Sequence record: NC_000866.4
Direction: 5' to 3' (one strand)
Origin: Escherichia phage T4
Length of the DNA: 64,000 nucleotides
Shown here: positions 1-64,000 of the stretch, in pieces
How the letters are laid out: every line of letters starts with the position of its first letter
Position numbering within the stretch: position 1 is the first letter of the stretch
Notes under the pieces: model-generated
Told to the model about the DNA's origin: nothing
Seen by the model: the letters and a program-made list of their open reading frames with translations, nothing else
The model's database searches: none
Position numbers and translations under genes: made by a program

Positions 1-2507
<2,507 letters not shown>

Positions 2508-2535
2508 TATTAAAGCATATTAAAGAGGATTAAAA

Positions 2536-4515
2536 ATGACTTTATTATCTCCGGGCATTGAGCTCAAAGAAACTACGGTTCAAAGCACCGTAGTTAATAA
2601 CTCTACTGGTACAGCAGCTTTGGCCGGTAAATTCCAGTGGGGTCCTGCTTTTCAGATTAAACAGGTTACAAATGAAGTAGATTTAGTTAATACTTTTGGT
2701 CAACCAACCGCTGAAACTGCTGACTATTTTATGTCTGCGATGAATTTCTTGCAGTACGGAAATGACTTACGAGTAGTTCGTGCTGTTGATAGAGATACCG
2801 CTAAAAACTCATCGCCAATTGCTGGTAATATTGATTACACAATTTCTACCCCAGGTAGTAACTATGCGGTTGGAGATAAAATCACGGTCAAATATGTTTC
2901 AGATGATATTGAAACTGAAGGTAAAATTACTGAAGTAGACGCAGATGGAAAAATTAAGAAAATTAATATTCCTACTGGCAAAAATTACGCTAAAGCGAAA
3001 GAAGTCGGTGAATATCCAACACTAGGTTCTAACTGGACTGCGGAAATTTCTTCATCTTCCTCTGGTTTAGCTGCAGTAATAACTCTTGGAAAAATTATTA
3101 CTGATTCTGGTATTTTATTAGCTGAAATTGAAAATGCTGAAGCTGCTATGACAGCGGTTGACTTTCAAGCAAATCTTAAAAAATATGGAATTCCAGGAGT
3201 AGTAGCGCTTTATCCAGGCGAATTAGGCGATAAAATTGAAATTGAAATCGTATCTAAAGCTGACTATGCAAAAGGAGCTTCTGCATTACTCCCAATTTAT
3301 CCAGGTGGTGGTACTCGTGCATCTACTGCTAAAGCAGTGTTTGGATATGGACCGCAAACTGATTCACAGTACGCTATTATAGTTCGTCGTAATGATGCTA
3401 TTGTTCAAAGCGTTGTTCTTTCAACTAAGCGTGGTGAAAAAGATATTTACGATAGTAACATCTATATCGATGACTTTTTCGCAAAAGGTGGTTCAGAATA
3501 TATTTTTGCAACTGCACAAAACTGGCCAGAAGGCTTCTCTGGAATTTTAACTCTGTCTGGTGGATTATCATCAAATGCTGAAGTAACAGCAGGAGATTTG
3601 ATGGAAGCTTGGGACTTCTTTGCTGACCGTGAATCTGTTGACGTTCAACTGTTTATTGCAGGTTCTTGTGCCGGTGAATCTTTAGAAACAGCATCTACTG
3701 TCCAAAAACACGTCGTTTCAATTGGGGATGCTCGCCAAGATTGCTTAGTATTGTGCTCTCCTCCGCGTGAAACTGTAGTTGGAATTCCTGTAACCCGTGC
3801 TGTTGATAACCTAGTCAATTGGAGAACTGCGGCAGGTTCATACACTGATAATAACTTTAATATCAGTTCAACCTATGCAGCAATTGATGGTAACCATAAG
3901 TATCAGTATGACAAATATAATGATGTGAATCGTTGGGTTCCATTAGCAGCTGATATTGCTGGTTTATGCGCAAGAACTGATAACGTATCTCAGACTTGGA
4001 TGTCTCCAGCTGGTTATAATCGTGGTCAGATTCTTAACGTTATTAAACTTGCTATTGAAACTCGCCAGGCTCAGCGCGACCGTTTATACCAAGAAGCTAT
4101 CAACCCGGTAACCGGTACAGGTGGTGATGGTTACGTATTGTATGGTGATAAAACAGCTACTTCTGTTCCTTCTCCATTTGATCGTATTAACGTTCGTCGT
4201 CTGTTTAATATGTTGAAAACGAATATCGGACGTAGTTCAAAATATCGTTTGTTCGAATTAAACAACGCGTTTACTCGTTCATCATTCCGCACAGAAACTG
4301 CCCAGTACTTACAAGGGAATAAAGCTCTCGGTGGAATTTATGAATATCGTGTAGTTTGCGATACAACAAATAACACTCCGTCAGTAATTGATAGAAATGA
4401 GTTTGTTGCAACATTCTACATCCAACCGGCTAGAAGCATTAACTACATTACCTTAAACTTCGTAGCAACTGCTACTGGTGCAGATTTCGATGAGTTAACT
4501 GGTCTTGCTGGTTAA
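2536..4515 (+). CDS. 18: Tail sheath protein
   Basis: 659-aa ORF, T4 gp18 length; preceded by TATAAATA late promoter. Confidence 0.95.
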   Translation: MTLLSPGIELKETTVQSTVVNNSTGTAALAGKFQWGPAFQIKQVTNEVDLVNTFGQPTAETADYFMSAMNFLQYGNDLRVVRAVDRDTAKNSSPIAGNIDYTISTPGSNYAVGDKITVKYVSDDIETEGKITEVDADGKIKKINIPTGKNYAKAKEVGEYPTLGSNWTAEISSSSSGLAAVITLGKIITDSGILLAEIENAEAAMTAVDFQANLKKYGIPGVVALYPGELGDKIEIEIVSKADYAKGASALLPIYPGGGTRASTAKAVFGYGPQTDSQYAIIVRRNDAIVQSVVLSTKRGEKDIYDSNIYIDDFFAKGGSEYIFATAQNWPEGFSGILTLSGGLSSNAEVTAGDLMEAWDFFADRESVDVQLFIAGSCAGESLETASTVQKHVVSIGDARQDCLVLCSPPRETVVGIPVTRAVDNLVNWRTAAGSYTDNNFNISSTYAAIDGNHKYQYDKYNDVNRWVPLAADIAGLCARTDNVSQTWMSPAGYNRGQILNVIKLAIETRQAQRDRLYQEAINPVTGTGGDGYVLYGDKTATSVPSPFDRINVRRLFNMLKTNIGRSSKYRLFELNNAFTRSSFRTETAQYLQGNKALGGIYEYRVVCDTTNNTPSVIDRNEFVATFYIQPARSINYITLNFVATATGADFDELTGLAG

Positions 4516-4550
4516 TACGGTGCATTCTAAAGGCCTGTTTCGGCAGGCCA

Positions 4551-4558
4551 TATAAATA
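4551..4558 (+). promoter_or_regulatory. Late promoter TATAAATA (gene 18-19 intergenic, first copy)
   Basis: Exact TATAAATA directly after a GC hairpin at 4532-4549. Confidence 0.55.
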
Positions 4559-4609
4559 CACTATATCCTTAATTCTTTAATTCTATATGCCCTAGGTTAA
4601 ACATAGGGA

Positions 4610-4617
4610 TATAAATA
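4610..4617 (+). promoter_or_regulatory. Late promoter TATAAATA (second copy, proximal to gene 19)
   Basis: Exact TATAAATA 15 nt upstream of the gene 19 ATG, preceded by a second hairpin. Confidence 0.5.
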
Positions 4618-4631
4618 CTACAGAGGCTAAT

Positions 4632-5123
4632 ATGTTTGTAGATGATGTAACACGAGCGTTTGAATCTGGTGATTTTGCTCGACCTAACTTATTCCAAGTA
4701 GAAATTTCTTATCTTGGACAAAATTTTACGTTCCAATGTAAAGCTACTGCTCTACCAGCTGGTATTGTAGAAAAAATTCCAGTCGGATTTATGAACCGTA
4801 AAATTAACGTAGCAGGCGATCGTACATTCGATGACTGGACTGTTACAGTAATGAACGATGAAGCTCATGATGCTCGTCAGAAGTTCGTTGATTGGCAAAG
4901 CATTGCTGCGGGGCAAGGAAACGAAATTACTGGTGGAAAACCTGCAGAGTATAAAAAGAGCGCTATCGTTCGTCAATATGCTCGTGACGCTAAAACAGTA
5001 ACAAAAGAAATTGAAATTAAAGGTCTGTGGCCTACTAACGTGGGTGAACTTCAATTAGATTGGGATTCAAACAATGAAATCCAAACTTTTGAAGTAACTC
5101 TTGCTCTCGATTATTGGGAATAA
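4632..5123 (+). CDS. 19: Tail tube protein
   Basis: 163-aa ORF following gp18; T4 gp19 length and position. Confidence 0.93.
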   Translation: MFVDDVTRAFESGDFARPNLFQVEISYLGQNFTFQCKATALPAGIVEKIPVGFMNRKINVAGDRTFDDWTVTVMNDEAHDARQKFVDWQSIAAGQGNEITGGKPAEYKKSAIVRQYARDAKTVTKEIEIKGLWPTNVGELQLDWDSNNEIQTFEVTLALDYWE

Positions 5124-5155
5124 AATGAATGGGGAGAAATCCCCATCCTGCTTAA

Positions 5156-6780
<1,625 letters not shown>

Positions 6781-6781
<1 letters not shown>

Positions 6782-7023
6782 TGGAAGGTTTAATTGAAGC
6801 TATTAAATCAAACGACCTCGTAGCCGCTCGTAAATTATTTGCTGAAGCCATGGCTGCAAGAACGATTGATTTAATTAAAGAAGAAAAAATCGCTATCGCT
6901 CGCAATTTCTTAATCGAAGGTGAAGAACCTGAAGACGAGGATGAAGATGAAGATGACGAAGATAGTGATGATAAAGACGACAAAAAAGACGAAGACTCTG
7001 ACGAAGACGAGGATGATGAATAA
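6781..7023 (+). CDS. 67: Prohead core protein with poly-acidic C-terminus
   Basis: 80-aa ORF; C-terminal 30 residues almost entirely D/E; position between portal and gp68. Confidence 0.9.
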
Positions 7024-7448
7024 TGCTTCTGATCCCTGAAACTCATGAATTAGTTCTCGAGAATGTCGAAGCACTTATTCCTGAAGCACAGGGTCGCTTT
7101 GACGAATTGTCTTCTGCTTTAAATAAAGACGATATAAATACAATTGTCGAGAATATGCTTGATGATGAAACTGATTTAGCGGTTGCATTAGCTTCTATTA
7201 ATGAAAATATGCCGTTAAATGAATTCATCGTTAAACATGTTTCTGCCCGTGGTGAAATTACTCGCACTAAAGACCGCAAAACGCGTGAACGAAATGCATT
7301 TCAAACCACTGGGCTGTCTAAAGCAAAACGTAGACAAATTGCTCGTAAAGCTACCAAAACGAAGATTGCCAATCCAGCAGGTCAATCTCGTGCTCAGCGT
7401 AAGCGTAAAAAAGCTCTTAAACGCCGTAAAGCATTAGGATTAAGCTAA
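7023..7448 (+). CDS. 68: Prohead core protein
   Basis: 141-aa ORF with basic C-terminus, overlapping start/stop with neighbours; T4 gene 68 position. Confidence 0.88.
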
Positions 7449-8086
7449 TGAATGAACCCCAATTACTAATTGAAACTTGGGGTCAACCTGGCGAAATTAT
7501 TGATGGCGTACCAATGCTTGAATCTCATGATGGAAAAGACTTAGGTTTAAAACCGGGTTTATACATCGAAGGAATATTCATGCAAGCGGAAGTCGTCAAT
7601 AGAAATAAACGTCTTTATCCAAAACGTATATTAGAAAAAGCGGTAAAAGACTATATTAATGAGCAAGTTTTAACTAAACAAGCTCTCGGAGAATTAAATC
7701 ATCCTCCACGCGCTAATGTTGACCCGATGCAAGCCGCTATCATTATAGAAGATATGTGGTGGAAAGGAAATGACGTATACGGACGAGCTCGTGTTATTGA
7801 AGGTGACCATGGTCCTGGAGATAAATTAGCAGCTAATATTCGTGCCGGATGGATTCCAGGAGTTTCTTCTCGTGGATTAGGTTCATTGACTGACACAAAT
7901 GAAGGTTATCGTATCGTAAACGAAGGATTCAAATTAACTGTAGGTGTTGATGCAGTATGGGGTCCAAGTGCTCCAGATGCATGGGTAACTCCTAAGGAAA
8001 TTACCGAATCACAGACGGCGGAAGCCGATACAAGTGCCGATGACGCCTATATGGCTCTCGCAGAGGCCATGAAAAAAGCGTTATAA
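7448..8086 (+). CDS. 21: Prohead core protease
   Basis: 212-aa ORF; length and position match T4 gp21. Confidence 0.93.
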   Translation: MNEPQLLIETWGQPGEIIDGVPMLESHDGKDLGLKPGLYIEGIFMQAEVVNRNKRLYPKRILEKAVKDYINEQVLTKQALGELNHPPRANVDPMQAAIIIEDMWWKGNDVYGRARVIEGDHGPGDKLAANIRAGWIPGVSSRGLGSLTDTNEGYRIVNEGFKLTVGVDAVWGPSAPDAWVTPKEITESQTAEADTSADDAYMALAEAMKKAL

Positions 8087-8089
8087 ATA
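8082..8089 (+). promoter_or_regulatory. Late promoter TATAAATA for gene 22
   Basis: Exact TATAAATA overlapping the gene 21 stop, 28 nt upstream of the gene 22 ATG. Confidence 0.7.
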
Positions 8090-8116
8090 TTATTATCTAA
8101 ACAACAGGACTACAAA

Positions 8117-8926
8117 ATGCTTAAAGAACAACTGATTGCCGAAGCGCAGAAAATTGATGCTTCCGTTGCTCTTGATAGTATTTTCGAATCAGTTAATATT
8201 TCTCCGGAAGCAAAAGAAACTTTCGGCACTGTATTCGAAGCTACCGTCAAGCAGCACGCCGTTAAATTAGCTGAATCTCATATCGCTAAAATTGCTGAAA
8301 AAGCAGAAGAAGAAGTAGAAAAAAATAAAGAAGAAGCCGAAGAAAAAGCTGAGAAGAAAATCGCTGAGCAAGCTTCTAAATTCATTGACCATCTTGCAAA
8401 AGAATGGCTCGCTGAAAATAAATTAGCAGTTGATAAAGGCATCAAAGCCGAACTGTTTGAATCCATGCTTGGTGGATTAAAAGAGCTCTTTGTTGAACAC
8501 AACGTTGTTGTTCCAGAAGAATCAGTTGATGTTGTAGCTGAAATGGAAGAAGAGCTGCAAGAACATAAAGAAGAATCGCCTCGTCTGTTCGAAGAACTGA
8601 ATATGCGCGACGCATATATCAATTATGTGCAGCGTGAAGTGGCATTGAGCGAAAGTACTAAAGATCTGACTGAGTCTCAAAAAGAAAAAGTCTCTGCTCT
8701 GGTCGAAGGTATGGATTATTCAGATGCATTCTCAAGTAAATTGAGTGCAATCGTAGAAATGGTGAAGAAATCTAATAAAGATGAAAGCACTATTACTGAG
8801 AGTATAAATACTCCTGATACTGAAGCAGCCGGACTGAATTTCGTCACTGAAGCTGTAGAAGATAAAGCTGCACAGGGTGCAGAAGATATTGTAAGTGTAT
8901 ATGCGAAAGTCGCATCTCGTTTCTAA
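8117..8926 (+). CDS. 22: Prohead core scaffold protein
   Basis: 269-aa acidic, coiled-coil-like ORF; TATAAATA upstream; T4 gp22 length. Confidence 0.93.
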   Translation: MLKEQLIAEAQKIDASVALDSIFESVNISPEAKETFGTVFEATVKQHAVKLAESHIAKIAEKAEEEVEKNKEEAEEKAEKKIAEQASKFIDHLAKEWLAENKLAVDKGIKAELFESMLGGLKELFVEHNVVVPEESVDVVAEMEEELQEHKEESPRLFEELNMRDAYINYVQREVALSESTKDLTESQKEKVSALVEGMDYSDAFSSKLSAIVEMVKKSNKDESTITESINTPDTEAAGLNFVTEAVEDKAAQGAEDIVSVYAKVASRF

Positions 8927-8944
8927 TTTTAAAGGTTAACACAA

Positions 8945-10510
8945 ATGACTATCAAAACTAAAGCTGAACTTTTGAACAAATGGAAGCCATTACTGGAAGG
9001 TGAAGGTTTACCGGAAATTGCTAATAGCAAACAAGCGATTATCGCTAAAATCTTTGAAAACCAGGAAAAAGATTTCCAGACAGCTCCGGAATATAAAGAC
9101 GAAAAAATTGCTCAGGCATTCGGTTCTTTCTTAACAGAAGCTGAAATCGGTGGTGACCACGGTTACAATGCTACCAACATCGCTGCAGGTCAGACTTCTG
9201 GCGCAGTAACTCAGATTGGCCCAGCTGTTATGGGTATGGTACGTCGTGCTATTCCTAACCTGATTGCTTTCGATATTTGTGGTGTTCAGCCGATGAACAG
9301 CCCGACTGGCCAGGTATTCGCACTGCGCGCAGTATATGGTAAAGACCCAGTGGCTGCCGGTGCTAAAGAAGCATTCCACCCAATGTATGGTCCAGATGCA
9401 ATGTTCTCTGGTCAGGGTGCTGCTAAGAAATTCCCAGCTCTGGCTGCTAGCACACAAACCACAGTAGGTGATATCTATACTCACTTCTTCCAGGAAACTG
9501 GTACTGTATATCTGCAAGCTTCTGTTCAAGTAACAATCGATGCTGGTGCGACTGATGCTGCTAAATTAGATGCTGAAATTAAGAAACAAATGGAAGCTGG
9601 TGCACTGGTAGAAATCGCTGAAGGTATGGCTACTTCTATCGCTGAACTCCAGGAAGGTTTCAATGGTTCTACCGATAACCCATGGAATGAAATGGGCTTC
9701 CGTATCGATAAGCAAGTTATCGAAGCTAAATCTCGTCAGCTGAAAGCTGCTTACTCTATTGAATTAGCACAAGACCTCCGCGCTGTTCACGGTATGGATG
9801 CTGATGCTGAACTGTCTGGTATTCTGGCTACAGAAATTATGCTGGAAATCAACCGTGAAGTTGTTGATTGGATTAACTACTCAGCTCAGGTTGGTAAATC
9901 TGGTATGACCCTGACTCCGGGTTCTAAAGCTGGTGTATTTGACTTCCAGGACCCAATTGATATTCGTGGTGCTCGCTGGGCGGGTGAATCCTTTAAAGCT
10001 CTGTTGTTCCAGATTGACAAAGAAGCAGTTGAAATTGCTCGTCAGACCGGTCGTGGTGAAGGTAACTTCATTATCGCTTCCCGTAACGTAGTTAACGTTT
10101 TGGCTTCAGTTGATACCGGCATTTCTTATGCTGCACAGGGTCTGGCTACCGGCTTTAGCACTGATACTACCAAGTCAGTATTTGCTGGTGTTCTGGGTGG
10201 TAAATACCGCGTATATATCGACCAGTATGCTAAACAGGATTATTTCACTGTAGGTTATAAAGGTCCGAACGAAATGGATGCTGGTATTTACTATGCTCCA
10301 TATGTAGCTCTGACTCCGCTGCGTGGTTCCGATCCGAAGAACTTCCAACCGGTAATGGGATTCAAAACTCGTTACGGTATCGGTATCAACCCATTTGCAG
10401 AATCCGCTGCTCAGGCTCCGGCTTCTCGCATCCAGAGCGGTATGCCTTCTATTCTGAATAGCCTTGGTAAAAACGCTTACTTTAGACGTGTATATGTTAA
10501 AGGTATCTAA
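8945..10510 (+). CDS. 23: Major capsid protein
   Basis: 521-aa ORF recognised as T4 gp23 (MTIKTKAELLNKWKPLLEGEGLPEIANSKQ...); hairpin terminator downstream. Confidence 0.98.
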   Translation: MTIKTKAELLNKWKPLLEGEGLPEIANSKQAIIAKIFENQEKDFQTAPEYKDEKIAQAFGSFLTEAEIGGDHGYNATNIAAGQTSGAVTQIGPAVMGMVRRAIPNLIAFDICGVQPMNSPTGQVFALRAVYGKDPVAAGAKEAFHPMYGPDAMFSGQGAAKKFPALAASTQTTVGDIYTHFFQETGTVYLQASVQVTIDAGATDAAKLDAEIKKQMEAGALVEIAEGMATSIAELQEGFNGSTDNPWNEMGFRIDKQVIEAKSRQLKAAYSIELAQDLRAVHGMDADAELSGILATEIMLEINREVVDWINYSAQVGKSGMTLTPGSKAGVFDFQDPIDIRGARWAGESFKALLFQIDKEAVEIARQTGRGEGNFIIASRNVVNVLASVDTGISYAAQGLATGFSTDTTKSVFAGVLGGKYRVYIDQYAKQDYFTVGYKGPNEMDAGIYYAPYVALTPLRGSDPKNFQPVMGFKTRYGIGINPFAESAAQAPASRIQSGMPSILNSLGKNAYFRRVYVKGI

Positions 10511-10536
10511 TCTCTAACGATAGAAACACAATTTTA

Positions 10537-10560
10537 GGGAACCTTCGGGTTCCCTTTTTT
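10537..10560 (+). terminator. Rho-independent terminator after gene 23
   Basis: GGGAACC-UUCG-GGUUCCC hairpin followed by a T6 tract. Confidence 0.8.
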
Positions 10561-11232
10561 CTATTTTATACGATAGCAATCAGGCATATCATCCGCATTT
10601 ATCCAATTGCGAATAGTTTTAGGACTAACTTTAAAATGCTCCGCTGCGTAATCAGGATTATCAAATTTAACGCCCTTTATACATATTGGAATAAATTTTT
10701 TAATACCACCAAGTTTTTCAGAAATAGCTTTACGATGTGAAATCGATATAGGTTTGTTTTTTCGTGGATGAACATGTGTTTTATAATATTCATTGCGCCC
10801 TTTAACTCGCTTCGCAATAGTTTCATCAGATTGCTTAACGCCTGTTTTTGCCTTTGATATTTTTCGTTTAGCTTCCACAGTCATTCCTTCTTTTGTTCGT
10901 ATTGATAACATATTACGATATGAAGGATCTTGCAAATGAACTATAACTGGATTTCCTCTGCCACCAATAGCAGCATTATAGGTATCAGTTCTCATAACGA
11001 ATTCCTCATTAACTAGTAAAGCTTCCATTTTATACATCTCCTCAGATGAGGAGAAAGAATAAAGAATTTCTTTTTTAAAGTTATGAATACCATATTTTTT
11101 GATGGATTTTTTGATGTTTACGCCAGAACCCATATAACCATCGTTTTCGTCAAGAGTAGCATGAGCTCCGATGTAAATTTTTCCATTGATGATATTAGTA
11201 ATTTGATATATTAAATATTTCATTTTAAACAT
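10561..11232 (-). CDS. segD: GIY-YIG homing endonuclease-like protein
   Basis: GIY-YIG motif (LIYQITNIINGKIYIG); ORF track starts at GTG 11235, first ATG at 11232 gives 223 aa; lies between genes 23 and 24 as T4 segD. Confidence 0.85.
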   Translation of the reverse strand: MFKMKYLIYQITNIINGKIYIGAHATLDENDGYMGSGVNIKKSIKKYGIHNFKKEILYSFSSSEEMYKMEALLVNEEFVMRTDTYNAAIGGRGNPVIVHLQDPSYRNMLSIRTKEGMTVEAKRKISKAKTGVKQSDETIAKRVKGRNEYYKTHVHPRKNKPISISHRKAISEKLGGIKKFIPICIKGVKFDNPDYAAEHFKVSPKTIRNWINADDMPDCYRIK

Positions 11233-11287
11233 CACTCCGTTTGTATATGATTATAATATCATATTACTTTGGTCTTGTAAATAACTT

Positions 11288-11295
11288 TATAAATA
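11288..11295 (+). promoter_or_regulatory. Late promoter TATAAATA for gene 24
   Basis: Exact TATAAATA 28 nt upstream of the gene 24 ATG. Confidence 0.7.
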
Positions 11296-11322
11296 GTATT
11301 ATATTTCAACAAGGAAAATACA

Positions 11323-12606
11323 ATGGCTAAAATCAACGAACTTCTGCGCGAATCAACCACAACGAATAGCAACTCAATCGGTCGCCCAAATCTCGTTGCT
11401 TTGACTCGCGCTACCACTAAATTAATATATTCTGACATTGTAGCAACGCAAAGAACTAATCAACCTGTTGCTGCTTTTTATGGTATCAAATACCTTAACC
11501 CAGACAACGAATTTACATTTAAAACTGGTGCTACTTACGCTGGCGAAGCTGGATATGTAGACCGAGAACAAATCACAGAATTAACAGAAGAGTCTAAATT
11601 AACTCTCAATAAAGGCGATTTATTCAAATATAATAATATCGTTTATAAAGTATTAGAAGATACTCCATTTGCTACTATCGAAGAAAGTGATTTAGAATTA
11701 GCTCTTCAGATTGCAATCGTTCTTTTAAAGGTTCGTCTATTTTCTGACGCAGCGTCAACAAGCAAATTTGAAAGCTCTGATAGTGAAATTGCGGATGCTA
11801 GATTCCAGATTAATAAATGGCAAACTGCAGTTAAATCTCGTAAACTTAAAACTGGCATCACAGTTGAATTAGCGCAAGATTTAGAAGCAAATGGATTCGA
11901 TGCTCCTAATTTCTTGGAAGATTTGCTTGCAACTGAAATGGCAGATGAAATCAATAAAGACATTCTGCAGTCTTTGATTACAGTGTCAAAACGCTATAAA
12001 GTTACAGGAATTACTGATAGTGGATTCATCGATTTGAGTTATGCATCTGCTCCTGAAGCTGGTCGTTCATTATACCGAATGGTATGTGAAATGGTTTCGC
12101 ATATCCAAAAAGAATCAACTTATACAGCAACGTTCTGTGTTGCTTCAGCTCGTGCCGCTGCGATTCTTGCTGCATCAGGCTGGTTAAAACATAAACCAGA
12201 AGATGACAAATATCTTTCACAAAATGCCTACGGGTTCTTAGCTAATGGTTTACCGCTTTATTGCGATACTAACAGCCCATTAGATTATGTAATCGTTGGC
12301 GTAGTAGAAAATATCGGTGAAAAAGAAATTGTTGGATCAATTTTCTATGCTCCGTATACAGAAGGTCTCGACTTAGATGACCCTGAACATGTAGGTGCAT
12401 TTAAAGTTGTTGTTGATCCAGAAAGCTTACAACCATCTATCGGTTTATTAGTTAGATATGCTTTATCAGCAAATCCTTATACTGTAGCAAAAGATGAAAA
12501 AGAAGCAAGAATAATTGACGGTGGAGACATGGATAAAATGGCAGGTCGTTCAGATTTGTCTGTTTTATTAGGTGTTAAGCTACCAAAAATTATCATTGAT
12601 GAATAA
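11323..12606 (+). CDS. 24: Capsid vertex protein
   Basis: 427-aa ORF; TATAAATA at 11288-11295; T4 gp24 length and position. Confidence 0.95.
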   Translation: MAKINELLRESTTTNSNSIGRPNLVALTRATTKLIYSDIVATQRTNQPVAAFYGIKYLNPDNEFTFKTGATYAGEAGYVDREQITELTEESKLTLNKGDLFKYNNIVYKVLEDTPFATIEESDLELALQIAIVLLKVRLFSDAASTSKFESSDSEIADARFQINKWQTAVKSRKLKTGITVELAQDLEANGFDAPNFLEDLLATEMADEINKDILQSLITVSKRYKVTGITDSGFIDLSYASAPEAGRSLYRMVCEMVSHIQKESTYTATFCVASARAAAILAASGWLKHKPEDDKYLSQNAYGFLANGLPLYCDTNSPLDYVIVGVVENIGEKEIVGSIFYAPYTEGLDLDDPEHVGAFKVVVDPESLQPSIGLLVRYALSANPYTVAKDEKEARIIDGGDMDKMAGRSDLSVLLGVKLPKIIIDE

Positions 12607-12612
12607 AACAAA

Positions 12613-12636
12613 GGGACCTTTCGGTCCCTTTTTATT
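12613..12636. terminator. Hairpin terminator between gene 24 and rnlB (convergent)
   Basis: GGGACC-UUUC-GGUCCC followed by TTTTTATTT on plus strand; sits between two convergent genes. Confidence 0.75.
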
Positions 12637-13640
12637 TAACTTACCAACTCAATCCAAGCTGGACGAAGTACATCTTGTACCATTTTAACTAATTCCTTTT
12701 TAATCAAAGAAGGATTATCTGCTTGAGTTAGAGTAATACCTTCACGAGAAGTTTCTTCCAAAATATCTTGAACAGTTAGCCCCATCACCTTTCCAAAATC
12801 CTTTGGACCAATTTCGCCAATTTTAGAAATAACGTTATTTACGCGGTTCAGTGTAACGTAACAAGCTAAAATTCCCACCAATTTGTTATCAGCTTCTGAT
12901 AGCTCAACTTTAGCTTTAATAGGCTTATCAGACTTTTTCTTTTCACTAAATTTAGAGTTCTTGCATTTAATCGCTACACGATTTCCATTACGAAGCCAAG
13001 AAGGATAACAAGGTTTCAATACATATCCTTCAGCAGTAAATACTTCGCCTTTTGCTTCGGCATTCCAAACGCATTTATTTGCATCAACTAATCCAGCATG
13101 GTCTACTGTAAAATTATAATCTTGGACGACAGAATCTAAATCATTTGGCAATTTAATAAGCTCTTCAAATTTACCGCGACCTAAAAGTGGAGCCATTTTA
13201 AATTTAAATGTATTACAGAATGATTCCATCATATAATCATCTACATAAGTCACATCACCGCTTTCTGTAGTAACAATAATGTCAAATACATAAAAATCTT
13301 TATCACAATAATCAACATTCTTCTGAATGCCAGGTCCAGCGAATTCGCCAAAGACTTGATAAGATACAACCGCTGAGGTTTCCATAATATCTTGTACAGC
13401 TTTAATGGAATCAGCATAATTCTTCAAAATAATTTCATACCCAAAGAAATCTTCAGCAGGAAGAATCGGTCCAGTGCGTTTAGCGCAAGTCACTTTATCA
13501 CGCTCAATAATCAATGAGAAATTTGTGCCGTGAATCTTTTCACGAGCTACCCACTCCCCACCAGTCAATCCCAAGCTATAAAGTTTTTCAATAAATTTAG
13601 AGTTGTAATGATTTTCAAGACTGCTATACTTTTTAAACAT
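12636..13640 (-). CDS. rnlB: RNA ligase 2
   Basis: 334-aa ORF with nucleotidyltransferase motif I (EKIHGTN); T4 Rnl2 length. Confidence 0.92.
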
Positions 13641-13649
13641 AATTAATCC

Positions 13650-13928
13650 TCAAAATGTAATTTCTAACCAATCACCATCACGCTGATCACTATTGACTTT
13701 AAAGCTGAATCCTTCTTTTCTCAGCCAATCACCAATTTCTTCTGTAATCAATTTATCACGAGCAATACAATAATAATTAAAATGTGTTTTACCTTGTTCA
13801 GCTGCTTTATTAGCAAGTTCTGAAAAATCTTTAATAAAACACTCTAGCTTAAACTGTTTACTTTTTAATGCTTTTTCGCGTAATTGATTAGCAAAAGATT
13901 CATTTTCATAAAGATCATACTGTTCCAT
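13650..13928 (-). CDS. 24.2: Hypothetical protein
   Basis: 92-aa ORF with ATG start between rnlB and hoc; name assigned by T4 synteny only. Confidence 0.7.
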   Translation of the reverse strand: MEQYDLYENESFANQLREKALKSKQFKLECFIKDFSELANKAAEQGKTHFNYYCIARDKLITEEIGDWLRKEGFSFKVNSDQRDGDWLEITF

Positions 13929-14097
13929 TTTTCACCTTTTTATTGATATGTCTTTTTCTATAGACAACTTTTTCTCGAGCCCATAATACAGCCACTTCTT
14001 TTGCCTGTAAGTTTAATTCACGAGCAATTTCAATGAATGACTTTCCAGACTCATGAAGAGTAAACACCACAACCTCAGTTCTCATAATCAATCTCAT
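13915..14097 (-). CDS. 24.3: Hypothetical protein
   Basis: 60-aa ORF with ATG start overlapping the downstream ORF; name by synteny only. Confidence 0.6.
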   Translation of the reverse strand: MRLIMRTEVVVFTLHESGKSFIEIARELNLQAKEVAVLWAREKVVYRKRHINKKVKNGTV

Positions 14098-14154
14098 GTT
14101 ATCGAGTTGGTGCCATTATATACATCATTTTCTGATTGTGTTTTGTGTGCTTTC

Positions 14155-14180
14155 AAAATGAAGAAAGGGGCCGAAGCCCC
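14155..14180 (-). terminator. Terminator after hoc
   Basis: Minus strand GGGGC-UUCG-GCCCC then UUUCUUCAUUUU. Confidence 0.65.
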
Positions 14181-14186
14181 TTATGA

Positions 14187-15317
14187 TTATGGATAGGTAT
14201 AGATGATACCAGTTTCTAAAGCAGTTTTATGAATGATGTATCCATTACGCGATTCTTGGACATCAACTTCTGGATAGTCTTTCATCATCTTCTGGAGAGT
14301 GTAACGATGCAGGTAATATTTACTATCTGGGTCGTCAGTTTTCCAATCTTTACCTTCTTCGGTCATTTTTTGGATTTCATCCATAACCCACCAACCGCAC
14401 CAGATGTAAGCTGAGCTACGGTGTGGAAGAGGATGAACATAAGGTAATTCACCTTCTGGTTCTGGAGCAACTTTAGCCGTGACTGTTACATTACCAGTTT
14501 TGGTAACGGTTACAGGGTTATAATCTGCAGCAGTAACAGTTGCAGTAACTTCAATAGTTTGACTTCCAACAGATGAGGTATCGACAGTATATACGTTAGT
14601 TGACCCTTCTACAGGAGAAGAATCTTTCTTCCATGAGTAAGTAATTTGTGCTTCTTCTGGAGCACCCGTAACATTAGCCGTAAATGTAGCCGAAGCATCT
14701 TGCTGAACATTAATAGAAGGAGGAGTCAATGTAACCTGTGGATTCATTGTCTTCTTATTAACCGTTAATGATACTTCATTAGAAGTAACGCTTAGTGCAT
14801 CATAATCTGTCGCGGTTACTTGGGCTACGCATTTAATTCTTTTTACTCCACTTGTAGTTGGAGTATAGCTAAATGTAGAGTTAGTTTCTCCACCAACTTG
14901 TGAATCATCTACATACCACTGATACGTAGCAGATGCTCCATCAGGTTGAGAAGCTAAGGCAGCAGTAAATTGAACTGGGGTTCCAATCACTCCAGCCGCA
15001 GGACTAGCAGGAGTTACGGCTAAGGTAGTCGTCTGTGTCTTATTTTTAACTGTGATAGTTGTTGTCGCTTCAGCCGTTTCCGGGCCTCCTTCAGAAAGTG
15101 TATTTGTTGCAACTACTTTAATAGTCTTTTGACCGGCAGGTCCTTTTAGTACATAACTAAAAGTTGCTTCAGCTCCATCTTGTGGAACATTATCTACGCT
15201 CCAAGCATATGTAATAGTTCCGCCTCCAGTTTGACCACTGGGTGTAGCAGTAAACTGCTTAGTTTCATCAATAACCCCTGTAGGTGTTTTAGGAGTTATA
15301 TCAACTGTAAAAGTCAT
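14187..15317 (-). CDS. hoc: Head outer capsid protein with three tandem Ig-like repeats
   Basis: 376-aa ORF; repeated blocks TITYAWSVD / ATYQWYVDD / QITYSWKKD; T4 Hoc length. Confidence 0.94.
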   Translation of the reverse strand: MTFTVDITPKTPTGVIDETKQFTATPSGQTGGGTITYAWSVDNVPQDGAEATFSYVLKGPAGQKTIKVVATNTLSEGGPETAEATTTITVKNKTQTTTLAVTPASPAAGVIGTPVQFTAALASQPDGASATYQWYVDDSQVGGETNSTFSYTPTTSGVKRIKCVAQVTATDYDALSVTSNEVSLTVNKKTMNPQVTLTPPSINVQQDASATFTANVTGAPEEAQITYSWKKDSSPVEGSTNVYTVDTSSVGSQTIEVTATVTAADYNPVTVTKTGNVTVTAKVAPEPEGELPYVHPLPHRSSAYIWCGWWVMDEIQKMTEEGKDWKTDDPDSKYYLHRYTLQKMMKDYPEVDVQESRNGYIIHKTALETGIIYTYP

Positions 15318-15326
15318 AAGTTATCC

Positions 15327-16007
15327 TTATTTTAATGTTACGAAAGAAGAGTTGCGTGTTTCACGAATTAAAACTGATCCATCGCGATTAATGTAATAAA
15401 TTAAGCTAAATAAAGTTTGGTGTGCTGACGCATGTTCAAAACTAGTTGGGTGAGATTTCCAATCAGGAGTTTCAGCAATCCATTGATAAATCCACCAAGG
15501 AACAGTACAGAATCCTAGATTTTTTCCAATCAGTTGAAGATTCGGACTAAAGTTTTCCGGAAGAGTAAATACAGACGGCTTTTCAGATTCAATAATCTCA
15601 GCTACAGCCTGTTCGAATTTTTCTTCAACAAAAGGAGTATCTTCAATCAAAACATCGGTATTTTCAGGAATTTTATCCGTTTCTACTACTTCAATTTTAA
15701 TGTCAGATTTAATCGGAGAATCAATCAGAAGTGCTGCTTCTGGATTGACTTCTTCATCGTCATATTTTAATCCCTCTGCGGCATCAGCAGCATCAATTAA
15801 GTCTTTAATAGATAACCCATCAGTCTCTGGCATAGGTTCACTAGCGAGCTTCTGGAGGGCTTCTTCAATATCAACAACGATATTATCAAAAGATTTATTC
15901 TTTTTGACCTTTATACCAAACTGTTCAGCATATTCAGCTAATTTAGCTTTAGCTTCTTTGTTATCATCAAGAGCCTTCAGCTCTGCAATATAATCTTTAT
16001 CTATCAT
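15327..16007 (-). CDS. inh: Inhibitor of prohead protease
   Basis: 226-aa acidic ORF adjacent to hoc; T4 inh position and length. Confidence 0.85.
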   Translation of the reverse strand: MIDKDYIAELKALDDNKEAKAKLAEYAEQFGIKVKKNKSFDNIVVDIEEALQKLASEPMPETDGLSIKDLIDAADAAEGLKYDDEEVNPEAALLIDSPIKSDIKIEVVETDKIPENTDVLIEDTPFVEEKFEQAVAEIIESEKPSVFTLPENFSPNLQLIGKNLGFCTVPWWIYQWIAETPDWKSHPTSFEHASAHQTLFSLIYYINRDGSVLIRETRNSSFVTLK

Positions 16008-16020
16008 AATATTTCCTCAG

Positions 16021-16028
16021 TATAAATA
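16021..16028 (+). promoter_or_regulatory. Late-promoter motif TATAAATA upstream of segE
   Basis: Exact TATAAATA 29 nt upstream of the segE ATG, in the inh-segE intergenic region. Confidence 0.5.
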
Positions 16029-16056
16029 TAGATATATTTATTACTCGGAAAATAGT

Positions 16057-16674
16057 ATGTACCACTTTGTATATGAAACAACAAATCTAATAAATGGTAA
16101 AAAGTATATAGGAAAGCACTCTACTGATGACTTGAATGATGGTTACCTTGGTTCCGGTAAGGCAATTCAGCAGGCTATAAAGAAATATGGTGAAAACAAT
16201 TTCTCTAGAACAATACTAAAAGAGTTTAAAACTTCCGAAGAAGCGTACATGTATGAAGAAGAAATTATAACTCCTGAACTAATAAAAAGCAAAAATTATT
16301 ATAATATGAAACCTGGTGGAATTGGTGGAATTGTTATGACTACAGATGTTATAGCAAAGATGAAAGAATCTTCCGCTAAAAGATTTGAAAACTCACCGGG
16401 CACGGTATTAGGTAAAACTTGTTATACTAATGGAACTAAAAATATTTTTATTAAACCTGGAGAACTTGTTCCAGAAGGATTTGTAAAAGGGATGGTTCAT
16501 CCTAATAGAAAGTCCAGAAAAGGATGTAAAGTCAAACCGACTACCACAGGAACTTTTTGGGTCAATAATGGCGCAATAAATAAATTAATACAACCAGACG
16601 GTATTATTCCCGACGGATTTATTAAAGGTCGTCTCATGAAAAGAGATTCTAAAGGCAAATTTAGTAAGGCATAA
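16057..16674 (+). CDS. segE: GIY-YIG homing endonuclease
   Basis: GIY-YIG motif (FVYETTNLINGKKYIG); 205 aa; between inh and uvsW as T4 segE. Confidence 0.88.
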   Translation: MYHFVYETTNLINGKKYIGKHSTDDLNDGYLGSGKAIQQAIKKYGENNFSRTILKEFKTSEEAYMYEEEIITPELIKSKNYYNMKPGGIGGIVMTTDVIAKMKESSAKRFENSPGTVLGKTCYTNGTKNIFIKPGELVPEGFVKGMVHPNRKSRKGCKVKPTTTGTFWVNNGAINKLIQPDGIIPDGFIKGRLMKRDSKGKFSKA

Positions 16675-16676
16675 TT

Positions 16677-18440
16677 ATGGATATTAAAGTACATTTTCAC
16701 GACTTCAGTCATGTACGCATCGATTGTGAAGAGAGCACGTTCCACGAATTAAGAGATTTCTTTTCGTTTGAGGCCGATGGATATAGATTTAATCCTCGCT
16801 TCAGATATGGCAACTGGGATGGACGAATCCGTCTTTTAGATTATAATCGTCTTCTTCCATTCGGCTTAGTCGGGCAAATTAAAAAATTCTGTGATAATTT
16901 TGGCTATAAAGCCTGGATTGACCCACAAATTAACGAAAAAGAAGAATTATCAAGAAAAGATTTTGATGAATGGCTTTCTAAATTAGAAATCTATTCAGGA
17001 AATAAAAGAATTGAACCGCACTGGTATCAAAAAGATGCAGTGTTCGAAGGATTAGTTAATCGTCGTAGAATTCTTAATCTTCCAACATCTGCAGGTAAAT
17101 CTTTAATTCAAGCTTTGCTTGCGCGATATTATTTGGAAAATTATGAAGGTAAAATTCTTATCATTGTTCCAACAACTGCTCTGACAACTCAGATGGCTGA
17201 TGACTTCGTCGACTATCGTTTATTCAGCCATGCAATGATAAAGAAAATTGGTGGCGGAGCATCAAAAGATGATAAATATAAAAATGATGCACCAGTCGTT
17301 GTTGGTACATGGCAAACTGTAGTAAAACAACCGAAAGAATGGTTCTCACAGTTTGGAATGATGATGAATGATGAATGCCATCTTGCTACAGGAAAAAGTA
17401 TTTCATCTATCATATCAGGTTTAAATAACTGCATGTTCAAATTCGGTTTGTCTGGTTCATTACGTGATGGCAAAGCCAATATCATGCAGTATGTTGGAAT
17501 GTTTGGTGAAATATTTAAACCAGTAACGACTTCTAAATTAATGGAAGATGGACAAGTAACTGAGCTAAAAATTAATAGTATTTTTCTTCGCTATCCCGAT
17601 GAGTTCACTACTAAATTAAAGGGAAAAACTTACCAAGAAGAAATAAAAATTATTACTGGGCTTAGTAAAAGAAATAAATGGATCGCTAAATTAGCTATTA
17701 AGCTTGCGCAAAAAGATGAAAACGCTTTTGTCATGTTTAAACATGTATCGCATGGTAAAGCTATTTTCGATTTAATTAAAAATGAATACGATAAAGTTTA
17801 TTACGTATCAGGGGAAGTTGATACCGAAACCCGCAATATAATGAAAACCTTAGCTGAAAATGGTAAAGGAATAATTATAGTAGCTAGTTATGGTGTATTT
17901 TCTACTGGTATTTCAGTTAAAAATCTGCATCACGTTGTTTTAGCGCACGGTGTTAAATCAAAAATCATTGTATTACAAACAATCGGTCGTGTATTACGTA
18001 AGCATGGTTCTAAGACAATAGCAACAGTCTGGGACCTCATAGATAGCGCAGGCGTCAAGCCAAAATCTGCTAATACGAAAAAGAAATATGTTCATTTGAA
18101 CTATCTTTTAAAACACGGCATTGATCGTATTCAGCGCTACGCAGATGAAAAATTTAATTACGTAATGAAAACAGTTAATTTAATAAGCTTCGGCCCTTTG
18201 GAGAAAAAGATGTTACTAGAATTTAAACAATTTCTTTATGAAGCTTCTATTGATGAATTTATGGGTAAAATTGCCTCTTGTCAAACATTAGAAGGTTTAG
18301 AAGAACTTGAAGCTTATTATAAGAAAAGAGTCAAAGAAACTGAATTAAAAGATACTGATGACATCTCTGTGAGAGATGCTTTGGCAGGAAAAAGAGCTGA
18401 ATTAGAAGATTCAGACGATGAAGTAGAAGAAAGCTTTTAA
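16677..18440 (+). CDS. uvsW: SF2 DNA/RNA helicase
   Basis: 587-aa ORF with Walker A (PTSAGKS) and DECH box; matches full-length T4 UvsW. Confidence 0.94.
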   Translation: MDIKVHFHDFSHVRIDCEESTFHELRDFFSFEADGYRFNPRFRYGNWDGRIRLLDYNRLLPFGLVGQIKKFCDNFGYKAWIDPQINEKEELSRKDFDEWLSKLEIYSGNKRIEPHWYQKDAVFEGLVNRRRILNLPTSAGKSLIQALLARYYLENYEGKILIIVPTTALTTQMADDFVDYRLFSHAMIKKIGGGASKDDKYKNDAPVVVGTWQTVVKQPKEWFSQFGMMMNDECHLATGKSISSIISGLNNCMFKFGLSGSLRDGKANIMQYVGMFGEIFKPVTTSKLMEDGQVTELKINSIFLRYPDEFTTKLKGKTYQEEIKIITGLSKRNKWIAKLAIKLAQKDENAFVMFKHVSHGKAIFDLIKNEYDKVYYVSGEVDTETRNIMKTLAENGKGIIIVASYGVFSTGISVKNLHHVVLAHGVKSKIIVLQTIGRVLRKHGSKTIATVWDLIDSAGVKPKSANTKKKYVHLNYLLKHGIDRIQRYADEKFNYVMKTVNLISFGPLEKKMLLEFKQFLYEASIDEFMGKIASCQTLEGLEELEAYYKKRVKETELKDTDDISVRDALAGKRAELEDSDDEVEESF

Positions 18441-18472
18441 ATTAAAAAAGGCCCAACCAAAAAGGAAGGGCC
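18440..18472 (-). terminator. Terminator-like hairpin after the small ORF downstream of uvsY
   Basis: Minus strand GGCCC...GGGCC stem with 13-nt loop followed by UUUUUUAAUUU. Confidence 0.5.
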
Positions 18473-18495
18473 AAAACTATAGACTAAAGGTCACA

Positions 18496-18663
18496 CTATA
18501 GCAAAAGTTGTGTTTCATTTAATTGTTCTTCCGAACTTTCTGAAACTGGTAGTTCTTTAATGTAATTATAGCAAGGCCCAGGATGTACAGGACCTTTGTC
18601 TGTTTCAACAACCAATGCAGAATCGATTGGAGTTTTACAGACAACACAAATCTTATCTGACAT
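18496..18663 (-). CDS. Small Cys-containing protein (55 aa), uvsY.-2-like by position
   Basis: ATG-initiated ORF below the ORF-track cutoff, translated by hand (MSDKICVVCKTPIDSALVVETDKGPVHPGPC...); followed on the minus strand by a hairpin and U-tract. Confidence 0.5.
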   Translation of the reverse strand: MSDKICVVCKTPIDSALVVETDKGPVHPGPCYNYIKELPVSESSEEQLNETQLLL

Positions 18664-18689
18664 GATTGTCTCCTCTGAATTATATCTAT

Positions 18690-18914
18690 TTATACAACTC
18701 TCATATGCATATCAATGCCCATATCTTTAGAATAAAAATATTCATCAAGATATCCGGCAAATTTTCCTTTAATATAAAGGACATCTTCACCACACGGGTG
18801 GTCGGCCAGGATACGAATATCCTGACGCTTAAGATTATGCTTTTTCATTAAGAATTGAATTTCCGTTTCAAATTCTTCTTCATAATTAAAAGCATCATCA
18901 ATGCTATATCTCAT
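18690..18914 (-). CDS. uvsY.-1: Hypothetical protein
   Basis: 74-aa ORF immediately downstream of uvsY on the minus strand with overlapping stop/start; name by synteny. Confidence 0.7.
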   Translation of the reverse strand: MRYSIDDAFNYEEEFETEIQFLMKKHNLKRQDIRILADHPCGEDVLYIKGKFAGYLDEYFYSKDMGIDMHMRVV

Positions 18915-19327
18915 TATTTTCCAGCCTCAAATGCTCGCATGTCTTGAATATGCTTAATAGCAAATCCACGTGATTTAATAGCATCAAGAGCTCCGCTACA
19001 GAAATCTAATAAAATCCCCCAATACTGCAACGAGGTATCAACCTTTAAAACATCCTTATCCGCTGATAGAACTGTCTTCATTTCTGATTTCTCGTAACGA
19101 TCCATACTAAATTCATCACCATCTCCTCGTCCCGAGTAGTAGTCTAATCTAGCTTTAAGAGCAACTTTTTTCTGTGCTTCAATTCTAAGCATTTCCTTTT
19201 TAATACTTGAATGCTTATTAAGCCATTTACTATATAACATCACATTATTAGCTGCTTCATACTGTAATTTAGTCGAATCTATAAACACATCTTTCTTCAA
19301 TTCTTCTTGAAGATCTTCTAATCTCAT
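18914..19327 (-). CDS. uvsY: Recombination mediator protein
   Basis: 137-aa ORF beginning MRLEDLQEEL, recognised as T4 UvsY; MotA-type middle promoter upstream. Confidence 0.95.
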   Translation of the reverse strand: MRLEDLQEELKKDVFIDSTKLQYEAANNVMLYSKWLNKHSSIKKEMLRIEAQKKVALKARLDYYSGRGDGDEFSMDRYEKSEMKTVLSADKDVLKVDTSLQYWGILLDFCSGALDAIKSRGFAIKHIQDMRAFEAGK

Positions 19328-19377
19328 ATTGTTCTCTATTCAATTGTTATTGGTTGTTATTGGATGGACTTAGATTC

Positions 19378-19405
19378 ATTATACCACGTTTTAACGTGAA
19401 GCATT
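19378..19405 (-). promoter_or_regulatory. MotA-dependent middle promoter for uvsY
   Basis: Minus strand AATGCTTCA (MotA box) - 13 nt - TATAAT, about 50 nt upstream of the uvsY ATG. Confidence 0.65.
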
Positions 19406-19802
19406 ATACTCTATTACTGGAAGCCAGCTGCAGTTTTATCTGCTCAATATCATCAGGATTATCGATGACCGAAAAGCGTATTTCTACTATCAGAGTATAA
19501 TCGTCATAAACGGGTATCACATTAACTGCTAATTTATCAATACGTGGCTCATAGTTTCTTACTGCGCTTTCGATATTGCGTTCAACCGTGTCAGCAGTAA
19601 GAGGAGTCATATTTTCAAAAAGCTGGTCTGATAAATCACATCCAAATTCAGGGTCAAACGGTCTTGAACCTTTTCTTGTTGTAATAATTCCCAAAAGACT
19701 GTTTTTAATTGACCTTAATCCAAGCGATCTGGAAACGTCTTTGTTCCAATCCATTTTCATTTCCGGGTCAATATCAGAATAAAGCTTATTAATATTTGCC
19801 AT
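19404..19802 (-). CDS. 25: Baseplate wedge protein
   Basis: 132-aa ORF; T4 gp25 length and position. Confidence 0.92.
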   Translation of the reverse strand: MANINKLYSDIDPEMKMDWNKDVSRSLGLRSIKNSLLGIITTRKGSRPFDPEFGCDLSDQLFENMTPLTADTVERNIESAVRNYEPRIDKLAVNVIPVYDDYTLIVEIRFSVIDNPDDIEQIKLQLASSNRV

Positions 19803-20428
19803 TATAGTAACTCAAAGAACTCTTTGAGGCCTCTTATTACGTGAGCATGGGTTTTTCCACACTCTGGACACTTAATTGGAACAGCCAAATAAACGGTAGG
19901 CTTTAAAAGCATATCTTTTATAGCTACAATATCTGACTCTGTGATGATAGAATATAAATCTTCTAGTTCCTTTTCATTTAAGTCTTCAACTGGAATGCTT
20001 TCCCCGTTAGCATGAATCGTTTCTATACATGATACTATCATGTGGGCTATATTTTTATCATCAAAAATTTTAGGGTATCGGAATTTAATTTTAATGTCAC
20101 CTAGTGTATACCAGAGGTCTTCTGGTGCATCTATTTGTGTATGTAATAGATTTATATGGGTTGGTATTTCAGTTCCACAGGTGCACTTCCAGGAGTTTTC
20201 GTGATTAACTTCACCGAGAGAATGTGCCCATAAATGAATCAACAATAGTTCTGATTCTTGGCGGTTTAAATCTTTTGCATTTGTGCAGTCTTTGATTAGC
20301 TTTTTAACAATTACTTCTACGGAACCATTATTTTTGGCAGTAATAAGTTCTAGATATTCTTTAAGCGTGAATGCGCGACAATTGATTATTTTAGAACCAA
20401 CTCTCACATCAAATTTGTATTCATACAT
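19802..20428 (-). CDS. 26: Baseplate hub protein
   Basis: 208-aa ORF; T4 gp26 length and position; TATAAATA on minus strand upstream. Confidence 0.9.
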
Positions 20429-20449
20429 ATTTAGCTCCTTTATTTATCA

Positions 20450-20461
20450 TATTTATAAATA
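20450..20461. promoter_or_regulatory. Overlapping divergent late promoters for gene 26 (minus) and gene 51 (plus)
   Basis: TATTTATAAATA reads TATAAATA on both strands (plus 20454-20461, minus 20450-20457), about 20 nt from each ATG. Confidence 0.6.
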
Positions 20462-20478
20462 GAATAAAAGGAGCATCT

Positions 20479-21228
20479 ATGGCAAACATTATTCGTTGTA
20501 AATTACCAGATGGTGTTCATCGTTTTAAACCATTTACGGTAGAAGATTATCGAGATTTTTTGTTAGTTCGAAACGATATAGAACATCGGTCACCACAAGA
20601 ACAAAAGCAAATAATTACTGATTTAATTGATGATTATTTTGGAGACTATCCGAAGACTTGGCAACCATTTATATTTTTGCAGGTATTTGTAGGGTCAATA
20701 GGTAAAACTAAAAGTACGGTCACATTTATATGTCCAAAATGTAAAAAAGAAAAGACAGTTCCATTTGAAATATATCAAAAAGAATTAAAGGACCTTGTTT
20801 TTGATGTAGCTAATGTTAAAATTAAATTAAAGTTTCCTTCTGAGTTTTATGAAAATAAAGCAAAGATGATTACTGAAAATATTCATTCTGTTCAAGTAGA
20901 TGAAATATGGTATGATTGGAAGGAAATTAGCGAGTCCAGTCAAATAGAACTAGTTGACGCCATCGAGATAGAAACATTAGAAAAAATTCTCGATGCAATG
21001 AATCCTATTAATTTAACTCTACACATGTCATGCTGTAATAAGTACATTAAAAAATACACTGATATAGTAGACGTGTTTAAGCTATTAGTTAACCCAGATG
21101 AGATATTTACTTTTTATCAAATTAATCACACACTCGTAAAAAGTAATTATAGCTTAAATTCAATAAGTAAAATGATTCCTGCCGAGCGCGGATTCGTATT
21201 AAAACTGATTGAGAAGGATAAACAATAA
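20479..21228 (+). CDS. 51: Baseplate hub assembly protein
   Basis: 249-aa ORF; TATAAATA at 20454-20461; T4 gp51 length. Confidence 0.92.
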
Positions 21229-22403
21229 TGAGTATGTTGCAACGCCCCGGATATCCAAATCTCAGCGTTAAATTATTTGATAGCTACGACGCTTGGAGTA
21301 ATAATAGATTTGTTGAATTAGCTGCTACTATTACCACATTAACTATGCGGGATTCTCTTTATGGCCGAAATGAAGGAATGCTGCAGTTTTATGATTCTAA
21401 AAACATCCATACAAAAATGGATGGAAATGAAATAATTCAGATTTCTGTAGCTAATGCAAATGATATTAATAATGTTAAAACACGAATTTATGGATGTAAG
21501 CATTTTTCCGTGTCAGTAGATTCAAAAGGTGATAACATCATTGCTATTGAATTGGGAACTATTCATTCTATAGAAAATCTTAAATTTGGTAGACCATTTT
21601 TCCCTGATGCAGGTGAATCTATAAAAGAAATGCTTGGTGTCATTTATCAGGATCGCACATTATTAACTCCAGCAATAAATGCTATAAATGCTTATGTTCC
21701 TGATATTCCATGGACTAGCACATTTGAAAACTATTTGTCATATGTAAGAGAAGTTGCTCTAGCTGTAGGAAGCGACAAATTTGTATTTGTATGGCAAGAC
21801 ATCATGGGCGTTAACATGATGGACTATGATATGATGATAAATCAAGAACCATATCCAATGATTGTCGGTGAGCCATCTTTAATAGGTCAATTCATCCAAG
21901 AATTAAAATATCCATTAGCATATGATTTCGTTTGGTTGACTAAATCGAATCCTCACAAACGTGACCCAATGAAAAACGCTACTATCTATGCGCATTCATT
22001 TTTAGATTCTTCAATACCAATGATTACTACAGGAAAGGGTGAAAACTCTATTGTGGTGTCAAGGTCAGGTGCTTATTCTGAAATGACTTATAGGAATGGA
22101 TATGAAGAAGCTATTCGTCTTCAAACTATGGCACAATATGACGGCTATGCTAAATGTTCTACTATCGGTAATTTTAACTTGACTCCTGGTGTTAAAATTA
22201 TTTTTAATGATAGTAAAAACCAATTTAAAACAGAATTTTACGTTGATGAAGTTATCCATGAATTATCCAATAATAATTCAGTAACTCATCTATATATGTT
22301 CACTAATGCAACGAAACTGGAAACAATAGACCCAGTTAAGGTTAAAAATGAATTTAAATCTGATACTACCACTGAAGAAAGTAGTTCTTCCAATAAGCAA
22401 TAA
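21228..22403 (+). CDS. 27: Baseplate hub protein
   Basis: 391-aa ORF; T4 gp27 length and position. Confidence 0.93.
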
Positions 22404-22881
22404 AGAAGTTTCTATTCCTAAAATGGGTCTTAAACATTATAACATTTTAAAAGATGTTAAAGGTCCTGATGAAAATTTAAAACTTCTCATTGATTCTATT
22501 TGTCCGAATTTATCACCGGCAGAAGTTGATTTCGTTTCTATTCATTTATTGGAATTTAATGGAAAGATTAAATCTCGTAAAGAAATAGATGGTTATACTT
22601 ATGACATTAATGATGTTTATGTATGCCAAAGATTGGAATTTCAATACCAAGGAAATACATTTTATTTTAGACCTCCTGGAAAATTTGAACAATTTTTAAC
22701 GGTGAGCGATATGTTATCTAAATGCTTACTTAGGGTCAACGATGAAGTTAAAGAAATTAATTTTCTTGAGATGCCAGCATTCGTTTTAAAATGGGCAAAT
22801 GATATTTTTACAACTTTAGCAATTCCTGGCCCTAATGGTCCAATAACTGGAATTGGCAATATTATTGGATTATTTGAATGA
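22348..22881 (+). CDS. 28: Baseplate hub distal subunit
   Basis: 177-aa ORF overlapping the 3' end of gene 27; T4 gp28 length. Confidence 0.9.
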
Positions 22882-24650
22882 AAAAGCCACAAGAAATGCA
22901 AACGATGCGTAGAAAAGTTATTTCAGATAATAAACCAACACAGGAAGCGGCTAAATCCGCTTCTAATACTTTATCTGGGCTTAATGACATATCTACGAAA
23001 TTGGATGATGCTCAAGCTGCTTCTGAATTAATAGCTCAAACTGTCGAAGAAAAATCGAATGAAATAATTGGAGCAATTGACAATGTAGAAAGCGCAGTGA
23101 GTGATACATCTGCCGGTTCTGAGTTAATTGCTGAAACTGTCGAAATTGGCAACAATATTAATAAAGAAATCGGTGAATCGCTCGGAAGCAAATTAGATAA
23201 ATTAACAAGTTTACTAGAGCAAAAAATCCAGACAGCTGGAATTCAACAGACTGGAACTAGTTTAGCTACGGTTGAAAGCGCTATTCCTGTTAAAGTCGTT
23301 GAGGATGATACTGCTGAATCTGTGGGTCCTTTATTACCAGCTCCTGAAGCAGTTAATAATGATCCTGACGCTGATTTTTTCCCTACCCCTCAGCCAGTTG
23401 AGCCAAAGCAAGAATCACCAGAAGAAAAACAGAAAAAAGAAGCATTTAACTTAAAATTATCTCAAGCTTTAGATAAATTAACGAAGACTGTTGATTTTGG
23501 ATTTAAAAAATCCATTTCAATTACTGATAAAATATCAAGCATGCTATTTAAGTACACCGTCAGTGCTGCTATTGAAGCTGCTAAAATGACTGCAATGATA
23601 TTGGCTGTTGTTGTTGGAATAGACCTTTTGATGATTCACTTTAAATACTGGTCAGATAAATTTTCAAAAGCCTGGGATTTGTTTAGTACAGACTTTACCA
23701 AATTCTCTAGCGAAACCGGAACTTGGGGTCCTTTATTACAGAGCATCTTTGATTCTATTGATAAAATTAAACAACTTTGGGAAGCGGGAGATTGGGGTGG
23801 ATTGACAGTAGCTATTGTTGAAGGGCTTGGAAAGGTTCTTTTTAATTTAGGTGAACTTATTCAATTAGGTATGGCTAAATTATCTGCAGCAATTCTTCGA
23901 GTCATTCCTGGTATGAAGGATACTGCTGATGAAGTAGAAGGAAGAGCATTAGAAAATTTCCAAAATTCTACTGGAGCATCTCTCAATAAAGAAGACCAAG
24001 AAAAAGTAGCAAATTATCAAGATAAACGAATGAATGGAGACCTTGGCCCAATAGCAGAAGGACTAGACAAAATCTCTAACTGGAAAACTCGTGCATCTAA
24101 CTGGATTCGTGGTGTAGATAATAAAGAAGCGCTGACTACCGACGAAGAGCGTGCGGCAGAAGAAGAAAAATTAAAGCAACTTTCACCGGAAGAAAGAAAA
24201 AATGCTTTAATGAAGGCTAATGAAGCTCGTGCTGCGATGATTCGTTTTGAAAAATATGCCGATTCAGCTGATATGAGTAAAGACTCAACGGTTAAATCAG
24301 TTGAAGCTGCCTATGAAGACCTTAAAAAACGGATGGATGACCCGGATTTAAATAATTCACCGGCAGTTAAAAAAGAACTTGCTGCTAGATTTTCTAAAAT
24401 TGATGCTACTTATCAAGAGCTCAAGAAAAATCAGCCTAATGCCAAACCTGAAACTTCTGCTAAATCACCAGAAGCGAAACAAGTCCAGGTGATTGAAAAG
24501 AACAAAGCACAGCAAGCTCCTGTTCAACAAGCATCTCCTTCGATCAATAATACTAATAATGTTATTAAGAAAAATACTGTCGTTCATAATATGACACCTG
24601 TAACGAGCACGACTGCTCCTGGTGTATTTGATGCGACTGGAGTTAATTAA
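22878..24650 (+). CDS. 29: Baseplate hub / tail length determinator
   Basis: 590-aa ORF with extended helical/coiled regions; T4 gp29 length. Confidence 0.93.
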   Translation: MKKPQEMQTMRRKVISDNKPTQEAAKSASNTLSGLNDISTKLDDAQAASELIAQTVEEKSNEIIGAIDNVESAVSDTSAGSELIAETVEIGNNINKEIGESLGSKLDKLTSLLEQKIQTAGIQQTGTSLATVESAIPVKVVEDDTAESVGPLLPAPEAVNNDPDADFFPTPQPVEPKQESPEEKQKKEAFNLKLSQALDKLTKTVDFGFKKSISITDKISSMLFKYTVSAAIEAAKMTAMILAVVVGIDLLMIHFKYWSDKFSKAWDLFSTDFTKFSSETGTWGPLLQSIFDSIDKIKQLWEAGDWGGLTVAIVEGLGKVLFNLGELIQLGMAKLSAAILRVIPGMKDTADEVEGRALENFQNSTGASLNKEDQEKVANYQDKRMNGDLGPIAEGLDKISNWKTRASNWIRGVDNKEALTTDEERAAEEEKLKQLSPEERKNALMKANEARAAMIRFEKYADSADMSKDSTVKSVEAAYEDLKKRMDDPDLNNSPAVKKELAARFSKIDATYQELKKNQPNAKPETSAKSPEAKQVQVIEKNKAQQAPVQQASPSINNTNNVIKKNTVVHNMTPVTSTTAPGVFDATGVN

Positions 24651-24658
24651 GGAATAAT

Positions 24659-25753
24659 ATGGCAATTGTTAAAGAAATAACTGCTGATTTAATTAAAAAG
24701 TCCGGTGAGAAAATTTCAGCCGGACAGAGTACTAAATCAGAAGTAGGAACTAAAACATACACAGCCCAGTTTCCAACTGGGCGTGCTAGTGGTAATGACA
24801 CTACAGAGGACTTCCAGGTAACAGATCTATATAAGAATGGATTATTATTTACTGCATACAATATGTCATCTAGGGATTCTGGAAGTCTTAGATCGATGAG
24901 ATCTAACTACTCTTCTTCATCTTCGAGTATTTTACGTACAGCTAGAAACACTATTAGTAGTACAGTATCAAAACTATCAAATGGATTAATATCAAATAAT
25001 AATTCAGGAACAATAAGTAAATCTCCTATCGCAAACATTCTTTTACCGAGATCTAAATCTGATGTTGATACATCATCACATAGATTTAATGATGTTCAAG
25101 AAAGCCTTATCAGTAGAGGCGGAGGTACTGCTACTGGTGTGCTAAGTAATATTGCTTCAACCGCAGTATTTGGGGCACTGGAAAGTATAACACAAGGTAT
25201 AATGGCTGATAATAATGAACAGATTTATACGACAGCCAGAAGTATGTATGGTGGTGCTGAAAATAGAACTAAAGTGTTTACATGGGATTTGACTCCACGT
25301 TCAACAGAAGATTTAATGGCTATTATTAATATCTATCAATATTTTAACTATTTTTCTTATGGTGAAACGGGTAAATCTCAATATGCTGCTGAAATAAAGG
25401 GGTATTTAGATGATTGGTATCGTTCTACGTTAATTGAACCTTTATCTCCGGAAGACGCAGCTAAAAATAAAACACTATTTGAGAAAATGACATCGAGTTT
25501 AACTAACGTTCTAGTAGTTTCAAACCCGACAGTTTGGATGGTGAAAAACTTTGGCGCAACATCTAAGTTTGATGGAAAAACGGAAATATTTGGTCCATGT
25601 CAAATACAGAGCATTAGATTTGATAAAACACCTAATGGTAACTTTAACGGATTAGCTATTGCTCCAAACCTCCCTAGTACATTTACTCTCGAGATTACTA
25701 TGAGAGAAATTATCACGTTAAACCGTGCTTCTTTATATGCGGGGACTTTTTAA
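24659..25753 (+). CDS. 48: Baseplate-tail tube junction protein
   Basis: 364-aa ORF; T4 gp48 length and position. Confidence 0.92.
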   Translation: MAIVKEITADLIKKSGEKISAGQSTKSEVGTKTYTAQFPTGRASGNDTTEDFQVTDLYKNGLLFTAYNMSSRDSGSLRSMRSNYSSSSSSILRTARNTISSTVSKLSNGLISNNNSGTISKSPIANILLPRSKSDVDTSSHRFNDVQESLISRGGGTATGVLSNIASTAVFGALESITQGIMADNNEQIYTTARSMYGGAENRTKVFTWDLTPRSTEDLMAIINIYQYFNYFSYGETGKSQYAAEIKGYLDDWYRSTLIEPLSPEDAAKNKTLFEKMTSSLTNVLVVSNPTVWMVKNFGATSKFDGKTEIFGPCQIQSIRFDKTPNGNFNGLAIAPNLPSTFTLEITMREIITLNRASLYAGTF

Positions 25754-26715
25754 TGTATTCTTTAGAGGAATTTAATAATCAAGCAATAAACGCAGATTTC
25801 CAACGTAATAATATGTTTAGCTGCGTTTTTGCGACAACTCCATCAACTAAAAGCTCTTCGTTGATAAGTTCAATTAGCAACTTTTCTTATAATAACTTGG
25901 GCCTAAATTCAGATTGGTTAGGATTAACTCAAGGTGATATTAATCAGGGAATTACCACGCTAATTACAGCTGGCACACAAAAACTGATAAGAAAATCAGG
26001 AGTCAGTAAATATCTTATTGGTGCCATGAGTCAACGTACAGTTCAAAGTTTATTAGGCTCATTTACAGTTGGTACATATTTAATTGACTTCTTTAACATG
26101 GCATATAACTCATCTGGATTGATGATATACTCTGTAAAAATGCCAGAGAATAGATTATCCTATGAAACTGACTGGAACTATAATTCTCCTAATATTCGTA
26201 TAACCGGAAGAGAATTAGACCCTTTGGTTATTTCATTTAGAATGGATTCAGAAGCTTGTAACTATCGTGCAATGCAAGACTGGGTTAACTCCGTTCAAGA
26301 CCCAGTAACTGGACTGCGTGCTTTGCCACAAGATGTCGAGGCAGATATTCAGGTTAATCTTCATTCTCGCAATGGATTACCTCATACTGCGGTGATGTTC
26401 ACGATGCATTCAATATCAGTGAGCGCTCCTGAGTTATCATATGATGGAGATAACCAAATAACTACATTTGATGTTACTTTTGCGTACAGAGTGATGCAGG
26501 CTGGAGCAGTTGATAGGCAACGTGCGCTTGAATGGCTTGAATCTGCTGCTATAAATGGTATTCAAAGCGTTCTCGGAAATAGTGGAGGTGTTACTGGACT
26601 ATCTAATTCGCTTTCACGACTTAGTAGATTAGGGGGAACTGCAGGAAGCATTTCAAACATTAATACTATGACAGGAATTGTCAATTCGCAGAGTAAAATA
26701 TTAGGAGCAATATAA
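25753..26715 (+). CDS. 54: Baseplate-tail tube initiator
   Basis: 320-aa ORF; T4 gp54 length; hairpin terminator downstream. Confidence 0.92.
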   Translation: MYSLEEFNNQAINADFQRNNMFSCVFATTPSTKSSSLISSISNFSYNNLGLNSDWLGLTQGDINQGITTLITAGTQKLIRKSGVSKYLIGAMSQRTVQSLLGSFTVGTYLIDFFNMAYNSSGLMIYSVKMPENRLSYETDWNYNSPNIRITGRELDPLVISFRMDSEACNYRAMQDWVNSVQDPVTGLRALPQDVEADIQVNLHSRNGLPHTAVMFTMHSISVSAPELSYDGDNQITTFDVTFAYRVMQAGAVDRQRALEWLESAAINGIQSVLGNSGGVTGLSNSLSRLSRLGGTAGSISNINTMTGIVNSQSKILGAI

Positions 26716-26720
26716 CAATG

Positions 26721-26747
26721 GGGACCGAAAGGTCCATATTTTTATTT
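26721..26747 (+). terminator. Terminator after gene 54
   Basis: GGACC-GAAA-GGUCC hairpin followed by a T-rich tract. Confidence 0.75.
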
Positions 26748-27032
26748 ACGGAATGAAATGAAAGCAGCAACTGAAGCAACTAAACTGTCTTCAATATAAA
26801 CTTCAATTTTTACAGGAGCTTCTGACTCAAATTTACCTGTTACTACACCCTGAAAAATACTTTCAGTCTGTTCTGGCTTTGAAAAATTTTCAGAAGGAAA
26901 AATTCCGAACTTTTTATCTGTTCCAAAAATTTTGATAAATTCATCGTAAACCGCTTCGTTAAAAGCATTATCAGCAGGAATAACGCCTTCAACTACAAGT
27001 TCTTGACCTAAAAAGCGTAAAGAAGATTTCAT
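26742..27032 (-). CDS. alt.-3: Hypothetical protein
   Basis: 96-aa ORF with ATG start and GAGGA RBS, downstream of an early promoter cassette; name by synteny. Confidence 0.7.
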   Translation of the reverse strand: MKSSLRFLGQELVVEGVIPADNAFNEAVYDEFIKIFGTDKKFGIFPSENFSKPEQTESIFQGVVTGKFESEAPVKIEVYIEDSLVASVAAFISFRK

Positions 27033-27063
27033 TTTGTGTTCCTCATGTTATGTTAGTAAGACT

Positions 27064-27093
27064 ACTATAACACAACACGAGGGACTTGTAAAC
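27064..27093 (-). promoter_or_regulatory. Early sigma70-like promoter upstream of alt.-3
   Basis: Minus strand GTTTACA - 17 nt - TATAGT, then leader with GAGGA RBS; part of a duplicated 52-bp cassette. Confidence 0.6.
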
Positions 27094-27268
27094 TACATTT
27101 TGAACTTTTTAGTACGCGTAATAGGCATGCGTCGATTTTATACTGTTTCATTGTTTGAAGAGCAGTATCAAAAACAGCATTAATGACACCAATTGGATTT
27201 CCACCCAAGTTTTTAAGCTTAACTAATGATAGTTTCTCATTAACACCTATCATTACGATATGCATCAT
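27065..27268 (-). CDS. alt.-2: Alt N-terminal paralogue fragment (matches Alt residues ~64-128)
   Basis: 67-aa ORF MMHIVMIGVN...KQYKIDACLLRVLK aligns to Alt MMHIVPFTLT...RQYKIDACMLRILK. Confidence 0.75.
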   Translation of the reverse strand: MMHIVMIGVNEKLSLVKLKNLGGNPIGVINAVFDTALQTMKQYKIDACLLRVLKSSKCSLQVPRVVL

Positions 27269-27450
27269 TTTATCGCCTGGTTTAACGTTTTATTTGTATC
27301 ACCGCCAGAGGTGTATGTACAAAATCTAAATCCAGGAAGTACACTTTCTTCACCGGCTTGAATAGCAAAAATTTGTGGTATTTTATGCTTAGGATTTAAT
27401 GTAACAACCGGCGCCGAAGCGCCGTCAAATAATTCTGTAATAAGTTCCAT
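27265..27450 (-). CDS. alt.-1: Alt N-terminal paralogue fragment (matches Alt residues ~1-61)
   Basis: 61-aa ORF MELITELFD...PGFRFCTYTSGGDTN aligns to Alt MMELITELFD...PGFRLCTYTSGGDTN; stop overlaps the start of the next fragment. Confidence 0.75.
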   Translation of the reverse strand: MELITELFDGASAPVVTLNPKHKIPQIFAIQAGEESVLPGFRFCTYTSGGDTNKTLNQAIK

Positions 27451-27453
27451 GAT

Positions 27454-29505
27454 TTATCCTTGAACGAACTTGTAAGGCATGTTTGCAATATCTATGCAAG
27501 ACGCAATAATTCCAAGAGATGATTCTACTTTCTGTTTAACATTTGATGAAACAAATGATGCAAAGTCAACTCTATCTTCTATATCACCTGTCATTGTAAC
27601 CAATTCACCAGTTTCCATTAAATGGTCTCCGTCATAGATTACCGATTCGGTGAGTTCTTCTGTGGTCATAACTTCAGCTTGAATAAGCTTGTTGTTAGTT
27701 TTAACTGTTCCATCATTGTAAGATGCATCGGTTATTTTATTAACTTTGACCATTAATCCACGTGGCAAAATGACTTCCATTTCATTTGAAGGCGCTAAAC
27801 TTCCACCGGGTAAAACAACATTGACCTTATCAGCCCCAGTAATAACCCATCCAATTCCAACTAAATTATCGCTAGAATTTACAAGTCCTTCATCAGTTTT
27901 ATCAATAGAAACGCTTAAACGCTTTTCGTCTGGTAAAACACCTATAGATGAATCAGTCATCCAAGTACCAAAAATATTTGGATATAATGATGTTGACACA
28001 AAGTTTCTAAAATAAAAAACTCGATTTTTTACCATTGCTTCGTATATTGAAGGTAACATTCGTTGTGAACGATACAAAGTAATACCTTTTGGTAATCGTT
28101 CACCATTTTTAAAGGCTGAATCTAAATTATCAATAGCTTTTTCTATGTCAGATGCTGTCAAAATACTTGTACGCTCATCTGGATTATATAATCCCAAAAG
28201 AGCATTATTTATGTCTACATATCCTGAACCTACGTATTCACGAATTCCGCGTTTTTGCGCTGGTGTGTATTTAGATGAATCTTTATTTTCGACTATAGGA
28301 TGTAATGACCATCCAGCGGTAAGAGCATATCCACGTAATTCTCTTCGAATAATCTTTGTTTTTATTGCATTCCAAGAATTTTGTACTAACTCATTTGCAG
28401 CATCTTGGTTTAAATGCGAATGTTTGTTAATATTTCTTTCAAACCAAGCACCCTTATATTTTTCTAAAGTATCATCGACGATAGAAGCAATAGTTTCTAA
28501 GGTTTTTATTGAAGTAATAGATTCTTTTCGTAATCTTTCTAAAGCTTTATTTTTTATTTCTGCGTTAATAATGGATTCTTTATCTTCAGGAATTATAGAA
28601 GCTTCTCTGAATGCCATCCCAGCTGTAACACTGCTAAGAGCATTCTCTAGTGCAAATCCTGAAGTAGAAATTACCGTTAATTCATTAGAATCAGAAATTA
28701 AAGGCGCGTCCGCTGGTTTATTTAATTCGGCCGCTGAAGCCTCAAATTTTTGAAACATTGGTGTTTCAAATCTAGAAGATTCCAATGACTGACTTTGCGC
28801 AATTGCTCTACGGGAAATTTTAACTTTAACGATTACAGCTTGGTCAGAACGTTTATCATTTTCTTGCGCAATAGATGCTGCAATTGCCTCATTTTTAGTT
28901 ACTTGAGCCCCAGTATCTTTATTGATATAAACATCACCGACCTTCGATTCAACTTTAGTAAAGAGCTCGGTACTAATTTCCGGAACTCCTGGAATGTCTT
29001 CTAGTGATACATTTTTGCGATGTATAAGAATATATGCATACTTTTTATCGTAATCCCAGAGTTCCTTAAGAAGGACGTATCTACCACCTGAACGACTACG
29101 GATAAGTCTATCAGCAATAACTTGAATTTGTCGAGCTTGGCCAGCAGTTTTAGACTTAAGAATACGGAGCATACAGGCATCAATTTTATACTGGCGCATT
29201 GTTTGCATTGCAACAGTAAAAACTGAATTGATATAATTAATTGGGCTTGGACCAAGACCTTTTAATTTAGCAATTGAACCTTTAGCAGTTAATGTAAAAG
29301 GAACAATATGCATCATTTTATCGCCCATCTTTAAATCACGATTAGTATCACCTCCAGATGTATAGGTACATAAACGAAAGCCTGGTTGTTCAATTGCATC
29401 ATCAACATGAACTGAAAAAATTTGCGGTATTTTCTTCTTTGGATATAAGTTTGTAATTGGAAGAGTAGTATCTTCGTCAAATAATTCTGTAATAAGTTCC
29501 ATCAT
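27454..29505 (-). CDS. alt: ADP-ribosyltransferase, packaged head protein
   Basis: 683-aa ORF (two consecutive ATG; the second at 29502 gives 682 aa); R / STS / E-x-E triad elements (YRSQR, FVSTSL, NEMEV); TATAAATA on minus strand upstream. Confidence 0.93.
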   Translation of the reverse strand: MMELITELFDEDTTLPITNLYPKKKIPQIFSVHVDDAIEQPGFRLCTYTSGGDTNRDLKMGDKMMHIVPFTLTAKGSIAKLKGLGPSPINYINSVFTVAMQTMRQYKIDACMLRILKSKTAGQARQIQVIADRLIRSRSGGRYVLLKELWDYDKKYAYILIHRKNVSLEDIPGVPEISTELFTKVESKVGDVYINKDTGAQVTKNEAIAASIAQENDKRSDQAVIVKVKISRRAIAQSQSLESSRFETPMFQKFEASAAELNKPADAPLISDSNELTVISTSGFALENALSSVTAGMAFREASIIPEDKESIINAEIKNKALERLRKESITSIKTLETIASIVDDTLEKYKGAWFERNINKHSHLNQDAANELVQNSWNAIKTKIIRRELRGYALTAGWSLHPIVENKDSSKYTPAQKRGIREYVGSGYVDINNALLGLYNPDERTSILTASDIEKAIDNLDSAFKNGERLPKGITLYRSQRMLPSIYEAMVKNRVFYFRNFVSTSLYPNIFGTWMTDSSIGVLPDEKRLSVSIDKTDEGLVNSSDNLVGIGWVITGADKVNVVLPGGSLAPSNEMEVILPRGLMVKVNKITDASYNDGTVKTNNKLIQAEVMTTEELTESVIYDGDHLMETGELVTMTGDIEDRVDFASFVSSNVKQKVESSLGIIASCIDIANMPYKFVQG

Positions 29506-29525
29506 ATCCTCTCTAGTGTTTATTC

Positions 29526-29533
29526 TATTCTAT
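29526..29533 (-). promoter_or_regulatory. Late promoter TATAAATA for alt
   Basis: Minus-strand TATAAATA about 21 nt upstream of the alt ATG, after a CGAA-loop hairpin. Confidence 0.65.
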
Positions 29534-29559
29534 TTATAAAATTAAAGGCCCGAAGGCCT

Positions 29560-29748
29560 TTAATAATCTATTGGTAAGAGAGTACGATATATTTCAAACT
29601 TTGGACCTTTTTCATAAGCATCAAATGTTTCTGTGAATTTATTATAAGCATATGCATCTATAAATTCAATCATGATTTGTGATACAGAAGTAGAAACATC
29701 TCCACCTTCTTTTTGAGCCACGACAATTGTTTCTAAGTAAGCTTTCAT
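29560..29748 (-). CDS. Hypothetical protein (62 aa) between DNA ligase and alt
   Basis: ATG overlaps the ligase stop; no recognisable motif. Confidence 0.6.
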   Translation of the reverse strand: MKAYLETIVVAQKEGGDVSTSVSQIMIEFIDAYAYNKFTETFDAYEKGPKFEIYRTLLPIDY

Positions 29749-31208
29749 AGACCAGTTACCTCATGAAAATCACCAAATACATCTTCGAATGTATTAGCTT
29801 TAGTTTTATCTTCACGTAAACGAATCGCAATCGGAAGAAATAATTTAACGTAATCAGTGCGGCCATCAGATTTTAACCAACCGTTGCATTCGCACTCTAG
29901 AATTTTTCCAATATAATAATTTTGGTTTTCCATAATGCGAGTACGGTCAAGTTCATGCGATTTTACACCGGCTTTATCTTTTAAGCCTGAACCAGCATTT
30001 ACCTTAATTTTTCCACACTCTGACTCAAGAATAAATCCACCCGCTTTAGTAGGGTCTTTACGGTGAGGATAAATTCCTACAATTTTTAAATCAACATCAA
30101 TTACTTCTTTAAATTTATAAAGATTTTTTGAACGAGCATTTTCCCATAATCCATCGATATTTTTGAGAATAATACCTTCAAGACCTTGGTCAATATACTT
30201 TTTATAAATTACCTTAGCTTCATCTAGGTTATTTACTACCTGGTTTTCAATTAAAATTACTTTATCATATCCAGATGTCATTTGTTCTAGTTTAGAAAAA
30301 CGTACATCATATTTCAAACGAAATGCAGGAAGACTGTATATTTCTACCAACGGGACATAATCCCAGACCTGAAACTTCATGCATTGTGCTTCTTTTTCAG
30401 AAATGGTTCCCTTTAAAGATTTATTGGCGATTCCATTAGAAGCAGTACGTGATTCAGCTACTTCGGCGAATTCTTTAGCTTTACTGTTTTCAGGATAAGC
30501 ATCAAAAAGAAAATCTAGGCCTTCTGGCTCCTTTTTAACTTGCTCATGGTATACCAATTCGCCATCAATCAACACACCTTCTGGATGAATCTGGCGGGCT
30601 TCAGCGGTCATTTTAATTAACTCTTCCTTAAGAAGATCTAATCCTAGATATTCATTACCAGCTCGTGATAAAAGACGAACATCATCTAATTCATCACCTC
30701 TAACTTCAGCAAAACACCGAGCTCCATCAGCTTTTAACTGAGCAAAGGCTGGAAATTTGATATTCTTATTAATGCCTTTTTCATCATAAGAACTTGCGAG
30801 CATTTGAGGTTGTTCAGGAATTAAACCTGGCCAAACTTTGTTTGCAATAGATACTGAAGCACCACATTCAAGGTCTCGCATCATCACTCGACGCAAAACT
30901 TCAACATCATCTTTTTTACCATCGGTGATATATCCAGTTAATTCCTCAATTGCTGCATTTCCAGTCAATTTCCGAGTAGCTAATGTGAATTCAATGAAGT
31001 CAAGCATATCGGTAAGAGTCAACATTCCAAAACTCTGGGTAGCAATACCAGGTTTAGGCCATTTCTTGATATAATACTGTAACCCACGAGAATAAGTCAG
31101 ACGATATACTCGTTTAAGCAATTCATTATCTTTATTCTTTTCAAGAATTGCTTGCTTCTGTTTAGTTGAACCAATAGATGCTATTTCGTTCAGAATTTTA
31201 AGAATCAT
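29745..31208 (-). CDS. 30: ATP-dependent DNA ligase
   Basis: 487-aa ORF with adenylation motif I (LKADG); T4 DNA ligase length. Confidence 0.96.
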   Translation of the reverse strand: MILKILNEIASIGSTKQKQAILEKNKDNELLKRVYRLTYSRGLQYYIKKWPKPGIATQSFGMLTLTDMLDFIEFTLATRKLTGNAAIEELTGYITDGKKDDVEVLRRVMMRDLECGASVSIANKVWPGLIPEQPQMLASSYDEKGINKNIKFPAFAQLKADGARCFAEVRGDELDDVRLLSRAGNEYLGLDLLKEELIKMTAEARQIHPEGVLIDGELVYHEQVKKEPEGLDFLFDAYPENSKAKEFAEVAESRTASNGIANKSLKGTISEKEAQCMKFQVWDYVPLVEIYSLPAFRLKYDVRFSKLEQMTSGYDKVILIENQVVNNLDEAKVIYKKYIDQGLEGIILKNIDGLWENARSKNLYKFKEVIDVDLKIVGIYPHRKDPTKAGGFILESECGKIKVNAGSGLKDKAGVKSHELDRTRIMENQNYYIGKILECECNGWLKSDGRTDYVKLFLPIAIRLREDKTKANTFEDVFGDFHEVTGL

Positions 31209-31474
31209 TGTTCATCCTTTAGAGTTTGGTTTACAGCTCTATTATAAATCAATTCATCATTAAGCTCAGTCAAAGACCTGTGGTACGTGGTTCTAACTTT
31301 ATTTCCTTGCATCCAGTGCTTGATATAAATGAAACCTTGCTCTACACATTTTTTAAAAATTCGTTCGTCTTTTTGAGCTCGGAATTCTGGATTGCATCTA
31401 AAAAATTGATTTACGTGACCGTAATCACGTGTAGTATTACCTTCATTTTCATAAATAGTGTGAACAACAAACAT
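31205..31474 (-). CDS. Hypothetical protein (T4 30.x cluster)
   Basis: 89-aa ORF with ATG start overlapping neighbour. Confidence 0.65.
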   Translation of the reverse strand: MFVVHTIYENEGNTTRDYGHVNQFFRCNPEFRAQKDERIFKKCVEQGFIYIKHWMQGNKVRTTYHRSLTELNDELIYNRAVNQTLKDEQ

Positions 31475-32310
31475 TAGAATGCTCCTTGGAAAATATTATC
31501 ACCACAAGTAGGTCTATTATACAAATACTCTATACCGCCGGGCTTAATATAGTTCCATGTCTGAAACGGATGCGTCTGATATGGATGATATGGATTATAA
31601 GGATTAAATCCAGGAGTTCTCCAGGTAGTGTTCCAAGGAAAAGAATCGTTTTTAATCATCTTTTCAATTACATCTTTTATAGCTTTTTCACTATCAAAAC
31701 TTTCTTTATTTTCCTTTGGTGAAAAAAGCTTATTCTCTACATCGTTCCATGTATAAACTCGCTGAGCAGTTTTTGGAATATTGTCACGCTCTCCTCGAGC
31801 CATCCAATACACAGGAACACGTAATATTTCACTCGCGTGATCGCAGTGGTGAGCGAGATCGTCAATATAACAAATTACGTTATATTTCTCTTTTGCTTTT
31901 TTGAACAACTCTTCTTTTGAAGAATCATGACTACACATCAGTACTTCTGAGAAAGCACCAGGAAAAAGAGCATTCAAATTAAATTGACGATTTAATAGAG
32001 CGTCAATAGAATCACCCAATGCTGTAACAGCAACAAAATTATAATCTTCTTTTAATTTGTTAATTACACACAGAGCATCTTTATATGGAGACAAGTAACG
32101 AATAAAATCCGAACGATTGTATTTTTCAATTAACTTGACGCCAAGTTCTTCATCACAGTTAAAGAGTTTACCAGGAGAAATAAATTTCTCATCTTGGATC
32201 ATTTTTAAAATATGTTCTAACGGAAGATTATATTTCTGAGCAAAATAAGGAAGGCCTGATTGCCAGCTTAAACATACTCCATCAATATCAGTTAAAATAG
32301 TAGGCTTCAT
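31474..32310 (-). CDS. HAD-superfamily phosphatase / nucleotidase-like protein (T4 30.x cluster)
   Basis: 278 aa; N-terminal ILTDIDGV matches the HAD motif I (DxDGx); later acidic YIDD resembles the metal-binding motif. Confidence 0.75.
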   Translation of the reverse strand: MKPTILTDIDGVCLSWQSGLPYFAQKYNLPLEHILKMIQDEKFISPGKLFNCDEELGVKLIEKYNRSDFIRYLSPYKDALCVINKLKEDYNFVAVTALGDSIDALLNRQFNLNALFPGAFSEVLMCSHDSSKEELFKKAKEKYNVICYIDDLAHHCDHASEILRVPVYWMARGERDNIPKTAQRVYTWNDVENKLFSPKENKESFDSEKAIKDVIEKMIKNDSFPWNTTWRTPGFNPYNPYHPYQTHPFQTWNYIKPGGIEYLYNRPTCGDNIFQGAF

Positions 32311-32771
32311 AGAGAGTCTCTTAATAGGTTTAACACATCAATAAATTCAGCTTCGGTTAGTATTGTATCATCTTTTGTTAGACCACTAGCAATGCTGTGC
32401 TTCAAAACTTTTCCTTTCGAGGCTTGTAATGCATCACGAAAGCCCTTGTTTTGAATCGCTGCTTCAAAATATGCATTTGTGTATAATTCTTTCCACGCCG
32501 GGGAGTATCTTGAAAACGGAACTCCAAGCCAAAAGAGGGTCCCACGGTCCTGAGCTCTAGCATAAGACCTTCCAGCTTGTTGGGCGGCAAGCCCGGATAA
32601 CCCAAATATACGACGTTGTTGTTCAACATTTTTCACCTTACACCCTTGGAGGAATCCTTCAAGACCTCCAAATTGAATACCATCCATAACGAAAGGCCAT
32701 TGGGCGAAATTACTTAATGCACATGATGGCCACCTAAAATTGCTTCTAATCTCTAACTCAGACATTTTCAA
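32307..32771 (-). CDS. NADAR (YbiA/DUF1768)-like protein (T4 30.x cluster)
   Basis: 154 aa; LSNFAQWPFVMDGIQF...EGFLQGCK resembles the YbiA-family core FSNFAAWPIKVDGKTW...EHYFQAQK. Confidence 0.7.
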   Translation of the reverse strand: MKMSELEIRSNFRWPSCALSNFAQWPFVMDGIQFGGLEGFLQGCKVKNVEQQRRIFGLSGLAAQQAGRSYARAQDRGTLFWLGVPFSRYSPAWKELYTNAYFEAAIQNKGFRDALQASKGKVLKHSIASGLTKDDTILTEAEFIDVLNLLRDSL

Positions 32772-32964
32772 TGCTTATAATTTCAACATCAGCCCAATGA
32801 CCATAGCAAGGAAGACGAAATTCAACTGGCCAGTTAGGGTCCCTTTCTAATATAATAGACTCAACTTGTGGTTCTTCGTGTTCATCAGTATACGGATTTT
32901 TATCTGTTACTTTATATGTGACCTTAATGTACTGAATTCCAAAAATCTTATTAATTATATTCAT
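32758..32964 (-). CDS. Hypothetical protein (T4 30.x cluster)
   Basis: 68-aa ORF, overlapping neighbours. Confidence 0.55.
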   Translation of the reverse strand: MNIINKIFGIQYIKVTYKVTDKNPYTDEHEEPQVESIILERDPNWPVEFRLPCYGHWADVEIISIENV

Positions 32965-33158
32965 ACTAATTCCTTTAATCCGTAGATAGGAGATAATTCA
33001 TCACCCATACGAAGGTCTTCATTTCCATCTACCCAGGAAACAATATAAGCCTCTTTTATTTGAATACCACTCCATTTAAATGGAGGTAGAACCTTAGAAA
33101 TTAATCCAGGTATACCAACTCCCTTTAATTCAACAGTTTGACCTAAAAAGAATTTCAT
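32961..33158 (-). CDS. Hypothetical protein (T4 30.x cluster)
   Basis: 65-aa ORF, overlapping neighbours. Confidence 0.55.
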   Translation of the reverse strand: MKFFLGQTVELKGVGIPGLISKVLPPFKWSGIQIKEAYIVSWVDGNEDLRMGDELSPIYGLKELV

Positions 33159-33445
33159 TAGAACCTCATCTGAAAACCGTGCGATTTAACATTACCGCCG
33201 CCAATATCAGAAATGTTAATTTCACGCGCAATTGAAGGGTCAATGTCAATTTCACGATTGAGTTTAGTGATAGCTAAAGTATCACGCCCATTTACAGTAC
33301 GGAACTCTAAAGGACAAACCACATCAACGTAGTTTTTAATCGATTCGCTAGTAAGTTGCAAATGTGCAGGAAGGTCTTTAGGTGCCTTTGAGAAAACCAC
33401 TTCACAGAAATTTTTGCGGGTATCAAAATAAGTAGTCATAAACAT
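33158..33445 (-). CDS. Hypothetical protein (T4 30.x cluster)
   Basis: 95-aa ORF; AGGAAAA RBS; hairpin upstream. Confidence 0.6.
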   Translation of the reverse strand: MFMTTYFDTRKNFCEVVFSKAPKDLPAHLQLTSESIKNYVDVVCPLEFRTVNGRDTLAITKLNREIDIDPSIAREINISDIGGGNVKSHGFQMRF

Positions 33446-33486
33446 AATATTTTCCTCAGTAAGGGGCTGAAGCCCCTCATTTTATT

Positions 33487-33852
33487 TTAAATATCAAATT
33501 CATTAAGAACTACATCAAAGATTGCTTCAAGATGCTCAGGTTTAGCTCTGTTACTCAGAATATGACGAATCCAAGTTTTAACTAAGAGTTTACGATTAGC
33601 ACCATTCCAGCAAGGATGAGTCCCTAAATCGCGTTGGCGGAAATCATCATCCAGAGCGATTTTGAAGTTGGAACCTTTCATCGTGATTGAAACCGTGATA
33701 CCGTTTTCAAATCGCATATAAACGTAGTTAGGAGTCATATACTGTTCAATTTCGCATACTGATCCATTTTGATGTTTCCAGAGGCAAATAGTATCAATAG
33801 AACCTGCAATACCATTAGAAACATATTTACGTTCAAAGTTAATGTAGTTCAT
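33487..33852 (-). CDS. Hypothetical protein (T4 30.x cluster)
   Basis: 121-aa ORF with ATG start. Confidence 0.6.
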   Translation of the reverse strand: MNYINFERKYVSNGIAGSIDTICLWKHQNGSVCEIEQYMTPNYVYMRFENGITVSITMKGSNFKIALDDDFRQRDLGTHPCWNGANRKLLVKTWIRHILSNRAKPEHLEAIFDVVLNEFDI

Positions 33853-33920
33853 TTTTATTCTCCGAGATGTTTAATTGCGGTACAGGTATATAATATCATA
33901 TCCTGTACCAAAGTAAACAA

Positions 33921-34253
33921 TTATTTTACTACTTTCCAATGCTGCATGTCAAGTTTACCAACTTTTTTCATCTTCTCAATTAAGCGTTCTGCACGTTGGC
34001 GAGCTGTAACATAATGCCATTCGCCTAATTCATTTTGTTCAATTTTTCCAACGATTACTGTATTCAATTCATAAATCCAACCAGTAAAGAAATTATGAAC
34101 TTGAATTGTAAAGGTGAAATCTGTTCCCATACCTTCTGTTGTTTCTACTTCAATAATATCACCTTCAACTGCCATTAAGAACCACATAGTTTCATCATAT
34201 TTACCATTGAAGCATTTAGTTTTAACTGCAGCGTTCAGATTAATCGTTTTCAT
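33921..34253 (-). CDS. Hypothetical protein (T4 30.x cluster)
   Basis: 110-aa ORF with AAGGAG RBS, just downstream of an early promoter. Confidence 0.65.
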   Translation of the reverse strand: MKTINLNAAVKTKCFNGKYDETMWFLMAVEGDIIEVETTEGMGTDFTFTIQVHNFFTGWIYELNTVIVGKIEQNELGEWHYVTARQRAERLIEKMKKVGKLDMQHWKVVK

Positions 34254-34281
34254 TTTATTCTCCTTTGTTTGTGTAAGATAA

Positions 34282-34311
34282 TACTATCACAAAGGAACTA
34301 TACTGTAAACA
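34282..34311 (-). promoter_or_regulatory. Early sigma70-like promoter in the 30.x cluster
   Basis: Minus strand GTTTACA - 17 nt - TAGTAT, upstream of the 110-aa ORF (AAGGAG RBS). Confidence 0.55.
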
Positions 34312-34329
34312 ACTTTGTGCAATCTTTGG

Positions 34330-34358
34330 AAAATAAAAAAGGACTCCCGAAGGAGTCC
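34330..34358 (-). terminator. Terminator at the end of the 30.x cluster
   Basis: Minus strand GGACUCC-UUCG-GGAGUCC then UUUUUUAUUUU. Confidence 0.75.
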
Positions 34359-34363
34359 TCAAC

Positions 34364-34540
34364 TTATGCTTTCTGCTTACCAAAACGAGAAGCATCATCT
34401 CGAAGAACCGCACGTGCTCGGCGCATGATCTTCTCAACAGTTTGATTGATACGAGAGTTCGACCCACGCTTGTAGCCAGCGCGTTTAGAATCACCAACTT
34501 TCTTTTCAACTGCTTTCTTTGCTTTAGCTTGTTTTGCCAT
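34364..34540 (-). CDS. Small basic protein (58 aa, T4 30.x cluster)
   Basis: Taken from the first ATG (MAKQAKAKK...); Lys/Arg-rich; hairpin terminator immediately downstream. Confidence 0.5.
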   Translation of the reverse strand: MAKQAKAKKAVEKKVGDSKRAGYKRGSNSRINQTVEKIMRRARAVLRDDASRFGKQKA

Positions 34541-34784
34541 TATAAATTCTCTTTTAAATGAAAATGCAGGACTTATTGGCATTGCCTGCGCAAGCCCTCA
34601 AGGGGAACATAGGTTTTTGGATATTTAACGACCAGGATAACCATAAACCCGTCATCATTCACATTCAAGAGGTACACCGTAAAACTGTCGGGGTCTTAAA
34701 ACTATAATGATTCGCAAATCATTAATCAGACAGTTCGACGGCTCCTCGATTTAGCTCACACTAAGGCAGTGAATCTCCAATAAA

Positions 34785-35033
34785 TTACTTCAGTGTTACC
34801 ACAAAGTGACGAACTGCTTTTCGTGCAGCAGAAGCCAGAGGCTTAGCATATTTAAGTTCATCTTTTTCCTGAAGCTCAGCAGCTAATGCAGTTTGAGCAG
34901 GATTCAGATGTTTGAAATAACGCAGGATTTCAAGAGCTTCGGCTTCAACATCAATAGATGCGCCATAGTTTTCGTGACCATTATTCCATGCGTTTCGTTG
35001 CAGTTCAAGAGCGTGTTGTAATTGTTTAATCAT
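34785..35033 (-). CDS. rIII: Lysis inhibition accessory protein
   Basis: 82-aa ORF; T4 rIII length and position. Confidence 0.88.
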   Translation of the reverse strand: MIKQLQHALELQRNAWNNGHENYGASIDVEAEALEILRYFKHLNPAQTALAAELQEKDELKYAKPLASAARKAVRHFVVTLK

Positions 35034-35180
35034 TTAAAAATTCTCGTTAGAGATTAAAACTCGGTAGTCACGTTCTTCTGAATTTCATCTTCTTTCGACA
35101 GATCTCTCAGTTGTAGACTACCACATAGAATTGTTCGGTTAACTTATTATTCCGACACCCAATTCATATTATTATTTATA

Positions 35181-35516
35181 TCACTTATAAAGACACGGAA
35201 TAGCTTTATAGTGACAGGTAACGAATTTTTGTTTAATTTCTTTTGGCTGCTTAAGACCCAGAGCTACAAAAGGATGCGGAACATTTCGAATTTGACCAAC
35301 TGGAAGAGAAGTCAAATCACCAACTTCGCAGAAACCTTCAGGAACATCAGGACCGACAGAGTGAACTACACACAGTTCAGGAACTTCACCTTGAACACGT
35401 TTACCGATAATAAGTCCTGATTCTGTAACTTCTTCATCACCGGCTTGTGCAGGTTCAGAAACTAAAATAACATATTCACCGACAGCACGAATTGGTAGCT
35501 GTTGTACTTCAGACAT
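35181..35516 (-). CDS. 31: GroES-like co-chaperonin for capsid folding
   Basis: 111-aa ORF beginning [22 protein letters not shown], recognised as T4 gp31. Confidence 0.95.
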
Positions 35517-35546
35517 CGTTTTTCCTTTTTGTTAACAGATGAATTA

Positions 35547-35573
35547 ATAATAACAAATAGTTCTTAAAGCATT
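35547..35573 (-). promoter_or_regulatory. MotA-type middle promoter candidate for gene 31
   Basis: Minus strand AATGCTTTA - 12 nt - TATTAT, upstream of the gene 31 ATG. Confidence 0.5.
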
Positions 35574-35881
35574 TATTTACCAATAAATTGAAGCAAATGC
35601 TCAACTTTCATACCATTAACGGAAATCAATTTGTCAATAGAAAAACCTCGCCACGCACCAAGCTCAACATCAAATACTGGAATCATGTCAGTAGATTCTT
35701 TCCGAGTAGATTCAGTCAATTTGCCAGTTTGCATGGTTGGCATAAAGTCTGCATCACGAGTACCTTTCATAGTACGAATAGTACCATCAGACTTTTCAAA
35801 AACTACGTTTGAAACACCCATGGACAATTTAGTTTTCAAAATTTCACGAATTGCTACTTTCTGCTCAGTTGTCAGTTTCAT
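35573..35881 (-). CDS. 31.1: Hypothetical protein
   Basis: 102-aa ORF; name by synteny. Confidence 0.7.
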   Translation of the reverse strand: MKLTTEQKVAIREILKTKLSMGVSNVVFEKSDGTIRTMKGTRDADFMPTMQTGKLTESTRKESTDMIPVFDVELGAWRGFSIDKLISVNGMKVEHLLQFIGK

Positions 35882-36118
35882 TTATTTACCTATTACAGTT
35901 TTAATATGAGTTGTTCCACGTTCTTTAAGGGTGGAAAGTAATTTTTGGCATTTTTCTAAATCAGATTTCCAACTATATGGTCTATCAATACAAACCCAAT
36001 TTGTCTTATAATACTGTTTCCATTTAGAGAAAAAATATTTCTTATACTCTACAGCAAATGAGATGTTCTCGTTAGAATAAGAACTAATTGCTGTGAGTTT
36101 TACCAAACGAAATTTCAT
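35882..36118 (-). CDS. 31.2: Hypothetical protein
   Basis: 78-aa ORF abutting cd; name by synteny. Confidence 0.65.
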   Translation of the reverse strand: MKFRLVKLTAISSYSNENISFAVEYKKYFFSKWKQYYKTNWVCIDRPYSWKSDLEKCQKLLSTLKERGTTHIKTVIGK

Positions 36119-36699
36119 TATTCACCACAGAATTCGTTGATATTTTCCCAGTTTAACTTATTCAAGTTTTTCTTAGGAACATTAAACACTTCAATACCTG
36201 CATTTCGCAGAATATCATCCCAACCGGGTTTATTTTTGTCGTATGTTTCACAATAAACCAGCTTTTTAATACCAGATTGAGCTATCGCTTTTGCGCAATC
36301 TGGACAAGGAGAAAGTGTTACATACATAGTAGCACCTTCAATAGAAGAACCATTTCGTGCAGCAAACAAAATTGCATTTAGTTCAGCATGAATTTCATTT
36401 TTAGATGACCATTCCGAGTGAGCACTACGATGTTCTTTCGCCAAAACAAAACGATCAGTTGAACCAAATGATACGCATTCAGGCTTATGACCTTGAATGA
36501 TAGCATGTTTAGGCTTATTCAACAACCATCCTTGCTCAGCAGCATAATCACAACAGTTCACACCCCCTGCGGGTGAACCATTATACCCAGTAGAAATAAT
36601 ACGTCCATTCTTTTCAATTACTGCTCCTACCTTCCAGGAGCAACATTTTGATTCCTGCGATACTAAATATGCAATTTGAAGTACTGTACTCGCTTTCAT
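36118..36699 (-). CDS. cd: dCMP deaminase
   Basis: 193-aa ORF with zinc-deaminase motifs HAE and PCPDC; T4 cd length. Confidence 0.95.
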   Translation of the reverse strand: MKASTVLQIAYLVSQESKCCSWKVGAVIEKNGRIISTGYNGSPAGGVNCCDYAAEQGWLLNKPKHAIIQGHKPECVSFGSTDRFVLAKEHRSAHSEWSSKNEIHAELNAILFAARNGSSIEGATMYVTLSPCPDCAKAIAQSGIKKLVYCETYDKNKPGWDDILRNAGIEVFNVPKKNLNKLNWENINEFCGE

Positions 36700-37034
36700 T
36701 TCATAATCACCAGATAAGCAGATTTAGCAGTTTCAACACGATAAATTTCGTGACGAAGTTTAGTTATACTTTTAATAACAGAACTAATTATATTCTGCCC
36801 ATCTTTAAAGCGGTTTTTCTTATCAATAAAAACTGCGCCAGTCATCTTTTTGTGAAGCTCAACTGGATACTTCGTCACAATAATAGCATCATACACAGAA
36901 GGATGAATACTATTCACCAGAGTATCATTCATTAAAGTTATTCTAATGAACTGTGCTGTTTCAGAATCAAGCGCTCTATGATCGCCAGTATCATTTTCAA
37001 GACAATTATCAATTATATCAGTTAAATTCATCAT
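36696..37034 (-). CDS. cd.1: Hypothetical protein
   Basis: 112-aa ORF; name by synteny. Confidence 0.65.
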   Translation of the reverse strand: MMNLTDIIDNCLENDTGDHRALDSETAQFIRITLMNDTLVNSIHPSVYDAIIVTKYPVELHKKMTGAVFIDKKNRFKDGQNIISSVIKSITKLRHEIYRVETAKSAYLVIMK

Positions 37035-37261
37035 AGTACGCCATACACCCTTTGTGCTTCAACTAATCCATCAAAATCCAGTTTAAGATGCGATATTTGA
37101 TCGCCATCACCTGGATTCACAATTACTAATACTGAACGAGGAGTTTCGGTAATAACACGAACCGATGTTTCAGGAAATCGTTCAGAAACCTTATTTACTA
37201 ATTCCTGCGCAAATAGTTTAACTTTTTCTTGGAATTCCTTTAACAGTAATCGGTTTTTCAC
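37031..37261 (-). CDS. cd.2: Hypothetical protein
   Basis: 76-aa ORF; ORF-track start is GTG directly after a stop, so the true start is uncertain; early promoter upstream. Confidence 0.55.
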   Translation of the reverse strand: MKNRLLLKEFQEKVKLFAQELVNKVSERFPETSVRVITETPRSVLVIVNPGDGDQISHLKLDFDGLVEAQRVYGVL

Positions 37262-37301
37262 TTAGCAACATTTTGTTTTCCTCATTTGTTTTGGTAGAGC
37301 T

Positions 37302-37331
37302 ATAATATCACAACTCTACCGTAAAGTAAAC
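37302..37331 (-). promoter_or_regulatory. Early sigma70-like promoter upstream of cd.2
   Basis: Minus strand GTTTACT - 17 nt - TATTAT. Confidence 0.5.
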
Positions 37332-37333
37332 CA

Positions 37334-37609
37334 TTAAATCGCTTTGAATTCCGCAGTTTGAGATTCAAAGCGAATATCGCCTTTGATAACAAGCTCAGCA
37401 TCAAGACCAAATACGACAATGATATGCGCGGAACCTGGATACAGTGTAATGGCAATAGAATCCACCTGGTCTGGAAGCAAAGTGTTCAATACATGAGTCA
37501 CTTGAGCATGGATTCGAAGCTCAGCTGCGTTATCAAGTTTTTCAAACATATTATTAGCGATAATTTGGCTAAACACTACTTCTACGATTTTAGAGTAAGT
37601 CGGAAACAT
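37334..37609 (-). CDS. cd.3: Hypothetical protein
   Basis: 91-aa ORF; name by synteny. Confidence 0.65.
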   Translation of the reverse strand: MFPTYSKIVEVVFSQIIANNMFEKLDNAAELRIHAQVTHVLNTLLPDQVDSIAITLYPGSAHIIVVFGLDAELVIKGDIRFESQTAEFKAI

Positions 37610-37611
37610 AT

Positions 37612-37804
37612 TTACCTCACATAATTTTCTTCAAGCCAATCAATAACATCCAACGCATTATCAAAAGTTGAACCATCTACTCTGTCTTCTGTTTCATAAT
37701 CAAGAACATCTAGGCCTACTCTTCCGTCAACAATAGGCCATAGACAAAATAGATATTTCTTTTCTTTTTCAATTTTATCACAAAGACGATAAATCTTTTC
37801 TAGG

Positions 37805-37812
<8 letters not shown>
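37612..37812 (-). CDS. cd.4: Hypothetical protein
   Basis: 66-aa ORF; name by synteny. Confidence 0.6.
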
Positions 37813-39131
<1,319 letters not shown>

Positions 39132-39135
<4 letters not shown>

Positions 39136-39431
39136 TTACATTTATCCTCTTTTAGCTCTTGACGATAATAACATATCATAGTTTTCTGGTCATGTACATA
39201 TCGTTTTACATCATTAAGCCAAATACGAAATTCCTGAGAATCTTCAAATGGCATACCGACCCAGGCTTTACCATCAATAACTTTAACTTGCCAAGATAGT
39301 TTAGCTTCATCATATGACTTTATTTGCACAGGCCAATTAGGATGAACTGTTTCTTTCTTTACTTCTAGAGGCTTTGTCGAACAACCAACTAGAAGACCAA
39401 TAGATAATATTACTGCTGATAGTTTAATCAT
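39132..39431 (-). CDS. pseT.2: Outer-membrane lipoprotein, o-spanin (Rz1 equivalent)
   Basis: 99 aa; signal peptide with lipobox LLVGC; overlaps the upstream i-spanin-like ORF by 4 nt. Confidence 0.8.
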
Positions 39432-39781
39432 TTAGAAAGGTCCTGGATGTCTTCTGCGAACTTGTTGAAGGAGTTGTTGATTTGTTTTTCAACCAATCCT
39501 GGCTTATGAGCCACCACATCCGCCTTCTTTGCATCTTTGCGCAGTTTTTCATTTTCACGCTCAATAGCAGCAATTGCCTCACGATTTTTATTATTCATCG
39601 CATCAATATAATTATACTGAATTCGCAAATTATTTAATGCTAAGGCGTTTTCATTGGCCGTTTTTGTAATTTCAGTAACTGATGTTTCTAATCTTTCTAC
39701 CTTATGTTTTAAAATAATAGATGTTCCGCCAAATGCTATTACAAGTAATAGCAATCCAGCTGTAAAATTACTTACATGCAT
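39428..39781 (-). CDS. pseT.3: Inner-membrane i-spanin (Rz equivalent)
   Basis: 117 aa; N-terminal transmembrane segment (LLLLVIAFGGTSIIL) followed by a charged helical region. Confidence 0.8.
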   Translation of the reverse strand: MHVSNFTAGLLLLVIAFGGTSIILKHKVERLETSVTEITKTANENALALNNLRIQYNYIDAMNNKNREAIAAIERENEKLRKDAKKADVVAHKPGLVEKQINNSFNKFAEDIQDLSK

Positions 39782-40278
39782 AAAGTTTTAATAACCTCTA
39801 CAATATCGTCTTGAGAAAGACCGTTAATTAAAATATGATGTTCAGCTGGAGATTTAGAAATTTTAAAGCATGCCTCAACATCTTCTGCCATATCCGATGC
39901 ACTACGATTTGGATTACTAATACCAAGGCGATGTTTTCCCGTCAAAGGATTAACGATGATATAGCATTTGCAGCTATTGATATGAACATTGGGTTGAGTC
40001 TGATTAATGAACACTTCACAATCATACTTAGCAAGTTGATTTTCTAAAAAGACTTTCATCTCTTCAACCGCATCAGGAAGCATATCACGGGCTTGCTCAA
40101 GACGACGATTTCGATATTCTTTAATGGTCGTTTTCCGCTTGACTTGCTTAGCTAAATCTTTCTTAAGACCAGTGATATATCCAACTCGACGATTTCCTTT
40201 GAATACAGAAATCCCATCTGTAGTATCACCGTATGCTTCAACGACCATTTCAGTAGTAATAAGTTGTAAATCCATCAT
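39772..40278 (-). CDS. alc: Alc, inhibitor of host transcription on cytosine-containing DNA
   Basis: 168-aa ORF (two consecutive ATG); lies between the spanin pair and rnlA as in T4. Confidence 0.85.
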   Translation of the reverse strand: MMDLQLITTEMVVEAYGDTTDGISVFKGNRRVGYITGLKKDLAKQVKRKTTIKEYRNRRLEQARDMLPDAVEEMKVFLENQLAKYDCEVFINQTQPNVHINSCKCYIIVNPLTGKHRLGISNPNRSASDMAEDVEACFKISKSPAEHHILINGLSQDDIVEVIKTLCM

Positions 40279-40306
40279 AAAGTCCTCATGTTATGTCAGT
40301 AAGACT

Positions 40307-40336
40307 ACTATAACACAACACGAGGGACTTGTAAAC
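40307..40336 (-). promoter_or_regulatory. Early sigma70-like promoter upstream of alc
   Basis: Minus strand GTTTACA - 17 nt - TATAGT, then leader with GAGGA RBS; second copy of the duplicated cassette. Confidence 0.6.
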
Positions 40337-40339
40337 AAC

Positions 40340-41927
<1,588 letters not shown>

Positions 41928-41949
41928 AATAAAATGGGCCTTGCGGCCC
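41928..41949 (-). terminator. Hairpin between nrdB and denA
   Basis: Minus strand GGGCC-GCAA-GGCCC then AUUUUAUU, immediately before the denA AUG. Confidence 0.55.
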
Positions 41950-41954
41950 ACTCC

Positions 41955-42457
41955 TTAAAAGTATTTTTTAAAACTCATCATAACTTTATCATCAACATCA
42001 TTATCAATCTGTGCAACAAGGTAAGATGACAGTTCTACTTCTTGCGGCGCGGATTGAACATTATCAGAATTAAGATATTCACGAATCCAAGGATATGGAT
42101 GTTTAACCGGAGCATCGGTAATTGGGCATGGAAGACCGCACTGTTTCATACGAGATACAGTTAAGTAATCAATAAAGCTCCACATGCTATTTGTATTTAA
42201 TCCAGGAACATCACCATCTTTAAATAAATGAACTGCCCAGTCTTTTTCCTGGCGGTTAACTTCCATGAAAATATCAACTGCTTCTTGTTCACACTCTTGG
42301 GCAATTTTAACCCATTCATCACCATCAGTACCGGATTGAAGTTGACGAATAATATATTGGGTGCCTTTAAGGTGAAGCTGTTCATCACGTGCAATGAACT
42401 TCATAATCTTGGCATTACCTTCCATGATTTCCATGTTCTTATGGAAGTTAAAGGTAC
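41955..42457 (-). CDS. nrdB: Ribonucleotide reductase small subunit, exon 2
   Basis: Continues exon 1 after a group I intron; contains the second iron-ligand motif (ARDEQLHL); boundary inferred from the E. coli R2 sequence recalled from memory. Confidence 0.8.
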
Positions 42458-43055
42458 CGTATGTTCGATTGAGCTCGCTAATTCTCAACCCGTTCTCTTA
42501 TGAACTGCTGCATGTTACCATGCAGTCCAGACTATATCACAATCCCGGAGGGATTCTCCCCATTTCGAGTCGCTTGACCCTACGTCCGAAGACTAGTCGT
42601 TGAACCTTGTTTTGCAATTGTCGCCGTGCCATCGTTTATATGTTGATGGTGATAAATCTTTCTTATCACAATATGGACAATTCAATTGAATTCTATTTGG
42701 ATTTAATTTACATCTGTCATTATGTTTTAGATAAAATCCAGGACCTTTACCAATGTGACCACAGAAATCACATGTGATTTCTTTTTGTGCAGGATGGGTC
42801 CCGTTCTTAACCATTTCTAATGTTTTTGCTGATGTTCTTTTCTTATGTTCTTCCATCAGAATCTTTAGGTATAGGTCCGTTAGCATCTATCCAAATTTTT
42901 CTATAGTTCAATTGTGCATCCTCTTAAAAGTATAATCATATTTATATTATACTAATTAAAGGTGCAAGCAAAACCTTGGCTGCTAGTTTTCCATAAAGGA
43001 CTTTCCAGCAATTAAAGGAGTTTTCGATAAACGTTACCGTTTAAAGGCGCATTTT
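42458..43055 (-). mobile_element. Group I self-splicing intron in nrdB (598 nt)
   Basis: Interrupts nrdB; shares core blocks with the td intron (CATG.ACCATGCAG..CAGACTATATC and TTTCGAGTC.CTTGACCCTAC); exon 1 ends in U and the intron ends in G at the inferred junctions. Confidence 0.8.
42593..42886 (-). pseudogene. I-TevIII: Truncated intron-encoded endonuclease remnant (I-TevIII-like)
   Basis: 97-aa ORF inside the nrdB intron with Cys/His zinc-finger-like motifs (CDFCGH, CPYCDK) but no N-terminal catalytic domain. Confidence 0.7.
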
Positions 43056-43719
43056 ACGCAAAAGATACATAAAAACGAATAGCTTCTAAGGCATTAATAA
43101 CGTGCAAACAGAGGTAAAGAGATTTCATCAGATCTCGTTTAGCTCTTTGCTCAACGTCTTTATCAGCTAGAATTAGACCTTGGTCTTTATAATATTCAAC
43201 CATGTCTTTAGCATTTTCCCATTCACGGGTTTTAACCAAGACATCATCGTAATATCGCCCAATGGACTCAGCACGTTTCATAATAGCTTCATCTAATACA
43301 ATCTCATCAAACACCTTCGATGGATCAGTATAAAGATTTCGCATGATATGAGTATATGAACGACTGTGAATAGTTTCACTAAAAGTCCATGTAGCAACCC
43401 ATGTATCAAGGCTTGGGTCTGAAATTAATGACATAAGTACAGCAGATGGCGCACGACCCTGAATGCTATCCAAAAGTGATTGATACTTCAGGTTGTTAGT
43501 AAAAATATTTTGCTGATACTGAGGAAGCTTATTAAATTGCGCAGCATCCATCATTAAGTTTACTTCTTCAGGACGCCAAAAAAAACTGATCTGCCGCTCA
43601 ATGAGTTCTTCAAATACTCGATGTCGTTGAATATCATATCGAGCTAAACCTAATCCAGAACCAAAGAACATCGGTTCATTCAAAACATCAACTGGATTTG
43701 TATTAAAAACTGTACTCAT
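43056..43719 (-). CDS. nrdB: Ribonucleotide reductase small subunit, exon 1
   Basis: Contains the first iron-ligand motif (ETIHSRSYTH) and ends ...FYVSFA plus the first nt of a split Cys codon. Confidence 0.8.
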
Positions 43720-44415
43720 TTAGAATCCTTAAATTTACATTTATCATAATGCCATCTTAAAGCATTGCCTTTATTAACTTTCTTACCACAGTGCGGGCAA
43801 GGTGGATACTCTGCTCCTTGTTTAGTTCTCAAAGAAATCAAATCACGGGTTTCTTTAGTATGAGGAACATCTCTTGTCGGAGAAATTGTACCATACATCG
43901 GATTAAGCACGCCGACTTTAGCAGCAGCTATATTCTTTTTAGCTTCTTCAGTTTTAGGCTTTCTCATCTTTTTCTTAGGTTTCTTCGCTTTTAGCCCTTC
44001 CTTTGGTTGCCGCCGATATTTTGTGTTTGGTTTCTTCTGTTAAACGCAGACCTGTTTTCGCTTTTTGACATTTTCAGTCTCGTTTCTTCAGAAATGACCG
44101 TACCTTTGCGAAATTGCGAATTTAACTTCTTTGCATGGGCATATATTTTAGAATGAACTTTATAATGACGTTTCTTAGTTCCTTTCATATTGCACATCAT
44201 GAAAAATGCGAATATAACAGATTTTACCGGATAAATCTTTGATAAAATAGCATGCGCTATAAAATGCTCTCTAGCTGTTAATTCAACTAAATTTTCTTTA
44301 TCATCAGAACCTCCCATGCATCTAGGGATTATATGATGTGTCTCTTTATATTCGGATAAAGGTTCCCGAGCCTGAGCTCGGGAAATTAGGTCGTTATAGA
44401 TTTTTTGATAATTCA

Positions 44416-46680
44416 TTACAATTTACACGCTGCACAATCATCGGCTTTAGGAGTTTCTATTTCATAATCATCAGTACCAGAACCATCACGGGTATTATGA
44501 TAATAGAAATTTTTAATGCCATAATACCATCCGTATAGCATGTCATCAATCATTATTGACATTGGAACCTTTCCTTTTGGAAAAATCTGCGGGTCATAAT
44601 ATGTATTCGCTGAAGCTGATTGACATACCCATTTCAGCATAATAGCTACCTGCGTAAGATAAGGTTTATTACCTTTCTTAGCTAATTTCCATGTATAATC
44701 ATAGAGGTCTATGTTATGCTCAATATTGGGCACGACTTGATTAAAGGAACCCTCTTTTGATTCTTTAACACTTACCGGTCCACGTGGAGGCTCGTAGCCG
44801 TTTGTACTGTTAGAAACTTGGGAAGATGACTCACATGGCATAAGTGCTGATAATGTGCTATTACGGATGCCAAATAGCTTAAGGTCTTCCCGCAGCGCCG
44901 ACCAGTCACAAACGTATTTTGGAGCTGCGATTTGGTCAATCTTTTTATTGTACCAGTCGATAGGTAATTCGCCTCGAGACCAACGAGTGTCTGAATAATA
45001 TTCCGAAGGTCCTTTTTCTTTGGCGAGCTTAATGGATGCTTTAATGAGTCCATACTGTAATCTCTCAAATAGTTCATGTGTTAAATCGTTAGCATCTTCA
45101 TAAGAAGCAAAGTTACTTGCCAGCCAAGCTGCATAGTTGGTAACACCTACACCGAGGTTACGACGCTTTTTAGCTTTTTCTGCTTCAGGAACCGGATATC
45201 CTTGGTAATCCAACAGATTATCAAGAGCACGAACTTGAACTTCTGCCAATTCATTAATTTTATCTTGGTCTTGCCAGTCAAAATTATCTAATACGAATGC
45301 AGAGAGAGTACACAATCCAATTTCAGCATCAGGGCTATTCACATCATTTGTTGGAATAGCAATTTCACAGCACAAGTTACTCTGACGAATAGGTGCCTTT
45401 TCACGAATAAACGGAGTATAGTTATTCGTATTATCAATGAACTGCACATAAATCCTTGCTGTTCCTGAACGTTCAGTCATGAGCAATTCAAATAGTTCAC
45501 GGGCTTTAATACGCTTTTTACGAATATTAGGGTCTTTTTCTGCTGCTTCGTATAATTCACGGAAACGGTCTTGGTCTTTAAAATAAGAATAATAAAGCTC
45601 GCCACCCATTTCATGCGGACTGAACAAAGTAATGTAATCGTTTTTTCCAAAACGTTCCATCATCAAATCATTCAGTTGAACACCATAATCCATATGACGA
45701 ATGCGGTTTTCTTCTACGCCTTTGTTATTTTTCAAAACGAGAAGATTTTCAACTTCCAAATGCCAAATAGGATAATAAGCAGTAGCAGCGCCGCCACGAA
45801 TTCCACCCTGTGAACATGATTTAACTGCAGTCTGAAAATGTTTCCAAAAAGGAATAACACCAGTATGGCGTACTTCACCCATGCCAATCTTAGAACCTTC
45901 GGCACGAATCATACCAACGTTAATACCAATTCCAGCGCGTTTAGAGATATATTCAACAATTGAAGCAGAAGCCTTATTGATAGACTTCAATGAATCTCCT
46001 GCCTCAATAACAACACATGAACTAAACTGTCGAGTCGGAGTACGACAACCAGCCATAATAGGAGTTGGCAATGAAATCTGTCGAGTTGATACTGCTTCAT
46101 AAAAACGGATAACATGTTTTAATCTATCAACAGGTTCATCTTGATGCAGTGCCATTCCAATAGTCATAAATGCAAACTGTGGAGTTTCATAAATTTGACC
46201 AGTGGTTTTATCTTTAACTAGATATTTTTCTTTTAATTGCATTGCCCCGGAATAAGTAAATTCCATATCCCGTTCGTGCTTAATTTTTGATTCTAAAAAT
46301 GTAATTTCTTCTGCTGAATATTTTGACAATAATTCAGGGTCGTATTTACCTGCATTTACACAATAAGAAATATGGTCAATAAATGAACGTGGTTCATACT
46401 GCCCATAAACATGCTTACGAAGAGCAAACATTAAACAGCGTGCAGCTACATATTGATAATCAGGTTCTTCAACCGAAATAGAATTCGCAGCAGCCTTAAT
46501 GACAATAGTCTGAATATCATCAGTTGTCATTCCATCACGGAGATAAGATTTAATATTTTCATATAATTCATAAGGATCTACTGATGTTCCTTCAGCTGCC
46601 CAAGATAAAACTTTAATAATTTTTTGTGGGTCAAAGCTCTGAGAAACACCACTACTTTTGATAACATTAATTAATTGCAT
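44416..46680 (-). CDS. nrdA: Ribonucleotide reductase large subunit
   Basis: 754-aa ORF with the class I active-site motif SNLCCEI; T4 NrdA length. Confidence 0.96.
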   Translation of the reverse strand: MQLINVIKSSGVSQSFDPQKIIKVLSWAAEGTSVDPYELYENIKSYLRDGMTTDDIQTIVIKAAANSISVEEPDYQYVAARCLMFALRKHVYGQYEPRSFIDHISYCVNAGKYDPELLSKYSAEEITFLESKIKHERDMEFTYSGAMQLKEKYLVKDKTTGQIYETPQFAFMTIGMALHQDEPVDRLKHVIRFYEAVSTRQISLPTPIMAGCRTPTRQFSSCVVIEAGDSLKSINKASASIVEYISKRAGIGINVGMIRAEGSKIGMGEVRHTGVIPFWKHFQTAVKSCSQGGIRGGAATAYYPIWHLEVENLLVLKNNKGVEENRIRHMDYGVQLNDLMMERFGKNDYITLFSPHEMGGELYYSYFKDQDRFRELYEAAEKDPNIRKKRIKARELFELLMTERSGTARIYVQFIDNTNNYTPFIREKAPIRQSNLCCEIAIPTNDVNSPDAEIGLCTLSAFVLDNFDWQDQDKINELAEVQVRALDNLLDYQGYPVPEAEKAKKRRNLGVGVTNYAAWLASNFASYEDANDLTHELFERLQYGLIKASIKLAKEKGPSEYYSDTRWSRGELPIDWYNKKIDQIAAPKYVCDWSALREDLKLFGIRNSTLSALMPCESSSQVSNSTNGYEPPRGPVSVKESKEGSFNQVVPNIEHNIDLYDYTWKLAKKGNKPYLTQVAIMLKWVCQSASANTYYDPQIFPKGKVPMSIMIDDMLYGWYYGIKNFYYHNTRDGSGTDDYEIETPKADDCAACKL

Positions 46681-46997
46681 AAGTCCTCAACTTGAAAATC
46701 GTCTTTAAACAATCGGTTAACTATATGAGCTATTATATCACCATGACACGGCTTTGGTTTACATGTGCATCCTAGCCTCATTCCACGTAAAGGCTCTAAA
46801 TGTGCTTTAGTTATTTCTCCGGATTTAATTCGACGTATAAAATCTTTTTTGAATAATTCAATGGCAGCCTCCCGGCTGCCAGCATCTTTACCGACGTAAT
46901 TTCCCCAAAATGTACCGCGGTGAATATTAACATCAAAGTCGGATTTATATTTATTCACTACCCGGCATAGACGGCCCACGCTGGAATAATTCGTCAT
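46671..46997 (-). CDS. nrdA.1: Hypothetical protein with Cys/His cluster
   Basis: 108-aa ORF containing [12 protein letters not shown]; name by synteny. Confidence 0.65.
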
Positions 46998-47226
46998 ATT
47001 GTTTTTCCGTTAAAACAGTAATATCGTAGTAACAGTCAGAAGAAGTTTTAACTGTGGAAATTTTATTATCAAAATACTCACGAGTCATTTTATGAGTATA
47101 GTATTTTTTACCATAAATGGTAATAGGCTGTTCTGGTCCTGGAACTTCTAACTCGCTTGGGTTAGGAAGTGTAAAAAGAACTACACCAGAAGTATCTTTA
47201 AATCGTAAAATCATATATCCTCGCAA
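46951..47226 (-). CDS. nrdA.2: Hypothetical protein
   Basis: 91-aa ORF; name by synteny. Confidence 0.6.
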
Positions 47227-47234
47227 TAATAAAA

Positions 47235-47546
47235 TTACACCGCCATCTTTCCTTTAATAGGAGGGTGTGATACATAGTTGTTAAGAACGAAATCTTTAGG
47301 CCTAAGTTTAAGAACATATTTTAATTGTTCTTTAGTAGAAAGATATCGGAATTTATAAGGTAGACCACTTATTACCAGCTCACAAAGCTCTTTAGGTTCA
47401 CGCCTCAAAATTTCTTTACATTGTTCTACGTGATTCATATAGATATGAGTATTACCACCAGAAAATATCAAATCCCCTGGAATAAGATTACACATCTTAG
47501 CTACAATATGAACTAACGTAGCATATGACGCAATATTAAACGGTAG
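47235..47546 (-). CDS. td: Thymidylate synthase, exon 2
   Basis: Begins [12 protein letters not shown] immediately after the intron-terminal G at 47547; the ORF-track ATG at 47549-47547 is intron sequence. Confidence 0.9.
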
Positions 47547-48563
47547 CATTATGTTCAGATAAGGTCGTTAATCTTACCCCGGAATTATATCCAGCTGCAT
47601 GTCACCATGCAGAGCAGACTATATCTCCAACTTGTTAAAGCAAGTTGTCTATCGTTTCGAGTCACTTGACCCTACTCCCCAAAGGGATAGTCGTTAGGCA
47701 TTTATGTAGAACCAATTCCATTTATCAGATTTTACACGATAAGTAACTAATCCAGACGAAATTTTAAAATGTCTAGCTGCATCTGCTGCACAATCAAAAA
47801 TAACCCCATCACATGAAATCTTTTTAATATTACTAGGCTTTTTACCTTTCATCTTTTCTGATATTTTAGATTTAGTTATGTCTGAATGCTTATGATTAAA
47901 GAATGAATTATTTTCACCTGAACGATTTCTGCATTTACTACAAGTATAAGCAGAAGTTTGTATGCGAACACCGCACTTACAAAACTTATGGGTTTCTGGA
48001 TTCCAACGCCCGTTTTTACTTCCGGGTTTACTGTAAAGAGCTTTCCGACCATCAGGTCCAAGTTTAAGCATCTTAGCTTTAACAGTTTCAGAACGTTTCT
48101 TAATAATTTCTTCTTTTAATGGATGCGTAGAACATGTATCACCAAACGTTGCATCAGCAATATTGTATCCATTAATTTTAGAATTAAGCTCTTTAATCCA
48201 AAAATTTTCTCGTTCAATAATCAAATCTTTCTCATATGGAATTTCTTCCAAAATAGAACATTCAAACACATTACCATGTTTGTTAAAAGACCTCTGAAGT
48301 TTTATAGAAGAATGGCATCCTTTTTCTAAATCTTTAAAATGCCTCTTCCATCTCTTTTCAAAATCTTTAGCACTTCCTACATATACTTTATTGTTTAAAG
48401 TATTTTTAATCTGATAAATTCCGCTTTTCATAAATACCTCTTTAAATATAGAAGTATTTATTAAAGGGCAAGTCCTACAATTTAGCACGGGATTGTCTAC
48501 TAGAGAGGTTCCCCGTTTAGATAGATTACAAGTATAAGTCACCTTATACTCAGGCCTCAATTA
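47547..48563 (-). mobile_element. Group I self-splicing intron in td (about 1.0 kb) carrying I-TevI
   Basis: Exon 1 ends ...TTGGGT followed by intron TAATTGAGGCC; intron ends ...ATAATG before exon 2; conserved core shared with the nrdB intron. Confidence 0.92.
47694..48431 (-). CDS. I-TevI: Intron-encoded GIY-YIG homing endonuclease
   Basis: 245 aa from ATG at 48431 (MKSGIYQIKNTLNNKVYVGSAKD...), recognised as I-TevI; the ORF track extends 43 codons upstream by in-frame read-through. Confidence 0.95.
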   Translation of the reverse strand: MKSGIYQIKNTLNNKVYVGSAKDFEKRWKRHFKDLEKGCHSSIKLQRSFNKHGNVFECSILEEIPYEKDLIIERENFWIKELNSKINGYNIADATFGDTCSTHPLKEEIIKKRSETVKAKMLKLGPDGRKALYSKPGSKNGRWNPETHKFCKCGVRIQTSAYTCSKCRNRSGENNSFFNHKHSDITKSKISEKMKGKKPSNIKKISCDGVIFDCAADAARHFKISSGLVTYRVKSDKWNWFYINA

Positions 48564-49705
<1,142 letters not shown>

Positions 49706-49761
49706 TTAATTGAAAACGAATGCTTACTTGGATAATTTCAATGACATACATAATATTTTCC

Positions 49762-50004
49762 TCAAACAGACTTTTTCACAATTTTCCAATCAGCTTTAAA
49801 CTGCTCGACGTCAGAATGGTAAATCCAAAATCCTGCGCTTTCTCCGTCTTCATAAAGAGGACATCCATCGCATTCATCTTCCCATCCCATATCACGTAAA
49901 AGATGTTCAGCTTTTTCAACAAGTTCAGAATCTTTACCGATGATATTAAAATACCATTTACCTCTAACTTCTGAATCTTTGATGCTCTGGCGTTGTAATC
50001 TCAT
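49762..50004 (-). CDS. frd.1: Hypothetical protein
   Basis: 80-aa ORF with AAGGAG RBS; name by synteny. Confidence 0.7.
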   Translation of the reverse strand: MRLQRQSIKDSEVRGKWYFNIIGKDSELVEKAEHLLRDMGWEDECDGCPLYEDGESAGFWIYHSDVEQFKADWKIVKKSV

Positions 50005-50113
50005 TTTATTCTCCTTAGCAAGCTTTAATCAAAAGATATAAACAGACCAACATAACTGCTGCCATAATATAAGGTGCGAACATTTTCTTTTCTCCATTAG
50101 TTTTGATAGGGTA

Positions 50114-50143
50114 ATAGTATCACACTACTACCCTGATGTAAAC
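50114..50143 (-). promoter_or_regulatory. Early sigma70-like promoter upstream of frd.1
   Basis: Minus strand GTTTACA - 17 nt - TACTAT, overlapping the frd.2 stop. Confidence 0.5.
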
Positions 50144-50544
50144 TACTTTTTGAAAGTTTTTCGCAAAAGTTCAATGATTTCATCTACATTGTTTTCGTCA
50201 ACAATGCAGTGAATTTTTGTTACGCCAGAAACCTTGTCTTTGACTTCATCTTCTTCAGAAGTCGGTTCTTTATATTCGCGGAAACAATAAAACTCTTCTT
50301 CACTAAGTTCAAAATAATCATCACCCATACCATCATCATTATAGATTTCACCATTAGCACAAATGATTTCGGTTACATAATCAAAGCCATCTAAACTTGA
50401 TATTGATTTAACTTCAAACCAACCGCCATTTTCTTGAATGATGCCGACCATACTAGCATTTGATGAACTAATATCAATGAAAGATTTAATACGATGTGGA
50501 TTTAACTCGTATTTTTTGCCGATTTCCATTTTGATTTTCCTCAT
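50143..50544 (-). CDS. frd.2: Hypothetical protein
   Basis: 133-aa acidic ORF with GAGGAAAA RBS; name by synteny. Confidence 0.7.
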   Translation of the reverse strand: MRKIKMEIGKKYELNPHRIKSFIDISSSNASMVGIIQENGGWFEVKSISSLDGFDYVTEIICANGEIYNDDGMGDDYFELSEEEFYCFREYKEPTSEEDEVKDKVSGVTKIHCIVDENNVDEIIELLRKTFKK

Positions 50545-50574
50545 TTTAATAGGGGCTTGATAGCCCCTTGATAA

Positions 50575-50802
50575 TTATTGTTCAATCAGTCCCATGTAAA
50601 ATTCTGCGTCTTCAGAATCCATGCCATCACAATATTCATTAGCCATAAAGCGGGTGAGGTCTTCAAGAGGACCTTCAATAACGATTTGAATACTCCAAAA
50701 CTTAGAATCTTGCACGCTTGTGATACTAAGTTCAGGATAACGATTACGAATAATCTCTTCAATATATTCAAAATCAACGATGTCAATATCAACTTTAGCC
50801 AT
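50575..50802 (-). CDS. frd.3: Hypothetical protein
   Basis: 75-aa ORF; name by synteny. Confidence 0.65.
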
Positions 50803-50889
50803 ATTATTTTCCTCTTTAATTATTAGCAGTATTGCCGATAGTTGTATAGTACCATAAAGCTTTATGCTTGTAAACCGTTTTGTGAAAAA

Positions 50890-50925
50890 ATTTTTAAAAT
50901 AAAAAAGGGGACCTCTAGGGTCCCC
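50890..50925 (-). terminator. Terminator after gene 32
   Basis: Minus strand GGGGACC-CUAGA-GGUCCCC followed by a long U-rich tract. Confidence 0.8.
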
Positions 50926-50947
50926 AATTAATTAGTAATATAATCTA

Positions 50948-51853
50948 TTAAAGGTCATTCAAAAGGTCATCCAGGTCCGTGTCATCAGCACTAGATGAAC
51001 TACCAGAGCTTGAGCTCATAAAATCATCTTCAGTTTTTGTATTGAAGTCATCAACATTGAATGCATCCAAATCATCAGCCACTTTATCAGCTTTCTTAGC
51101 AGCAGTTGCAGCAGCACCGCCCATCACAGCAGTTCCCATAACTTGACCGAATTTAGTATTAAGTTCTTCAAACGATTTGAATTTATCTTTAGAAGTCATT
51201 TCAGAAAGGTCAACCATTTGTTCGAACAGTTCTTTCTGGAAAGATTCATCGTCAATGTTTGGAATCGCAGATTGATTCAGGAATTTAGATTCATCGTAGT
51301 TACTAAATCCAGAAACTTGTTTAACTTTCAGTACAAAGTTAGCACCTTCCCACGGACAAGTTACATCAACTGGAGTTTCACCCATTTCAACATCAACCGC
51401 AATCATTGCATTGATTTTATCCCAGATTTTCTTACCAAAGCGGTATTTAAATACTTTACCTTCGTTTTCTGGAGCAGCTGGGTCTTTTACTACAAGAATG
51501 TTAGCCCAGTAAGAAGTTTTACGTTTAACAAGACTGTACTCTTTATTGTCAGTGTTGTATAGATCATTTTTACTGATGTATTGACATACTGGGCAAGAAT
51601 CGTAATCACCATGGGTAGATGAACATGTTTCAATATACCATTTACCATTTTTCTTGAAACCGTGATTTACAAGAATTGCGAATGGTGCTTGTTCATCATT
51701 TTTAGACGGAAGAAAACGAATTACTGCTTGACCGTTACCCGCATTATCGAGTTTCAGTTTCCACTCGCCTTTATCTTCAGAAGAAAAACCTTTATTGCCA
51801 TTCAGTTTAGCCATTTGTGCAGCGAGTTCAGCAGTAGATTTACGTTTAAACAT
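50948..51853 (-). CDS. 32: Single-stranded DNA-binding protein
   Basis: 301-aa ORF with zinc site ([14 protein letters not shown]) and acidic C-terminus; recognised as T4 gp32. Confidence 0.97.
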
Positions 51854-51920
51854 TTTTATTTCCTTTTTAATTTAATTTAATTAACAGTTGGTGCTATGAC
51901 ACTTTACCTCATAGCTGGCA
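51854..51920 (-). promoter_or_regulatory. Gene 32 translational operator (5' leader)
   Basis: Leader reads GCCAGCUAUGAGGUAAAGUGUCAUAGCACCAACUGUUAAUUAAAUUAAAUUAAAAAGGAAAUAAAA-AUG: hairpin GCUAUGA/UCAUAGC followed by an unstructured UUAAA-repeat tract. Confidence 0.75.
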
Positions 51921-52541
51921 TAATTCGCAATACTCTGGGTCTTCGAGAGGTATCCAACCTGAGTTGAAATACTTTACCATCGATTTAGCAGTTGTATCAG
52001 TTATATTTATATTACCTTTAACTCTTCGCCATCCAGGAGTTTTACCGTACAGATTAGAGGATAATAATAACACATAATTCTCGTAAGCAATATGAGATAA
52101 TTTCCAAGACTCTATATTAGCTCGTGATGTTTTCCAAGGTCTAAAATCGTCACGGTTCATATAATTAGCCAATCTCATATGCTCTCTAACTTCCGGGTCT
52201 TTGGCTGGATGAGTTTCACCACTCACACCAAATCCACCACCAGCATATACCAGATTAAAATAGTCTGGATTATCTCTGGCATTTACTTCAAGTTGGTATT
52301 TTCGTTCTGCTTCAATAACATCCAAGTCATCATCAATTTGAATTATTTTAACGCTCGGTTTTTGAAGCATTAGCGCATTCAAAAATCTTTTTTGTTTACA
52401 TGAGCTCCAGTATTCCTTTCCGGAAGAGTCATATATTATTCCGTTCTCAAATGAGCAATTTAATTTACTACCGATATAGTAGTATGGCGGAGTCTTATTT
52501 TTGACACGGTCTTCAAATGTAAACCAATATACTATATTCAT
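51909..52541 (-). CDS. segG: GIY-YIG-like homing endonuclease
   Basis: 210-aa ORF with a degenerate GIY-YIG N-terminus (VYWFTFEDRVKNKTPPYYYIG); lies between genes 32 and 59 as T4 segG. Confidence 0.7.
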   Translation of the reverse strand: MNIVYWFTFEDRVKNKTPPYYYIGSKLNCSFENGIIYDSSGKEYWSSCKQKRFLNALMLQKPSVKIIQIDDDLDVIEAERKYQLEVNARDNPDYFNLVYAGGGFGVSGETHPAKDPEVREHMRLANYMNRDDFRPWKTSRANIESWKLSHIAYENYVLLLSSNLYGKTPGWRRVKGNINITDTTAKSMVKYFNSGWIPLEDPEYCELCQL

Positions 52542-52542
52542 A

Positions 52543-53196
52543 TCAATACTTGCAAGATTTCACAGTTTCAATGAAAACATTTTTAGCTTTCTGTGAATCA
52601 ATATTTAAAATTTTTCTATAAGCCTTTAACTTTATAGAATAATTATTCCAGACTAAATTATCAGTCTGTTCATCATGTTTATCAATTATATTTAAAAACG
52701 AATCAAGCAAGATAAACGTCTCAAACGAAATTATGTTCGATTGCAGAAGTTTAAAAATATAACTTGATTGAACTTTTGGATTATACTCAAAAATTTCTTT
52801 AAAAGCAGAAACTTCAACTTTTTTACTAAAATAATAAATGTTGCGAATATCTTCTTCAAACTTAAATTTAATTTGCTTTAAGCGTCCGATATATTCACGA
52901 TAAAACACAAGTGCATCAGCGTCAGAGATGTCACCAATCCAAGCATCTTGGTTAGCAACCAAATTGCTTATAAAGATTAAAGCAAGTTCCTTTAATTTAT
53001 ATTTTTCTGATAACTTCTGGAAAAAATACTTATCCCTTCGCTTTTGATAAGCGGCATCAGACACCCGCATGCACCAATTATACTTAATTACATCATACTT
53101 TCCATTCATATGTTGTTTTATCATTAAGTATAATTTATAAACTGATTTACCATCAATGTATCTTTCACCACCAGCAGGCATGCGGAGTTTAATCAT
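52543..53196 (-). CDS. 59: Helicase loader
   Basis: 217-aa ORF; T4 gp59 length and position. Confidence 0.92.
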   Translation of the reverse strand: MIKLRMPAGGERYIDGKSVYKLYLMIKQHMNGKYDVIKYNWCMRVSDAAYQKRRDKYFFQKLSEKYKLKELALIFISNLVANQDAWIGDISDADALVFYREYIGRLKQIKFKFEEDIRNIYYFSKKVEVSAFKEIFEYNPKVQSSYIFKLLQSNIISFETFILLDSFLNIIDKHDEQTDNLVWNNYSIKLKAYRKILNIDSQKAKNVFIETVKSCKY

Positions 53197-53531
53197 AGTA
53201 GAAAATCTAATGTATTAGTTTTTTCACAACGAACAACAGAAGGACGTAAAAGATTTTCGTCAATAGCTTCTGACTGAATTTTTTCAATTATACCCGAAGG
53301 AATAAATTTAGCAAATTGAGTTTCAGGAATAGAATTTTCTTCTAAGAATGCTGTTGTAGCTTCAAGATAACTCATTCCAAACTCTTCTACCATTTTTTCA
53401 ATAATAAATCCATTTTCTTGGCGGTCAAGAAGCTTTGCTATTTCATCCTTTTCTTTCTTAATTGAAAGTTCTTTTTCTGAAAGACCGGTCTCATCGACCG
53501 GACGAATATCATTTAGAGAAAACTGTGTCAT
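53193..53531 (-). CDS. 33: Late transcription co-activator
   Basis: 112 aa from ATG at 53531 (MTQFSLNDIRP...); ORF track extends 3 codons upstream. Confidence 0.9.
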   Translation of the reverse strand: MTQFSLNDIRPVDETGLSEKELSIKKEKDEIAKLLDRQENGFIIEKMVEEFGMSYLEATTAFLEENSIPETQFAKFIPSGIIEKIQSEAIDENLLRPSVVRCEKTNTLDFLL

Positions 53532-53778
53532 AAAGTTCAACTACCTCTTCAGTTTCAGCTTCAAACACATCACGGTTATCTTTATGATACAAAGCTAATA
53601 GACGATTAAACATCTTACCATCAACGCCAAGTTCATCTTTAGCACGAATTCGAATATCTTTAATCAGTTCATTATAACCGGAAATTTTCAGTTTATGATC
53701 AGATGCTTCTTTAATAAATTTAGCCAAGTCTTCGCCATGGATAGCTTCATCAAATTCAACCATTTCTTTTTTAGCCAT
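53509..53778 (-). CDS. dsbA: Double-stranded DNA-binding protein
   Basis: 89-aa ORF overlapping the start of gene 33; T4 dsbA length. Confidence 0.88.
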   Translation of the reverse strand: MAKKEMVEFDEAIHGEDLAKFIKEASDHKLKISGYNELIKDIRIRAKDELGVDGKMFNRLLALYHKDNRDVFEAETEEVVELYDTVFSK

Positions 53779-53786
53779 TATTCACC

Positions 53787-54704
53787 TCAAAATTCATTAA
53801 TGCTATTAGTTAATTTAGAAAGACCCGCTTTTACAAAATATGAATAAATTTTGCCACGCGGTGGTAATTTATATGAATTATAGTAATTCACAATGTTTGA
53901 AGCAATATTATCAGGAATATAATCAAAATCAATTAGAACTAAATTTTCTTTATAACGATTATATTCAGATTCAGTGAGAAGCACCTTAGCTTGCTCACGG
54001 TCATTAGCAATAGCTTCAACGATTGAAGTTTTCATTGAAGGAGTTCGTTCACCTTCAACTCTGGTAAACCAAAAGTCAGATCGTACTTTAACTGAAGCAA
54101 CGTTATCCTTTTTGTCGCCTTTAAGGATTTTAGTCATACAGTCAATTTCAGCAGAACCGCTTTTAATTTTAACCCATTTCTTATGCATCGGAGACCATTG
54201 CTTAACATTTGGATATTTGTGAAGCTGAGTAAAGTCACCATCTGACGAAATGATTAAAATCTTATGTCCTTCTAAAGAGAACTTTTTAACAAGAACAGCA
54301 ATGTGGTCATCTGCTTCATACTTATCAATATCCATAACAATGTATGGCATATAAGCTTTCAATTCATCTATAACTTTATGGCTGGATTCAAAATAACCTT
54401 CCCAGTCCCAAGTAGATTCTTCTCGTGCTTTTCCACGGTTTTTCTTATAATAATAAGCGAAATCACGACGCCAATATCCAGATTTCGCGTTATCAATACA
54501 CAGTACAATTTTAGTGTATCCAAGCGTTTTTGCTTTTTTGACATTAAACTTAATTGAGTTCAATATCAAATGACGAACCATTGATAAATTAATTTTTTCT
54601 TTATCTGGGAAGTTTACCAAAGCAGTTGAAAGCGCAATTTGACTAAAGTCAATTAAGCAGATTCCTTCTTTGTAATCTTCATCCAACATCATTTCTAAAT
54701 CCAT
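53787..54704 (-). CDS. rnh: RNase H / 5'-3' exonuclease (FEN family)
   Basis: 305 aa from ATG at 54704 (MDLEMMLDEDYKEG...); ORF-track start at 54719 is TTG. Confidence 0.93.
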   Translation of the reverse strand: MDLEMMLDEDYKEGICLIDFSQIALSTALVNFPDKEKINLSMVRHLILNSIKFNVKKAKTLGYTKIVLCIDNAKSGYWRRDFAYYYKKNRGKAREESTWDWEGYFESSHKVIDELKAYMPYIVMDIDKYEADDHIAVLVKKFSLEGHKILIISSDGDFTQLHKYPNVKQWSPMHKKWVKIKSGSAEIDCMTKILKGDKKDNVASVKVRSDFWFTRVEGERTPSMKTSIVEAIANDREQAKVLLTESEYNRYKENLVLIDFDYIPDNIASNIVNYYNSYKLPPRGKIYSYFVKAGLSKLTNSINEF

Positions 54705-54733
54705 ATGAACCTCGTTCAATTAGTGAGATTTCT

Positions 54734-54763
54734 ATTATATACCATCCAAATCTTAAAGTAAAC
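54734..54763 (-). promoter_or_regulatory. Early sigma70-like promoter for rnh
   Basis: Minus strand GTTTACT - 17 nt - TATAAT, about 30 nt upstream of the rnh ATG; back-to-back with the gene 34 late promoter. Confidence 0.55.
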
Positions 54764-54766
54764 AAG

Positions 54767-54774
54767 TATAAATA
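54767..54774 (+). promoter_or_regulatory. Late promoter TATAAATA for gene 34
   Basis: Exact TATAAATA 35 nt upstream of the gene 34 ATG. Confidence 0.7.
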
Positions 54775-54808
54775 CTTATTATTGAAAACACAATAGGAGC
54801 CCGGGAGA

Positions 54809-57800
54809 ATGGCCGAGATTAAAAGAGAATTCAGAGCAGAAGATGGTCTGGACGCAGGTGGTGATAAAATAATCAACGTAGCTTTAGCTGATCGTACCGT
54901 AGGAACTGACGGTGTTAACGTTGATTACTTAATTCAAGAAAACACAGTTCAACAGTATGATCCAACTCGTGGATATTTAAAAGATTTTGTAATCATTTAT
55001 GATAACCGCTTTTGGGCTGCTATAAATGATATTCCAAAACCAGCAGGAGCTTTTAATAGCGGACGCTGGAGAGCATTACGTACCGATGCTAACTGGATTA
55101 CGGTTTCATCTGGTTCATATCAATTAAAATCTGGTGAAGCAATTTCGGTTAACACCGCAGCTGGAAATGACATCACGTTTACTTTACCATCTTCTCCAAT
55201 TGATGGTGATACTATCGTTCTCCAAGATATTGGAGGAAAACCTGGAGTTAACCAAGTTTTAATTGTAGCTCCAGTACAAAGTATTGTAAACTTTAGAGGT
55301 GAACAGGTACGTTCAGTACTAATGACTCATCCAAAGTCACAGCTAGTTTTAATTTTTAGTAATCGTCTGTGGCAAATGTATGTTGCTGATTATAGTAGAG
55401 AAGCTATAGTTGTAACACCAGCGAATACTTATCAAGCGCAATCCAACGATTTTATCGTACGTAGATTTACTTCTGCTGCACCAATTAATGTCAAACTTCC
55501 AAGATTTGCTAATCATGGCGATATTATTAATTTCGTCGATTTAGATAAACTAAATCCGCTTTATCATACAATTGTTACTACATACGATGAAACGACTTCA
55601 GTACAAGAAGTTGGAACTCATTCCATTGAAGGCCGTACATCGATTGACGGTTTCTTGATGTTTGATGATAATGAGAAATTATGGAGACTGTTTGACGGGG
55701 ATAGTAAAGCGCGTTTACGTATCATAACGACTAATTCAAACATTCGTCCAAATGAAGAAGTTATGGTATTTGGTGCGAATAACGGAACAACTCAAACAAT
55801 TGAGCTTAAGCTTCCAACTAATATTTCTGTTGGTGATACTGTTAAAATTTCCATGAATTACATGAGAAAAGGACAAACAGTTAAAATCAAAGCTGCTGAT
55901 GAAGATAAAATTGCTTCTTCAGTTCAATTGCTGCAATTCCCAAAACGCTCAGAATATCCACCTGAAGCTGAATGGGTTACAGTTCAAGAATTAGTTTTTA
56001 ACGATGAAACTAATTATGTTCCAGTTTTGGAGCTTGCTTACATAGAAGATTCTGATGGAAAATATTGGGTTGTACAGCAAAACGTTCCAACTGTAGAAAG
56101 AGTAGATTCTTTAAATGATTCTACTAGAGCAAGATTAGGCGTAATTGCTTTAGCTACACAAGCTCAAGCTAATGTCGATTTAGAAAATTCTCCACAAAAA
56201 GAATTAGCAATTACTCCAGAAACGTTAGCTAATCGTACTGCTACAGAAACTCGCAGAGGTATTGCAAGAATAGCAACTACTGCTCAAGTGAATCAGAACA
56301 CCACATTCTCTTTTGCTGATGATATTATCATCACTCCTAAAAAGCTGAATGAAAGAACTGCTACAGAAACTCGTAGAGGTGTCGCAGAAATTGCTACGCA
56401 GCAAGAAACTAATGCAGGAACCGATGATACTACAATCATCACTCCTAAAAAGCTTCAAGCTCGTCAAGGTTCTGAATCATTATCTGGTATTGTAACCTTT
56501 GTATCTACTGCAGGTGCTACTCCAGCTTCTAGCCGTGAATTAAATGGTACGAATGTTTATAATAAAAACACTGATAATTTAGTTGTTTCACCTAAAGCTT
56601 TGGATCAGTATAAAGCTACTCCAACACAGCAAGGTGCAGTAATTTTAGCAGTTGAAAGTGAAGTAATTGCTGGACAAAGTCAGCAAGGATGGGCAAATGC
56701 TGTTGTAACGCCAGAAACGTTACATAAAAAGACATCAACTGATGGAAGAATTGGTTTAATTGAAATTGCTACGCAAAGTGAAGTTAATACAGGAACTGAT
56801 TATACTCGTGCAGTCACTCCTAAAACTTTAAATGACCGTAGAGCAACTGAAAGTTTAAGTGGTATAGCTGAAATTGCTACACAAGTTGAATTCGACGCAG
56901 GCGTCGACGATACTCGTATCTCTACACCATTAAAAATTAAAACCAGATTTAATAGTACTGATCGTACTTCTGTTGTTGCTCTATCTGGATTAGTTGAATC
57001 AGGAACTCTCTGGGACCATTATACACTTAATATTCTTGAAGCAAATGAGACACAACGTGGTACACTTCGTGTAGCTACGCAGGTCGAAGCTGCTGCGGGA
57101 ACATTAGATAATGTTTTAATAACTCCTAAAAAGCTTTTAGGTACTAAATCTACTGAAGCGCAAGAGGGTGTTATTAAAGTTGCAACTCAGTCTGAAACTG
57201 TGACTGGAACGTCAGCAAATACTGCTGTATCTCCAAAAAATTTAAAATGGATTGCGCAGAGTGAACCTACTTGGGCAGCTACTACTGCAATAAGAGGTTT
57301 TGTTAAAACTTCATCTGGTTCAATTACATTCGTTGGTAATGATACAGTCGGTTCTACCCAAGATTTAGAACTGTATGAGAAAAATAGCTATGCGGTATCA
57401 CCATATGAATTAAACCGTGTATTAGCAAATTATTTGCCACTAAAAGCAAAAGCTGCTGATACAAATTTATTGGATGGTCTAGATTCATCTCAGTTCATTC
57501 GTAGGGATATTGCACAGACGGTTAATGGTTCACTAACCTTAACCCAACAAACGAATCTGAGTGCCCCTCTTGTATCATCTAGTACTGGTGAATTTGGTGG
57601 TTCATTGGCCGCTAATAGAACATTTACCATCCGTAATACAGGAGCCCCGACTAGTATCGTTTTCGAAAAAGGTCCTGCATCCGGGGCAAATCCTGCACAG
57701 TCAATGAGTATTCGTGTATGGGGTAACCAATTTGGCGGCGGTAGTGATACGACCCGTTCGACAGTGTTTGAAGTTGGCGATGACACATCTCATCACTTTT

Positions 57801-58678
57801 ATTCTCAACGTAATAAAGACGGTAATATAGCGTTTAACATTAATGGTACTGTAATGCCAATAAACATTAATGCTTCCGGTTTGATGAATGTGAATGGCAC
57901 TGCAACATTCGGTCGTTCAGTTACAGCCAATGGTGAATTCATCAGCAAGTCTGCAAATGCTTTTAGAGCAATAAACGGTGATTACGGATTCTTTATTCGT
58001 AATGATGCCTCTAATACCTATTTTTTGCTCACTGCAGCCGGTGATCAGACTGGTGGTTTTAATGGATTACGCCCATTATTAATTAATAATCAATCCGGTC
58101 AGATTACAATTGGTGAAGGCTTAATCATTGCCAAAGGTGTTACTATAAATTCAGGCGGTTTAACTGTTAACTCGAGAATTCGTTCTCAGGGTACTAAAAC
58201 ATCTGATTTATATACCCGTGCGCCAACATCTGATACTGTAGGATTCTGGTCAATCGATATTAATGATTCAGCCACTTATAACCAGTTCCCGGGTTATTTT
58301 AAAATGGTTGAAAAAACTAATGAAGTGACTGGGCTTCCATACTTAGAACGTGGCGAAGAAGTTAAATCTCCTGGTACACTGACTCAGTTTGGTAACACAC
58401 TTGATTCGCTTTACCAAGATTGGATTACTTATCCAACGACGCCAGAAGCGCGTACCACTCGCTGGACACGTACATGGCAGAAAACCAAAAACTCTTGGTC
58501 AAGTTTTGTTCAGGTATTTGACGGAGGTAACCCTCCTCAACCATCTGATATCGGTGCTTTACCATCTGATAATGCTACAATGGGGAATCTTACTATTCGT
58601 GATTTCTTGCGAATTGGTAATGTTCGCATTGTTCCTGACCCAGTGAATAAAACGGTTAAATTTGAATGGGTTGAATAA
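54809..58678 (+). CDS. 34: Long tail fibre proximal subunit
   Basis: 1289-aa ORF with internal repeats; TATAAATA at 54767-54774; T4 gp34 length. Confidence 0.96.
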   Translation: MAEIKREFRAEDGLDAGGDKIINVALADRTVGTDGVNVDYLIQENTVQQYDPTRGYLKDFVIIYDNRFWAAINDIPKPAGAFNSGRWRALRTDANWITVSSGSYQLKSGEAISVNTAAGNDITFTLPSSPIDGDTIVLQDIGGKPGVNQVLIVAPVQSIVNFRGEQVRSVLMTHPKSQLVLIFSNRLWQMYVADYSREAIVVTPANTYQAQSNDFIVRRFTSAAPINVKLPRFANHGDIINFVDLDKLNPLYHTIVTTYDETTSVQEVGTHSIEGRTSIDGFLMFDDNEKLWRLFDGDSKARLRIITTNSNIRPNEEVMVFGANNGTTQTIELKLPTNISVGDTVKISMNYMRKGQTVKIKAADEDKIASSVQLLQFPKRSEYPPEAEWVTVQELVFNDETNYVPVLELAYIEDSDGKYWVVQQNVPTVERVDSLNDSTRARLGVIALATQAQANVDLENSPQKELAITPETLANRTATETRRGIARIATTAQVNQNTTFSFADDIIITPKKLNERTATETRRGVAEIATQQETNAGTDDTTIITPKKLQARQGSESLSGIVTFVSTAGATPASSRELNGTNVYNKNTDNLVVSPKALDQYKATPTQQGAVILAVESEVIAGQSQQGWANAVVTPETLHKKTSTDGRIGLIEIATQSEVNTGTDYTRAVTPKTLNDRRATESLSGIAEIATQVEFDAGVDDTRISTPLKIKTRFNSTDRTSVVALSGLVESGTLWDHYTLNILEANETQRGTLRVATQVEAAAGTLDNVLITPKKLLGTKSTEAQEGVIKVATQSETVTGTSANTAVSPKNLKWIAQSEPTWAATTAIRGFVKTSSGSITFVGNDTVGSTQDLELYEKNSYAVSPYELNRVLANYLPLKAKAADTNLLDGLDSSQFIRRDIAQTVNGSLTLTQQTNLSAPLVSSSTGEFGGSLAANRTFTIRNTGAPTSIVFEKGPASGANPAQSMSIRVWGNQFGGGSDTTRSTVFEVGDDTSHHFYSQRNKDGNIAFNINGTVMPININASGLMNVNGTATFGRSVTANGEFISKSANAFRAINGDYGFFIRNDASNTYFLLTAAGDQTGGFNGLRPLLINNQSGQITIGEGLIIAKGVTINSGGLTVNSRIRSQGTKTSDLYTRAPTSDTVGFWSIDINDSATYNQFPGYFKMVEKTNEVTGLPYLERGEEVKSPGTLTQFGNTLDSLYQDWITYPTTPEARTTRWTRTWQKTKNSWSSFVQVFDGGNPPQPSDIGALPSDNATMGNLTIRDFLRIGNVRIVPDPVNKTVKFEWVE

Positions 58679-58686
58679 GAGGTATT

Positions 58687-59805
58687 ATGGAAAAATTTAT
58701 GGCCGAGTTTGGACAAGGATATGTCCAAACGCCATTTTTATCGGAAAGTAATTCAGTAAGATATAAAATAAGTATAGCGGGTTCTTGCCCGCTTTCTACA
58801 GCAGGACCATCATATGTTAAATTTCAGGATAATCCTGTAGGAAGTCAAACATTTAGCGCAGGCCTCCATTTAAGAGTTTTTGACCCTTCCACCGGAGCAT
58901 TAGTTGATAGTAAGTCATATGCCTTTTCGACTTCAAATGATACTACATCAGCTGCTTTTGTTAGTTTCATGAATTCTTTGACGAATAATCGAATTGTTGC
59001 TATATTAACTAGTGGAAAGGTTAATTTTCCTCCTGAAGTAGTATCTTGGTTAAGAACCGCCGGAACGTCTGCCTTTCCATCTGATTCTATATTGTCAAGA
59101 TTTGACGTATCATATGCTGCTTTTTATACTTCTTCTAAAAGAGCTATCGCATTAGAGCATGTTAAACTGAGTAATAGAAAAAGCACAGATGATTATCAAA
59201 CTATTTTAGATGTTGTATTTGACAGTTTAGAAGATGTAGGGGCTACCGGGTTTCCAAGAGGAACGTATGAAAGTGTTGAGCAATTCATGTCGGCAGTTGG
59301 TGGAACTAATGACGAAATTGCGAGATTGCCAACTTCAGCTGCTATAAGTAAATTATCTGATTATAATTTAATTCCTGGAGATGTTCTTTATCTTAAAGCT
59401 CAGTTATATGCTGATGCTGATTTACTTGCTCTTGGAACTACAAATATATCTATCCGTTTTTATAATGCATCTAACGGATATATTTCTTCAACACAAGCTG
59501 AATTTACTGGGCAAGCTGGGTCATGGGAATTAAAGGAAGATTATGTAGTTGTTCCAGAAAACGCAGTAGGATTTACGATATACGCACAGAGAACTGCACA
59601 AGCTGGCCAAGGTGGCATGAGAAATTTAAGCTTTTCTGAAGTATCAAGAAATGGCGGCATTTCGAAACCTGCTGAATTTGGCGTCAATGGTATTCGTGTT
59701 AATTATATCTGCGAATCCGCTTCACCCCCGGATATAATGGTACTTCCTACGCAAGCATCGTCTAAAACTGGTAAAGTGTTTGGGCAAGAATTTAGAGAAG
59801 TTTAA
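58687..59805 (+). CDS. 35: Long tail fibre hinge connector
   Basis: 372-aa ORF; T4 gp35 length; terminator downstream. Confidence 0.93.
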   Translation: MEKFMAEFGQGYVQTPFLSESNSVRYKISIAGSCPLSTAGPSYVKFQDNPVGSQTFSAGLHLRVFDPSTGALVDSKSYAFSTSNDTTSAAFVSFMNSLTNNRIVAILTSGKVNFPPEVVSWLRTAGTSAFPSDSILSRFDVSYAAFYTSSKRAIALEHVKLSNRKSTDDYQTILDVVFDSLEDVGATGFPRGTYESVEQFMSAVGGTNDEIARLPTSAAISKLSDYNLIPGDVLYLKAQLYADADLLALGTTNISIRFYNASNGYISSTQAEFTGQAGSWELKEDYVVVPENAVGFTIYAQRTAQAGQGGMRNLSFSEVSRNGGISKPAEFGVNGIRVNYICESASPPDIMVLPTQASSKTGKVFGQEFREV

Positions 59806-59810
59806 ATTGA

Positions 59811-59834
59811 GGGACCCTTCGGGTTCCCTTTTTC
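59811..59834 (+). terminator. Terminator after gene 35
   Basis: GGGACCC-UUCG-GGUUCCC hairpin then TTTTTC, immediately upstream of the gene 36 late promoter. Confidence 0.8.
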
Positions 59835-59836
59835 TT

Positions 59837-59844
59837 TATAAATA
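59837..59844 (+). promoter_or_regulatory. Late promoter TATAAATA for gene 36
   Basis: Exact TATAAATA directly after the gene 35 terminator, 24 nt upstream of the gene 36 ATG. Confidence 0.7.
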
Positions 59845-59867
59845 CTATTCAAATAAAGGGGCATACA

Positions 59868-60533
59868 ATGGCTGATTTAAAAGTAGGTTCAACAACTGGA
59901 GGCTCTGTCATTTGGCATCAAGGAAATTTTCCATTGAATCCAGCCGGTGACGATGTACTCTATAAATCATTTAAAATATATTCAGAATATAACAAACCAC
60001 AAGCTGCTGATAACGATTTCGTTTCTAAAGCTAATGGTGGTACTTATGCATCAAAGGTAACATTTAACGCTGGCATTCAAGTCCCATATGCTCCAAACAT
60101 CATGAGCCCATGCGGGATTTATGGGGGTAACGGTGATGGTGCTACTTTTGATAAAGCAAATATCGATATTGTTTCATGGTATGGCGTAGGATTTAAATCG
60201 TCATTTGGTTCAACAGGCCGAACTGTTGTAATTAATACACGCAATGGTGATATTAACACAAAAGGTGTTGTGTCGGCAGCTGGTCAAGTAAGAAGTGGTG
60301 CGGCTGCTCCTATAGCAGCGAATGACCTTACTAGAAAGGACTATGTTGATGGAGCAATAAATACTGTTACTGCAAATGCAAACTCTAGGGTGCTACGGTC
60401 TGGTGACACCATGACAGGTAATTTAACAGCGCCAAACTTTTTCTCGCAGAATCCTGCATCTCAACCCTCACACGTTCCACGATTTGACCAAATCGTAATT
60501 AAGGATTCTGTTCAAGATTTCGGCTATTATTAA
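59868..60533 (+). CDS. 36: Long tail fibre distal subunit (small)
   Basis: 221-aa ORF; TATAAATA at 59837-59844; T4 gp36 length. Confidence 0.93.
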
Positions 60534-60541
60534 GAGGACTT

Positions 60542-63500
60542 ATGGCTACTTTAAAACAAATACAATTTAAAAGAAGCAAAATCGCAGGAACACGTCCTGC
60601 TGCTTCAGTATTAGCCGAAGGTGAATTGGCTATAAACTTAAAAGATAGAACAATTTTTACTAAAGATGATTCAGGAAATATCATCGATCTAGGTTTTGCT
60701 AAAGGCGGGCAAGTTGATGGCAACGTTACTATTAACGGACTTTTGAGATTAAATGGCGATTATGTACAAACAGGTGGAATGACTGTAAACGGACCCATTG
60801 GTTCTACTGATGGCGTCACTGGAAAAATTTTCAGATCTACACAGGGTTCATTTTATGCAAGAGCAACAAACGATACTTCAAATGCCCATTTATGGTTTGA
60901 AAATGCCGATGGCACTGAACGTGGCGTTATATATGCTCGCCCTCAAACTACAACTGACGGTGAAATACGCCTTAGGGTTAGACAAGGAACAGGAAGCACT
61001 GCCAACAGTGAATTCTATTTCCGCTCTATAAATGGAGGCGAATTTCAGGCTAACCGTATTTTAGCATCAGATTCGTTAGTAACAAAACGCATTGCGGTTG
61101 ATACCGTTATTCATGATGCCAAAGCATTTGGACAATATGATTCTCACTCTTTGGTTAATTATGTTTATCCTGGAACCGGTGAAACAAATGGTGTAAACTA
61201 TCTTCGTAAAGTTCGCGCTAAGTCCGGTGGTACAATTTATCATGAAATTGTTACTGCACAAACAGGCCTGGCTGATGAAGTTTCTTGGTGGTCTGGTGAT
61301 ACACCAGTATTTAAACTATACGGTATTCGTGACGATGGCAGAATGATTATCCGTAATAGCCTTGCATTAGGTACATTCACTACAAATTTCCCGTCTAGTG
61401 ATTATGGCAACGTCGGTGTAATGGGCGATAAGTATCTTGTTCTCGGCGACACTGTAACTGGCTTGTCATACAAAAAAACTGGTGTATTTGATCTAGTTGG
61501 CGGTGGATATTCTGTTGCTTCTATTACTCCTGACAGTTTCCGTAGTACTCGTAAAGGTATATTTGGTCGTTCTGAGGACCAAGGCGCAACTTGGATAATG
61601 CCTGGTACAAATGCTGCTCTCTTGTCTGTTCAAACACAAGCTGATAATAACAATGCTGGAGACGGACAAACCCATATCGGGTACAATGCTGGCGGTAAAA
61701 TGAACCACTATTTCCGTGGTACAGGTCAGATGAATATCAATACCCAACAAGGTATGGAAATTAACCCGGGTATTTTGAAATTGGTAACTGGCTCTAATAA
61801 TGTACAATTTTACGCTGACGGAACTATTTCTTCCATTCAACCTATTAAATTAGATAACGAGATATTTTTAACTAAATCTAATAATACTGCGGGTCTTAAA
61901 TTTGGAGCTCCTAGCCAAGTTGATGGCACAAGGACTATCCAATGGAACGGTGGTACTCGCGAAGGACAGAATAAAAACTATGTGATTATTAAAGCATGGG
62001 GTAACTCATTTAATGCCACTGGTGATAGATCTCGCGAAACGGTTTTCCAAGTATCAGATAGTCAAGGATATTATTTTTATGCTCATCGTAAAGCTCCAAC
62101 CGGCGACGAAACTATTGGACGTATTGAAGCTCAATTTGCTGGGGATGTTTATGCTAAAGGTATTATTGCCAACGGAAATTTTAGAGTTGTTGGGTCAAGC
62201 GCTTTAGCCGGCAATGTTACTATGTCTAACGGTTTGTTTGTCCAAGGTGGTTCTTCTATTACTGGACAAGTTAAAATTGGCGGAACAGCAAACGCACTGA
62301 GAATTTGGAACGCTGAATATGGTGCTATTTTCCGTCGTTCGGAAAGTAACTTTTATATTATTCCAACCAATCAAAATGAAGGAGAAAGTGGAGACATTCA
62401 CAGCTCTTTGAGACCTGTGAGAATAGGATTAAACGATGGCATGGTTGGGTTAGGAAGAGATTCTTTTATAGTAGATCAAAATAATGCTTTAACTACGATA
62501 AACAGTAACTCTCGCATTAATGCCAACTTTAGAATGCAATTGGGGCAGTCGGCATACATTGATGCAGAATGTACTGATGCTGTTCGCCCGGCGGGTGCAG
62601 GTTCATTTGCTTCCCAGAATAATGAAGACGTCCGTGCGCCGTTCTATATGAATATTGATAGAACTGATGCTAGTGCATATGTTCCTATTTTGAAACAACG
62701 TTATGTTCAAGGCAATGGCTGCTATTCATTAGGGACTTTAATTAATAATGGTAATTTCCGAGTTCATTACCATGGCGGCGGAGATAACGGTTCTACAGGT
62801 CCACAGACTGCTGATTTTGGATGGGAATTTATTAAAAACGGTGATTTTATTTCACCTCGCGATTTAATAGCAGGCAAAGTCAGATTTGATAGAACTGGTA
62901 ATATCACTGGTGGTTCTGGTAATTTTGCTAACTTAAACAGTACAATTGAATCACTTAAAACTGATATCATGTCGAGTTACCCAATTGGTGCTCCGATTCC
63001 TTGGCCGAGTGATTCAGTTCCTGCTGGATTTGCTTTGATGGAAGGTCAGACCTTTGATAAGTCCGCATATCCAAAGTTAGCTGTTGCATATCCTAGCGGT
63101 GTTATTCCAGATATGCGCGGGCAAACTATCAAGGGTAAACCAAGTGGTCGTGCTGTTTTGAGCGCTGAGGCAGATGGTGTTAAGGCTCATAGCCATAGTG
63201 CATCGGCTTCAAGTACTGACTTAGGTACTAAAACCACATCAAGCTTTGACTATGGTACGAAGGGAACTAACAGTACGGGTGGACACACTCACTCTGGTAG
63301 TGGTTCTACTAGCACAAATGGTGAGCACAGCCACTACATCGAGGCATGGAATGGTACTGGTGTAGGTGGTAATAAGATGTCATCATATGCCATATCATAC
63401 AGGGCGGGTGGGAGTAACACTAATGCAGCAGGGAACCACAGTCACACTTTCTCTTTTGGGACTAGCAGTGCTGGCGACCATTCCCACTCTGTAGGTATTG

Positions 63501-63622
63501 GTGCTCATACCCACACGGTAGCAATTGGATCACATGGTCATACTATCACTGTAAATAGTACAGGTAATACAGAAAACACGGTTAAAAACATTGCTTTTAA
63601 CTATATCGTTCGTTTAGCATAA
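60542..63622 (+). CDS. 37: Long tail fibre distal subunit / receptor-binding adhesin
   Basis: 1026-aa ORF with C-terminal His-x-His repeats; T4 gp37 length. Confidence 0.96.
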
Positions 63623-63651
63623 GGAGAGGGGCTTCGGCCCTTCTAAATATG
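63623..63651 (+). promoter_or_regulatory. Gene 38 translation initiation region with hairpin between SD and AUG
   Basis: GGAG is 22 nt upstream of the ATG; a GGGC-UUCG-GCCC tetraloop hairpin lies between them. Confidence 0.65.
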
Positions 63652-64000
63652 AAAATATATCATTATTATTTTGACACTAAAGAATTTTACAAAGAAGAAA
63701 ATTACAAACCGGTTAAAGGCCTCGGTCTTCCTGCTCATTCAACAATTAAAAAACCTTTAGAACCTAAAGAAGGATACGCGGTTGTATTTGATGAACGTAC
63801 TCAGGATTGGATTTATGAAGAAGACCATCGCGGAAAACGCGCATGGACTTTTAATAAAGAAGAAATTTTTATAAGTGACATTGGAAGCCCGGTTGGTATA
63901 ACTTTCGATGAGCCCGGCGAATTTGATATATGGACTGATGACGGTTGGAAAGAAGACGAAACATATAAGCGAGTTTTAATTCGTAATAGAAAAATTGAAG
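63649..64000 (+). CDS. 38: Tail fibre assembly chaperone, 5' partial
   Basis: ATG at 63649 opens MKIYHYYFDTKEFYKEENYKPVKG..., recognised as the T4 gp38 N-terminus; runs off the window edge. Confidence 0.88.
   Translation, partial: MKIYHYYFDTKEFYKEENYKPVKGLGLPAHSTIKKPLEPKEGYAVVFDERTQDWIYEEDHRGKRAWTFNKEEIFISDIGSPVGITFDEPGEFDIWTDDGWKEDETYKRVLIRNRKIE

What the first reader, a model, noticed from the sequence alone, without database searches (positions are those of the whole stretch)
6781..7023. Extreme poly-acidic tail on a prohead core protein
The C-terminal 30 residues of the 80-aa protein are almost entirely Asp/Glu ([30 protein letters not shown]), consistent with a polyanion scaffold role. 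The complementary strand of this tract produces a spurious poly-Ser ORF.
Basis: seen in the sequence. Interest (0 to 1): 0.2.

Follow-up and report, generated by a model that had tools for sequence, protein, structure and literature searches.

The report
Acidic tail of T4 gp67
This is gene 67 of bacteriophage T4, a long-known small head-assembly protein whose strongly acidic tail is real and conserved in related phages, so the finding is correct but ordinary.

Summary
ORF 6781-7023 (+) encodes an 80-aa protein, and 25 of its last 30 residues are Asp or Glu. The window is phage T4 itself (100% identity), and the ORF is T4 gene 67 (gp67/PIP, Pfam PF17634). It is an essential prohead core protein with about 340 copies per prohead, and the gp21 prohead protease cleaves it.

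New detail found here:
- The tail begins right after the only invariant internal motif of the family, E46-G47-E48, which matches the gp21 cleavage motif (L/I)-X-E|.
- The released piece, G47-E80, would weigh 3.99 kDa. It is the best fit among possible cleavage products to the "3.9 kDa gp67 fragment" reported in mature heads (about 139 copies).
- AlphaFold predicts helices at 2-9 and 13-44 and a disordered tail.
- The tail is conserved in composition across Straboviridae (net -8 to -27) but not in sequence or length. It is almost absent in Vibrio phage KVP40.
- Gene 68 next door always encodes a basic C-terminal tail (+16 to +20).

The antisense poly-Ser ORF is a mechanical by-product of GAN codons. 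How the tail works, probably as a cleavable polyanion that pairs with basic core proteins, is inferred and has not been tested. Novelty: already known. Interest: low.

The parts
6781..7023 (+). T4 gene 67 CDS including the stop codon; gp67/PIP, an 80-aa prohead core protein
   Evidence: ORF listing; 100% identity to T4 records that annotate gene 67 here; Pfam PF17634 E=1.8e-48; PHROG 1064 'prohead'
6781..6918 (+). N-terminal helical domain, residues 1-46, net charge -1
   Evidence: AlphaFold2 on alignment A1 gives helices 2-9 and 13-44 with pLDDT 87-93. This domain alone retrieves the family.
6910..6924 (+). L44-I45-E46 | G47-E48: the domain boundary and a predicted gp21 protease site of the (L/I)-X-E| type
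   Evidence: E46, G47 and E48 are the only invariant internal columns besides D12 in 26 diverse homologs. The motif definition comes from PMC9026906. Sites are listed.
6919..7020 (+). Poly-acidic tail G47-E80: 34 aa (16 D, 11 E, 3 K, 2 S, 1 G, 1 P), net -24, 3.99 kDa, predicted disordered.
   Evidence: Composition; no secondary structure and pLDDT 55-67; fragment mass against the 3.9 kDa gp67 fragment in mature heads
6779..6783 (+). TAATG: the gene 20 stop overlaps the gene 67 start by one base
   Evidence: Sequence; ORF coordinates
7021..7025 (+). TAATG: the gene 67 stop overlaps the gene 68 start by one base
   Evidence: Sequence; ORF coordinates
7023..7448 (+). Gene 68 (gp68, 141 aa), the neighbouring core protein. 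The last 45 residues (7311-7445) have net charge +18. It is a candidate electrostatic partner of the tail.
   Evidence: Annotation; PHROG 1049; charges and conservation in relatives
7448..8086 (+). Gene 21, the prohead protease that processes gp67
   Evidence: Pfam Peptidase_S77 E=6e-112; annotation; literature
6732..7046 (-). Antisense 104-aa Ser-rich ORF; judged not to be a gene
   Evidence: No PHROG hit; not annotated in T4; open antisense frame explained by GAN codons, with no consistent ATG in relatives

Best explanation
The ORF is bacteriophage T4 gene 67, which encodes gp67 (PIP), a small essential component of the prohead scaffolding core.

Shown here or in the literature: the protein has two parts. 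Residues 1-46 form a roughly neutral helical domain that defines the family. Residues 47-80 form a disordered polyanionic tail with net charge -24. The two parts meet at the invariant E46-G47-E48, which fits the gp21 protease motif (L/I)-X-E|.

Inferred mechanism: about 340 copies of the tail supply about -8,000 charges in the DNA-free prohead. There they act as flexible counter-ions or tethers for basic core components, namely the gp68 C-terminal tail and the internal proteins IPI-III. They also help make the core a polyanionic space-filler. Once the shell is complete, gp21 cuts at E46|G47 (and at E6 and E34). This uncouples the tail from the helical domain and dissolves the core. The released 3.99 kDa tail is the '3.9 kDa gp67 fragment'. 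About 40% of the copies stay in the mature head as an acidic internal peptide and the rest leave.
For: Identity:
- 100% DNA identity to T4; annotation as gene 67.
- Pfam GP67 at 163 bits; the identical protein is named 'Prehead core component PIP'.

Architecture:
- AlphaFold2 predicts helices 2-9 and 13-44 with high confidence and a tail with no structure.
- E46-G47-E48 is invariant in 26 diverse homologs while the tail sequence is not conserved.
- In 142 homologs with the hydrophobic-X-EGE motif, the tail is 16-54 aa, 54-88% D+E and net -8 to -27, while the N domain has net -3 to +1.

Processing:
- gp21 cleaves after (L/I)-X-E, and gp67 is cut into several fragments.
- T4 gp67 has three such sites, at E6, E34 and E46.
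- Table 1 of PMC9026906 lists 341 gp67 copies per prohead and 139 copies of a 3.9 kDa fragment per mature head.
- Among site-bounded fragments, G47-E80 (3.99 kDa) is the closest fit.

Charge budget, using published copy numbers: gp67 contributes -8,500, against +7,650 for all net-basic core proteins combined.

Partner:
- Gene 68 is adjacent in every Straboviridae locus examined and always ends in a basic tail, with the last 45 aa at +16 to +20.
- gp67 and gp68 are reported to be jointly absent from cyanomyoviruses.
Against: - No experiment or structure addresses the tail itself. No solved structure contains gp67, and a full-text search for 'gp67' together with 'acidic' and 'prohead core protein' found nothing.
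- The match to the 3.9 kDa fragment rests on mass alone. Residues 1-34 (3.73 kDa) are a weaker alternative.
- KVP40 gp67 keeps the helical domain (hhalign probability 80%) but has only 6 residues after the G (net -4), even though its gp68 keeps a +20 tail. A long acidic tail is therefore not required for the family's function in every lineage.
- gp67 tail charge varies threefold while gp68 tail charge is nearly constant. This argues against strict one-to-one pairing.
- The core is already strongly anionic through gp22 (-16,240), so neutralising basic proteins does not obviously need gp67.
- In many relatives the P3 residue is M, V or F rather than L or I.
Confidence: 0.6

Rival explanations
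1. The tail is an entropic, nucleic-acid-repelling filler. A disordered polyanionic brush would keep the core hydrated and expanded and keep host RNA or DNA out of the empty prohead. After cleavage, electrostatic repulsion from incoming DNA would drive it out. It would have no specific basic partner.
For: Only composition is conserved, not sequence or length. The tail is predicted to be disordered. The core as a whole is strongly anionic. Most core fragments leave the head. Tail charge does not track gp68 tail charge.
Against: About 40% of the copies of the 3.9 kDa fragment remain in DNA-filled heads, which is odd for something simply repelled by DNA. KVP40 manages almost without a tail. This rival is not exclusive of the main explanation.
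Confidence: 0.25
2. The tail is selectively neutral low-complexity sequence, produced and kept going by replication slippage in a GAN-codon tract. It has no function of its own.
For: Among 120 close homologs there are 81 distinct tails but only 22 distinct N domains, and they differ mainly by in-frame gains and losses of D/E codons. Weak 6- and 9-nt tandem repeats lie in the tract. KVP40 lacks the tail.
Against: A strongly acidic tail persists, always starting at the same invariant EGE, in homologs down to about 40% identity across many genera, including Aeromonas, Acinetobacter, Klebsiella, Morganella, Krischvirus and Pseudotevenvirus. Neutral slippage would not hold net charge at -8 or below in 142 of 142 motif-bearing homologs.
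Confidence: 0.08
3. The real gene is the antisense 104-aa poly-Ser ORF (6732..7046, minus strand), or both strands code.
For: The antisense frame is open across all of gene 67 in T4 and in several relatives.
Against: It has no family match and is not annotated in any T4 record. It overlaps genes 20, 67 and 68. Codons of the form GAN cannot create antisense stops in that frame, so the open frame is forced. Its boundaries vary, and an ATG is missing in 3 of 11 relatives. The sense product has a curated Pfam family and decades of genetics behind it.
Confidence: 0.01

Closest known systems
Bacteriophage T4 gp67 (PIP, 'prehead core component / precursor to internal peptides'), Pfam PF17634, PHROG 1064
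   Same: It is this protein: 100% nucleotide identity, the same 80 residues and the same position between genes 20 and 68.
   Different: Nothing differs. This report adds only the domain and cleavage-site analysis and the comparative view of the tail.
T4 gp22, the major scaffolding core protein (Pfam PF25623 T4_CASP)
   Same: It is also an acidic core protein (net -28). gp21 cuts it at many (L/I)-X-E sites, and a small fragment (2.5 kDa, about 115 copies) stays in the mature head.
   Different: There is no sequence relationship, since gp67 does not match PF25623. The gp22 charge is spread along the 269-aa protein rather than concentrated in one disordered tail.
Vibrio phage KVP40 gp67 (Schizotequatrovirus)
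   Same: It has a homologous helical domain (hhalign probability 80%, E=1.4e-5), the same position between genes 20 and 68, and a gp68 with a basic tail.
   Different: It is 55 aa long, ends 6 residues after 'VDGE', has net charge -4 and has no poly-acidic tail. The residue before the G is D rather than E.
Disordered acidic C-terminal tails of nucleic-acid-binding proteins (T4 gp32, T7 gp2.5, E. coli SSB, HMGB1, nucleoplasmin); recalled from general knowledge, not tested here
   Same: Each is a flexible polyanion attached to a folded domain, and each competes with or substitutes for nucleic acid in contacts with basic surfaces.
   Different: These proteins are unrelated in sequence and context. 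Their tails are regulatory or partner-binding tips and are not cut off by a maturation protease inside a capsid. This is an analogy of mechanism only.

Membership tests
T4 gp67 / PIP family (Pfam PF17634 GP67) | Sequence match to the family model above the curated threshold, over the full length | tested here: met
   163.2 bits against a cut-off of 27; residues 1-80 match model positions 1-80. PHROG 1064 E=1.7e-30.
T4 gp67 / PIP family (Pfam PF17634 GP67) | Gene lies between portal gene 20 and genes 68/21 in a T4-type head module | tested here: met
   Order 18-19-20-67-68-21-22-23 in the window. The 20-67-68-21-22 part of this order is the same in 15 other Straboviridae loci.
T4 gp67 / PIP family (Pfam PF17634 GP67) | Substrate of the gp21 prohead protease (cleavage after (L/I)-X-E) | tested here: met
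   The motif occurs at E6, E34 and E46, and E46-G47 is invariant in the family. Cleavage itself is known from the literature only.
T4 gp67 / PIP family (Pfam PF17634 GP67) | Physical component of the prohead core, and essential for head morphogenesis | not testable with these tools
   Literature: about 340 copies per prohead, essential, and mutants affect head shape.
Major scaffolding proteins of T4-like phages (Pfam PF25623 T4_CASP) | Sequence match to the T4_CASP model | tested here: not met
   gp67 matches only PF17634. The neighbouring gp22 matches PF25623 with E=6.8e-89.
Folded DNA-mimic proteins (Ocr-type) | Rigid fold that displays carboxylates with DNA-like geometry | tested here: not met
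   The tail is predicted to be unstructured, with pLDDT 55-67 and no helix or strand. No solved-structure relative was found.

The most novel reading that the evidence does not exclude
The gp67 tail would be a purpose-built, protease-released 'DNA stand-in'. In the empty prohead it would occupy the basic surfaces of gp68 and the internal proteins, which later contact DNA. The single conserved cut at E46|G47 would be the switch that hands those surfaces over to the genome. The fraction of tail peptide kept in the head would tune DNA condensation or ejection. The fast in-frame length changes of the tail would then adjust this balance, and KVP40 would have moved the function to another protein.
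Probability: 0.2. Interest if true: 0.3.

Novelty: already known. Interest (0 to 1): 0.08.

Why it matters
It matters little for discovery. Gene 67 of T4 has been mapped, sequenced and studied genetically since the 1980s, and it has its own Pfam family.

The useful points are modest:
- The acidic tail is a discrete module bounded by a protease site.
- It probably corresponds to the acidic 3.9 kDa peptide found in mature T4 heads.
- Only its composition is conserved, not its sequence.
- One lineage has lost it.

Together these give a clean, testable handle on how electrostatics organise and then dismantle the complex T4 scaffolding core, whose internal structure is still unresolved. The case also shows how poly-Asp/Glu tracts create false antisense poly-Ser ORFs and attract wrong database names.

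Tried and rejected
- Solved structures: a PDB sequence search with gp67 found nothing, even at E<=1.
- Amphipathic helix or coiled coil: the hydrophobic moment of helix 13-44 is no higher than in shuffled sequence (0.13 against 0.20 +/- 0.10), and no heptad register stands out. I make no such claim.
- Cyanophage homolog: S-CRM01 g40 (73 aa, net -17, directly upstream of gp21) looked like a gp67 analogue, but hhalign gives 2% probability and Pfam gives nothing. I treat it as a positional and compositional resemblance only.
- Ackermannviridae P46FS4 ORF18: weak (20% probability). Not claimed.
- Charge co-variation between the gp67 tail and the gp68 tail: gp68 is nearly constant (+16 to +20) while gp67 varies, so there is no informative correlation.
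- Primary literature: the T4 genome review (PMC150520), Keller 1988 (PMC253734) and Black & Rao 2012 (PMC4365992) are not held. Searches for 'internal peptide' and 'gene 67' returned nothing useful.
- From memory only: I recall that the classical acid-soluble 'internal peptide II' of T-even phages is rich in Asp, Glu and Lys and derives from PIP. I could not verify this and it is marked as memory.
- The antisense ORF as a gene: rejected.

Full report
**Observation.** The sequence at 6781-7023 (+) is an ATG-initiated ORF of 80 codons plus a stop. It translates to [80 protein letters not shown]. Residues 47-80 carry a net charge of -24 and residues 1-46 a net charge of -1. D+E makes up 12.5% of long ORFs in the window, so 25 or more acidic residues in 30 has a binomial probability near 2e-18. 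The next most acidic 30-residue stretch in any open reading stretch of at least 60 aa in the window has 14 acidic residues. The antisense ORF 6732-7046 (-), 104 aa and one-third Ser, is also present.

**Identity.**
- A 1-kb query around the ORF is 100% identical to many phage T4 genome records and 95-99% identical to hundreds of other T4-type phage genomes.
- In T4T (HM137666) the ORF is annotated as gene 67, 'prohead core protein; gp67; pip'. It sits between gene 20 (portal) and genes 68, 21 (prohead protease), 22 (scaffold) and 23 (major capsid protein).
- The protein matches Pfam PF17634 'GP67' end to end at 163 bits against a gathering score of 27. It also matches PHROG 1064 'prohead'.
- The identical protein occurs on 268 contigs, and UniRef names it 'Prehead core component PIP'.
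- Its neighbours match Portal_T4, Peptidase_S77 and T4_CASP.
- So the window is T4, and the feature is a gene known since the early 1980s. The genetics papers are cited in PMC7411985 and PMC9026906.

**What the literature held here says.**
- gp67 is present at about 340 copies in the prohead core, together with gp22 (~580), gp68 (~240), gp21, IPI-III (~360 each) and Alt (~40). It is not on the list of dispensable core proteins and is marked essential in Table 1 of PMC9026906.
- gp21 cleaves after Glu in the short motif (L/I)-X-E, and it cuts gp22, gp67 and gp68 into fragments that mostly leave the head.
- Table 1 of PMC9026906 lists 341 gp67 copies per prohead and 139 copies of a 3.9 kDa fragment per mature head.
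- Mutations in genes 67 and 68 shift heads from prolate to isometric, and cyanomyoviruses, which have isometric heads, are reported to lack both genes.

**Anatomy worked out here.**
- *Searching without the tail.* I searched with the N-terminal 50 residues only, so the tail could not drive retrieval. That domain finds homologs in 1,115 phage records and 17 representatives of a 50%-identity library. Sixteen of the 17 carry an acidic tail; the exception, P0121, is a chimera after residue 33.
- *Alignment.* In 26 diverse sequences the only invariant positions are M1, D12 and the block E46-G47-E48, exactly where the tail begins.
- *Numbers across homologs.* Over the 142 homologs whose hydrophobic-X-EGE motif my pattern recognised, the tail is 16-54 residues long, 54-88% D+E and net -8 to -27. 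The N-terminal domain stays between -3 and +1.
- *How the tail evolves.* Composition is conserved but sequence and length are not. Among 120 close relatives there are 81 distinct tails against 22 distinct N domains, and they differ mostly by in-frame D/E codon gains and losses. Weak 6- and 9-nt repeats lie in the tract.
- *Structure.* AlphaFold2 on the alignment predicts helices 2-9 and 13-44 with pLDDT 87-93. From residue 45 onward it predicts no secondary structure, with pLDDT 55-67. No solved structure contains a relative.

**Cleavage and the 3.9 kDa fragment.** T4 gp67 has three (L/I)-X-E sites, which would be cut after E6, E34 and E46. I listed every fragment bounded by these sites or by the termini. 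G47-E80 weighs 3.99 kDa, residues 1-34 weigh 3.73 kDa, and all the others are 3.06 kDa or less, or 4.46 kDa or more. The acidic tail is therefore the best candidate for the 3.9 kDa gp67 fragment that persists in mature heads. This fits the names 'PIP' and 'precursor to internal peptides' used in several genome records. From memory, not verified here, the classical acid-soluble internal peptide of T-even phages was described as rich in Asp, Glu and Lys, which is the tail's composition.

**Context.**
- Genes 20, 67, 68 and 21 are joined by one-base stop/start overlaps: TAATG at 6779-6783 and at 7021-7025, and the ORFs abut at 7448. This arrangement would allow coupled translation.
- Gene 68 follows gene 67 in every Straboviridae locus examined. 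Its product always ends in a well-conserved basic tail, with the last 45 residues at +16 to +20.
- I made a charge budget from published copy numbers. The core is net anionic at about -17,600. gp22 contributes -16,240 and gp67 contributes -8,500, of which -8,160 comes from the tail. All net-basic components together (gp68 and IPI-III) contribute +7,650.

**Most likely mechanism.**
- *Shown:* the two-part architecture, the invariant boundary that matches the protease motif, the conserved anionic composition, and membership of the T4 core.
- *Inferred:* the helical domain builds gp67 into the core. The disordered tail acts as a polyanionic counter-ion or tether for basic core proteins and as a space-filler. 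gp21 cutting at E46|G47 disconnects the tail and helps dissolve the core. Part of the released 3.99 kDa peptide remains in the head.
- I give the full mechanism a probability of about 0.6. The identity of the gene is essentially certain.

**Evidence that limits the mechanism.** Vibrio phage KVP40 has a gp67 whose helical domain aligns to the family profile (hhalign probability 80%, E=1.4e-5). It ends six residues after 'VDGE' with net charge -4, while its gp68 keeps a +20 tail. A long acidic tail is therefore not needed in every lineage. gp67 tail charge also varies threefold while gp68 charge is nearly constant, which argues against strict one-to-one pairing. The core is already anionic through gp22.

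**Rivals.** The alternatives are a non-specific entropic, nucleic-acid-excluding brush (about 0.25; it can coexist with the main explanation) and neutral slippage-generated sequence (about 0.08; contradicted by the persistent negative charge and the fixed start point across genera).

**The antisense ORF.** It matches no PHROG family and is not annotated in T4. It overlaps the end of gene 20, all of gene 67 and the start of gene 68. Read on the other strand, one base out of register, GAN codons give TCN (Ser) and cannot create stops. The frame therefore stays open in most relatives, but its ends vary, and 3 of 11 relatives have no ATG. It is a by-product.

**Comparison and verdict.** This is T4 gp67 itself, so it is already known. 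It works somewhat like gp22, which is also an acidic, protease-dismantled core protein that leaves a small internal peptide, but it is not a member of that family. By analogy only, it resembles the disordered acidic tails of DNA-binding proteins. Interest is low.

Noticed in passing
L014:1537-1704 (Vibrio phage KVP40, AY283928): The KVP40 gp67 homolog (55 aa) keeps the helical domain (hhalign probability 80%) but ends 6 residues after 'VDGE'. It has essentially no acidic tail (net -4), while its gp68 is longer (163 aa) with a +20 basic tail.
   Followed up: partly
L018:1923-2144 (Synechococcus phage S-CRM01 g40): A 73-aa ORF directly upstream of gp21 has an acidic C-terminus (net -17), and a 48-aa basic ORF precedes it. 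Reviews say cyanomyoviruses lack gp67 and gp68. Homology to gp67 is not supported (hhalign 2%, no Pfam hit), so this may be an unrelated analogue or chance.
   Followed up: partly
L019:1626-2109 (Salmonella phage P46FS4, Ackermannviridae): The ORF after the portal gene (55 aa) resembles the gp67 helical domain only weakly (hhalign 20%). The next ORF (101 aa) ends ...RKKKAMKFRKMMGLS, very like the T4 gp68 ending ...[16 protein letters not shown]. This suggests the gp68 basic tail is conserved beyond Straboviridae.
   Followed up: partly
window 7311-7445 (+), gene 68 C-terminus: The last 45 residues of gp68 have net charge +18. Their sequence is well conserved across genera, unlike the adjacent acidic tail of gp67.
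   Followed up: partly
window 6692-6781 (+), gene 20 C-terminus: The portal protein ends in the second most acidic stretch of the window (14 of 30 D/E: [30 protein letters not shown]), immediately before gene 67.
   Followed up: no
window 5195-5207 (+): The mechanical ORF list starts gene 20 at a TTG at 5195 (528 aa). T4 records annotate the ATG at 5207 (524 aa).
   Followed up: no
window 7133-7140, 5171-5178, 8082-8089 (+): Exact matches to TATAAATA (which I recall as the T4 late-promoter consensus) lie inside gene 68, before gene 20 and before gene 22. The window has 19 matches against 8.4 expected by chance.
   Followed up: no
window 10561-11235 (-): The segD GIY-YIG homing endonuclease gene lies on the opposite strand between genes 23 and 24. 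The ORF list gives a GTG start one codon upstream of the annotated start.
   Followed up: no
proteins P0053, P0105, P0005, P0047, P0121: Some database names for gp67 homologs are wrong: 'putative long tail fiber distal subunit' and 'guanine nucleotide-binding protein subunit alpha'. Near-identical copies (99-100%) are filed under Enterococcus faecalis, probably from contamination. P0121 is gp67 residues 1-33 fused to unrelated sequence.
   Followed up: no
literature (PMC9958956 vs PMC9026906): Two recent reviews disagree on gp68. One says it is non-essential and degraded by gp21. The other's Table 1 marks it essential and not cleaved, although its text says it is cleaved.
   Followed up: no

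What the first reader, a model, noticed from the sequence alone, without database searches (positions are those of the whole stretch)
10561..11232. Free-standing GIY-YIG endonuclease gene wedged between capsid genes 23 and 24
A minus-strand GIY-YIG ORF interrupts the otherwise plus-strand late head operon, flanked by hairpin terminators. This is the signature of a selfish homing endonuclease insertion.
Basis: partly seen in the sequence, partly recalled or inferred. Interest (0 to 1): 0.3.

Follow-up and report, generated by a model that had tools for sequence, protein, structure and literature searches.

The report
Phage T4 segD endonuclease gene
The ORF is segD, the long-annotated free-standing GIY-YIG endonuclease gene between capsid genes 23 and 24 of phage T4, so the finding is ordinary, but relatives point to its own early-type promoter and to a candidate target site at the end of gene 23.

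Summary

About one Tequatrovirus record in ten carries segD. The others have an 83-bp junction between genes 23 and 24. Only one flanking hairpin is real: the gene 23 terminator.

The homing interpretation is only partly supported. A published study (Sokolov 2018, which I could not read) reports that SegD does not home.

Two additions from this work:
1. A back-to-back (G)TTTACA-N17-TAnnAT promoter is conserved across five lineages. Published omics data detect segD RNA and protein.
2. segD occurs only in genomes whose gene 23 codons 513-514 read TTT AGA, never TTC CGY (53 of 108 records against 0 of 391). The pattern recurs in three further lineages.

Phage T2 lacks segD but carries TTT AGA. 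This suggests a candidate target or immunity site and a testable reason for the negative homing result.

The gene itself is already known, so interest is low to moderate.

The parts
10561..11232 (-). segD coding sequence as annotated (223 aa). By homology the start is probably the second ATG at 11223, giving 220 aa beginning MKYLIYQ.
   Evidence: ORF list. Annotated as segD in T4T and other records. Every full-length homologue in alignment A5 except one starts at the position of T4 Met4.
10966..11223 (-). N-terminal GIY-YIG catalytic domain (about residues 1-86, Met4 numbering). Family-invariant residues include Y6, Y17, G19, H21, D28, Y30, G32-S33-G34, E67 and N83.
10564..10690 (-). C-terminal helix-turn-helix DNA-binding module (about residues 178-220), homologous to the I-TevI DNA-binding domain.
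11253..11281 (-). Candidate segD promoter of sigma-70 / T4-early type: -35 TTTACA (11281-11276), 17-nt spacer ending TGA, -10 TATTAT (11258-11253).
   Evidence: Scan hit with 10 of 12 matches plus TG. Hexamers and 17-nt spacing are invariant across T4, L012, CGG4-1, Mosigvirus and Dhakavirus while the spacer sequence differs. In the whole window, the only other TG-type matches lie just upstream of frd.3, frd.1 and 30.8.
11235..11238 (-). Shine-Dalgarno GGAG. It lies 2 nt before the first ATG (11232) and 11 nt before the second ATG (11223).
   Evidence: Sequence. The review notes the 2-nt spacing.
10536..10555 (+). Gene 23 intrinsic terminator hairpin (UUCG loop) with a T-run at 10556-10560. 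The segD stop codon (10561-10563) abuts it.
   Evidence: Annotated as an inverted repeat in X01774.
11288..11295 (+). Late promoter TATAAATA of gene 24, placed back-to-back with the segD promoter. It is retained in segD-less phages.
   Evidence: Sequence. Invariant in alignment A6.
10481..10486 (+). Gene 23 codons 513-514, TTT AGA. segD-less RB27-type phages have TTC CGC here (synonymous changes at 10483, 10484 and 10486). This is the candidate SegD target or immunity determinant. The segD-linked divergent tract begins here in several genera.

Best explanation
This is segD of bacteriophage T4. It is a free-standing gene for a two-domain site-specific DNA endonuclease. The N-terminal GIY-YIG nuclease is joined by an alpha-helical linker to a C-terminal helix-turn-helix DNA-binding module. 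The layout is that of I-TevI without the zinc finger.

Shown here:
- Its identity, domain architecture and intact motif residues.
- Its presence or absence among relatives.

Inferred with good support:
- It is a separate antisense transcription unit driven by its own sigma-70/early-type promoter (11281-11253). That promoter sits back-to-back with the gene 24 late promoter.
- This fits published data that segD RNA and SegD protein are made during infection.

Inferred with moderate support:
- The gene arrived as a homing-type cassette.
- The natural target of the SegD clade lies in the last ~28 bp of gene 23 of segD-less phages, which read ...TAC TTC CGY CGN....
- Repair of a break there from a segD+ genome copies the synonymous patch TTT AGA, with or without segD.
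- Genomes carrying TTT AGA (T4, and the segD-less T2) would be poor substrates. This would fit the published failure to see homing.
For: Identity:
- The region is 99.9-100% identical to T4 records, where the ORF is annotated segD.

Architecture:
- Pfam, PHROG and TIGR01453 hits.
- hhalign of a 33-sequence family profile against I-TevI gives 97.8% probability over 197 columns, with a gap where the I-TevI zinc finger lies.
- The AlphaFold model has pLDDT 87.
- Y6, Y17, E67 and N83 are invariant in the family.

Expression:
- The promoter footprint is conserved in five lineages.
- The pattern is rare in the window and otherwise sits upstream of early-strand genes.
- segD is classed early-RNA / middle-protein, and SegD peptides were quantified.
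- SegD activity was detected in infected-cell extracts.

Insertion:
- segD-less RB27 and T2 have an 83-nt junction that retains the terminator and the late promoter.

Target-site lead:
- T4 and RB27 differ in the last 350 nt of gene 23 only at 10483, 10484 and 10486.
- AGA is the only AGA among the 18 Arg codons of gene 23.
- The T4-type 45-mer occurs in 108 records and the RB27-type 45-mer in 391.
- All 53 segD-bearing records mismatch a TTCCGC chimeric query by at least 3 positions.
- The same TTT AGA linkage recurs in Mosigvirus, in a Gelderland-like Salmonella phage and in an unnamed lineage. Where neighbouring divergence is low enough to see a boundary (Tequatrovirus, Mosigvirus, L012 group), the divergent tract starts at the same nucleotide, -28.
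Against: - The published experiments report no homing of segD and no stimulation of recombination at a SegD site placed in rII.
- From my memory of that abstract (not verifiable here), the mapped 16-bp cleavage site is identical in segD+ and segD- phages. If that site is the TTT AGA region, the immunity idea fails.
- One segD+ lineage (Dhakavirus IME08) keeps TTC CGT.
- The patch lies about 75 bp from segD, so within a genus the association could be plain linkage.
- Record counts are not phylogenetically independent.
- The 'early' RNA class in the omics study holds 215 T4 genes, so it discriminates weakly.
- A 2010 review reported that no segD-specific promoter was found.
- No equivalent of the catalytic Arg27 of I-TevI could be aligned.
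Confidence: 0.6

Rival explanations
1. SegD is a stalled or domesticated former homing endonuclease. The enzyme is active, but its site is the same in segD+ and segD- genomes. It therefore gives no inheritance bias and persists by hitch-hiking next to essential capsid genes or through some other benefit, such as stimulating recombination-dependent replication or excluding distant phages. On this reading the TTT AGA patch is only a linked historical marker.
For: Title and paraphrase of Sokolov 2018. About half of the TTT AGA genomes lack segD, in both Tequatrovirus (T2) and Mosigvirus. This shows that loss or non-acquisition is common.
Against: The ORF is kept intact, with invariant catalytic residues, across lineages that are only 56-72% identical. 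The same three-nucleotide patch and the same -28 boundary recur in different genera. This is hard to obtain without repeated break-directed or selected conversion.
Confidence: 0.3
2. The antisense unit is ancestral, and segD-less phages are deletion derivatives. On this reading T4 did not gain the gene by insertion.
For: The conserved promoter, with or without an 88-aa ORF (phrog_6003), occupies the 23/24 junction in Mosigvirus and Dhakavirus even where the endonuclease gene is absent.
Against: In Mosigvirus the endonuclease ORF is a clean presence/absence downstream of the small ORF. Homology with empty alleles ends at its stop codon. The patchy distribution within genera and the linked foreign tract in gene 23 argue for lateral movement.
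Confidence: 0.1

Closest known systems
T4 SegD (UniProt P19895; gene segD, T4 reference 106561-107232 complement)
   Same: It is this gene, base for base. The only difference from other T4 records within 10400-11400 is one extra T in the T-run at 10556-10560, after the gene 23 terminator.
   Different: None.
I-TevI (td intron endonuclease of T4; PDB 1LN0/1MK0 and 1I3J/1T2T)
   Same: The domain order is the same: GIY-YIG, then linker, then helix-turn-helix. Homology is detectable over the full length. TIGR01453 scores 55.8 bits.
   Different: SegD is free-standing and not inside an intron. It has no zinc finger. The helix that carries I-TevI Arg27 and His31 is replaced by a short H-x-T-x4-D-x-Y-M-G-S-G segment. 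The TIGR01453 score falls just below the 56.05 cutoff.
T4 SegB, SegE, SegF and SegG (free-standing GIY-YIG homing endonucleases with demonstrated homing)
   Same: They share the same N-terminal subfamily: SegB is about 52% identical over residues 1-90, and the Pfam model is SegE_GIY-YIG. Like segD they are intergenic, lie next to an essential or conserved gene, and are absent from relatives such as T2.
   Different: segD is the only T4 endonuclease gene oriented against its neighbours. It is also the only one reported not to home.

Membership tests
GIY-YIG nuclease superfamily | GIY and YIG tyrosine motifs on the first two beta-strands | tested here: met
   The motifs read LIYQI...KIYIG. Y6, Y17 and G19 are invariant in 33 homologues. 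The model places strands at residues 2-10 and 16-23.
GIY-YIG nuclease superfamily | Catalytic Glu (I-TevI E75) and Asn (I-TevI N90) | tested here: met
   E67 and N83 are invariant. The E67-to-N83 spacing is 16 residues, against 15 in I-TevI, and V71 corresponds to I79. hhalign instead pairs the non-conserved E73 with E75, so the exact register rests on conservation.
GIY-YIG nuclease superfamily | Conserved Arg after the YIG strand (I-TevI R27) | tested here: not met
   No Arg aligns. There is a 9-residue gap across the I-TevI helix that carries R27 and H31. The same feature is shared with SegB, a proven endonuclease. It is therefore a subfamily trait and not evidence of decay.
GIY-YIG nuclease superfamily | GIY-YIG fold | tested here: met
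   [not shown]
GIY-YIG nuclease superfamily | Curated profile thresholds | tested here: inconclusive
   PF19835 scores 27.8 bits, above its cutoff of 25. PF01541 scores 19.2 bits, below its cutoff of 22.6.
I-TevI-type group I intron endonuclease (TIGR01453) | Score above the curated cutoff, and location inside a group I intron | tested here: not met
   The score is 55.8 bits against a cutoff of 56.05. The gene is intergenic, with no intron RNA match and uninterrupted flanking genes.
I-TevI-type group I intron endonuclease (TIGR01453) | C-terminal helix-turn-helix DNA-binding domain, NUMOD3 linker and zinc finger | tested here: inconclusive
   The helix-turn-helix is present. NUMOD3 scores only 15.5 bits, below its 20.4 cutoff. 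The zinc-finger cysteines are absent.
Homing endonuclease gene (functional definition) | Sporadic presence at a fixed locus among close relatives | tested here: met
   51-53 records carry segD, while several hundred have an empty 83-nt junction. The same holds in Mosigvirus.
Homing endonuclease gene (functional definition) | Target-site differences linked to gene presence | tested here: inconclusive
   TTT AGA against TTC CGY is linked to segD in 4 of 5 lineages. Exceptions are IME08, T2 and L021. Whether the patch affects cleavage is unknown.
Homing endonuclease gene (functional definition) | Cleavage of the gene-less allele and preferential inheritance in crosses | not testable with these tools
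   The literature reports site-specific activity but no homing.

The most novel reading that the evidence does not exclude
The three synonymous changes at gene 23 codons 513-514 (TTC CGY to TTT AGA, window 10483, 10484 and 10486) may mark the natural cleavage or immunity site of the SegD clade.

On this reading T2 is a resistant, empty allele. The published 'no homing' result would then reflect the recipient or site used. SegD would still drive segD, or at least the patch, into the roughly 80% of Tequatroviruses that carry TTC CGC.

Separately, segD has its own conserved early-type promoter, although a review states that none exists.
Probability: 0.35. Interest if true: 0.45.

Novelty: already known. 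Interest (0 to 1): 0.2.

Why it matters
The gene itself is textbook T4 annotation, so the first-stage finding adds nothing new.

SegD is nevertheless the odd one out among T4's fifteen endonuclease genes. It is antisense to its neighbours, was said to lack a promoter, and was reported not to home.

The comparative results give two cheap, decisive experiments on a niche open question: what SegD does and how it spread. One is to map the segD transcript start. The other is to compare cleavage and inheritance on TTC CGC and TTT AGA alleles of gene 23.

If the patch is an immunity site, it would also be a clean natural example of a 'resistant empty' stage in the life cycle of a homing endonuclease gene, inside the most highly expressed phage gene.

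Tried and rejected
- A second flanking terminator on the 5' side of segD: rejected. There is only an all-A/T 7-bp inverted repeat, which folds no better than shuffles.
- Late (TATAAATA) or MotA-type (TGCTT) promoter on the minus strand upstream of segD: none seen in the sequence.
- An RNA structure hiding the ribosome-binding site: no significant fold.
- Rfam scan of the whole window: no family reached gathering score. There is therefore no intron call around segD, and none for the td intron that houses I-TevI either.
- Direct phmmer against PDB: it found only the I-TevI DNA-binding domain, weakly (E 0.43). Profile and fold comparisons were needed.
- Locating the catalytic Glu: MAFFT and hhalign disagree by register. 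I settled on E67 from conservation.
- Looking for an Arg27 equivalent: none found.
- Testing whether the ~41%-identical, sense-oriented SegD-like genes of Slopekvirus and Pseudotevenvirus carry the same gene 23 patch: they do not. Homology between filled and empty alleles runs at 98.5-99.8% to within 4-7 nt of the gene 23 stop. That lineage probably has a different target.
- Reading Sokolov et al. 2018: not held by PMID or DOI. The site location and the recipient phage are therefore unknown to me.
- An IMG/VR pattern scan gave only 14 loci. Population counts came instead from 45-mer and chimeric megablast queries.

Full report
**What is there**

The 1-kb region around the finding is 99.9% identical to many phage T4 records. 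In those records the minus-strand ORF is annotated 'segD: homing endonuclease, GIY-YIG family', between gene 23 (major capsid protein) and gene 24 (vertex protein). The only difference from T4T is one extra T in the T-run after the gene 23 terminator. A published T4 gene table lists segD at 106561-107232(-).

**The protein**

- Pfam gives SegE_GIY-YIG above threshold. The general GIY-YIG model, a C-terminal helix-turn-helix and NUMOD3 fall below threshold.
- PHROG 314 'homing endonuclease' matches at 5e-57.
- TIGR01453 'group I intron endonuclease' scores 55.8 bits against a cutoff of 56.05.
- I-TevI happens to lie in the same window, at 47694-48431(-). A 33-sequence SegD family profile aligns with it at 97.8% probability over 197 columns, from the GIY strand to the C-terminal helix-turn-helix.
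- That alignment has two gaps. The I-TevI zinc finger is missing, and the helix carrying I-TevI Arg27 and His31 is replaced by a short H-x-T-x4-D-x-Y-M-G-S-G segment.
- Family-invariant residues are Y6, Y17, G19, E67 and N83 in Met4 numbering. These are the GIY and YIG tyrosines and the catalytic Glu and Asn.
- The missing Arg is shared with SegB, a proven homing endonuclease. I read it as a subfamily trait, not as decay.
- All but one of the full-length homologues start at the position of T4 Met4 (MKYLIYQ). The true start is therefore probably 11223 and not 11232.

**Surroundings**

- The segD stop codon abuts the T-run of the gene 23 terminator (10536-10555, UUCG loop). This hairpin is significant on both strands but has a T-run only on the + strand.
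- Upstream of segD there is no GC-rich hairpin.
- Gene 24 has its own late promoter, TATAAATA, at 11288-11295. It is retained with identical spacing in segD-less phages.

**Presence and absence**

- Of 982 records matching 9800-12100, only 51 cover the segD part.
- segD-less Tequatroviruses such as RB27 and T2 have an 83-nt intergenic region holding just the terminator and the late promoter. The interval is about 730 bp shorter.
- SegD orthologues that are 56-72% identical occupy the same junction in the same antisense orientation in several lineages:
  - Mosigvirus and Dhakavirus, where the gene lies downstream of an 88-aa ORF, phrog_6003.
  - A Gelderland-like Salmonella phage.
  - A contig assembled from a public sequencing run.
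- Genes about 41% identical occupy the junction in the sense orientation in Slopekvirus and Pseudotevenvirus. One paper had already noticed this for a Klebsiella phage.

**Literature**

- A 2010 review lists segD as uncharacterised and as the only T4 endonuclease gene antisense to its neighbours. It reports no identifiable promoter and suggests that transcript levels may be vanishingly low.
- A 2008 paper mentions SegD activity in infected-cell extracts.
- Sokolov et al. [quoted passage not shown] Another paper paraphrases it as finding no homing and no stimulation of recombination at a SegD site placed in rII.
- I could not read the 2018 paper itself. My recollection of its abstract (a 16-bp site, identical in segD+ and segD- phages) is memory, not a tool result.

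**Addition 1: a promoter**

- The scan found TTTACA-17-TATTAT with TG at -15/-14 on the minus strand at 11281-11253.
- I aligned the region upstream of segD, or of the small ORF, from six sequences representing five lineages. The -35 hexamer, the TAnnAT -10 and the 17-nt spacing are invariant. The spacer sequence is not conserved, and four of the five distinct lineages have the TG.
- The pattern occurs five times in the 128 kb of both strands, always on the minus (early-gene) strand.
- The three other TG-type copies lie in intergenic DNA immediately upstream of frd.3, frd.1 and 30.8.
- Published omics data class segD as early-RNA / middle-protein and quantify SegD peptides rising through infection. 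That early class is very broad, at 215 genes.
- I conclude that segD very probably has its own early-type promoter.

**Addition 2: a gene 23 patch linked to segD**

- In the last 350 nt of gene 23, T4 and RB27 differ only at 10483, 10484 and 10486. T4 reads TTT AGA and RB27 reads TTC CGC, and both encode Phe-Arg.
- AGA is the only AGA among the 18 Arg codons of this highly expressed gene.
- The T4-type 45-mer occurs in 108 phage records and the RB27-type 45-mer in 391.
- I searched with a query that joins the TTC CGC allele to the segD 3' end. All 53 full-length hits showed at least three mismatches. This gives segD in 53 of 108 records with the T4 allele against 0 of 391 with the RB27 allele. 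Fisher's test gives p about 1e-41, but the records are not independent.
- The same linkage recurs elsewhere:
  - In Mosigvirus, 33 of about 51 TTT AGA-type records carry the gene. Empty TTT AGA alleles are identical up to the endonuclease stop codon.
  - In the Gelderland-like pair.
  - In the L012 group.
- The gene-linked tract begins at the same nucleotide, -28, in Tequatrovirus and the L012 group. It does so most clearly in Mosigvirus, where a 195-nt stretch without differences precedes it. In the Gelderland-like pair the background divergence is too high to define a boundary.
- There are exceptions:
  - Dhakavirus IME08 is segD+ but reads TTC CGT, and its tract starts at -19.
  - T2 and L021 are segD-less but read TTT AGA.
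  - T2's intergenic region is of the RB27 type. Its patch is therefore an isolated three-nucleotide conversion.
  - The sense-oriented ~41% homologues show no such patch.

**Interpretation**

The patch is what a cleavage or immunity site of a free-standing homing endonuclease would look like. It consists of synonymous, clustered changes 75-80 bp from the gene, and its boundary recurs across genera.

The TTC CGY CG alleles contain CGYCG, which fits the CNNNG pattern that I-TevI prefers at its cut site. That preference is from my own knowledge. T4-type alleles read AGACG instead. This is a suggestion, not a test.

T2, the usual segD-less partner in T4 crosses, would then be a resistant empty allele. 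That could reconcile the comparative signal with the negative published result. Linkage, the IME08 exception and my inability to read the paper keep this at roughly one chance in three.

**Verdict**

The 'selfish homing insertion' reading is the standard annotation. Comparative data support it historically, but the only experimental test did not support it. Interest is low for the finding as stated. The promoter and the gene 23 patch are modest, testable additions.

Noticed in passing
window 47694-48431 (-): I-TevI, the td-intron GIY-YIG endonuclease, lies in the same window. The Rfam scan of the whole window reported no family at gathering score, so it does not call the td group I intron that contains this ORF. 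The probable cause is that the inserted ORF splits the intron model.
   Followed up: partly
[not shown]
   Followed up: no
window 10556-10560: The T-run after the gene 23 terminator is one T longer here than in T4T; every other T4 record listed spans one base less than the query. This is a homopolymer-length difference specific to this reference sequence.
   Followed up: partly
window 50874, 50142 and 34309 (-): Three further TTTACA-N17-TAnnAT sites with TG sit in intergenic DNA just upstream of frd.3, frd.1 and 30.8. They look like T4 early promoters and served as positive controls for the segD site. A fifth match at 55290 lacks TG and lies antisense inside gene 34.
   Followed up: partly
window 12610-12631: A symmetric GC-rich hairpin with T-runs on both strands lies between convergent genes 24 and rnlB. 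It is a bidirectional terminator (z -4.6 on both strands). [quoted passage not shown]
   Followed up: partly
L003 1632-1898, L004 964-1233, L007 916-1197: Mosigvirus and Dhakavirus carry an antisense ORF of 88-93 aa (phrog_6003, unknown function) between genes 23 and 24. It is driven by the same conserved promoter as T4 segD, and it is present whether or not the endonuclease gene is.
   Followed up: partly
L012 1-2407 and L013 1-2397: The Gelderland-like Salmonella phage CGG4-1 and a related assembled contig carry two tandem gp24-like (Gp23-family) vertex genes next to their segD.
   Followed up: no
T4T 147922-148554 (about window 51950-52580, -): segG, another free-standing GIY-YIG endonuclease gene, lies between genes 32 and 59 in the same window. 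Unlike segD it is co-oriented with its neighbours.
   Followed up: no
OL964745.1 (hit H12): One T4 laboratory record has the segD region 2-3 nt shorter, annotated as two 'homing endonuclease' fragments. This suggests a frameshifted segD in that stock, which would fit the gene being dispensable.
   Followed up: no

What the first reader, a model, noticed from the sequence alone, without database searches (positions are those of the whole stretch)
14187..15317. Three tandem Ig-like repeats in the outer capsid protein Hoc
Roughly 100-aa modules recur three times with a conserved block (TITYAWSVD, ATYQWYVDD, QITYSWKKD), followed by a distinct C-terminal capsid-binding segment. Display of Ig-like domains on the capsid is implicated in adherence to mucus and surfaces.
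Basis: partly seen in the sequence, partly recalled or inferred. Interest (0 to 1): 0.25.

Follow-up and report, generated by a model that had tools for sequence, protein, structure and literature searches.

The report
Phage T4 Hoc: three Ig-like repeats
This is the well-studied hoc gene of bacteriophage T4: its protein is three tandem immunoglobulin-like domains plus a C-terminal domain that anchors it to the capsid, so the finding is correct but already known.

Summary
The observation and the interpretation both hold, and nothing here is new.

- **Identity:** window 14187-15317 is one 376-aa ORF on the minus strand. Its DNA is 100% identical to hoc in ten phage records (seven T4 records, RB55, RB59, and the 1988 entry X14869). 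Its protein is 100% identical to the PDB Hoc chains 5vf3, 8t1x, 8t9r, 9mkb and 9mof.
- **Repeats:** the three quoted motifs sit at aa 34-42, 130-138 and 224-232, with the TY.W core spaced exactly 95 aa apart. Modules 1-96, 97-189 and 190-285 align pairwise with Smith-Waterman scores of 107-112, against 32-36 for composition-preserving shuffles (z about 12, 0 of 500). The C-terminal 91 aa matches none of them (z below 1).
- **Fold:** Pfam I-set and PKD models pass their gathering thresholds. An AlphaFold2 model (pLDDT 88) shows three all-beta sandwiches and an alpha/beta C-domain. Foldseek returns NCAM Ig1-3, RB49 Hoc (3SHS), titin and Dscam, and the solved T4 Hoc C-domain bound to gp23* (8t1x).
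- **Conservation:** across 1370 phage records the C-domain is the conserved core. The Ig modules diverge and vary in number.
- **Function:** published work covers capsid anchoring, glycan and mucus adherence, bacterial-surface binding and pH-dependent dispersal.

Interest is low.

The parts
14187..15317 (-). hoc coding sequence (376 codons plus TAA stop at 14187-14189)
   Evidence: ORF list. DNA 100% identical to T4 hoc. Protein 100% identical to PDB Hoc chains.
15030..15317 (-). Ig-like domain 1 (aa 1-96); contains TITYAWSVD at 15192-15218, which is beta-strand C with the core Trp39
   Evidence: Self-alignment z about 12. AF2 strands E4-8 through E80-91, pLDDT mostly above 90 (one 10-residue block each at 89 and 86).
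14751..15029 (-). Ig-like domain 2 (aa 97-189); contains ATYQWYVDD at 14904-14930 (strand E129-136, Trp134)
   Evidence: Pfam PKD 24.0 bits against cutoff 23.5 on aa 101-158..
14463..14750 (-). Ig-like domain 3 (aa 190-285); contains QITYSWKKD at 14622-14648 (strand E224-231, Trp229). D246, the site of the published D246N mucus-adaptation mutation, lies here.
   Evidence: Pfam I-set 24.1 bits against cutoff 23.7 on aa 193-283.. PMC9271167.
14190..14462 (-). C-terminal alpha/beta capsid-binding domain (aa 286-376; the literature puts the boundary at 281), with Y293, H295, Y304, W306, W309, W310 and E355-S-R-N-G359
   Evidence: No similarity to the Ig modules. Foldseek match to 8t1x_X, TM 0.82. 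It is the most conserved part of the protein across relatives. Contact residues are listed in PMC10385173.
15324..15328 (-). Shine-Dalgarno-like AAGGA 6 nt upstream of the ATG, overlapping the inh stop codon. Only 9 nt separate inh and hoc.
   Evidence: Sequence read directly. Its function is inferred.
14155..14182 (-). Intrinsic-terminator-like hairpin AAGGGGC-TTCG-GCCCCTT followed by a T-rich tail, starting 5 nt after the hoc stop codon
   Evidence: Terminator scan and sequence. Its function is inferred.

Best explanation
The region is the hoc gene of bacteriophage T4, which encodes the highly immunogenic outer capsid protein. The protein is a fibre of three tandem Ig-like beta-sandwich domains of about 95 aa each, which arose by internal duplication. 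A 91-96 aa alpha/beta C-terminal domain follows them. After capsid expansion, the C-domain docks as a monomer at the centre of each gp23* hexamer through a cluster of aromatic residues (Y293, H295, Y304, W306, W309, W310) and the ESRNG loop. The three acidic Ig-like domains project about 180 A outward. There they make weak, multivalent contacts with glycans on mucins, mammalian cells and bacterial surfaces, and they keep virions dispersed. Shown here: the identity, the repeat, the folds, and the contrast between a conserved anchor and variable display domains. Taken from the literature: the binding site on the capsid, 155 copies per capsid, glycan and mucus adherence, and pH-dependent clustering.
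For: Identity: DNA is 100% identical over 1131 nt to hoc in ten phage records, seven of them T4. The protein is identical to PDB Hoc chains 5vf3_Z, 8t1x, 8t9r, 9mkb and 9mof, E = 2.5e-247. The gene order is that of T4.

Repeat: pairwise z is about 12 for the three modules and below 1 against the C-domain. There are 17 invariant columns. A profile of the three modules finds the RB49 Hoc crystal structure 3SHS at E = 9e-5.

Fold: Pfam I-set and PKD pass their gathering thresholds. The AF2 model has mean pLDDT 88.1, with three all-beta domains mostly above 90 and an alpha/beta C-domain. Foldseek top hits are NCAM Ig1-2-3 (3e-12), RB49 Hoc 3SHS (4e-11), Sidekick, Dscam and titin, plus 8t1x_X for the C-domain at TM 0.82 and rmsd 2.9 over 96 residues.

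Anchor versus display: the most distant of 1370 tblastn hits keep only aa 291-367. The C-domain is 59-99% identical to relatives while the Ig modules are 0-96%. Most invariant columns lie in aa 287-373. Repeat-profile counts are 3 modules in T4 and 4 in BCH953P4 and O157 typing phage 3. Phage Maestro (924 aa) gives 4 significant profile matches and large unmatched stretches. The profile finds none in the short PM2 protein (266 aa). All of these end in the same C-domain.

Literature: PMC10385173 covers architecture, gp23* contacts, pI and dispersal. PMC9271167 covers Hoc-dependent mucus adherence, fucosylated-glycan binding and D246N in Ig domain 3. PMC3012670 covers non-essentiality, the monomer at the hexamer centre and 155 copies. 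The computed pI is 4.74.
Against: Nothing argues against the identity or the architecture. Three caveats concern details. First, Pfam support is marginal: scores sit less than 1 bit above the cutoffs, the models differ between domains (PKD for domain 2, I-set for domain 3), and domain 1 gets no Pfam call. Its assignment rests on internal homology and the AF2 model. Second, the domains lack the canonical Ig B-F disulfide, with one Cys in aa 1-285, so they are Ig-like rather than classical Ig. Third, the AF2 confidence for the C-domain is only about 50-83. The biological role is not settled in the literature: mucus adherence, bacterial-surface binding and pH-dependent dispersal have all been proposed.
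Confidence: 0.97

Rival explanations
1. The architecture is the same, but the main selected function of the Ig-like fibre is not mucus adherence. Instead it is attachment to the bacterial surface and/or electrostatic, pH-dependent dispersal or clustering of virions (the 'environment sensor' model).
For: PMC10385173 reports that Hoc-minus particles lose titre through aggregation, that clustering depends on pH, and that Ig domains 2 and 3 bind E. coli surfaces. The computed pI is 4.74 for the whole protein and 4.56 for the Ig part. Hoc homologues occur in Acinetobacter, Aeromonas, Stenotrophomonas and Pectobacterium phages, whose habitats are not mucosal.
Against: PMC9271167 shows Hoc-dependent glycan binding, and a domain-3 mutation that changes affinity for fucosylated glycans and retention in a mucus layer. 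The two roles are not mutually exclusive.
Confidence: 0.3
2. The repeats are better classed as PKD, FN3 or bacterial Ig (Big) type beta-sandwiches than as immunoglobulin I-set domains. This is a difference of classification, not of mechanism.
For: For domain 2 the best Pfam hits are PKD (24.0 bits, above cutoff), PKD_4 and PKD_3. Several GenBank records annotate the gene as 'PKD domain protein'. PDB sequence hits include collagenase ColH PKD domains and a bacterial Ig domain. There is no intradomain disulfide.
Against: Domain 3 passes the I-set cutoff. The top Foldseek hits are I-set strings such as NCAM, titin, Dscam and Sidekick. The strand-C Trp is conserved in all three modules.
Confidence: 0.15
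3. The apparent repeat is a compositional artefact of a Thr/Val/Ser-rich protein and not true internal homology.
For: T, S and V make up 39% of aa 1-285.
Against: Composition-preserving shuffles never approach the observed scores (z about 12, 0 of 500). The invariant F, TY.W, D and G columns are in register at a 95-aa period. The motif maps to the same beta-strand in each predicted domain.
Confidence: 0.01

Closest known systems
Bacteriophage T4 Hoc (highly immunogenic outer capsid protein; PDB 5vf3, 8t1x, 8t9r, 9mkb, 9mof)
   Same: Identical in sequence (376 of 376 aa, 1131 of 1131 nt), in genome context and in domain architecture.
   Different: Nothing differs.
Phage RB49 Hoc, N-terminal three Ig-like domains (PDB 3SHS)
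   Same: A linear string of three Ig-like domains. It is found by the repeat profile at E = 9e-5 and by Foldseek at E = 4e-11.
   Different: Sequence identity is only about 17-22% (PMC10385173). Single-sequence phmmer at E below 0.01 did not find it.
Phage T5 decoration protein pb10 (PDB 5lxk) and other capsid-displayed Ig-like decoration proteins
   Same: An Ig-like domain is displayed from the centre of capsid hexamers. There is a weak sequence match to Hoc aa 200-278, E = 0.007.
   Different: pb10 has one Ig-like domain and an unrelated N-terminal capsid-binding domain (PMC5292684 abstract).
Eukaryotic I-set adhesion molecules (NCAM Ig1-3, titin, Dscam)
   Same: The fold and the beads-on-a-string arrangement are shared (Foldseek E 1e-12 to 1e-10; Pfam I-set).
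   Different: Sequence identity is 12-18%. Hoc has no B-F disulfide. The context and the anchoring domain are different.

Membership tests
T4 Hoc / Hoc-like head decoration proteins | Sequence homology to T4 Hoc over the full length | tested here: met
   The protein is 100% identical to PDB Hoc chains, and the DNA is 100% identical to T4 hoc.
T4 Hoc / Hoc-like head decoration proteins | [quoted passage not shown] | tested here: met
   All these residues are present in the translation. H295, W309, W310, E355, S356, R357 and G359 are invariant in the 7-phage alignment. The fold matches 8t1x_X at TM 0.82. The residue list comes from PMC10385173.
T4 Hoc / Hoc-like head decoration proteins | N-terminal string of Ig-like domains (three in T4) | tested here: met
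   Three repeat-profile domains cover aa 1-96, 95-190 and 191-285. AF2 gives three beta-sandwiches. Foldseek matches multi-Ig strings.
T4 Hoc / Hoc-like head decoration proteins | Conserved genome position next to inh (prohead protease inhibitor) in the head-gene region | tested here: met
   The window ORFs match the T4 annotation rnlB / 24.2 / hoc / inh / segE / uvsW. The inh-hoc adjacency is also seen in phiA85, UTK0003, Meroveus and PSTCR6.
T4 Hoc / Hoc-like head decoration proteins | Binds as a monomer at the centre of gp23* hexamers of expanded capsids (155 copies) and is dispensable | not testable with these tools
   Literature only: PMC3012670, PMC10385173, and PDB 8t1x, which has the identical sequence.
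Immunoglobulin I-set domain (Pfam PF07679) | Score at or above the Pfam gathering threshold | tested here: met
   24.1 bits against a cutoff of 23.7, on aa 193-283 only (domain 3). The margin is small.
Immunoglobulin I-set domain (Pfam PF07679) | Conserved core Trp on strand C and a beta-sandwich of about 7-9 strands | tested here: met
   W39, W134 and W229 are invariant and lie in predicted strands E34-41, E129-136 and E224-231.
Immunoglobulin I-set domain (Pfam PF07679) | Canonical B-F intradomain disulfide | tested here: not met
   There is only one Cys (C163) in aa 1-285. The domains are therefore 'Ig-like', as the literature also calls them.
PKD domain (Pfam PF00801) | Score at or above the Pfam gathering threshold | tested here: met
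   24.0 bits against a cutoff of 23.5, on aa 101-158 (domain 2), covering profile positions 4-58 of 80. The match is partial and marginal.
Bacteriophage adherence to mucus (BAM) via capsid Ig-like domains | Hoc-dependent binding of virions to mucin glycans | not testable with these tools
   Literature: PMC9271167 reports lower glycan-array signal for hoc-deletion phage, binding of recombinant Hoc to fucosylated glycans, and altered affinity in D246N. The original Barr et al. 2013 paper is not held in the library.

The most novel reading that the evidence does not exclude
The only mildly new angle concerns module number. A close T4 relative, Tequatrovirus BCH953P4, carries a 472-aa Hoc with two tandem copies of Ig domain 2 that are 85% identical in protein and 79% in DNA. 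The downstream copy is 96% identical in protein to T4 domain 2. Hoc fibre length would then still be changing among tequatroviruses by whole-module duplication or recombination. This offers a natural series (3 versus 4 modules on the same anchor) for testing whether fibre length tunes adherence. Variation in module number among Hoc proteins in general is already published (PMC10385173).
Probability: 0.5. Interest if true: 0.12.

Novelty: already known. Interest (0 to 1): 0.04.

Why it matters
Hoc matters as the model capsid-display protein. It underlies the 'bacteriophage adherence to mucus' model and T4 vaccine and antigen-display platforms. None of that is new here. The gene was sequenced in the 1980s (X14869), its Ig-like repeats have been known for decades, a homologue's three domains were solved in 2011 (3SHS), and the C-domain-capsid interface was solved in 2023 (8t1x). 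The value of this check is that the first-stage call can be filed as a correct annotation and needs no further follow-up.

Tried and rejected
- **DNA-level repeat search** (one search failed on a strand argument). It found only short remnants at 71-89% identity. One pair is in register at 282 nt. The repeat is too old to show as DNA.
- **Single-sequence phmmer against the PDB**. It did not recover RB49 Hoc 3SHS. A profile of the three modules did.
- **Repeat profile on Pectobacterium phage PM2 Hoc** (266 aa) and its upstream 'YYY domain' ORF. There were no hits, because the modules there are too divergent for a three-sequence profile. The C-domain is still recognised at 1e-37.
- **Late promoter search.** No exact TATAAATA lies on the minus strand between hoc and inh, or just upstream of inh. 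Only AATAAATA (7 of 8) lies upstream of inh. I make no promoter claim. Co-transcription with inh is inferred from the 9-nt gap.
- **Barr et al. 2013 (PMC3696810)** could not be read. The mucus claim rests on PMC9271167 and PMC10385173, which cite it.
- **Compositional artefact** was considered and rejected.

Full report
**Observation.**
Window 14187-15317 is exactly one ORF of 376 codons on the minus strand.
- TITYAWSVD at aa 34-42 (window 15192-15218)
- ATYQWYVDD at aa 130-138 (14904-14930)
- QITYSWKKD at aa 224-232 (14622-14648)

The TY.W core recurs at a period of exactly 95 aa. I cut the protein into aa 1-96, 97-189, 190-285 and 286-376 and compared the pieces by Smith-Waterman (BLOSUM62). 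The three N-terminal modules score 107-112 against each other. Shuffles that preserve composition average 32-36 (sd about 6), so z is about 12 and 0 of 500 shuffles reach the observed score. The C-terminal piece scores at the shuffle mean against all three modules (z from -0.3 to 0.7). A three-way alignment gives 37% and 31% identity to module 1 and 17 invariant columns, including F22, T36, Y37, W39, D42, G48 and G62. At the DNA level only weak in-register remnants survive, such as 35 nt at 71% identity spaced 282 nt apart. The repeat is real, ancient and visible only in protein. The Thr/Val/Ser-rich composition (39% of aa 1-285) does not explain it, because the shuffles keep that composition.

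**Identity.**
The DNA is 100% identical over all 1131 nt to hoc in ten phage records: seven T4 records, RB55, RB59 and the original entry X14869. In all, 674 phage records match at megablast level. The protein is identical (E = 2.5e-247) to the PDB chains deposited as 'highly immunogenic outer capsid protein', namely 5vf3, 8t1x, 8t9r, 9mkb and 9mof. The flanking ORFs are those of T4: gp24 (11323-12606, +), rnlB (12636-13640, -), 24.2 (13650-13928, -), 24.3 (13915-14097, -), hoc, inh (15327-16007, -), segE (16057-16674, +) and uvsW (16677-18440, +). An AAGGA Shine-Dalgarno-like sequence overlaps the inh stop codon, 6 nt before the hoc ATG. A GC-rich hairpin with a UUCG loop and a T-rich tail (14182-14155, minus strand) follows the stop codon. 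No exact late-promoter TATAAATA lies on the minus strand just upstream of hoc or inh. Co-transcription with inh is an inference from the 9-nt gap.

**Fold.**
- Pfam gives I-set on aa 193-283 (24.1 bits, cutoff 23.7) and PKD on aa 101-158 (24.0 bits, cutoff 23.5). Ig_3, Ig_2, PKD_4 and V-set fall below their cutoffs.
- I built an alignment of T4 Hoc with six diverse homologues taken from phage genomes and ran AlphaFold2 on it. Mean pLDDT is 88.1.
- The model has three all-beta domains, mostly above pLDDT 90. Strand positions repeat from domain to domain.
- A linker follows, then an alpha/beta C-domain (E304-307, H309-320, H335-347, E352-355, H364-369) at lower confidence.
- Foldseek against the PDB returns NCAM Ig1-2-3 (3e-12), RB49 Hoc 3SHS (4e-11), Sidekick, Dscam and titin Ig strings. 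For the C-domain it returns 8t1x_X, 'T4 Hoc C-terminal domain bound to the vertex-proximal gp23* capsomer', at TM 0.82 and rmsd 2.9 A over 96 residues.
- The domains have no B-F disulfide, with one Cys in aa 1-285. 'Ig-like' is therefore the right term. The I-set versus PKD label is a matter of classification within one superfold.

**Anchor versus display.**
A tblastn of the protein against 50,697 phage records finds 1370 records. The weakest hits (RB43, KP27, Nando, FL15) retain only aa 291-367. In eight homologues the C-domain is always the best conserved part (59-99% identity), while the Ig modules range from 0% to 96%. Most invariant columns of the 7-phage alignment lie in aa 287-373. They include H295, W306, W309, W310 and E355-S-R-x-G359. 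These are among the residues that PMC10385173 reports at the gp23* interface or as highly conserved.

Module number also varies on the same anchor:

| Phage | Hoc length | Repeat-profile modules |
|---|---|---|
| T4, phiA85, UTK0003, Meroveus, PSTCR6, Serratia 4S | 361-407 aa | 3 |
| O157 typing phage 3 | 471 aa | 4 |
| Tequatrovirus BCH953P4 | 472 aa | 4 |
| Acinetobacter phage Maestro | 924 aa | 4 significant matches, with large unmatched stretches |
| Pectobacterium phage PM2 | 266 aa | none detected (modules too divergent for this profile) |

In BCH953P4 the extra module is a tandem copy of domain 2, with 82 of 96 aa and 227 of 288 nt identical between the copies. This shows how such arrays grow. 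[quoted passage not shown]

**Mechanism.**
These points are shown here: the identity, three homologous Ig-like modules, a distinct conserved C-domain whose predicted fold matches the solved capsid-bound domain, and an acidic pI (4.74).

These points come from the literature on the identical protein:
- Hoc is dispensable. It binds after capsid expansion as a monomer at the centre of each gp23* hexamer, at 155 copies per capsid, and adds little stability (PMC3012670).
- The C-domain contacts all six gp23* subunits through an aromatic-rich interface of about 1200 A2. The fibre is about 180 A long (PMC10385173).
- hoc-deletion phage give weaker glycan-array signals. Recombinant Hoc binds fucosylated glycans. 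D246N in Ig domain 3 alters that affinity and the retention of phage in a mucus layer (PMC9271167).
- Hoc also binds E. coli surfaces and prevents or modulates virion aggregation in a pH-dependent way (PMC10385173).

Which of these roles is the selected one remains open. I rate mucus or glycan adherence and dispersal or bacterial binding as non-exclusive.

**Verdict.**
The only refinements are the strand and the module size of about 95 aa. The feature is a textbook, structurally characterised protein, so its novelty is 'already known' and its interest is low.

**Noticed in passing.**
- The uvsW ORF in the window is 587 aa, because of small indels at 18182-18186 relative to MT984581, which has a 502-aa uvsW.
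- MT984581 carries a 33-nt insert bounded by CTCGAG in gene 24.3 that the window lacks.
- RB43 hoc is annotated as two fragments.
- TATAAATA is over-represented in the window, with 19 copies against 8.4 expected.

Noticed in passing
window 16677-18440 (+), difference at 18182-18186: The uvsW ORF is 587 aa in the window. T4 record MT984581 annotates 502 aa. The window reads ...AATTTAATAAGCTTCGGCCC..., and MT984581 reads ...AATTTATAAGGGCTTCGGCCC..., which gives a TAA stop followed by a GGGC-TTCG-GCCC hairpin. The window therefore carries the fused UvsW+UvsW.1 reading frame. From memory, unverified: a fused 587-aa UvsW was reported around 2007 as a correction of the reference sequence.
   Followed up: partly
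window 13973/13974, inside ORF 13915-14097 (-), gene 24.3; L001 (MT984581): MT984581 has 33 extra nt here (CTCGAGTTTCAAATTTATTCTTAGCAGTCATAG), so that two CTCGAG (XhoI) sites flank the extra segment. The extra segment is in frame and adds 11 codons to 24.3. It looks like an engineered or strain-specific insertion in that lab stock. The window has the 60-aa form.
   Followed up: partly
L002 19-1437 (Tequatrovirus BCH953P4, OZ035784.1): Hoc here is 472 aa with four Ig-like modules. Modules 2 and 3 are tandem copies of T4 domain 2 (82 of 96 aa and 227 of 288 nt identical to each other). The downstream copy is 92 of 96 aa identical to T4 domain 2. This is a whole-module duplication or recombination event in a close T4 relative.
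   Followed up: partly
L011 2477-2980 (phage RB43, NC_007023.1): hoc is annotated as two small fragments (186 nt and 144 nt, both 'Hoc-like head decoration'). Only the C-domain core (T4 aa 294-361) is detectable. It may be a degraded or frameshifted hoc, or an annotation problem.
   Followed up: no
L010 536-2295 (Pectobacterium phage PM2, KF835987.1): A short 266-aa Hoc (divergent modules plus the conserved C-domain) lies directly after a 314-aa 'YYY domain containing protein' ORF, between inh and hoc. It may be a split or second decoration protein. The T4 repeat profile does not hit either N-terminal part.
   Followed up: no
whole window, e.g. 2500, 4551, 4610, 5171, 7133, 8082, 8803, 11288 (+): The T4 late-promoter motif TATAAATA occurs 19 times against 8.4 expected (0 of 100 shuffles reach 19). 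It is concentrated on the + strand upstream of the head and tail genes in the first 12 kb. None lies on the minus strand directly upstream of hoc or inh.
   Followed up: no
window 14229-14414 (+) and 15180-15335 (+): Two short ORFs (61 aa and 51 aa) lie antisense to hoc. They are most likely chance ORFs, and no evidence was sought.
   Followed up: no

What the first reader, a model, noticed from the sequence alone, without database searches (positions are those of the whole stretch)
16057..16674. GIY-YIG endonuclease gene segE preceded by a late-promoter motif
segE has an intact GIY-YIG motif and an exact TATAAATA 29 nt upstream, suggesting late expression timed with replication and recombination. 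It sits between inh and uvsW on the opposite strand to inh.
Basis: partly seen in the sequence, partly recalled or inferred. Interest (0 to 1): 0.3.

Follow-up and report, generated by a model that had tools for sequence, protein, structure and literature searches.

The report
Phage T4 segE homing endonuclease gene
This is the well-studied selfish endonuclease gene segE of phage T4, which sits just behind the late promoter of the neighbouring helicase gene uvsW and is already known to be made late in infection, so the finding is correct but ordinary.

Summary
Window 16057-16674 (+) is a 205-aa ORF identical to phage T4 SegE. The window is T4 reference positions 96001-160000. An exact TATAAATA lies at 16021-16028, and its last base is 29 nt before the ATG. 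Late expression is already published: segE is classed late for both RNA and protein, and SegE is first detected 12 min after infection, together with UvsW and Inh. SegE-driven homing in T4 x RB30 crosses is also published.

One refinement comes from comparison with relatives. T-even phages that lack segE carry the same intergenic sequence, with the same TATAAATA 29-30 nt before the uvsW start codon. The promoter is therefore the resident uvsW late promoter. segE is inserted between that promoter and uvsW and borrows it, so it probably heads a segE-uvsW late transcript.

The first ~130 nt of uvsW exist as two discrete alleles about 23% apart, mostly at silent sites. The T4-type allele occurs in 156 phage records and segE in 157. 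This fits the published SegE target at the 5' end of uvsW, with co-conversion of flanking DNA.

Novelty: already known. Interest: low.

The parts
16021..16028 (+). T4 late-promoter element TATAAATA, shared by segE and uvsW. The expected transcription start is about 6-7 nt downstream (~16034-16036, inferred).
   Evidence: Exact match. It is annotated 'predicted late promoter' at the same position in fPS-90 (no segE) and fPS-2 (with segE). It is conserved in RB27, BCPShso_001, CGG4-1 and LF82-41. segE and uvsW are late in RNA and protein.
16035..16042 (-). AATAAATA, a one-mismatch late-promoter-like element facing inh. It lies back to back with the + strand element, 28 nt before the inh ATG.
   Evidence: Motif scan. 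The review places a late promoter upstream of inh in this spacer. Function was not tested here.
16045..16056 (+). Left junction of the segE insertion and the segE 5' leader. Sequence is identical to segE-less phages up to 16044 and diverges from 16045.
   Evidence: Alignment of T4 with RB27, fPS-90 and BCPShso_001 and with LF82-41. The leader shows no significant RNA structure (z = -0.95).
16057..16674 (+). segE coding sequence, 205 aa including the stop. The N-terminal ~95 aa form the GIY-YIG catalytic domain. The C-terminal half carries an internal repeat (aa 116-145 = 16402-16491 and aa 162-191 = 16540-16629), presumably for DNA binding.
   Evidence: (PHROG 314 homing endonuclease, E 2.6e-43). 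The region is 100% identical to T4 records.
16575..16582 (+). AATAAATA inside segE, 95 nt before the uvsW ATG. It is a candidate for the 'embedded' uvsW promoter mentioned in the review.
   Evidence: Motif scan. The review states that segE contains a promoter for the downstream gene. The link between the two is unverified.
16677..16806 (+). 5' end of uvsW in the recoded allele that travels with segE. It is the likely immunity and co-conversion tract, and the equivalent stretch in segE-less phages holds the SegE target.
   Evidence: About 30 mostly silent differences in the first ~135 nt between phages with and without segE, dropping to background beyond that. The distribution is bimodal: 156 records at >=95% identity, none at 90-95% and 580 at 60-90%, against 157 records with segE.
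16677..18440 (+). uvsW helicase gene, the downstream cistron of the same late unit. In this reference reading it is fused with uvsW.1 into 587 aa.
   Evidence: Resequenced T4 has a stop near 18183 and a separate uvsW.1.
18450..18472 (.). GC-rich hairpin between the converging uvsW(.1) and uvsY.-2 genes, the probable end of the segE-uvsW unit.
   Evidence: Fold of -12.6 kcal/mol, z = -2.9. It is annotated as a terminator in Aplg8, and a conserved bidirectional terminator is described.

Best explanation
This is segE of phage T4, a free-standing GIY-YIG homing endonuclease gene. It is inserted between the late promoter of uvsW and the uvsW start codon. Late in infection the gp55/gp33/gp45-dependent RNA polymerase starts a few bases after TATAAATA (16021-16028). 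It transcribes segE and then uvsW, whose ATG lies 2 nt after the segE stop. SegE therefore appears with UvsW at about 12 min, when many replicating, recombining genomes are present. In a cell co-infected with a segE-less relative, SegE cuts that phage's DNA at the start of uvsW. The break is repaired by T4 recombination using the segE-bearing genome as template. This copies in segE together with about 130 nt of silently recoded uvsW that makes the carrier a poorer substrate. Shown here: gene identity, promoter position and conservation, the insertion junctions, and the two-allele structure of uvsW. Taken from publications: late RNA and protein, cleavage, and homing. Inferred: the exact transcription start, co-transcription with uvsW, and that the recoding gives immunity.
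For: Identity: the region is 99.8-100% identical to T4 records, which annotate segE there. The window coordinates equal the T4 reference coordinates minus 96000. Family. Promoter: exact motif at the modal late-gene spacing. Phages without segE have the same spacer and motif 29-30 nt before uvsW. The same layout holds for diverged segE homologues in Gelderlandvirus and Mosigvirus phages. Timing: segE, uvsW and inh are all classed late for RNA and protein, and SegE intensity is zero through 8 min and positive at 12, 20 and 30 min. UvsW is expressed from a late promoter, citing Derr and Kreuzer 1990. Homing: cleavage near the start of uvsW in RB30 and RB52 and almost 100% inheritance in T4 x RB30 crosses. 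Comparative signature of homing: identity between T4 and segE-less phages falls to 75-91% only in the first ~300 nt of uvsW and is ~96-99% on either side, while phages with segE are 97-100% there. The allele count matches the segE count, 156 against 157.
Against: No 5'-end mapping of the transcript could be read here, so initiation at this motif is inferred from consensus, conservation and timing. The review says a promoter for the downstream gene is embedded inside segE, so uvsW may not depend only on read-through from 16021. The only candidate I found is a one-mismatch AATAAATA at 16575. The match between 156 and 157 records is a match of totals, not a record-by-record check. The hairpin after uvsW has no U-run on the + strand. 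An I-TevI R27 equivalent is not evident in SegE.
Confidence: 0.9

Rival explanations
1. The late promoter belongs to segE itself: it came in with the mobile cassette as an endonuclease-specific promoter.
For: The review lists segE among endonuclease genes transcribed from promoters in the non-coding region upstream of the ORF and calls such promoters 'endonuclease-specific'.
Against: The spacer from the inh ATG through TATAAATA up to window 16044 is base-for-base identical in RB27, fPS-90 and BCPShso_001, which lack segE. There the motif lies 29-30 nt before the uvsW ATG. Divergence starts only at 16045, downstream of the motif and of the expected transcription start.
Confidence: 0.05
2. The TATAAATA is a chance match in an AT-rich spacer, or serves only the divergent inh gene. 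segE would then be transcribed from elsewhere.
For: Exact copies are expected about 8 times per window by chance. The spacer is 80% A+T, giving roughly a 3% chance of a match.
Against: The motif faces segE and uvsW, not inh. No same-strand gene lies upstream, since hoc and inh are on the other strand. No sigma-70-like or MotA-like promoter was found in the spacer. The motif is conserved at the same spacing across three genera. Expression is strictly late.
Confidence: 0.03
3. segE and uvsW are separate late units. The motif at 16021 drives mainly segE, and uvsW is driven by a promoter inside segE, such as AATAAATA at 16575-16582.
For: [quoted passage not shown] A one-mismatch late-like motif lies 95 nt before uvsW.
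Against: No terminator-like site lies between segE and uvsW. The two genes are 2 nt apart and the junction is unstructured. The fPS-2 annotators predicted no second late promoter. In segE-less phages the motif at 16021 is the only candidate for uvsW.
Confidence: 0.2

Closest known systems
Phage T4 SegE (UniProt P18060; Kadyrov et al. 1994, 1997)
   Same: It is this gene: 100% nucleotide identity over 16047-16676 with T4 records, the same neighbours and the same 205-aa product.
   Different: Nothing differs in the gene itself. The window is the older T4 reference reading, which differs from resequenced T4 only outside segE, at 15517, 18045-18046 and 18182-18186.
T4 SegD (window 10561-11235, - strand)
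   Same: A paralogous GIY-YIG domain, 46% identical over the first 95 aa, with the shared H(S/A)T.D.NDGY(L/M)GSG stretch. It is also present or absent among relatives.
   Different: SegD is antisense to its neighbours, has no promoter of its own and has no demonstrated activity. segE is co-oriented with uvsW, has a promoter directly upstream and is active.
T4 SegG / gene 32 and SegF / gene 56 (free-standing homing endonucleases that cause marker exclusion)
   Same: The endonuclease gene sits next to the conserved gene that holds its target, and flanking markers are co-converted in mixed infection.
   Different: segF and segG are described as promoter-less cassettes inside existing polycistronic units, and segG carries the gene 32 promoters inside it. 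segE sits directly behind a late promoter that the target gene uses in segE-less phages.
I-TevI (td intron endonuclease, window about 47694-48431, - strand)
   Same: A GIY-YIG catalytic core with aligned Y6, Y17, Glu and Asn. It is also expressed from a late promoter just upstream.
   Different: I-TevI is intron-encoded, has a 9-aa segment containing R27 that SegE lacks in the alignment, and is controlled by an RBS-sequestering hairpin and autorepression. No comparable hairpin is seen before segE.

Membership tests
GIY-YIG nuclease superfamily | GIY and YIG motifs, each with a conserved Tyr, about 10-11 residues apart near the N-terminus | tested here: met
   FVY at 4-6 and YIG at 17-19. Y6, Y17 and G19 are invariant in the alignment with I-TevI, SegD and two segE homologues.
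GIY-YIG nuclease superfamily | Conserved Arg shortly after YIG (I-TevI R27) | tested here: inconclusive
   In the MAFFT alignment, I-TevI residues 20-28 including R27 fall in an insertion that is absent from SegE and SegD. No Arg occurs in SegE 20-50. Only a structure would settle it.
GIY-YIG nuclease superfamily | Conserved catalytic Glu (I-TevI E75) and Asn (I-TevI N90) | tested here: met
   SegE E68 aligns with E75, and N83 with N90, which is invariant.
GIY-YIG nuclease superfamily | Score above the curated Pfam threshold | tested here: met
   PF19835 SegE_GIY-YIG scores 36.5 bits against a cut-off of 25. The generic PF01541 scores 21.6 bits against 22.6, just below.
Free-standing homing endonuclease gene (T4 seg family) | Presence/absence polymorphism at a fixed intergenic site between conserved genes | tested here: met
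   A query with segE deleted aligns in one piece (1183 vs 1185 nt) in many T-even phages, and in two pieces 618 nt apart in the others. The junctions are mapped.
Free-standing homing endonuclease gene (T4 seg family) | Site-specific cleavage of the allele that lacks the gene | not testable with these tools
   Published for RB30 and RB52 (Kadyrov et al. 1997, as cited). The original paper is not held.
Free-standing homing endonuclease gene (T4 seg family) | Non-reciprocal transfer with co-conversion of flanking sequence | tested here: met
   Comparative signature: a recoded uvsW 5' tract co-occurs with segE, with 156 against 157 records. A mosaic breakpoint is seen in BCPShso_001. The experiment is published.
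T4 late promoter (gp55/gp33/gp45-dependent) | TATAAATA element on the coding strand at the usual distance before the gene | tested here: met
   Exact motif, 29 nt before the ATG. The same 28-29 nt spacing is seen before the 659-, 524-, 269- and 427-aa late ORFs in this window.
T4 late promoter (gp55/gp33/gp45-dependent) | Late-only accumulation of RNA and protein | not testable with these tools
   Published: Class_Tx late, Class_P late, and protein first seen at 12 min.
T4 late promoter (gp55/gp33/gp45-dependent) | Transcript 5' end mapped a few nt after the motif, dependent on gp55 and gp33 | not tested
   Derr and Kreuzer 1990 and Miller et al. 2003 are not held. No T4 start-site dataset was found in the library.

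The most novel reading that the evidence does not exclude
Carrying segE is not neutral for the phage. The insertion replaces the native uvsW leader and ribosome-binding region, puts uvsW second in the operon, and may add an internal late-like promoter at 16575. Phages with and without segE would then differ in the amount or timing of UvsW. UvsW is the helicase that shuts off origin (R-loop) replication, so the two uvsW 5' alleles would be functionally distinct and not merely cleavage-resistant versus sensitive.
Probability: 0.12. Interest if true: 0.35.

Novelty: already known. Interest (0 to 1): 0.1.

Why it matters
It matters little as a discovery. segE, its activity, its homing and its late expression are all in the literature. 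The comparison run here sharpens one point that the review leaves ambiguous: the late promoter is the resident uvsW promoter that the endonuclease gene has slipped in behind. It also shows that the mobile unit in nature is segE plus about 130 nt of recoded uvsW. This makes a clean textbook example of how a selfish gene fits into a host transcription unit and protects its own carrier.

Tried and rejected
- The T4 reference record (NC_000866 / AF158101) is not in the phage collection, so its own promoter annotation could not be read.
- Kadyrov 1997 and Miller 2003 are not held.
- A search for a T4 transcription-start dataset found nothing relevant.
- A sequence search of solved structures gave only spurious weak hits (a tail tube protein, E 0.008) and did not find I-TevI. 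I-TevI was instead aligned from its gene in the window.
- Pfam finds nothing in the C-terminal 110 aa even at E = 10.
- The sigma-70 promoter scan found no site in the inh-segE spacer and fewer sites than shuffles overall. A MotA-box search found no credible middle promoter.
- No RNA structure sequesters the segE or uvsW start regions, so I-TevI-style hairpin control was rejected.
- I did not run the large protein searches or a structure prediction, because the identity of the gene was not in doubt.

Full report
**What is there**

Window 16057-16674 (+) is an ATG-initiated ORF of 205 aa. It lies between inh (15327-16007, - strand) and uvsW (16677 onward, + strand). The region is 99.8% identical over 3.2 kb to about a dozen phage T4 records that annotate hoc, inh, segE and uvsW in this order. 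Positions 16047-16676 are 100% identical to T4. A published table gives segE at T4 reference positions 112057-112674 and uvsW at 112677-114440, so the window is T4 reference 96001-160000.

The protein matches Pfam PF19835 (SegE_GIY-YIG, 36.5 bits, cut-off 25) and PHROG 314 (homing endonuclease, E 2.6e-43). The generic GIY-YIG model falls just below its threshold, at 21.6 against 22.6 bits. I aligned SegE with I-TevI and SegD, both encoded in this window, and with two diverged segE homologues. SegE Y6, Y17, G19 and N83 are invariant, and E68 aligns with I-TevI E75. The literal 'GIY' is FVY, and no equivalent of I-TevI R27 is evident. The C-terminal half has no Pfam match. It does contain an internal repeat, aa 116-145 against 162-191, with score 65 against shuffles at 21 +/- 4 (0 of 1000 reached it).

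**The motif**

TATAAATA is exact at 16021-16028 (+), and its last base is 29 nt before the ATG. The window holds 19 exact copies against 8.4 +/- 3.0 in shuffles. Thirteen of them lie 15-35 nt before an ORF of at least 50 aa on the same strand. A spacing of 28-29 nt recurs before the large late structural ORFs. From local composition, the chance of one copy in this 49-nt spacer in this orientation is about 0.03.

**Whose promoter is it**

I built a query with segE removed (15500-16056 joined to 16675-17300). It aligns in a single piece of 1185 nt in many T-even phages, including RB27, teqskov, fPS-90 and G8. It aligns in two pieces 618 nt apart in phages that carry segE.

- In the segE-less phages the spacer between inh and uvsW is 50 nt.
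- That spacer is identical to T4 from the inh ATG through TATAAATA up to window 16044.
- It places the motif 29-30 nt before the uvsW ATG.
- The fPS-90 (no segE) and fPS-2 (with segE) records both annotate this motif as a predicted late promoter.
- Diverged segE homologues in a Gelderlandvirus and a Mosigvirus occupy the same site with the motif 29-31 nt upstream.

The motif is therefore the resident late promoter of uvsW. UvsW is known to be expressed from a late promoter (Derr and Kreuzer 1990, cited). segE is inserted between that promoter and the uvsW start codon. The left junction is at 16045-16050, and the right junction is at the uvsW ATG, 2 nt after the segE stop.

No terminator-like site and no significant RNA structure separates the two genes. 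A GC-rich hairpin follows uvsW at 18450-18472. The simplest reading is one late segE-uvsW transcript. The review by Edgell, Gibb and Belfort says that segE is transcribed from a promoter in the upstream non-coding region and that a promoter for the downstream gene is embedded in segE. The only candidate I found for the embedded promoter is a one-mismatch AATAAATA at 16575-16582. This remains open.

**Timing and function, from the literature**

Time-resolved RNA-seq and proteomics of T4 infection class segE, uvsW and inh as late for both transcript and protein. Only 38 T4 genes met the late RNA criterion. SegE protein intensity is zero at 0, 1, 3, 5 and 8 min and positive at 12, 20 and 30 min, in parallel with UvsW and Inh. 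SegE is listed as an active endonuclease whose target gene is uvsW. In T4 x RB30 co-infections it drives homing of its own gene at almost 100% efficiency. This depends on an intact segE and on homology, and flanking sequence is co-converted.

**Signature of homing in natural genomes**

I compared sliding identity to T4 over 14 kb.

- The two segE-less phages run mostly at ~96-99% identity away from the variable hoc and segD regions. They drop to 75% and 90-92% in the first ~300 nt of uvsW.
- The inh side stays at 97-99.6%.
- Three phages with segE are 97-100% across the same stretch.

At base level the first ~135 nt of uvsW carry about 30 differences, mostly silent. In nine genomes these sort perfectly with the presence of segE. 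One segE-less phage, BCPShso_001, switches to the T4-like sequence after about nt 100. Across the collection the first 130 nt of uvsW are bimodal: 156 records at >=95% identity to T4, none at 90-95% and 580 at 60-90%. segE at >=95% identity is found in 157 records. The unit that moves is thus segE plus a recoded uvsW start. This fits a target in the uvsW 5' end and the published weaker cutting of T4 DNA. That last detail, from the Kadyrov 1997 abstract, is my recollection and was not read here.

**Verdict**

The only addition is that the late promoter is borrowed from uvsW and not brought in by segE. Novelty: already known. Interest: about 0.1.

Noticed in passing
window 18182-18186 (also 15517 and 18045-18046): The window reads TTTAATAAGCTTCGGCCC where resequenced T4 (T4T and MT984581) reads TTTATAAGGGCTTCGGCCC. 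In the resequenced genomes uvsW stops at a TAA here (502 aa), a GGGCUUCGGCCC hairpin follows, and uvsW.1 is a separate ORF. The 587-aa fused uvsW ORF in the window (16677-18440) is the old reference reading, which the literature reports as corrected by resequencing.
   Followed up: yes
L011 (Yersinia phage PYPS2T) 8683-9375: A further annotated homing endonuclease gene (230 aa) sits between uvsW and uvsW.1 in this phage. The uvsW/uvsW.1 gap is therefore itself an insertion site for mobile endonuclease genes.
   Followed up: no
window 16035-16042 (- strand) and 16021-16028 (+ strand): The 49-nt inh-segE spacer holds two late-promoter-like elements back to back, 6 bp apart. TATAAATA faces segE and uvsW, and AATAAATA faces inh. 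Each lies 28-29 nt from its ATG. A similar overlapping divergent pair of exact TATAAATA motifs lies at 20450-20461, where the window's gene order and the RB27 annotation place genes 26 and 51.
   Followed up: partly
window ~10500-11250 (segD, - strand 10561-11235): The segD region between genes 23 and 24 is absent from RB27 and teqskov. In EP01 it aligns to T4 at only ~62-70% identity, and that record annotates only a short hypothetical ORF there. This is another endonuclease-gene presence/absence polymorphism in the same window.
   Followed up: partly
window 16402-16491 and 16540-16629 (SegE aa 116-145 and 162-191): The SegE C-terminal half contains a duplicated ~30-aa module (T..G....NG..N..I.P....P.GF.KG) with no Pfam match. 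It is presumably a tandem DNA-binding unit.
   Followed up: partly
L016 (MG010123.1 'Staphylococcus phage SAJK-IND'): This 32-kb record, flagged UNVERIFIED_ORG, carries hoc-inh-segE-uvsW with segE at 97.6% identity to T4. It is a T4-like fragment, not a staphylococcal phage.
   Followed up: partly
window 14250-15250 (hoc): hoc is the most variable stretch of the 14 kb compared, at 79-92% identity with length differences (376 aa in T4, 472 aa in RB27). This variation is independent of segE status.
   Followed up: no

What the first reader, a model, noticed from the sequence alone, without database searches (positions are those of the whole stretch)
18496..18663. Unlisted 55-aa Cys-containing ORF with its own terminator downstream of uvsY
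Below the ORF-track length cutoff but ATG-initiated, with CxxC...HxxxC spacing suggestive of a small zinc-binding protein, and followed by a hairpin and U-tract.
Basis: seen in the sequence. Interest (0 to 1): 0.25.

Follow-up and report, generated by a model that had tools for sequence, protein, structure and literature searches.

The report
Phage T4 gene uvsY.-2, small zinc-finger protein
The 55-codon reading frame is the already annotated phage T4 gene uvsY.-2 (Pfam DUF2685), a real, conserved and translated small protein that looks like a zinc finger with an acidic docking tail, but whose biochemical job is still unknown.

Summary
The window is phage T4 (reference coordinates 96001-160000). 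The minus-strand ORF 18496..18663 is T4 gene uvsY.-2, annotated as a hypothetical protein in T4 records, a full-length Pfam DUF2685 and phrog_1043 match.

It is a genuine gene:
- dN/dS is 0.06-0.17 against orthologues.
- There are 79 family clusters at 50% identity, nearly all 51-67 aa.
- Published proteomics lists a protein-level temporal class, and knock-down gives a mild, complementable fitness defect.

In 74 family representatives Cys6, Cys9 and Cys31 are invariant. His27 is present in 71 and is Cys in the other 3. AlphaFold2 gives a knuckle, hairpin and helix (treble-clef-like) finger, closest to eL24/TRASH/FCS-type fingers, followed by a disordered acidic tail. The tail ends in a conserved motif, L-x-E-[TVI]-[QE]-L-L-[LMI].

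The gene has a strong Shine-Dalgarno sequence, a late-promoter consensus TATAAATA upstream, and a hairpin plus U6 downstream that lies between it and the convergent uvsW.1.

Function is unknown. My best guess is a zinc-finger adaptor or regulator that docks through its tail onto a partner in the uvsY/uvsW DNA-metabolism module. My one test, for binding to the gp45 clamp, was uninformative. Interest is low.

The parts
18496..18663 (-). uvsY.-2 coding sequence (55 codons plus TAG stop), Pfam DUF2685
   Evidence: ORF list. 100% identical to the annotated uvsY.-2 of T4T. PF10886 at 119 bits against a cut-off of 25. dN/dS 0.06-0.17.
18553..18663 (-). Residues 1-37: predicted CCHC zinc finger. The ligand codons are C6 at 18646-18648, C9 at 18637-18639, H27 at 18583-18585 and C31 at 18571-18573.
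18499..18552 (-). Residues 38-55: disordered acidic tail with invariant E42 (18538-18540). It ends in the motif L48-N-E-T-Q-L-L-L55 (18499-18522).
   Evidence: AF2 block pLDDT is about 51. E42 is present in 74/74, and the tail motif is L-x-E-[TVI]-[QE]-L-L-[LMI].
18670..18675 (-). Shine-Dalgarno GAGGAG, 6 nt before the ATG
   Evidence: Read from the sequence.
18687..18694 (-). T4 late-promoter consensus TATAAATA, overlapping the uvsY.-1 stop codon and starting 31 nt upstream of the ATG
   Evidence: Exact match. The window has 19 matches against 8.4 expected. A TATAAATA also starts 34 nt upstream of the start codon in Acinetobacter phage Lazarus. Promoter activity was not tested.
18444..18472 (-). 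Intrinsic terminator: stem-loop GGCCC..GGGCC (18472-18450) followed by U6 (18449-18444). It lies between uvsY.-2 and the convergent uvsW.1.
   Evidence: Fold at -16.6 kcal/mol, z = -2.6. Annotated as a rho-independent terminator in Aplg8 at the equivalent position. Hairpins followed by T-runs occupy the same place in Aeromonas, Krischvirus and metagenomic relatives.

Best explanation
**Shown.** The ORF is phage T4 gene uvsY.-2, the last gene of the uvsY / uvsY.-1 / uvsY.-2 minus-strand gene row. It has a good ribosome-binding site, and a late-promoter consensus lies just upstream. A hairpin plus U6 ends the unit in the gap facing the convergent uvsW.1. The product is a 6-kDa acidic protein that is made during infection.

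**Inferred.** Residues 1-37 fold around one zinc ion held by Cys6, Cys9, His27 and Cys31, forming a treble-clef-type finger. This finger is close to neutral (net charge -1), so it is more likely a protein-binding module than a nucleic-acid-binding one. Residues 38-55 are a flexible acidic tail ending in a conserved hydrophobic motif, L-x-E-[TVI]-[QE]-L-L.

**Proposed mechanism.** UvsY.-2 is a small adaptor or regulator. The tail docks, probably as a short amphipathic helix, onto a conserved partner, while the finger holds a second surface. The partner most likely belongs to T4 DNA metabolism: the UvsY/UvsW/gp32 recombination-dependent replication machinery, or possibly the gp45 clamp. This style of acidic, hydrophobic C-terminal tail is how gp32, gp43, gp33 and gp55 dock onto their partners.

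**Confidence.** About 0.97 that it is the real gene uvsY.-2, about 0.8 that it binds zinc, and about 0.3 for the adaptor-in-DNA-metabolism mechanism. The overall figure reflects the mechanism.
For: **Identity**
- 100% nucleotide identity to T4T, where the CDS is annotated uvsY.-2.
- The coordinates equal T4 reference 114496-114663.
- Full-length matches to PF10886 and phrog_1043.

**Real gene**
- dN/dS is 0.06-0.17.
- 79 clusters at 50% identity, nearly all 51-67 aa.
- Time-resolved proteomics lists uvsY.-2 as RNA class middle, protein class late (PMC9697503).
- CRISPRi-ART scores it 'Semi-Fit'; the main text says complementation recovered EOP and plaque size (PMC11879866). My reading of the source data is plaques about 2-fold smaller.
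- The complementing plasmid is named 'sfGFP_linker_T4_uvsY.-2', which suggests the protein tolerates an N-terminal fusion.

**Zinc finger**
- C6, C9 and C31 are present in 74/74 representatives, and H27 in 71/74 with Cys in the other three.
- The AF2 finger has block pLDDT 82-89.
- A family profile gives a marginal hit to the Vps39 C-terminal zinc finger, E = 0.003.

**Tail motif**
- E42 is present in 74/74, and the terminal motif is as conserved as the ligands.

**Link to recombination genes**
- The gene lies next to uvsW or uvsW.1 in T4, Aeromonas and Krischvirus phages and in a metagenomic contig, and close to uvsW, separated by small ORFs, in the Vibrio and Acinetobacter phages. In the Vibrio phage the other flank is a tail-fibre gene instead of baseplate genes.
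- It is kept where uvsY.-1 is absent, in VR7 and JS10.

**Precedent for tail docking**
- The gp43, gp55 and gp33 tails bind gp45 (PMC2988020; sequences).
- UvsW binds the acidic C-terminal tail of gp32 (Perumal et al. 2013, as summarised in PMC5314882).
Against: - No partner has been identified.
- My fused-chain AF2 test (gp45 + UvsY.-2 + gp45 + gp33 tail) left both tails at pLDDT of about 30. The known binder also failed to dock, so the test says nothing either way.
- The tail motif is a different class from the clamp-binding motif. gp55 tails in about 110 homologues almost always carry an aromatic residue in the motif (mostly L-[DE]-F-L-Y) and drift between lineages. UvsY.-2 tails have an aromatic residue in the last six positions in only 2/74 and stay E-x-Q-L-L.
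- gp32 tails (D-L-[DN]-[DA]-L-L-x-x-L) have a different spacing.
- Knock-downs of uvsY, uvsY.-1 and uvsW scored 'Not Fit' in the screen where uvsY.-2 scored 'Semi-Fit'. That does not fit a simple helper of those proteins.
- Gene order in T4-like phages is generally conserved, so neighbourhood is weak evidence.
- Matches to zf-FCS, DUF2175 and DUF6757 all fall below Pfam cut-offs.
Confidence: 0.35

Rival explanations
1. UvsY.-2 targets a conserved host protein. It would act as an inhibitor or hijacker in the manner of small zinc-finger-plus-tail inhibitors such as YacG (gyrase) or CsfB/Gin (sigma factor), or as an anti-defence factor, with the invariant tail motif matching a slowly evolving host surface.
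For: - The tail motif stays nearly constant across phages of Escherichia, Klebsiella, Acinetobacter, Vibrio and Aeromonas, while phage partner motifs such as the gp55 tail drift.
- No cyanophage genus appears among the ten commonest organism names for UvsY.-2 matches. T4-like cyanophages are numerous among gp32 matches (Synechococcus 378, Cyanophage 61).
- Knock-down hurts more than knock-down of the neighbouring recombination genes.
- The CRISPRi-ART authors suggest anti-defence roles for such genes.
Against: - No host partner is known.
- The gene is expressed middle to late rather than immediately, whereas most T4 host-takeover proteins are early.
- The last residues resemble the host beta-clamp motif QL[SD]LF only loosely, and 17 of 74 members end at ...Q-L-L, which is too short for that motif (the motif is from my own knowledge).
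Confidence: 0.3
2. UvsY.-2 is a ligand of the gp45 sliding clamp. Its acidic, hydrophobic C-terminus ([TVI]-[QE]-L-L-[LMI]) occupies the same pocket as the tails of gp43, gp33 and gp55. It would either tether the zinc finger to loaded clamps or compete with polymerase and late-transcription factors.
For: - The T4 gp33 tail NTLDFLL and the UvsY.-2 tail NETQLLL share a pattern: hydrophobic, acidic or polar, hydrophobic, L, hydrophobic, at the extreme C-terminus.
- The architecture is the same as gp55: a folded body, a variable acidic linker, then a conserved terminal motif (PMC2988020).
- There is a late-promoter consensus upstream, and the protein accumulates late.
Against: - Clamp-binding tails almost always contain Phe or another aromatic in about 110 gp55 homologues. 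UvsY.-2 tails do so in 2/74.
- The two motifs do not co-vary between lineages.
- The AF2 docking attempt was uninformative because the gp33 control also failed.
Confidence: 0.1
3. The ORF is a chance reading frame or a non-coding spacer between uvsY.-1 and the terminator.
For: It is short (55 codons), and some annotated relatives omit it (for example Aplg8).
Against: - dN/dS is 0.06-0.17.
- It gives a full-length Pfam family match.
- Conserved homologues exist down to 42% identity in five or more genera.
- There is a strong Shine-Dalgarno sequence.
- Proteomics lists a protein-level temporal class, and knock-down gives a complementable phenotype.
Confidence: 0.01

Closest known systems
Phage T4 gene uvsY.-2 (T4p185; UniProt Q00778; Pfam PF10886 DUF2685; phrog_1043)
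   Same: It is this gene. The sequence is 100% identical, in the same position between uvsY.-1 and uvsW.1, and matches the family model over its full length.
   Different: Nothing differs. Public annotation says only 'hypothetical protein'. The zinc-finger-plus-tail reading is an interpretation added here.
TRASH / FCS (MYM) / eL24-type treble-clef zinc fingers
   Same: - A CxxC knuckle, a beta-hairpin, and a second ligand pair at the start of a helix.
- Ligand spacing C-x2-C-x17-H-x3-C, against C-x2-C-x19-22-C-x3-C for TRASH (the TRASH spacing is from my own knowledge).
   Different: - The third ligand is His, not Cys.
- Sequence matches to zf-FCS are below the Pfam cut-off (16 bits against 22).
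- The finger is close to neutral (net charge -1) in a strongly acidic protein. eL24 is a basic RNA-binding protein (from my own knowledge).
Vps39 C-terminal zinc finger (PDB 6ZE9; Pfam zf-Vps39_C)
   Same: This is the best sequence-level match among solved structures. The shared pattern is C-x-V-C-K-K/Q-x-I ... G-V-V-H-x-x-C (profile E = 0.003). 11 of 74 members give weak zf-Vps39_C hits.
   Different: The match is marginal and below family thresholds. The protein is eukaryotic and belongs to a large tethering complex, and there is no equivalent of the acidic tail.
Acidic, hydrophobic C-terminal docking tails of T4 gp43, gp33 and gp55 (bind the gp45 clamp) and of gp32 (binds UvsW among other T4 replication and recombination proteins)
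   Same: A disordered acidic linker of variable length, followed by a short conserved hydrophobic motif at the very C-terminus.
   Different: The motif itself is distinct. UvsY.-2 has E-[TVI]-[QE]-L-L. Clamp binders have L-D-F-L-[FYL], and gp32 has D-L-[DN]-x-L-L-x-x-L. Binding to any of their partners is untested.
YacG (E. coli gyrase inhibitor) and CsfB/Gin (anti-sigma-G): small zinc-finger-plus-tail protein inhibitors

Membership tests
T4 uvsY.-2 / Pfam DUF2685 (PF10886) | Full-length match to the family HMM above the gathering score | tested here: met
   119 bits against a cut-off of 25, residues 3-55 on profile positions 1-55. phrog_1043 E = 3.9e-31. All 74 relatives match PF10886.
T4 uvsY.-2 / Pfam DUF2685 (PF10886) | Same locus as the annotated T4 gene, downstream of uvsY and uvsY.-1 and convergent with uvsW.1 | tested here: met
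   100% identity to T4T, where the CDS is annotated uvsY.-2. The equivalent gene lies beside or near uvsW in five other lineages.
Zinc finger, treble-clef type (TRASH / FCS / eL24-like) | Four conserved Cys/His ligands in a 2 + 2 arrangement | tested here: met
   C6, C9 and C31 are present in 74/74. H27 is present in 71/74 and is Cys in the other three.
Zinc finger, treble-clef type (TRASH / FCS / eL24-like) | Knuckle, beta-hairpin and helix topology, with the second ligand pair at the helix N-terminus | tested here: met
Zinc finger, treble-clef type (TRASH / FCS / eL24-like) | Sequence match to a curated zinc-finger family above threshold | tested here: not met
   zf-FCS, zf-Vps39_C, DUF2175 and DUF6757 give only sub-threshold matches. 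The PDB profile hit to the Vps39 finger has E = 0.003.
Zinc finger, treble-clef type (TRASH / FCS / eL24-like) | Stoichiometric zinc binding | not testable with these tools
   This needs a metal analysis of purified protein.
Rho-independent (intrinsic) terminator | G+C-rich stem-loop immediately followed by a U-tract on the transcribed strand | tested here: met
   GGCCC..GGGCC plus U6 at 18472..18444, with z = -2.6. Annotated as a terminator in Aplg8. Analogous hairpins occur in relatives. The consensus scan missed it because its loop limit is 8 nt. Termination activity was not tested.
T4 late promoter | TATAAATA box at about -10 of a transcript start | tested here: inconclusive
   There is an exact TATAAATA at 18694..18687, starting 31 nt upstream of the ATG. 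About 8 of the 19 matches in the window are expected by chance. No 5'-end data were examined. The published expression class is RNA 'middle', protein 'late'.
gp45 sliding-clamp-binding motif (tails of gp43, gp33, gp55) | C-terminal [ST]-L-[DE]-F-L-[FYL]-type motif containing an aromatic residue | tested here: not met
   gp55 homologues almost always carry an aromatic residue in the motif. UvsY.-2 tails have an aromatic residue in the last six positions in 2/74 and read E-[TVI]-[QE]-L-L.
gp45 sliding-clamp-binding motif (tails of gp43, gp33, gp55) | Physical docking of the tail on gp45 | tested here: inconclusive
   In the fused-chain AF2 model the UvsY.-2 tail block had pLDDT 30, and the gp33 tail positive control had 31. 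The assay therefore failed.

The most novel reading that the evidence does not exclude
UvsY.-2 is an unrecognised component of T4 recombination-dependent replication or late transcription. It would be a zinc-finger adaptor whose invariant C-terminal E-x-Q-L-L helix binds a hub protein. Candidates are the gp32-tail-binding site of UvsW or UvsY, or the gp45 clamp. Through that contact it would tune the switch from origin-dependent to recombination-dependent replication. That would explain why the gene stays with uvsY and uvsW across Straboviridae and why its knock-down reduces plaque size.
Probability: 0.2. Interest if true: 0.5.

Novelty: already known. Interest (0 to 1): 0.2.

Why it matters
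T4 is a very thoroughly studied phage, yet a large share of its genes still have no known function. uvsY.-2 is one of the few such genes with a measurable, complementable fitness effect (PMC11879866). It is conserved across phages of many gamma-proteobacterial hosts. The domain reading given here, a CCHC zinc finger plus a conserved C-terminal docking motif, yields concrete and cheap experiments: ligand and tail mutants in the existing complementation assay, and a peptide pull-down. As a scan result, however, it only rediscovers an annotated gene.

Tried and rejected
- **AF2 docking test.** The fused chain was gp45, linker, UvsY.-2, linker, gp45, linker, then the last 30 residues of gp33, using a 19-row concatenated alignment. 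Both tails stayed at pLDDT of about 30, including the gp33 positive control. The test is uninformative.
- **Clamp-binding motif comparison.** The gp55 tails of about 110 homologues form a distinct, aromatic motif class. I rejected membership, though binding is not excluded.
- **gp32-tail mimicry.** The gp32 tails from six lineages share an acidic run followed by Leu-Leu but have different spacing. This remains unresolved.
- **Rosetta-stone clue.** A natural 126-aa fusion (P0034, L007) lies between uvsY and uvsW.1. Its N-terminal 72 residues show no similarity to T4 UvsY.-1 or to any Pfam family, so it gave no functional clue.
- **Sequence search of PDB with the single protein.** Only noise came back, from lysostaphin repeats and Mlc.
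- **BFVD fold search.** It returned only uncharacterised family members and weak RING, MYM or TRASH hits.
- **Rfam, E up to 1, on 17500-20000.** Nothing was found.
- **Literature.** 'DUF2685' returned no papers, and 'uvsY.-2' returned two. Miller et al. 2003 is not held.
- **T4 reference records.** The accessions NC_000866 and AF158101 are not in the phage collection, so T4T was used instead.

Full report
**What the window is.** The region 18400-18950 is 100% identical to phage T4T and 95% or more identical to about 500 T4-type phages. The coordinates in a published T4 gene table (uvsW 112677-114440, uvsY.-2 114496-114663) place the window at T4 reference positions 96001-160000. In the T4T record the genes here run segE, uvsW, uvsW.1 on the plus strand, then uvsY.-2, uvsY.-1, uvsY, 25 and 26 on the minus strand.

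**Checking the observation.**
- The minus-strand ORF at 18496..18663 starts with ATG and encodes 55 residues: MSDKICVVCKTPIDSALVVETDKGPVHPGPCYNYIKELPVSESSEEQLNETQLLL.
- The pattern C6-x2-C9 ... H27-x3-C31 is present.
- A Shine-Dalgarno GAGGAG (18675..18670) lies 6 nt before the ATG.
- 24 nt after the stop codon the minus strand reads GGCCCUUCCUUUUUGGUUGGGCC UUUUUU (18472..18444). It folds at -16.6 kcal/mol with z = -2.6.
- The consensus terminator scan reported nothing, because it allows loops of only 3-8 nt.
- Phage Aplg8, 99% identical, annotates a rho-independent terminator on this strand at the equivalent of 18439..18472.
- In Aeromonas, Krischvirus and a metagenomic relative, a canonical hairpin followed by a T-run occupies the same gap between the uvsY.-2 homologue and the convergent uvsW.1.

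**It is a real gene.**
- The protein matches Pfam DUF2685 over its whole length (119 bits, cut-off 25) and phrog_1043.
- tblastn finds it in 1,256 phage records, from Escherichia, Klebsiella, Shigella, Acinetobacter, Vibrio, Aeromonas and others.
- An exhaustive profile search finds 79 clusters at 50% identity, nearly all 51-67 residues long.
- Against orthologues in Mosigvirus, Gaprivervirus and Dhakavirus, dN/dS is 0.06-0.17, and differences from T4 fall mostly at third codon positions.
- A time-resolved T4 omics study lists uvsY.-2 with RNA class 'middle' and protein class 'late' (PMC9697503).
- In the source data the titre on the knock-down strain is within 2-fold of the control, and plaques are roughly half the control size.
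- The complementing plasmid is named 'sfGFP_linker_T4_uvsY.-2'. This suggests an N-terminal fusion is tolerated.

**Anatomy of the protein.**
- In 74 family representatives, C6, C9, C31 and E42 are invariant, and K10 is present in 73.
- H27 is present in 71 and is Cys in the other three. A His-to-Cys swap at one position is what a metal ligand would show.
- AlphaFold2 on a diverse 11-sequence alignment gives mean pLDDT 76, with block values of 82-89 for residues 1-40 and about 51 for the tail.
- The model has a CxxC knuckle, strands 19-21 and 24-26, and helix 30-37. That is a treble-clef arrangement.
- A family profile against PDB sequences gives one marginal hit, the Vps39 C-terminal zinc finger (E = 0.003).
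- Weak sub-threshold Pfam matches (DUF2175, DUF6757, zf-Vps39_C, zf-FCS) cover only the finger.
- The finger has net charge -1, the tail -4, and the family median for the whole protein is -6. This argues against a nucleic-acid-binding role like that of eL24.

**The tail.** The last residues form a motif as conserved as the ligands: L(56/74)-x-E(57)-[T/V/I](67)-[Q/E](62)-L(60)-L(63)-[L/M/I or end]. It is joined to the finger by a variable acidic linker that contains the invariant E42 within an L-x-E-S motif. This is the hallmark of a short docking motif.

**Expression signals.** An exact T4 late-promoter box, TATAAATA, lies at 18694..18687, starting 31 nt upstream of the ATG and overlapping the uvsY.-1 stop codon. 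The window holds 19 such boxes against 8.4 expected. Acinetobacter phage Lazarus also has a TATAAATA box, starting 34 nt upstream of its uvsY.-2 start codon. I did not test promoter activity.

**Genomic context.** The gene lies beside uvsW.1 or uvsW in T4, Aeromonas 44RR2.8t and avDM10, Krischvirus MIZ3 and a metagenomic contig. In Vibrio D481 one small ORF, and in Acinetobacter Lazarus several ORFs, separate it from uvsW. In the Vibrio phage the upstream flank is a tail-fibre gene rather than baseplate genes, yet uvsY, uvsY.-2 and uvsW remain together. VR7 and JS10 keep uvsY.-2 without uvsY.-1. One metagenomic phage encodes a 126-aa fusion whose C-terminal half is DUF2685. Its N-terminal 72 residues resemble nothing, including T4 UvsY.-1.

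**Looking for the partner.** Three known T4 tails that bind the gp45 clamp end in ...ASLDFLFG (gp43)...PSLDFLYEAND (gp55) and ...NTLDFLL (gp33) (PMC2988020). UvsY.-2 ends in ...NETQLLL.

I tested clamp docking with a fused-chain AlphaFold2 model that included the gp33 tail as a positive control. Both tails stayed at pLDDT of about 30, so the test is uninformative.

Comparative evidence argues against simple membership in the clamp-binding class. In about 110 gp55 homologues the motif almost always keeps an aromatic residue (LDFLY, LEQFY, LDNFY, LEKFI) and drifts between lineages. UvsY.-2 tails almost never have an aromatic residue and stay E-x-Q-L-L.

gp32 tails ([26 protein letters not shown]) are acidic with a Leu-Leu pair, as the UvsY.-2 tail is, but the spacing differs. 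UvsW is reported to bind the gp32 acidic tail (Perumal et al. 2013, as summarised in PMC5314882). That keeps a gp32-tail-like docking on UvsW or UvsY as an open possibility.

**Conclusion.** The finding rediscovers an annotated T4 gene. The function remains unknown.

My preferred model, at about 0.3, is a zinc-finger adaptor or regulator that docks through its C-terminal motif onto a partner in the uvsY/uvsW/gp32 or clamp machinery. A conserved host target is about equally likely. It would better explain the constancy of the motif and why knock-down of uvsY.-2 had a larger effect than knock-down of uvsY or uvsW in the same screen.

Novelty: already known. Interest: low.

Noticed in passing
window 16677-18440 (+), differences at 18045-18046 and 18182-18186: The window carries a single 587-codon uvsW ORF, whereas T4T annotates UvsW (503 aa) and UvsW.1 (76 aa) separately. 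The two sequences differ by an AG/GA swap at 18045-18046 and small indels at 18182-18186. The fused ORF therefore reflects the older T4 reference sequence rather than a real fusion.
   Followed up: partly
L019 (phage Aplg8, KT184308.1) 140-392, equivalent to window about 18439-18690: This 99%-identical record annotates the terminator and uvsY.-1 but has no CDS for uvsY.-2. Some deposited annotations therefore miss this conserved 55-codon gene.
   Followed up: no
L007 487-867 (metagenomic contig SRR24752792_27035): A 126-aa protein fuses an unrelated 72-residue N-terminal segment to a DUF2685 domain (phrog_26998). It occupies the slot of uvsY.-1 plus uvsY.-2, between uvsY and uvsW.1.
   Followed up: partly
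L003 2004-2474 and L004 1912-2325 (Aeromonas 44RR2.8t, Vibrio D481): In these phages an ORF of 137-156 aa, in phrog_1460 (labelled 'tRNA amidotransferase'), sits upstream of uvsY.-2, directly in 44RR2.8t and one small ORF away in D481, where T4 has uvsY.-1. Its real function and its relation to the module were not examined.
   Followed up: no
L011 and L012 (phages VR7 and JS10): uvsY.-1 is absent, with a gap of about 130 nt between uvsY and uvsY.-2, while uvsY.-2 is retained. uvsY.-2 is therefore the more widely conserved of the two small genes.
   Followed up: no
window 50948-51853 (-), gene 32: A scan for ORFs of at least 45 aa with an acidic C-terminal tail ending in a hydrophobic pair picked out only gp32 and UvsY.-2. 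I wrote the pattern with the UvsY.-2 tail in mind, so this is a lead and not a statistic.
   Followed up: partly
window 18477-18501: The palindrome CTATAG occurs twice, 13 nt apart, overlapping the uvsY.-2 stop codon. The two copies pair as a weak second hairpin just upstream of the terminator stem in the MFE fold. It may be chance.
   Followed up: no

Follow-up and report, generated by a model that had tools for sequence, protein, structure and literature searches.

The divergent genes 26 and 51 of bacteriophage T4 raise the question of how late transcription can be started in both directions from a spacer of 50 bp, which is all that separates their ATG codons, and of what part is played by the palindrome TATTTATAAATA contained within it. 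The palindrome could be a promoter for one gene, for both, or for neither. The locus was studied within a stretch of 64,000 nucleotides of the T4 sequence record NC_000866.4, called the window below. Comparison of the gene coordinates of a published supplement with the open reading frames of the window indicates that a window coordinate equals the NC_000866.4 coordinate minus 96000. The window is 99.8% identical to T4 records, and the T4 and related records used for comparison were M77695, HM137666, MT984581, and OZ209023.

Read directly from the sequence, TATTTATAAATA is its own reverse complement, a perfect palindrome of 12 bp (Table 1). A motif scan of the 64-kb window finds the 8-bp box TATAAATA on both strands at this position, and the box of the + strand and that of the - strand overlap by 4 bp, the self-complementary TATA at 20454-20457. 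The box begins with these four bases, which read the same on both strands; two opposed boxes can therefore share them without any loss of consensus, and the 12-bp palindrome is the consequence of that sharing. The original prediction had described a box on both strands with an offset of 4 nt, each about 20 nt from one of two divergent ATGs, and had named the flanking genes as the baseplate genes 26 and 51. The annotation of the T4 record agrees with that naming, the scan recovers both boxes with the offset described, and the boxes end 17 nt from the ATG of gene 51 and 21 nt from that of gene 26. In the T4 and T2 records, genes 25 and uvsY lie beyond gene 26, and genes 27 and 28 lie beyond gene 51.

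Table 1. Features of the gene 26/gene 51 region. Positions are window coordinates, except in the last line, where they refer to the named loci of relatives.
Feature	Position	Strand	Basis or remark
12-bp perfect palindrome TATTTATAAATA	20450..20461		two back-to-back late-promoter boxes, 4-bp overlap
P51 late-promoter box TATAAATA	20454..20461	+	genes 51-27-28 and beyond; 'protein 51' TATA_box of M77695
P26 late-promoter box TATAAATA	20450..20457	-	genes 26-25; 'protein 26' TATA_box of M77695
P51 transcription start (A)	20467	+	predicted from the rule that the box spans -13 to -6; GAATAA after the box
P26 transcription start (A)	20444	-	predicted from the rule that the box spans -13 to -6; TGATAA after the box
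Gene 51 Shine-Dalgarno sequence AAGGAG	20468..20473	+	read from the sequence
Gene 26 Shine-Dalgarno sequence AAGGAG	20435..20440	-	contains the M77695 ribosome_binding_site 791-794
Gene 51, baseplate hub assembly protein, 249 aa	20479..21228	+	open reading frame and T4/T2 record annotation
Gene 26, baseplate hub subunit, 208 aa	19802..20428	-	open reading frame and T4/T2 record annotation
Variant box GATAAATA, G at -13	20441..20448	-	second gene 26 TATA box of M77695, in the leader
Variant box TATGAATA	20418..20425	-	gene 26 TATA box of M77695, within codons 2-4
Aeromonas phage 25, avDM9-HANS, Riv-10	L013 1141-1188; L017 1140-1182; L018 1137-1182		TATTTAAATA

The box is over-represented. It occurs 19 times in the window, against an expectation of 8.4 +/- 3.0, a count reached by none of 100 shuffles, and 12 of the 19 copies lie 14-34 nt upstream of an ATG on the same strand (ORFs of at least 60 aa). 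The exact 12-mer TATTTATAAATA, of which Markov models of order 0 to 4 predict about 0.04-0.07 copies per 64 kb, is observed once, and nowhere else in the 64-kb window do two exact TATAAATA boxes overlap. Thus, the excess of the box, its placement before start codons, and the rarity of the 12-mer all indicate that more than chance is at work.

Two other copies of the box deserve mention. A thirteenth copy, at 18694-18687 on the - strand, is found 23 nt upstream of a 55-aa open reading frame, 18496-18663 (uvsY.-2), and is likely to be the late promoter of a small conserved gene that lies within an early/middle transcription unit. Another exact TATAAATA, at 40876-40883 on the + strand, is placed inside the near-palindrome TCTTTATAAATA and is antisense within a 386-aa open reading frame (40340-41500, - strand). 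No + strand ORF of at least 30 aa starts downstream of it in the scanned interval 40800-41150, and this copy either matches by chance or is a promoter of late antisense transcription.

In reviews, the T4 late promoter is an 8-bp TATA box that spans about -13 to -6 and stands roughly one helical turn before the start; an AT-rich segment lies downstream of the box, and there is no -35 element. Contacts of gp55 are made to the unwound non-template strand of the box, at -12, -9 and -8. At the 26/51 spacer, the consensus TATAAATA (with A at -13 allowed) is found exactly on both strands; each box is followed by a stretch in which five of six bases are A or T (GAATAA for the + box, TGATAA for the - box); and each stands before its start codon at a distance within the 14-34 nt range of the window. 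The genes on both sides, 25 and 26 on the - strand and 51, 27, and 28 on the + strand, are of the late class in RNA and in protein (supplements of PMC9697503). A scan of the spacer detected neither a σ70-like promoter nor a terminator, and two weak matches inside gene 26 are at chance level. The short leaders that would run from the predicted starts each carry AAGGAG, and all relatives compared have an SD-like GGAG or GAGG ahead of gene 51.

In all these respects (the box, the AT-rich segment, the lack of a -35 element, the 14-34 nt spacing, and the late genes), the element resembles the gp55/gp33/gp45-dependent late promoters common to T4-like phages. It differs from an ordinary promoter of this kind in that two promoters of opposite polarity have 4 bp in common, the opposed elements facing gene 26 on one side and gene 51 on the other, which is the arrangement of a bidirectional promoter. 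With high confidence, the element can be read as the overlapping T4 late promoters P26 and P51, one consensus box per strand.

This pair of overlapping late promoters has long been described, and the element is already known, not new. Scarlato et al. (Virology 171:475, 1989), under the title 'overlapping promoters direct divergent transcription of the base plate gene cluster', are said to have mapped both 5' ends of the divergent late transcripts and would thereby have performed the two-direction 5'-end mapping that the original prediction proposed. In the T4 record M77695, the TATA_box of 'protein 51' (768-774) and that of 'protein 26' (772-779) are the bases of window positions 20450-20461, and between the element discussed here and P26/P51 of the baseplate hub cluster as annotated there, no difference is seen. 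M77695 belongs to the work of Gruidl et al. (Virology 184:359, 1991). Both overlapping boxes are also annotated, by similarity, as T4-type late promoters in MZ726795, a T4-like genome. The whole-genome records HM137666, MT984581, and OZ209023 carry no promoter annotation at the locus, and the pair is not discussed in a 2010 review of late transcription. A T4 dRNA-seq preprint reports 150 phage start sites. For 5' ends in general, one review cautions that primer extension cannot separate initiation from processing.

How widely the element is kept was determined by taking the 51/26 spacer from relatives of falling similarity to T4. Eleven lineages carry the 12-mer unchanged: Tequatro-, Karam-, Mosig-, Jiaoda-, Marfa-, Gapriver-, Muldoon-, Lazarus-, Dhaka-, and Gelderlandvirus, and Providencia phage PSTCR6. 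Identity of gp26 among them falls to 41%. In an alignment of nine lineages, the 12 columns of the palindrome are 100% identical, and the ten columns on each side have pairwise identities of 43% and 37%. A search of viral contigs (IMG/VR), in which a 9-sequence gp26 alignment served as the query, yielded 41 further loci with gp26 identities of 41-100%; the exact 12-mer is present in 41 of 41. These loci represent 17 distinct contexts, in which identity of the flanks is 48% and 41%. Such conservation at the orthologous position indicates very strong purifying selection on all 12 positions. Genes 26 and 51 are not divergent neighbours in Aeh1, a cyanophage, a Pseudomonas phage, and Slopekvirus. 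In the Slopekvirus Klebsiella phage vB_KpnM_05F (locus L023), genes 51, 26, and 25 are co-directional and overlap, and the 3.3-kb locus contains no [T/A]ATAAATA on either strand. The hub cluster of Slopekvirus is organised differently and is presumably promoted differently as well.

The relatives in which the palindrome has changed are informative about what is being conserved. In Morganella phage Rgz1 (OK499989, positions 1219-1272 of locus L022), the spacer between 51 and 26 has the sequence TATAAATATTTATAAAGA. A T to G change at -7 alters the T4-type box that faces gene 26, and a new, perfect TATAAATA is located 10 bp upstream. The result is a different palindrome, the 14-bp TATAAATATTTATA, in which the boxes are face to face, again with one on each strand; the divergent transcripts of Rgz1 are predicted to overlap by about 14 nt at their 5' ends. 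In the Krischvirus phages GEC-3S and KFS-EC (loci L012 and L020, 1134-1203), where the spacer is 70 bp, an insertion of 1 nt yields TATTTATAAAATA. The box facing gene 51 is intact after this insertion, the box facing gene 26 is broken, and ACTAAATA follows directly. This last sequence is similar to CTAAATA, the late consensus reported for Aeh1.

A third arrangement is seen in Aeromonas phages of the Tulane- and Biquartavirus groups, which have the 10-bp palindrome TATTTAAATA (Table 1). Both of their strands read TTTAAATA, with T in place of A at -12, the base that is flipped into a pocket by T4 gp55. The sequences of Aeromonas phages 25, avDM9-HANS, and Riv-10 suggest a different late-box specificity. 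Judged from the whole set of relatives, selection acts to keep one late-promoter box per strand and is not tied to any given palindrome. The original prediction had held that a single 12-bp element could drive both transcripts. Two overlapping, opposed late boxes are indeed what the annotation of M77695 and MZ726795, the conservation, and the late expression of the flanking genes point to, but a description as two 8-bp promoters with 4 bp in common suits the element better, as Rgz1, with one box per strand in a different palindrome, illustrates.

Another way to account for the conservation would be that a dimeric protein binds the palindrome and that this binding, on top of the promoter role, is the main reason why the sequence is kept; T4 DsbA or some other late regulator could be such a protein, and it would set the balance or the timing of P26 and P51. 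A perfect and invariant palindrome of 12 bp is typical of dimer-binding sites and is what such a site would be expected to look like, and DsbA binds, with low affinity, to AT-rich sites that overlap two late promoters (2010 review). However, two consensus boxes already account for all 12 positions, and dsbA is a non-essential gene (2010 review). Nor is the exact palindrome kept everywhere, given TATAAATATTTATA in Rgz1, the 10-bp palindrome of the Aeromonas phages, and the asymmetry of Krischvirus. These variants favour two promoters over a dedicated dimer-binding site, and a role of the latter kind as the chief reason for conservation is quite improbable.

It could also be proposed that only one of the boxes works, with the second TATAAATA a by-product of an AT-rich, partly self-complementary sequence and the other operon fed from elsewhere. 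One review cautions that in vivo activity has been demonstrated for not all of the 50 listed T4 late promoters, which leaves some room for this proposal, and the extra gene 26 boxes of M77695, GATAAATA and TATGAATA, could in principle substitute for P26. If a single box were at work, though, the four bases unique to the other should drift. No drift is seen: neither box shows any change in the four bases that are its own, in lineages with flank identities of 37-48%. The two substitute boxes are not conserved outside close relatives of T4. Where the T4-type box facing gene 26 has been damaged, as in Rgz1 and Krischvirus, a consensus or near-consensus box is found nearby. As for a supply from elsewhere, the nearest other TATAAATA on the same strand is at 16021 (+) or at 29538 (-), with several opposite-strand genes in between. 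Finally, both operons are late, and M77695 assigns one box to each gene. Taken with these observations, a single working box is highly unlikely. A chance AT-rich palindrome with no function, which the 36% G+C of the window and the commonness of short AT-rich palindromes might bring to mind, is effectively refuted by an expectation of about 0.05 such 12-mers per 64 kb, by the location in a 50-bp spacer between divergent late genes, and by an unchanged sequence in 11 lineages and at 41 loci whose flanks have diverged.

Two further candidates were considered and rejected. One is a hairpin or cruciform role, for which a 12-bp, AT-only palindrome that has no loop or G-C pairs and differs between lineages is poorly suited. 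The other is GATAAATA, at 20448-20441, as an important promoter; beyond Tequatrovirus this box is not conserved, and the start predicted from it would lie within the SD sequence.

For the overlapping pair P26 and P51, the sequence of events in late infection can be outlined as follows. E. coli RNA polymerase core, together with gp55 (the late sigma factor) and gp33, and activated by the DNA-loaded sliding clamp gp45, would open either one box or the other. Opening of P51 would lead to a start at about 20467 and rightward transcription of 51-27-28; opening of P26 would lead to a start at about 20444 and leftward transcription of 26-25. A distance of 23 bp separates the two predicted starts, and the melted regions would abut. 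Because open complexes at the two promoters would cover nearly the same ~60 bp, complexes at P26 and P51 should exclude each other, and the two orientations would share the site in time. Competition between the orientations, which the original prediction had raised as a possibility, would be a reasonable expectation from this geometry.

What might decide the direction is suggested by the workings of the clamp. The strand that carries the nick or primer end sets the orientation of gp45 and hence the polarity of the promoter that is activated (2010 review). Since clamp orientation selects polarity, the direction taken at P26/P51 could depend on local replication intermediates. An origin of replication, oriF (oriuvsY), is annotated in the T4T record HM137666 at 115333, corresponding to window position ~19321, 1.13 kb from P26/P51. 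Its proximity is possibly relevant, in that late promoters are activated by clamps whose loading at replication intermediates has a defined polarity. Put more fully, the proposal is that the 4-bp overlap constitutes a replication-polarity toggle, in which P26 and P51 are strictly exclusive, the ratio of 26-25 to 51-27-28-29 transcription is set by the strand with the nick or primer end, and the turnover of boxes in Rgz1 and Krischvirus represents a retuning of that ratio. This reading of the site, in which replication bears on the choice of direction, is unlikely.

Bacteria are said to have comparable elements, and bidirectional promoters arising from the symmetry of the -10 element were reportedly described by Warman et al. 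(Nat Microbiol 2021). In common with those, P26/P51 consists of opposed, overlapping elements made possible by partial self-complementarity, with starts about two helical turns apart (predicted here as 23 bp). The phage element differs in its use of gp55 as the sigma factor, in its 8-bp box, and in its activation by the orientation of a DNA-tracking clamp. The choice of direction at P26/P51, unlike that at σ70 promoters, may thus be tied to replication.

As a discovery, the element carries low weight, given that annotation of these two overlapping promoters goes back more than 30 years. The present comparison adds how widely they are conserved, together with the altered arrangements found in Rgz1, Krischvirus, and the Aeromonas phages. 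The locus offers a tidy illustration of how a partly self-complementary box allows opposed promoters to share bases and of how selection keeps one box on each strand. It would also serve well as a natural substrate in testing whether sliding-clamp polarity chooses the direction of transcription at a shared site.
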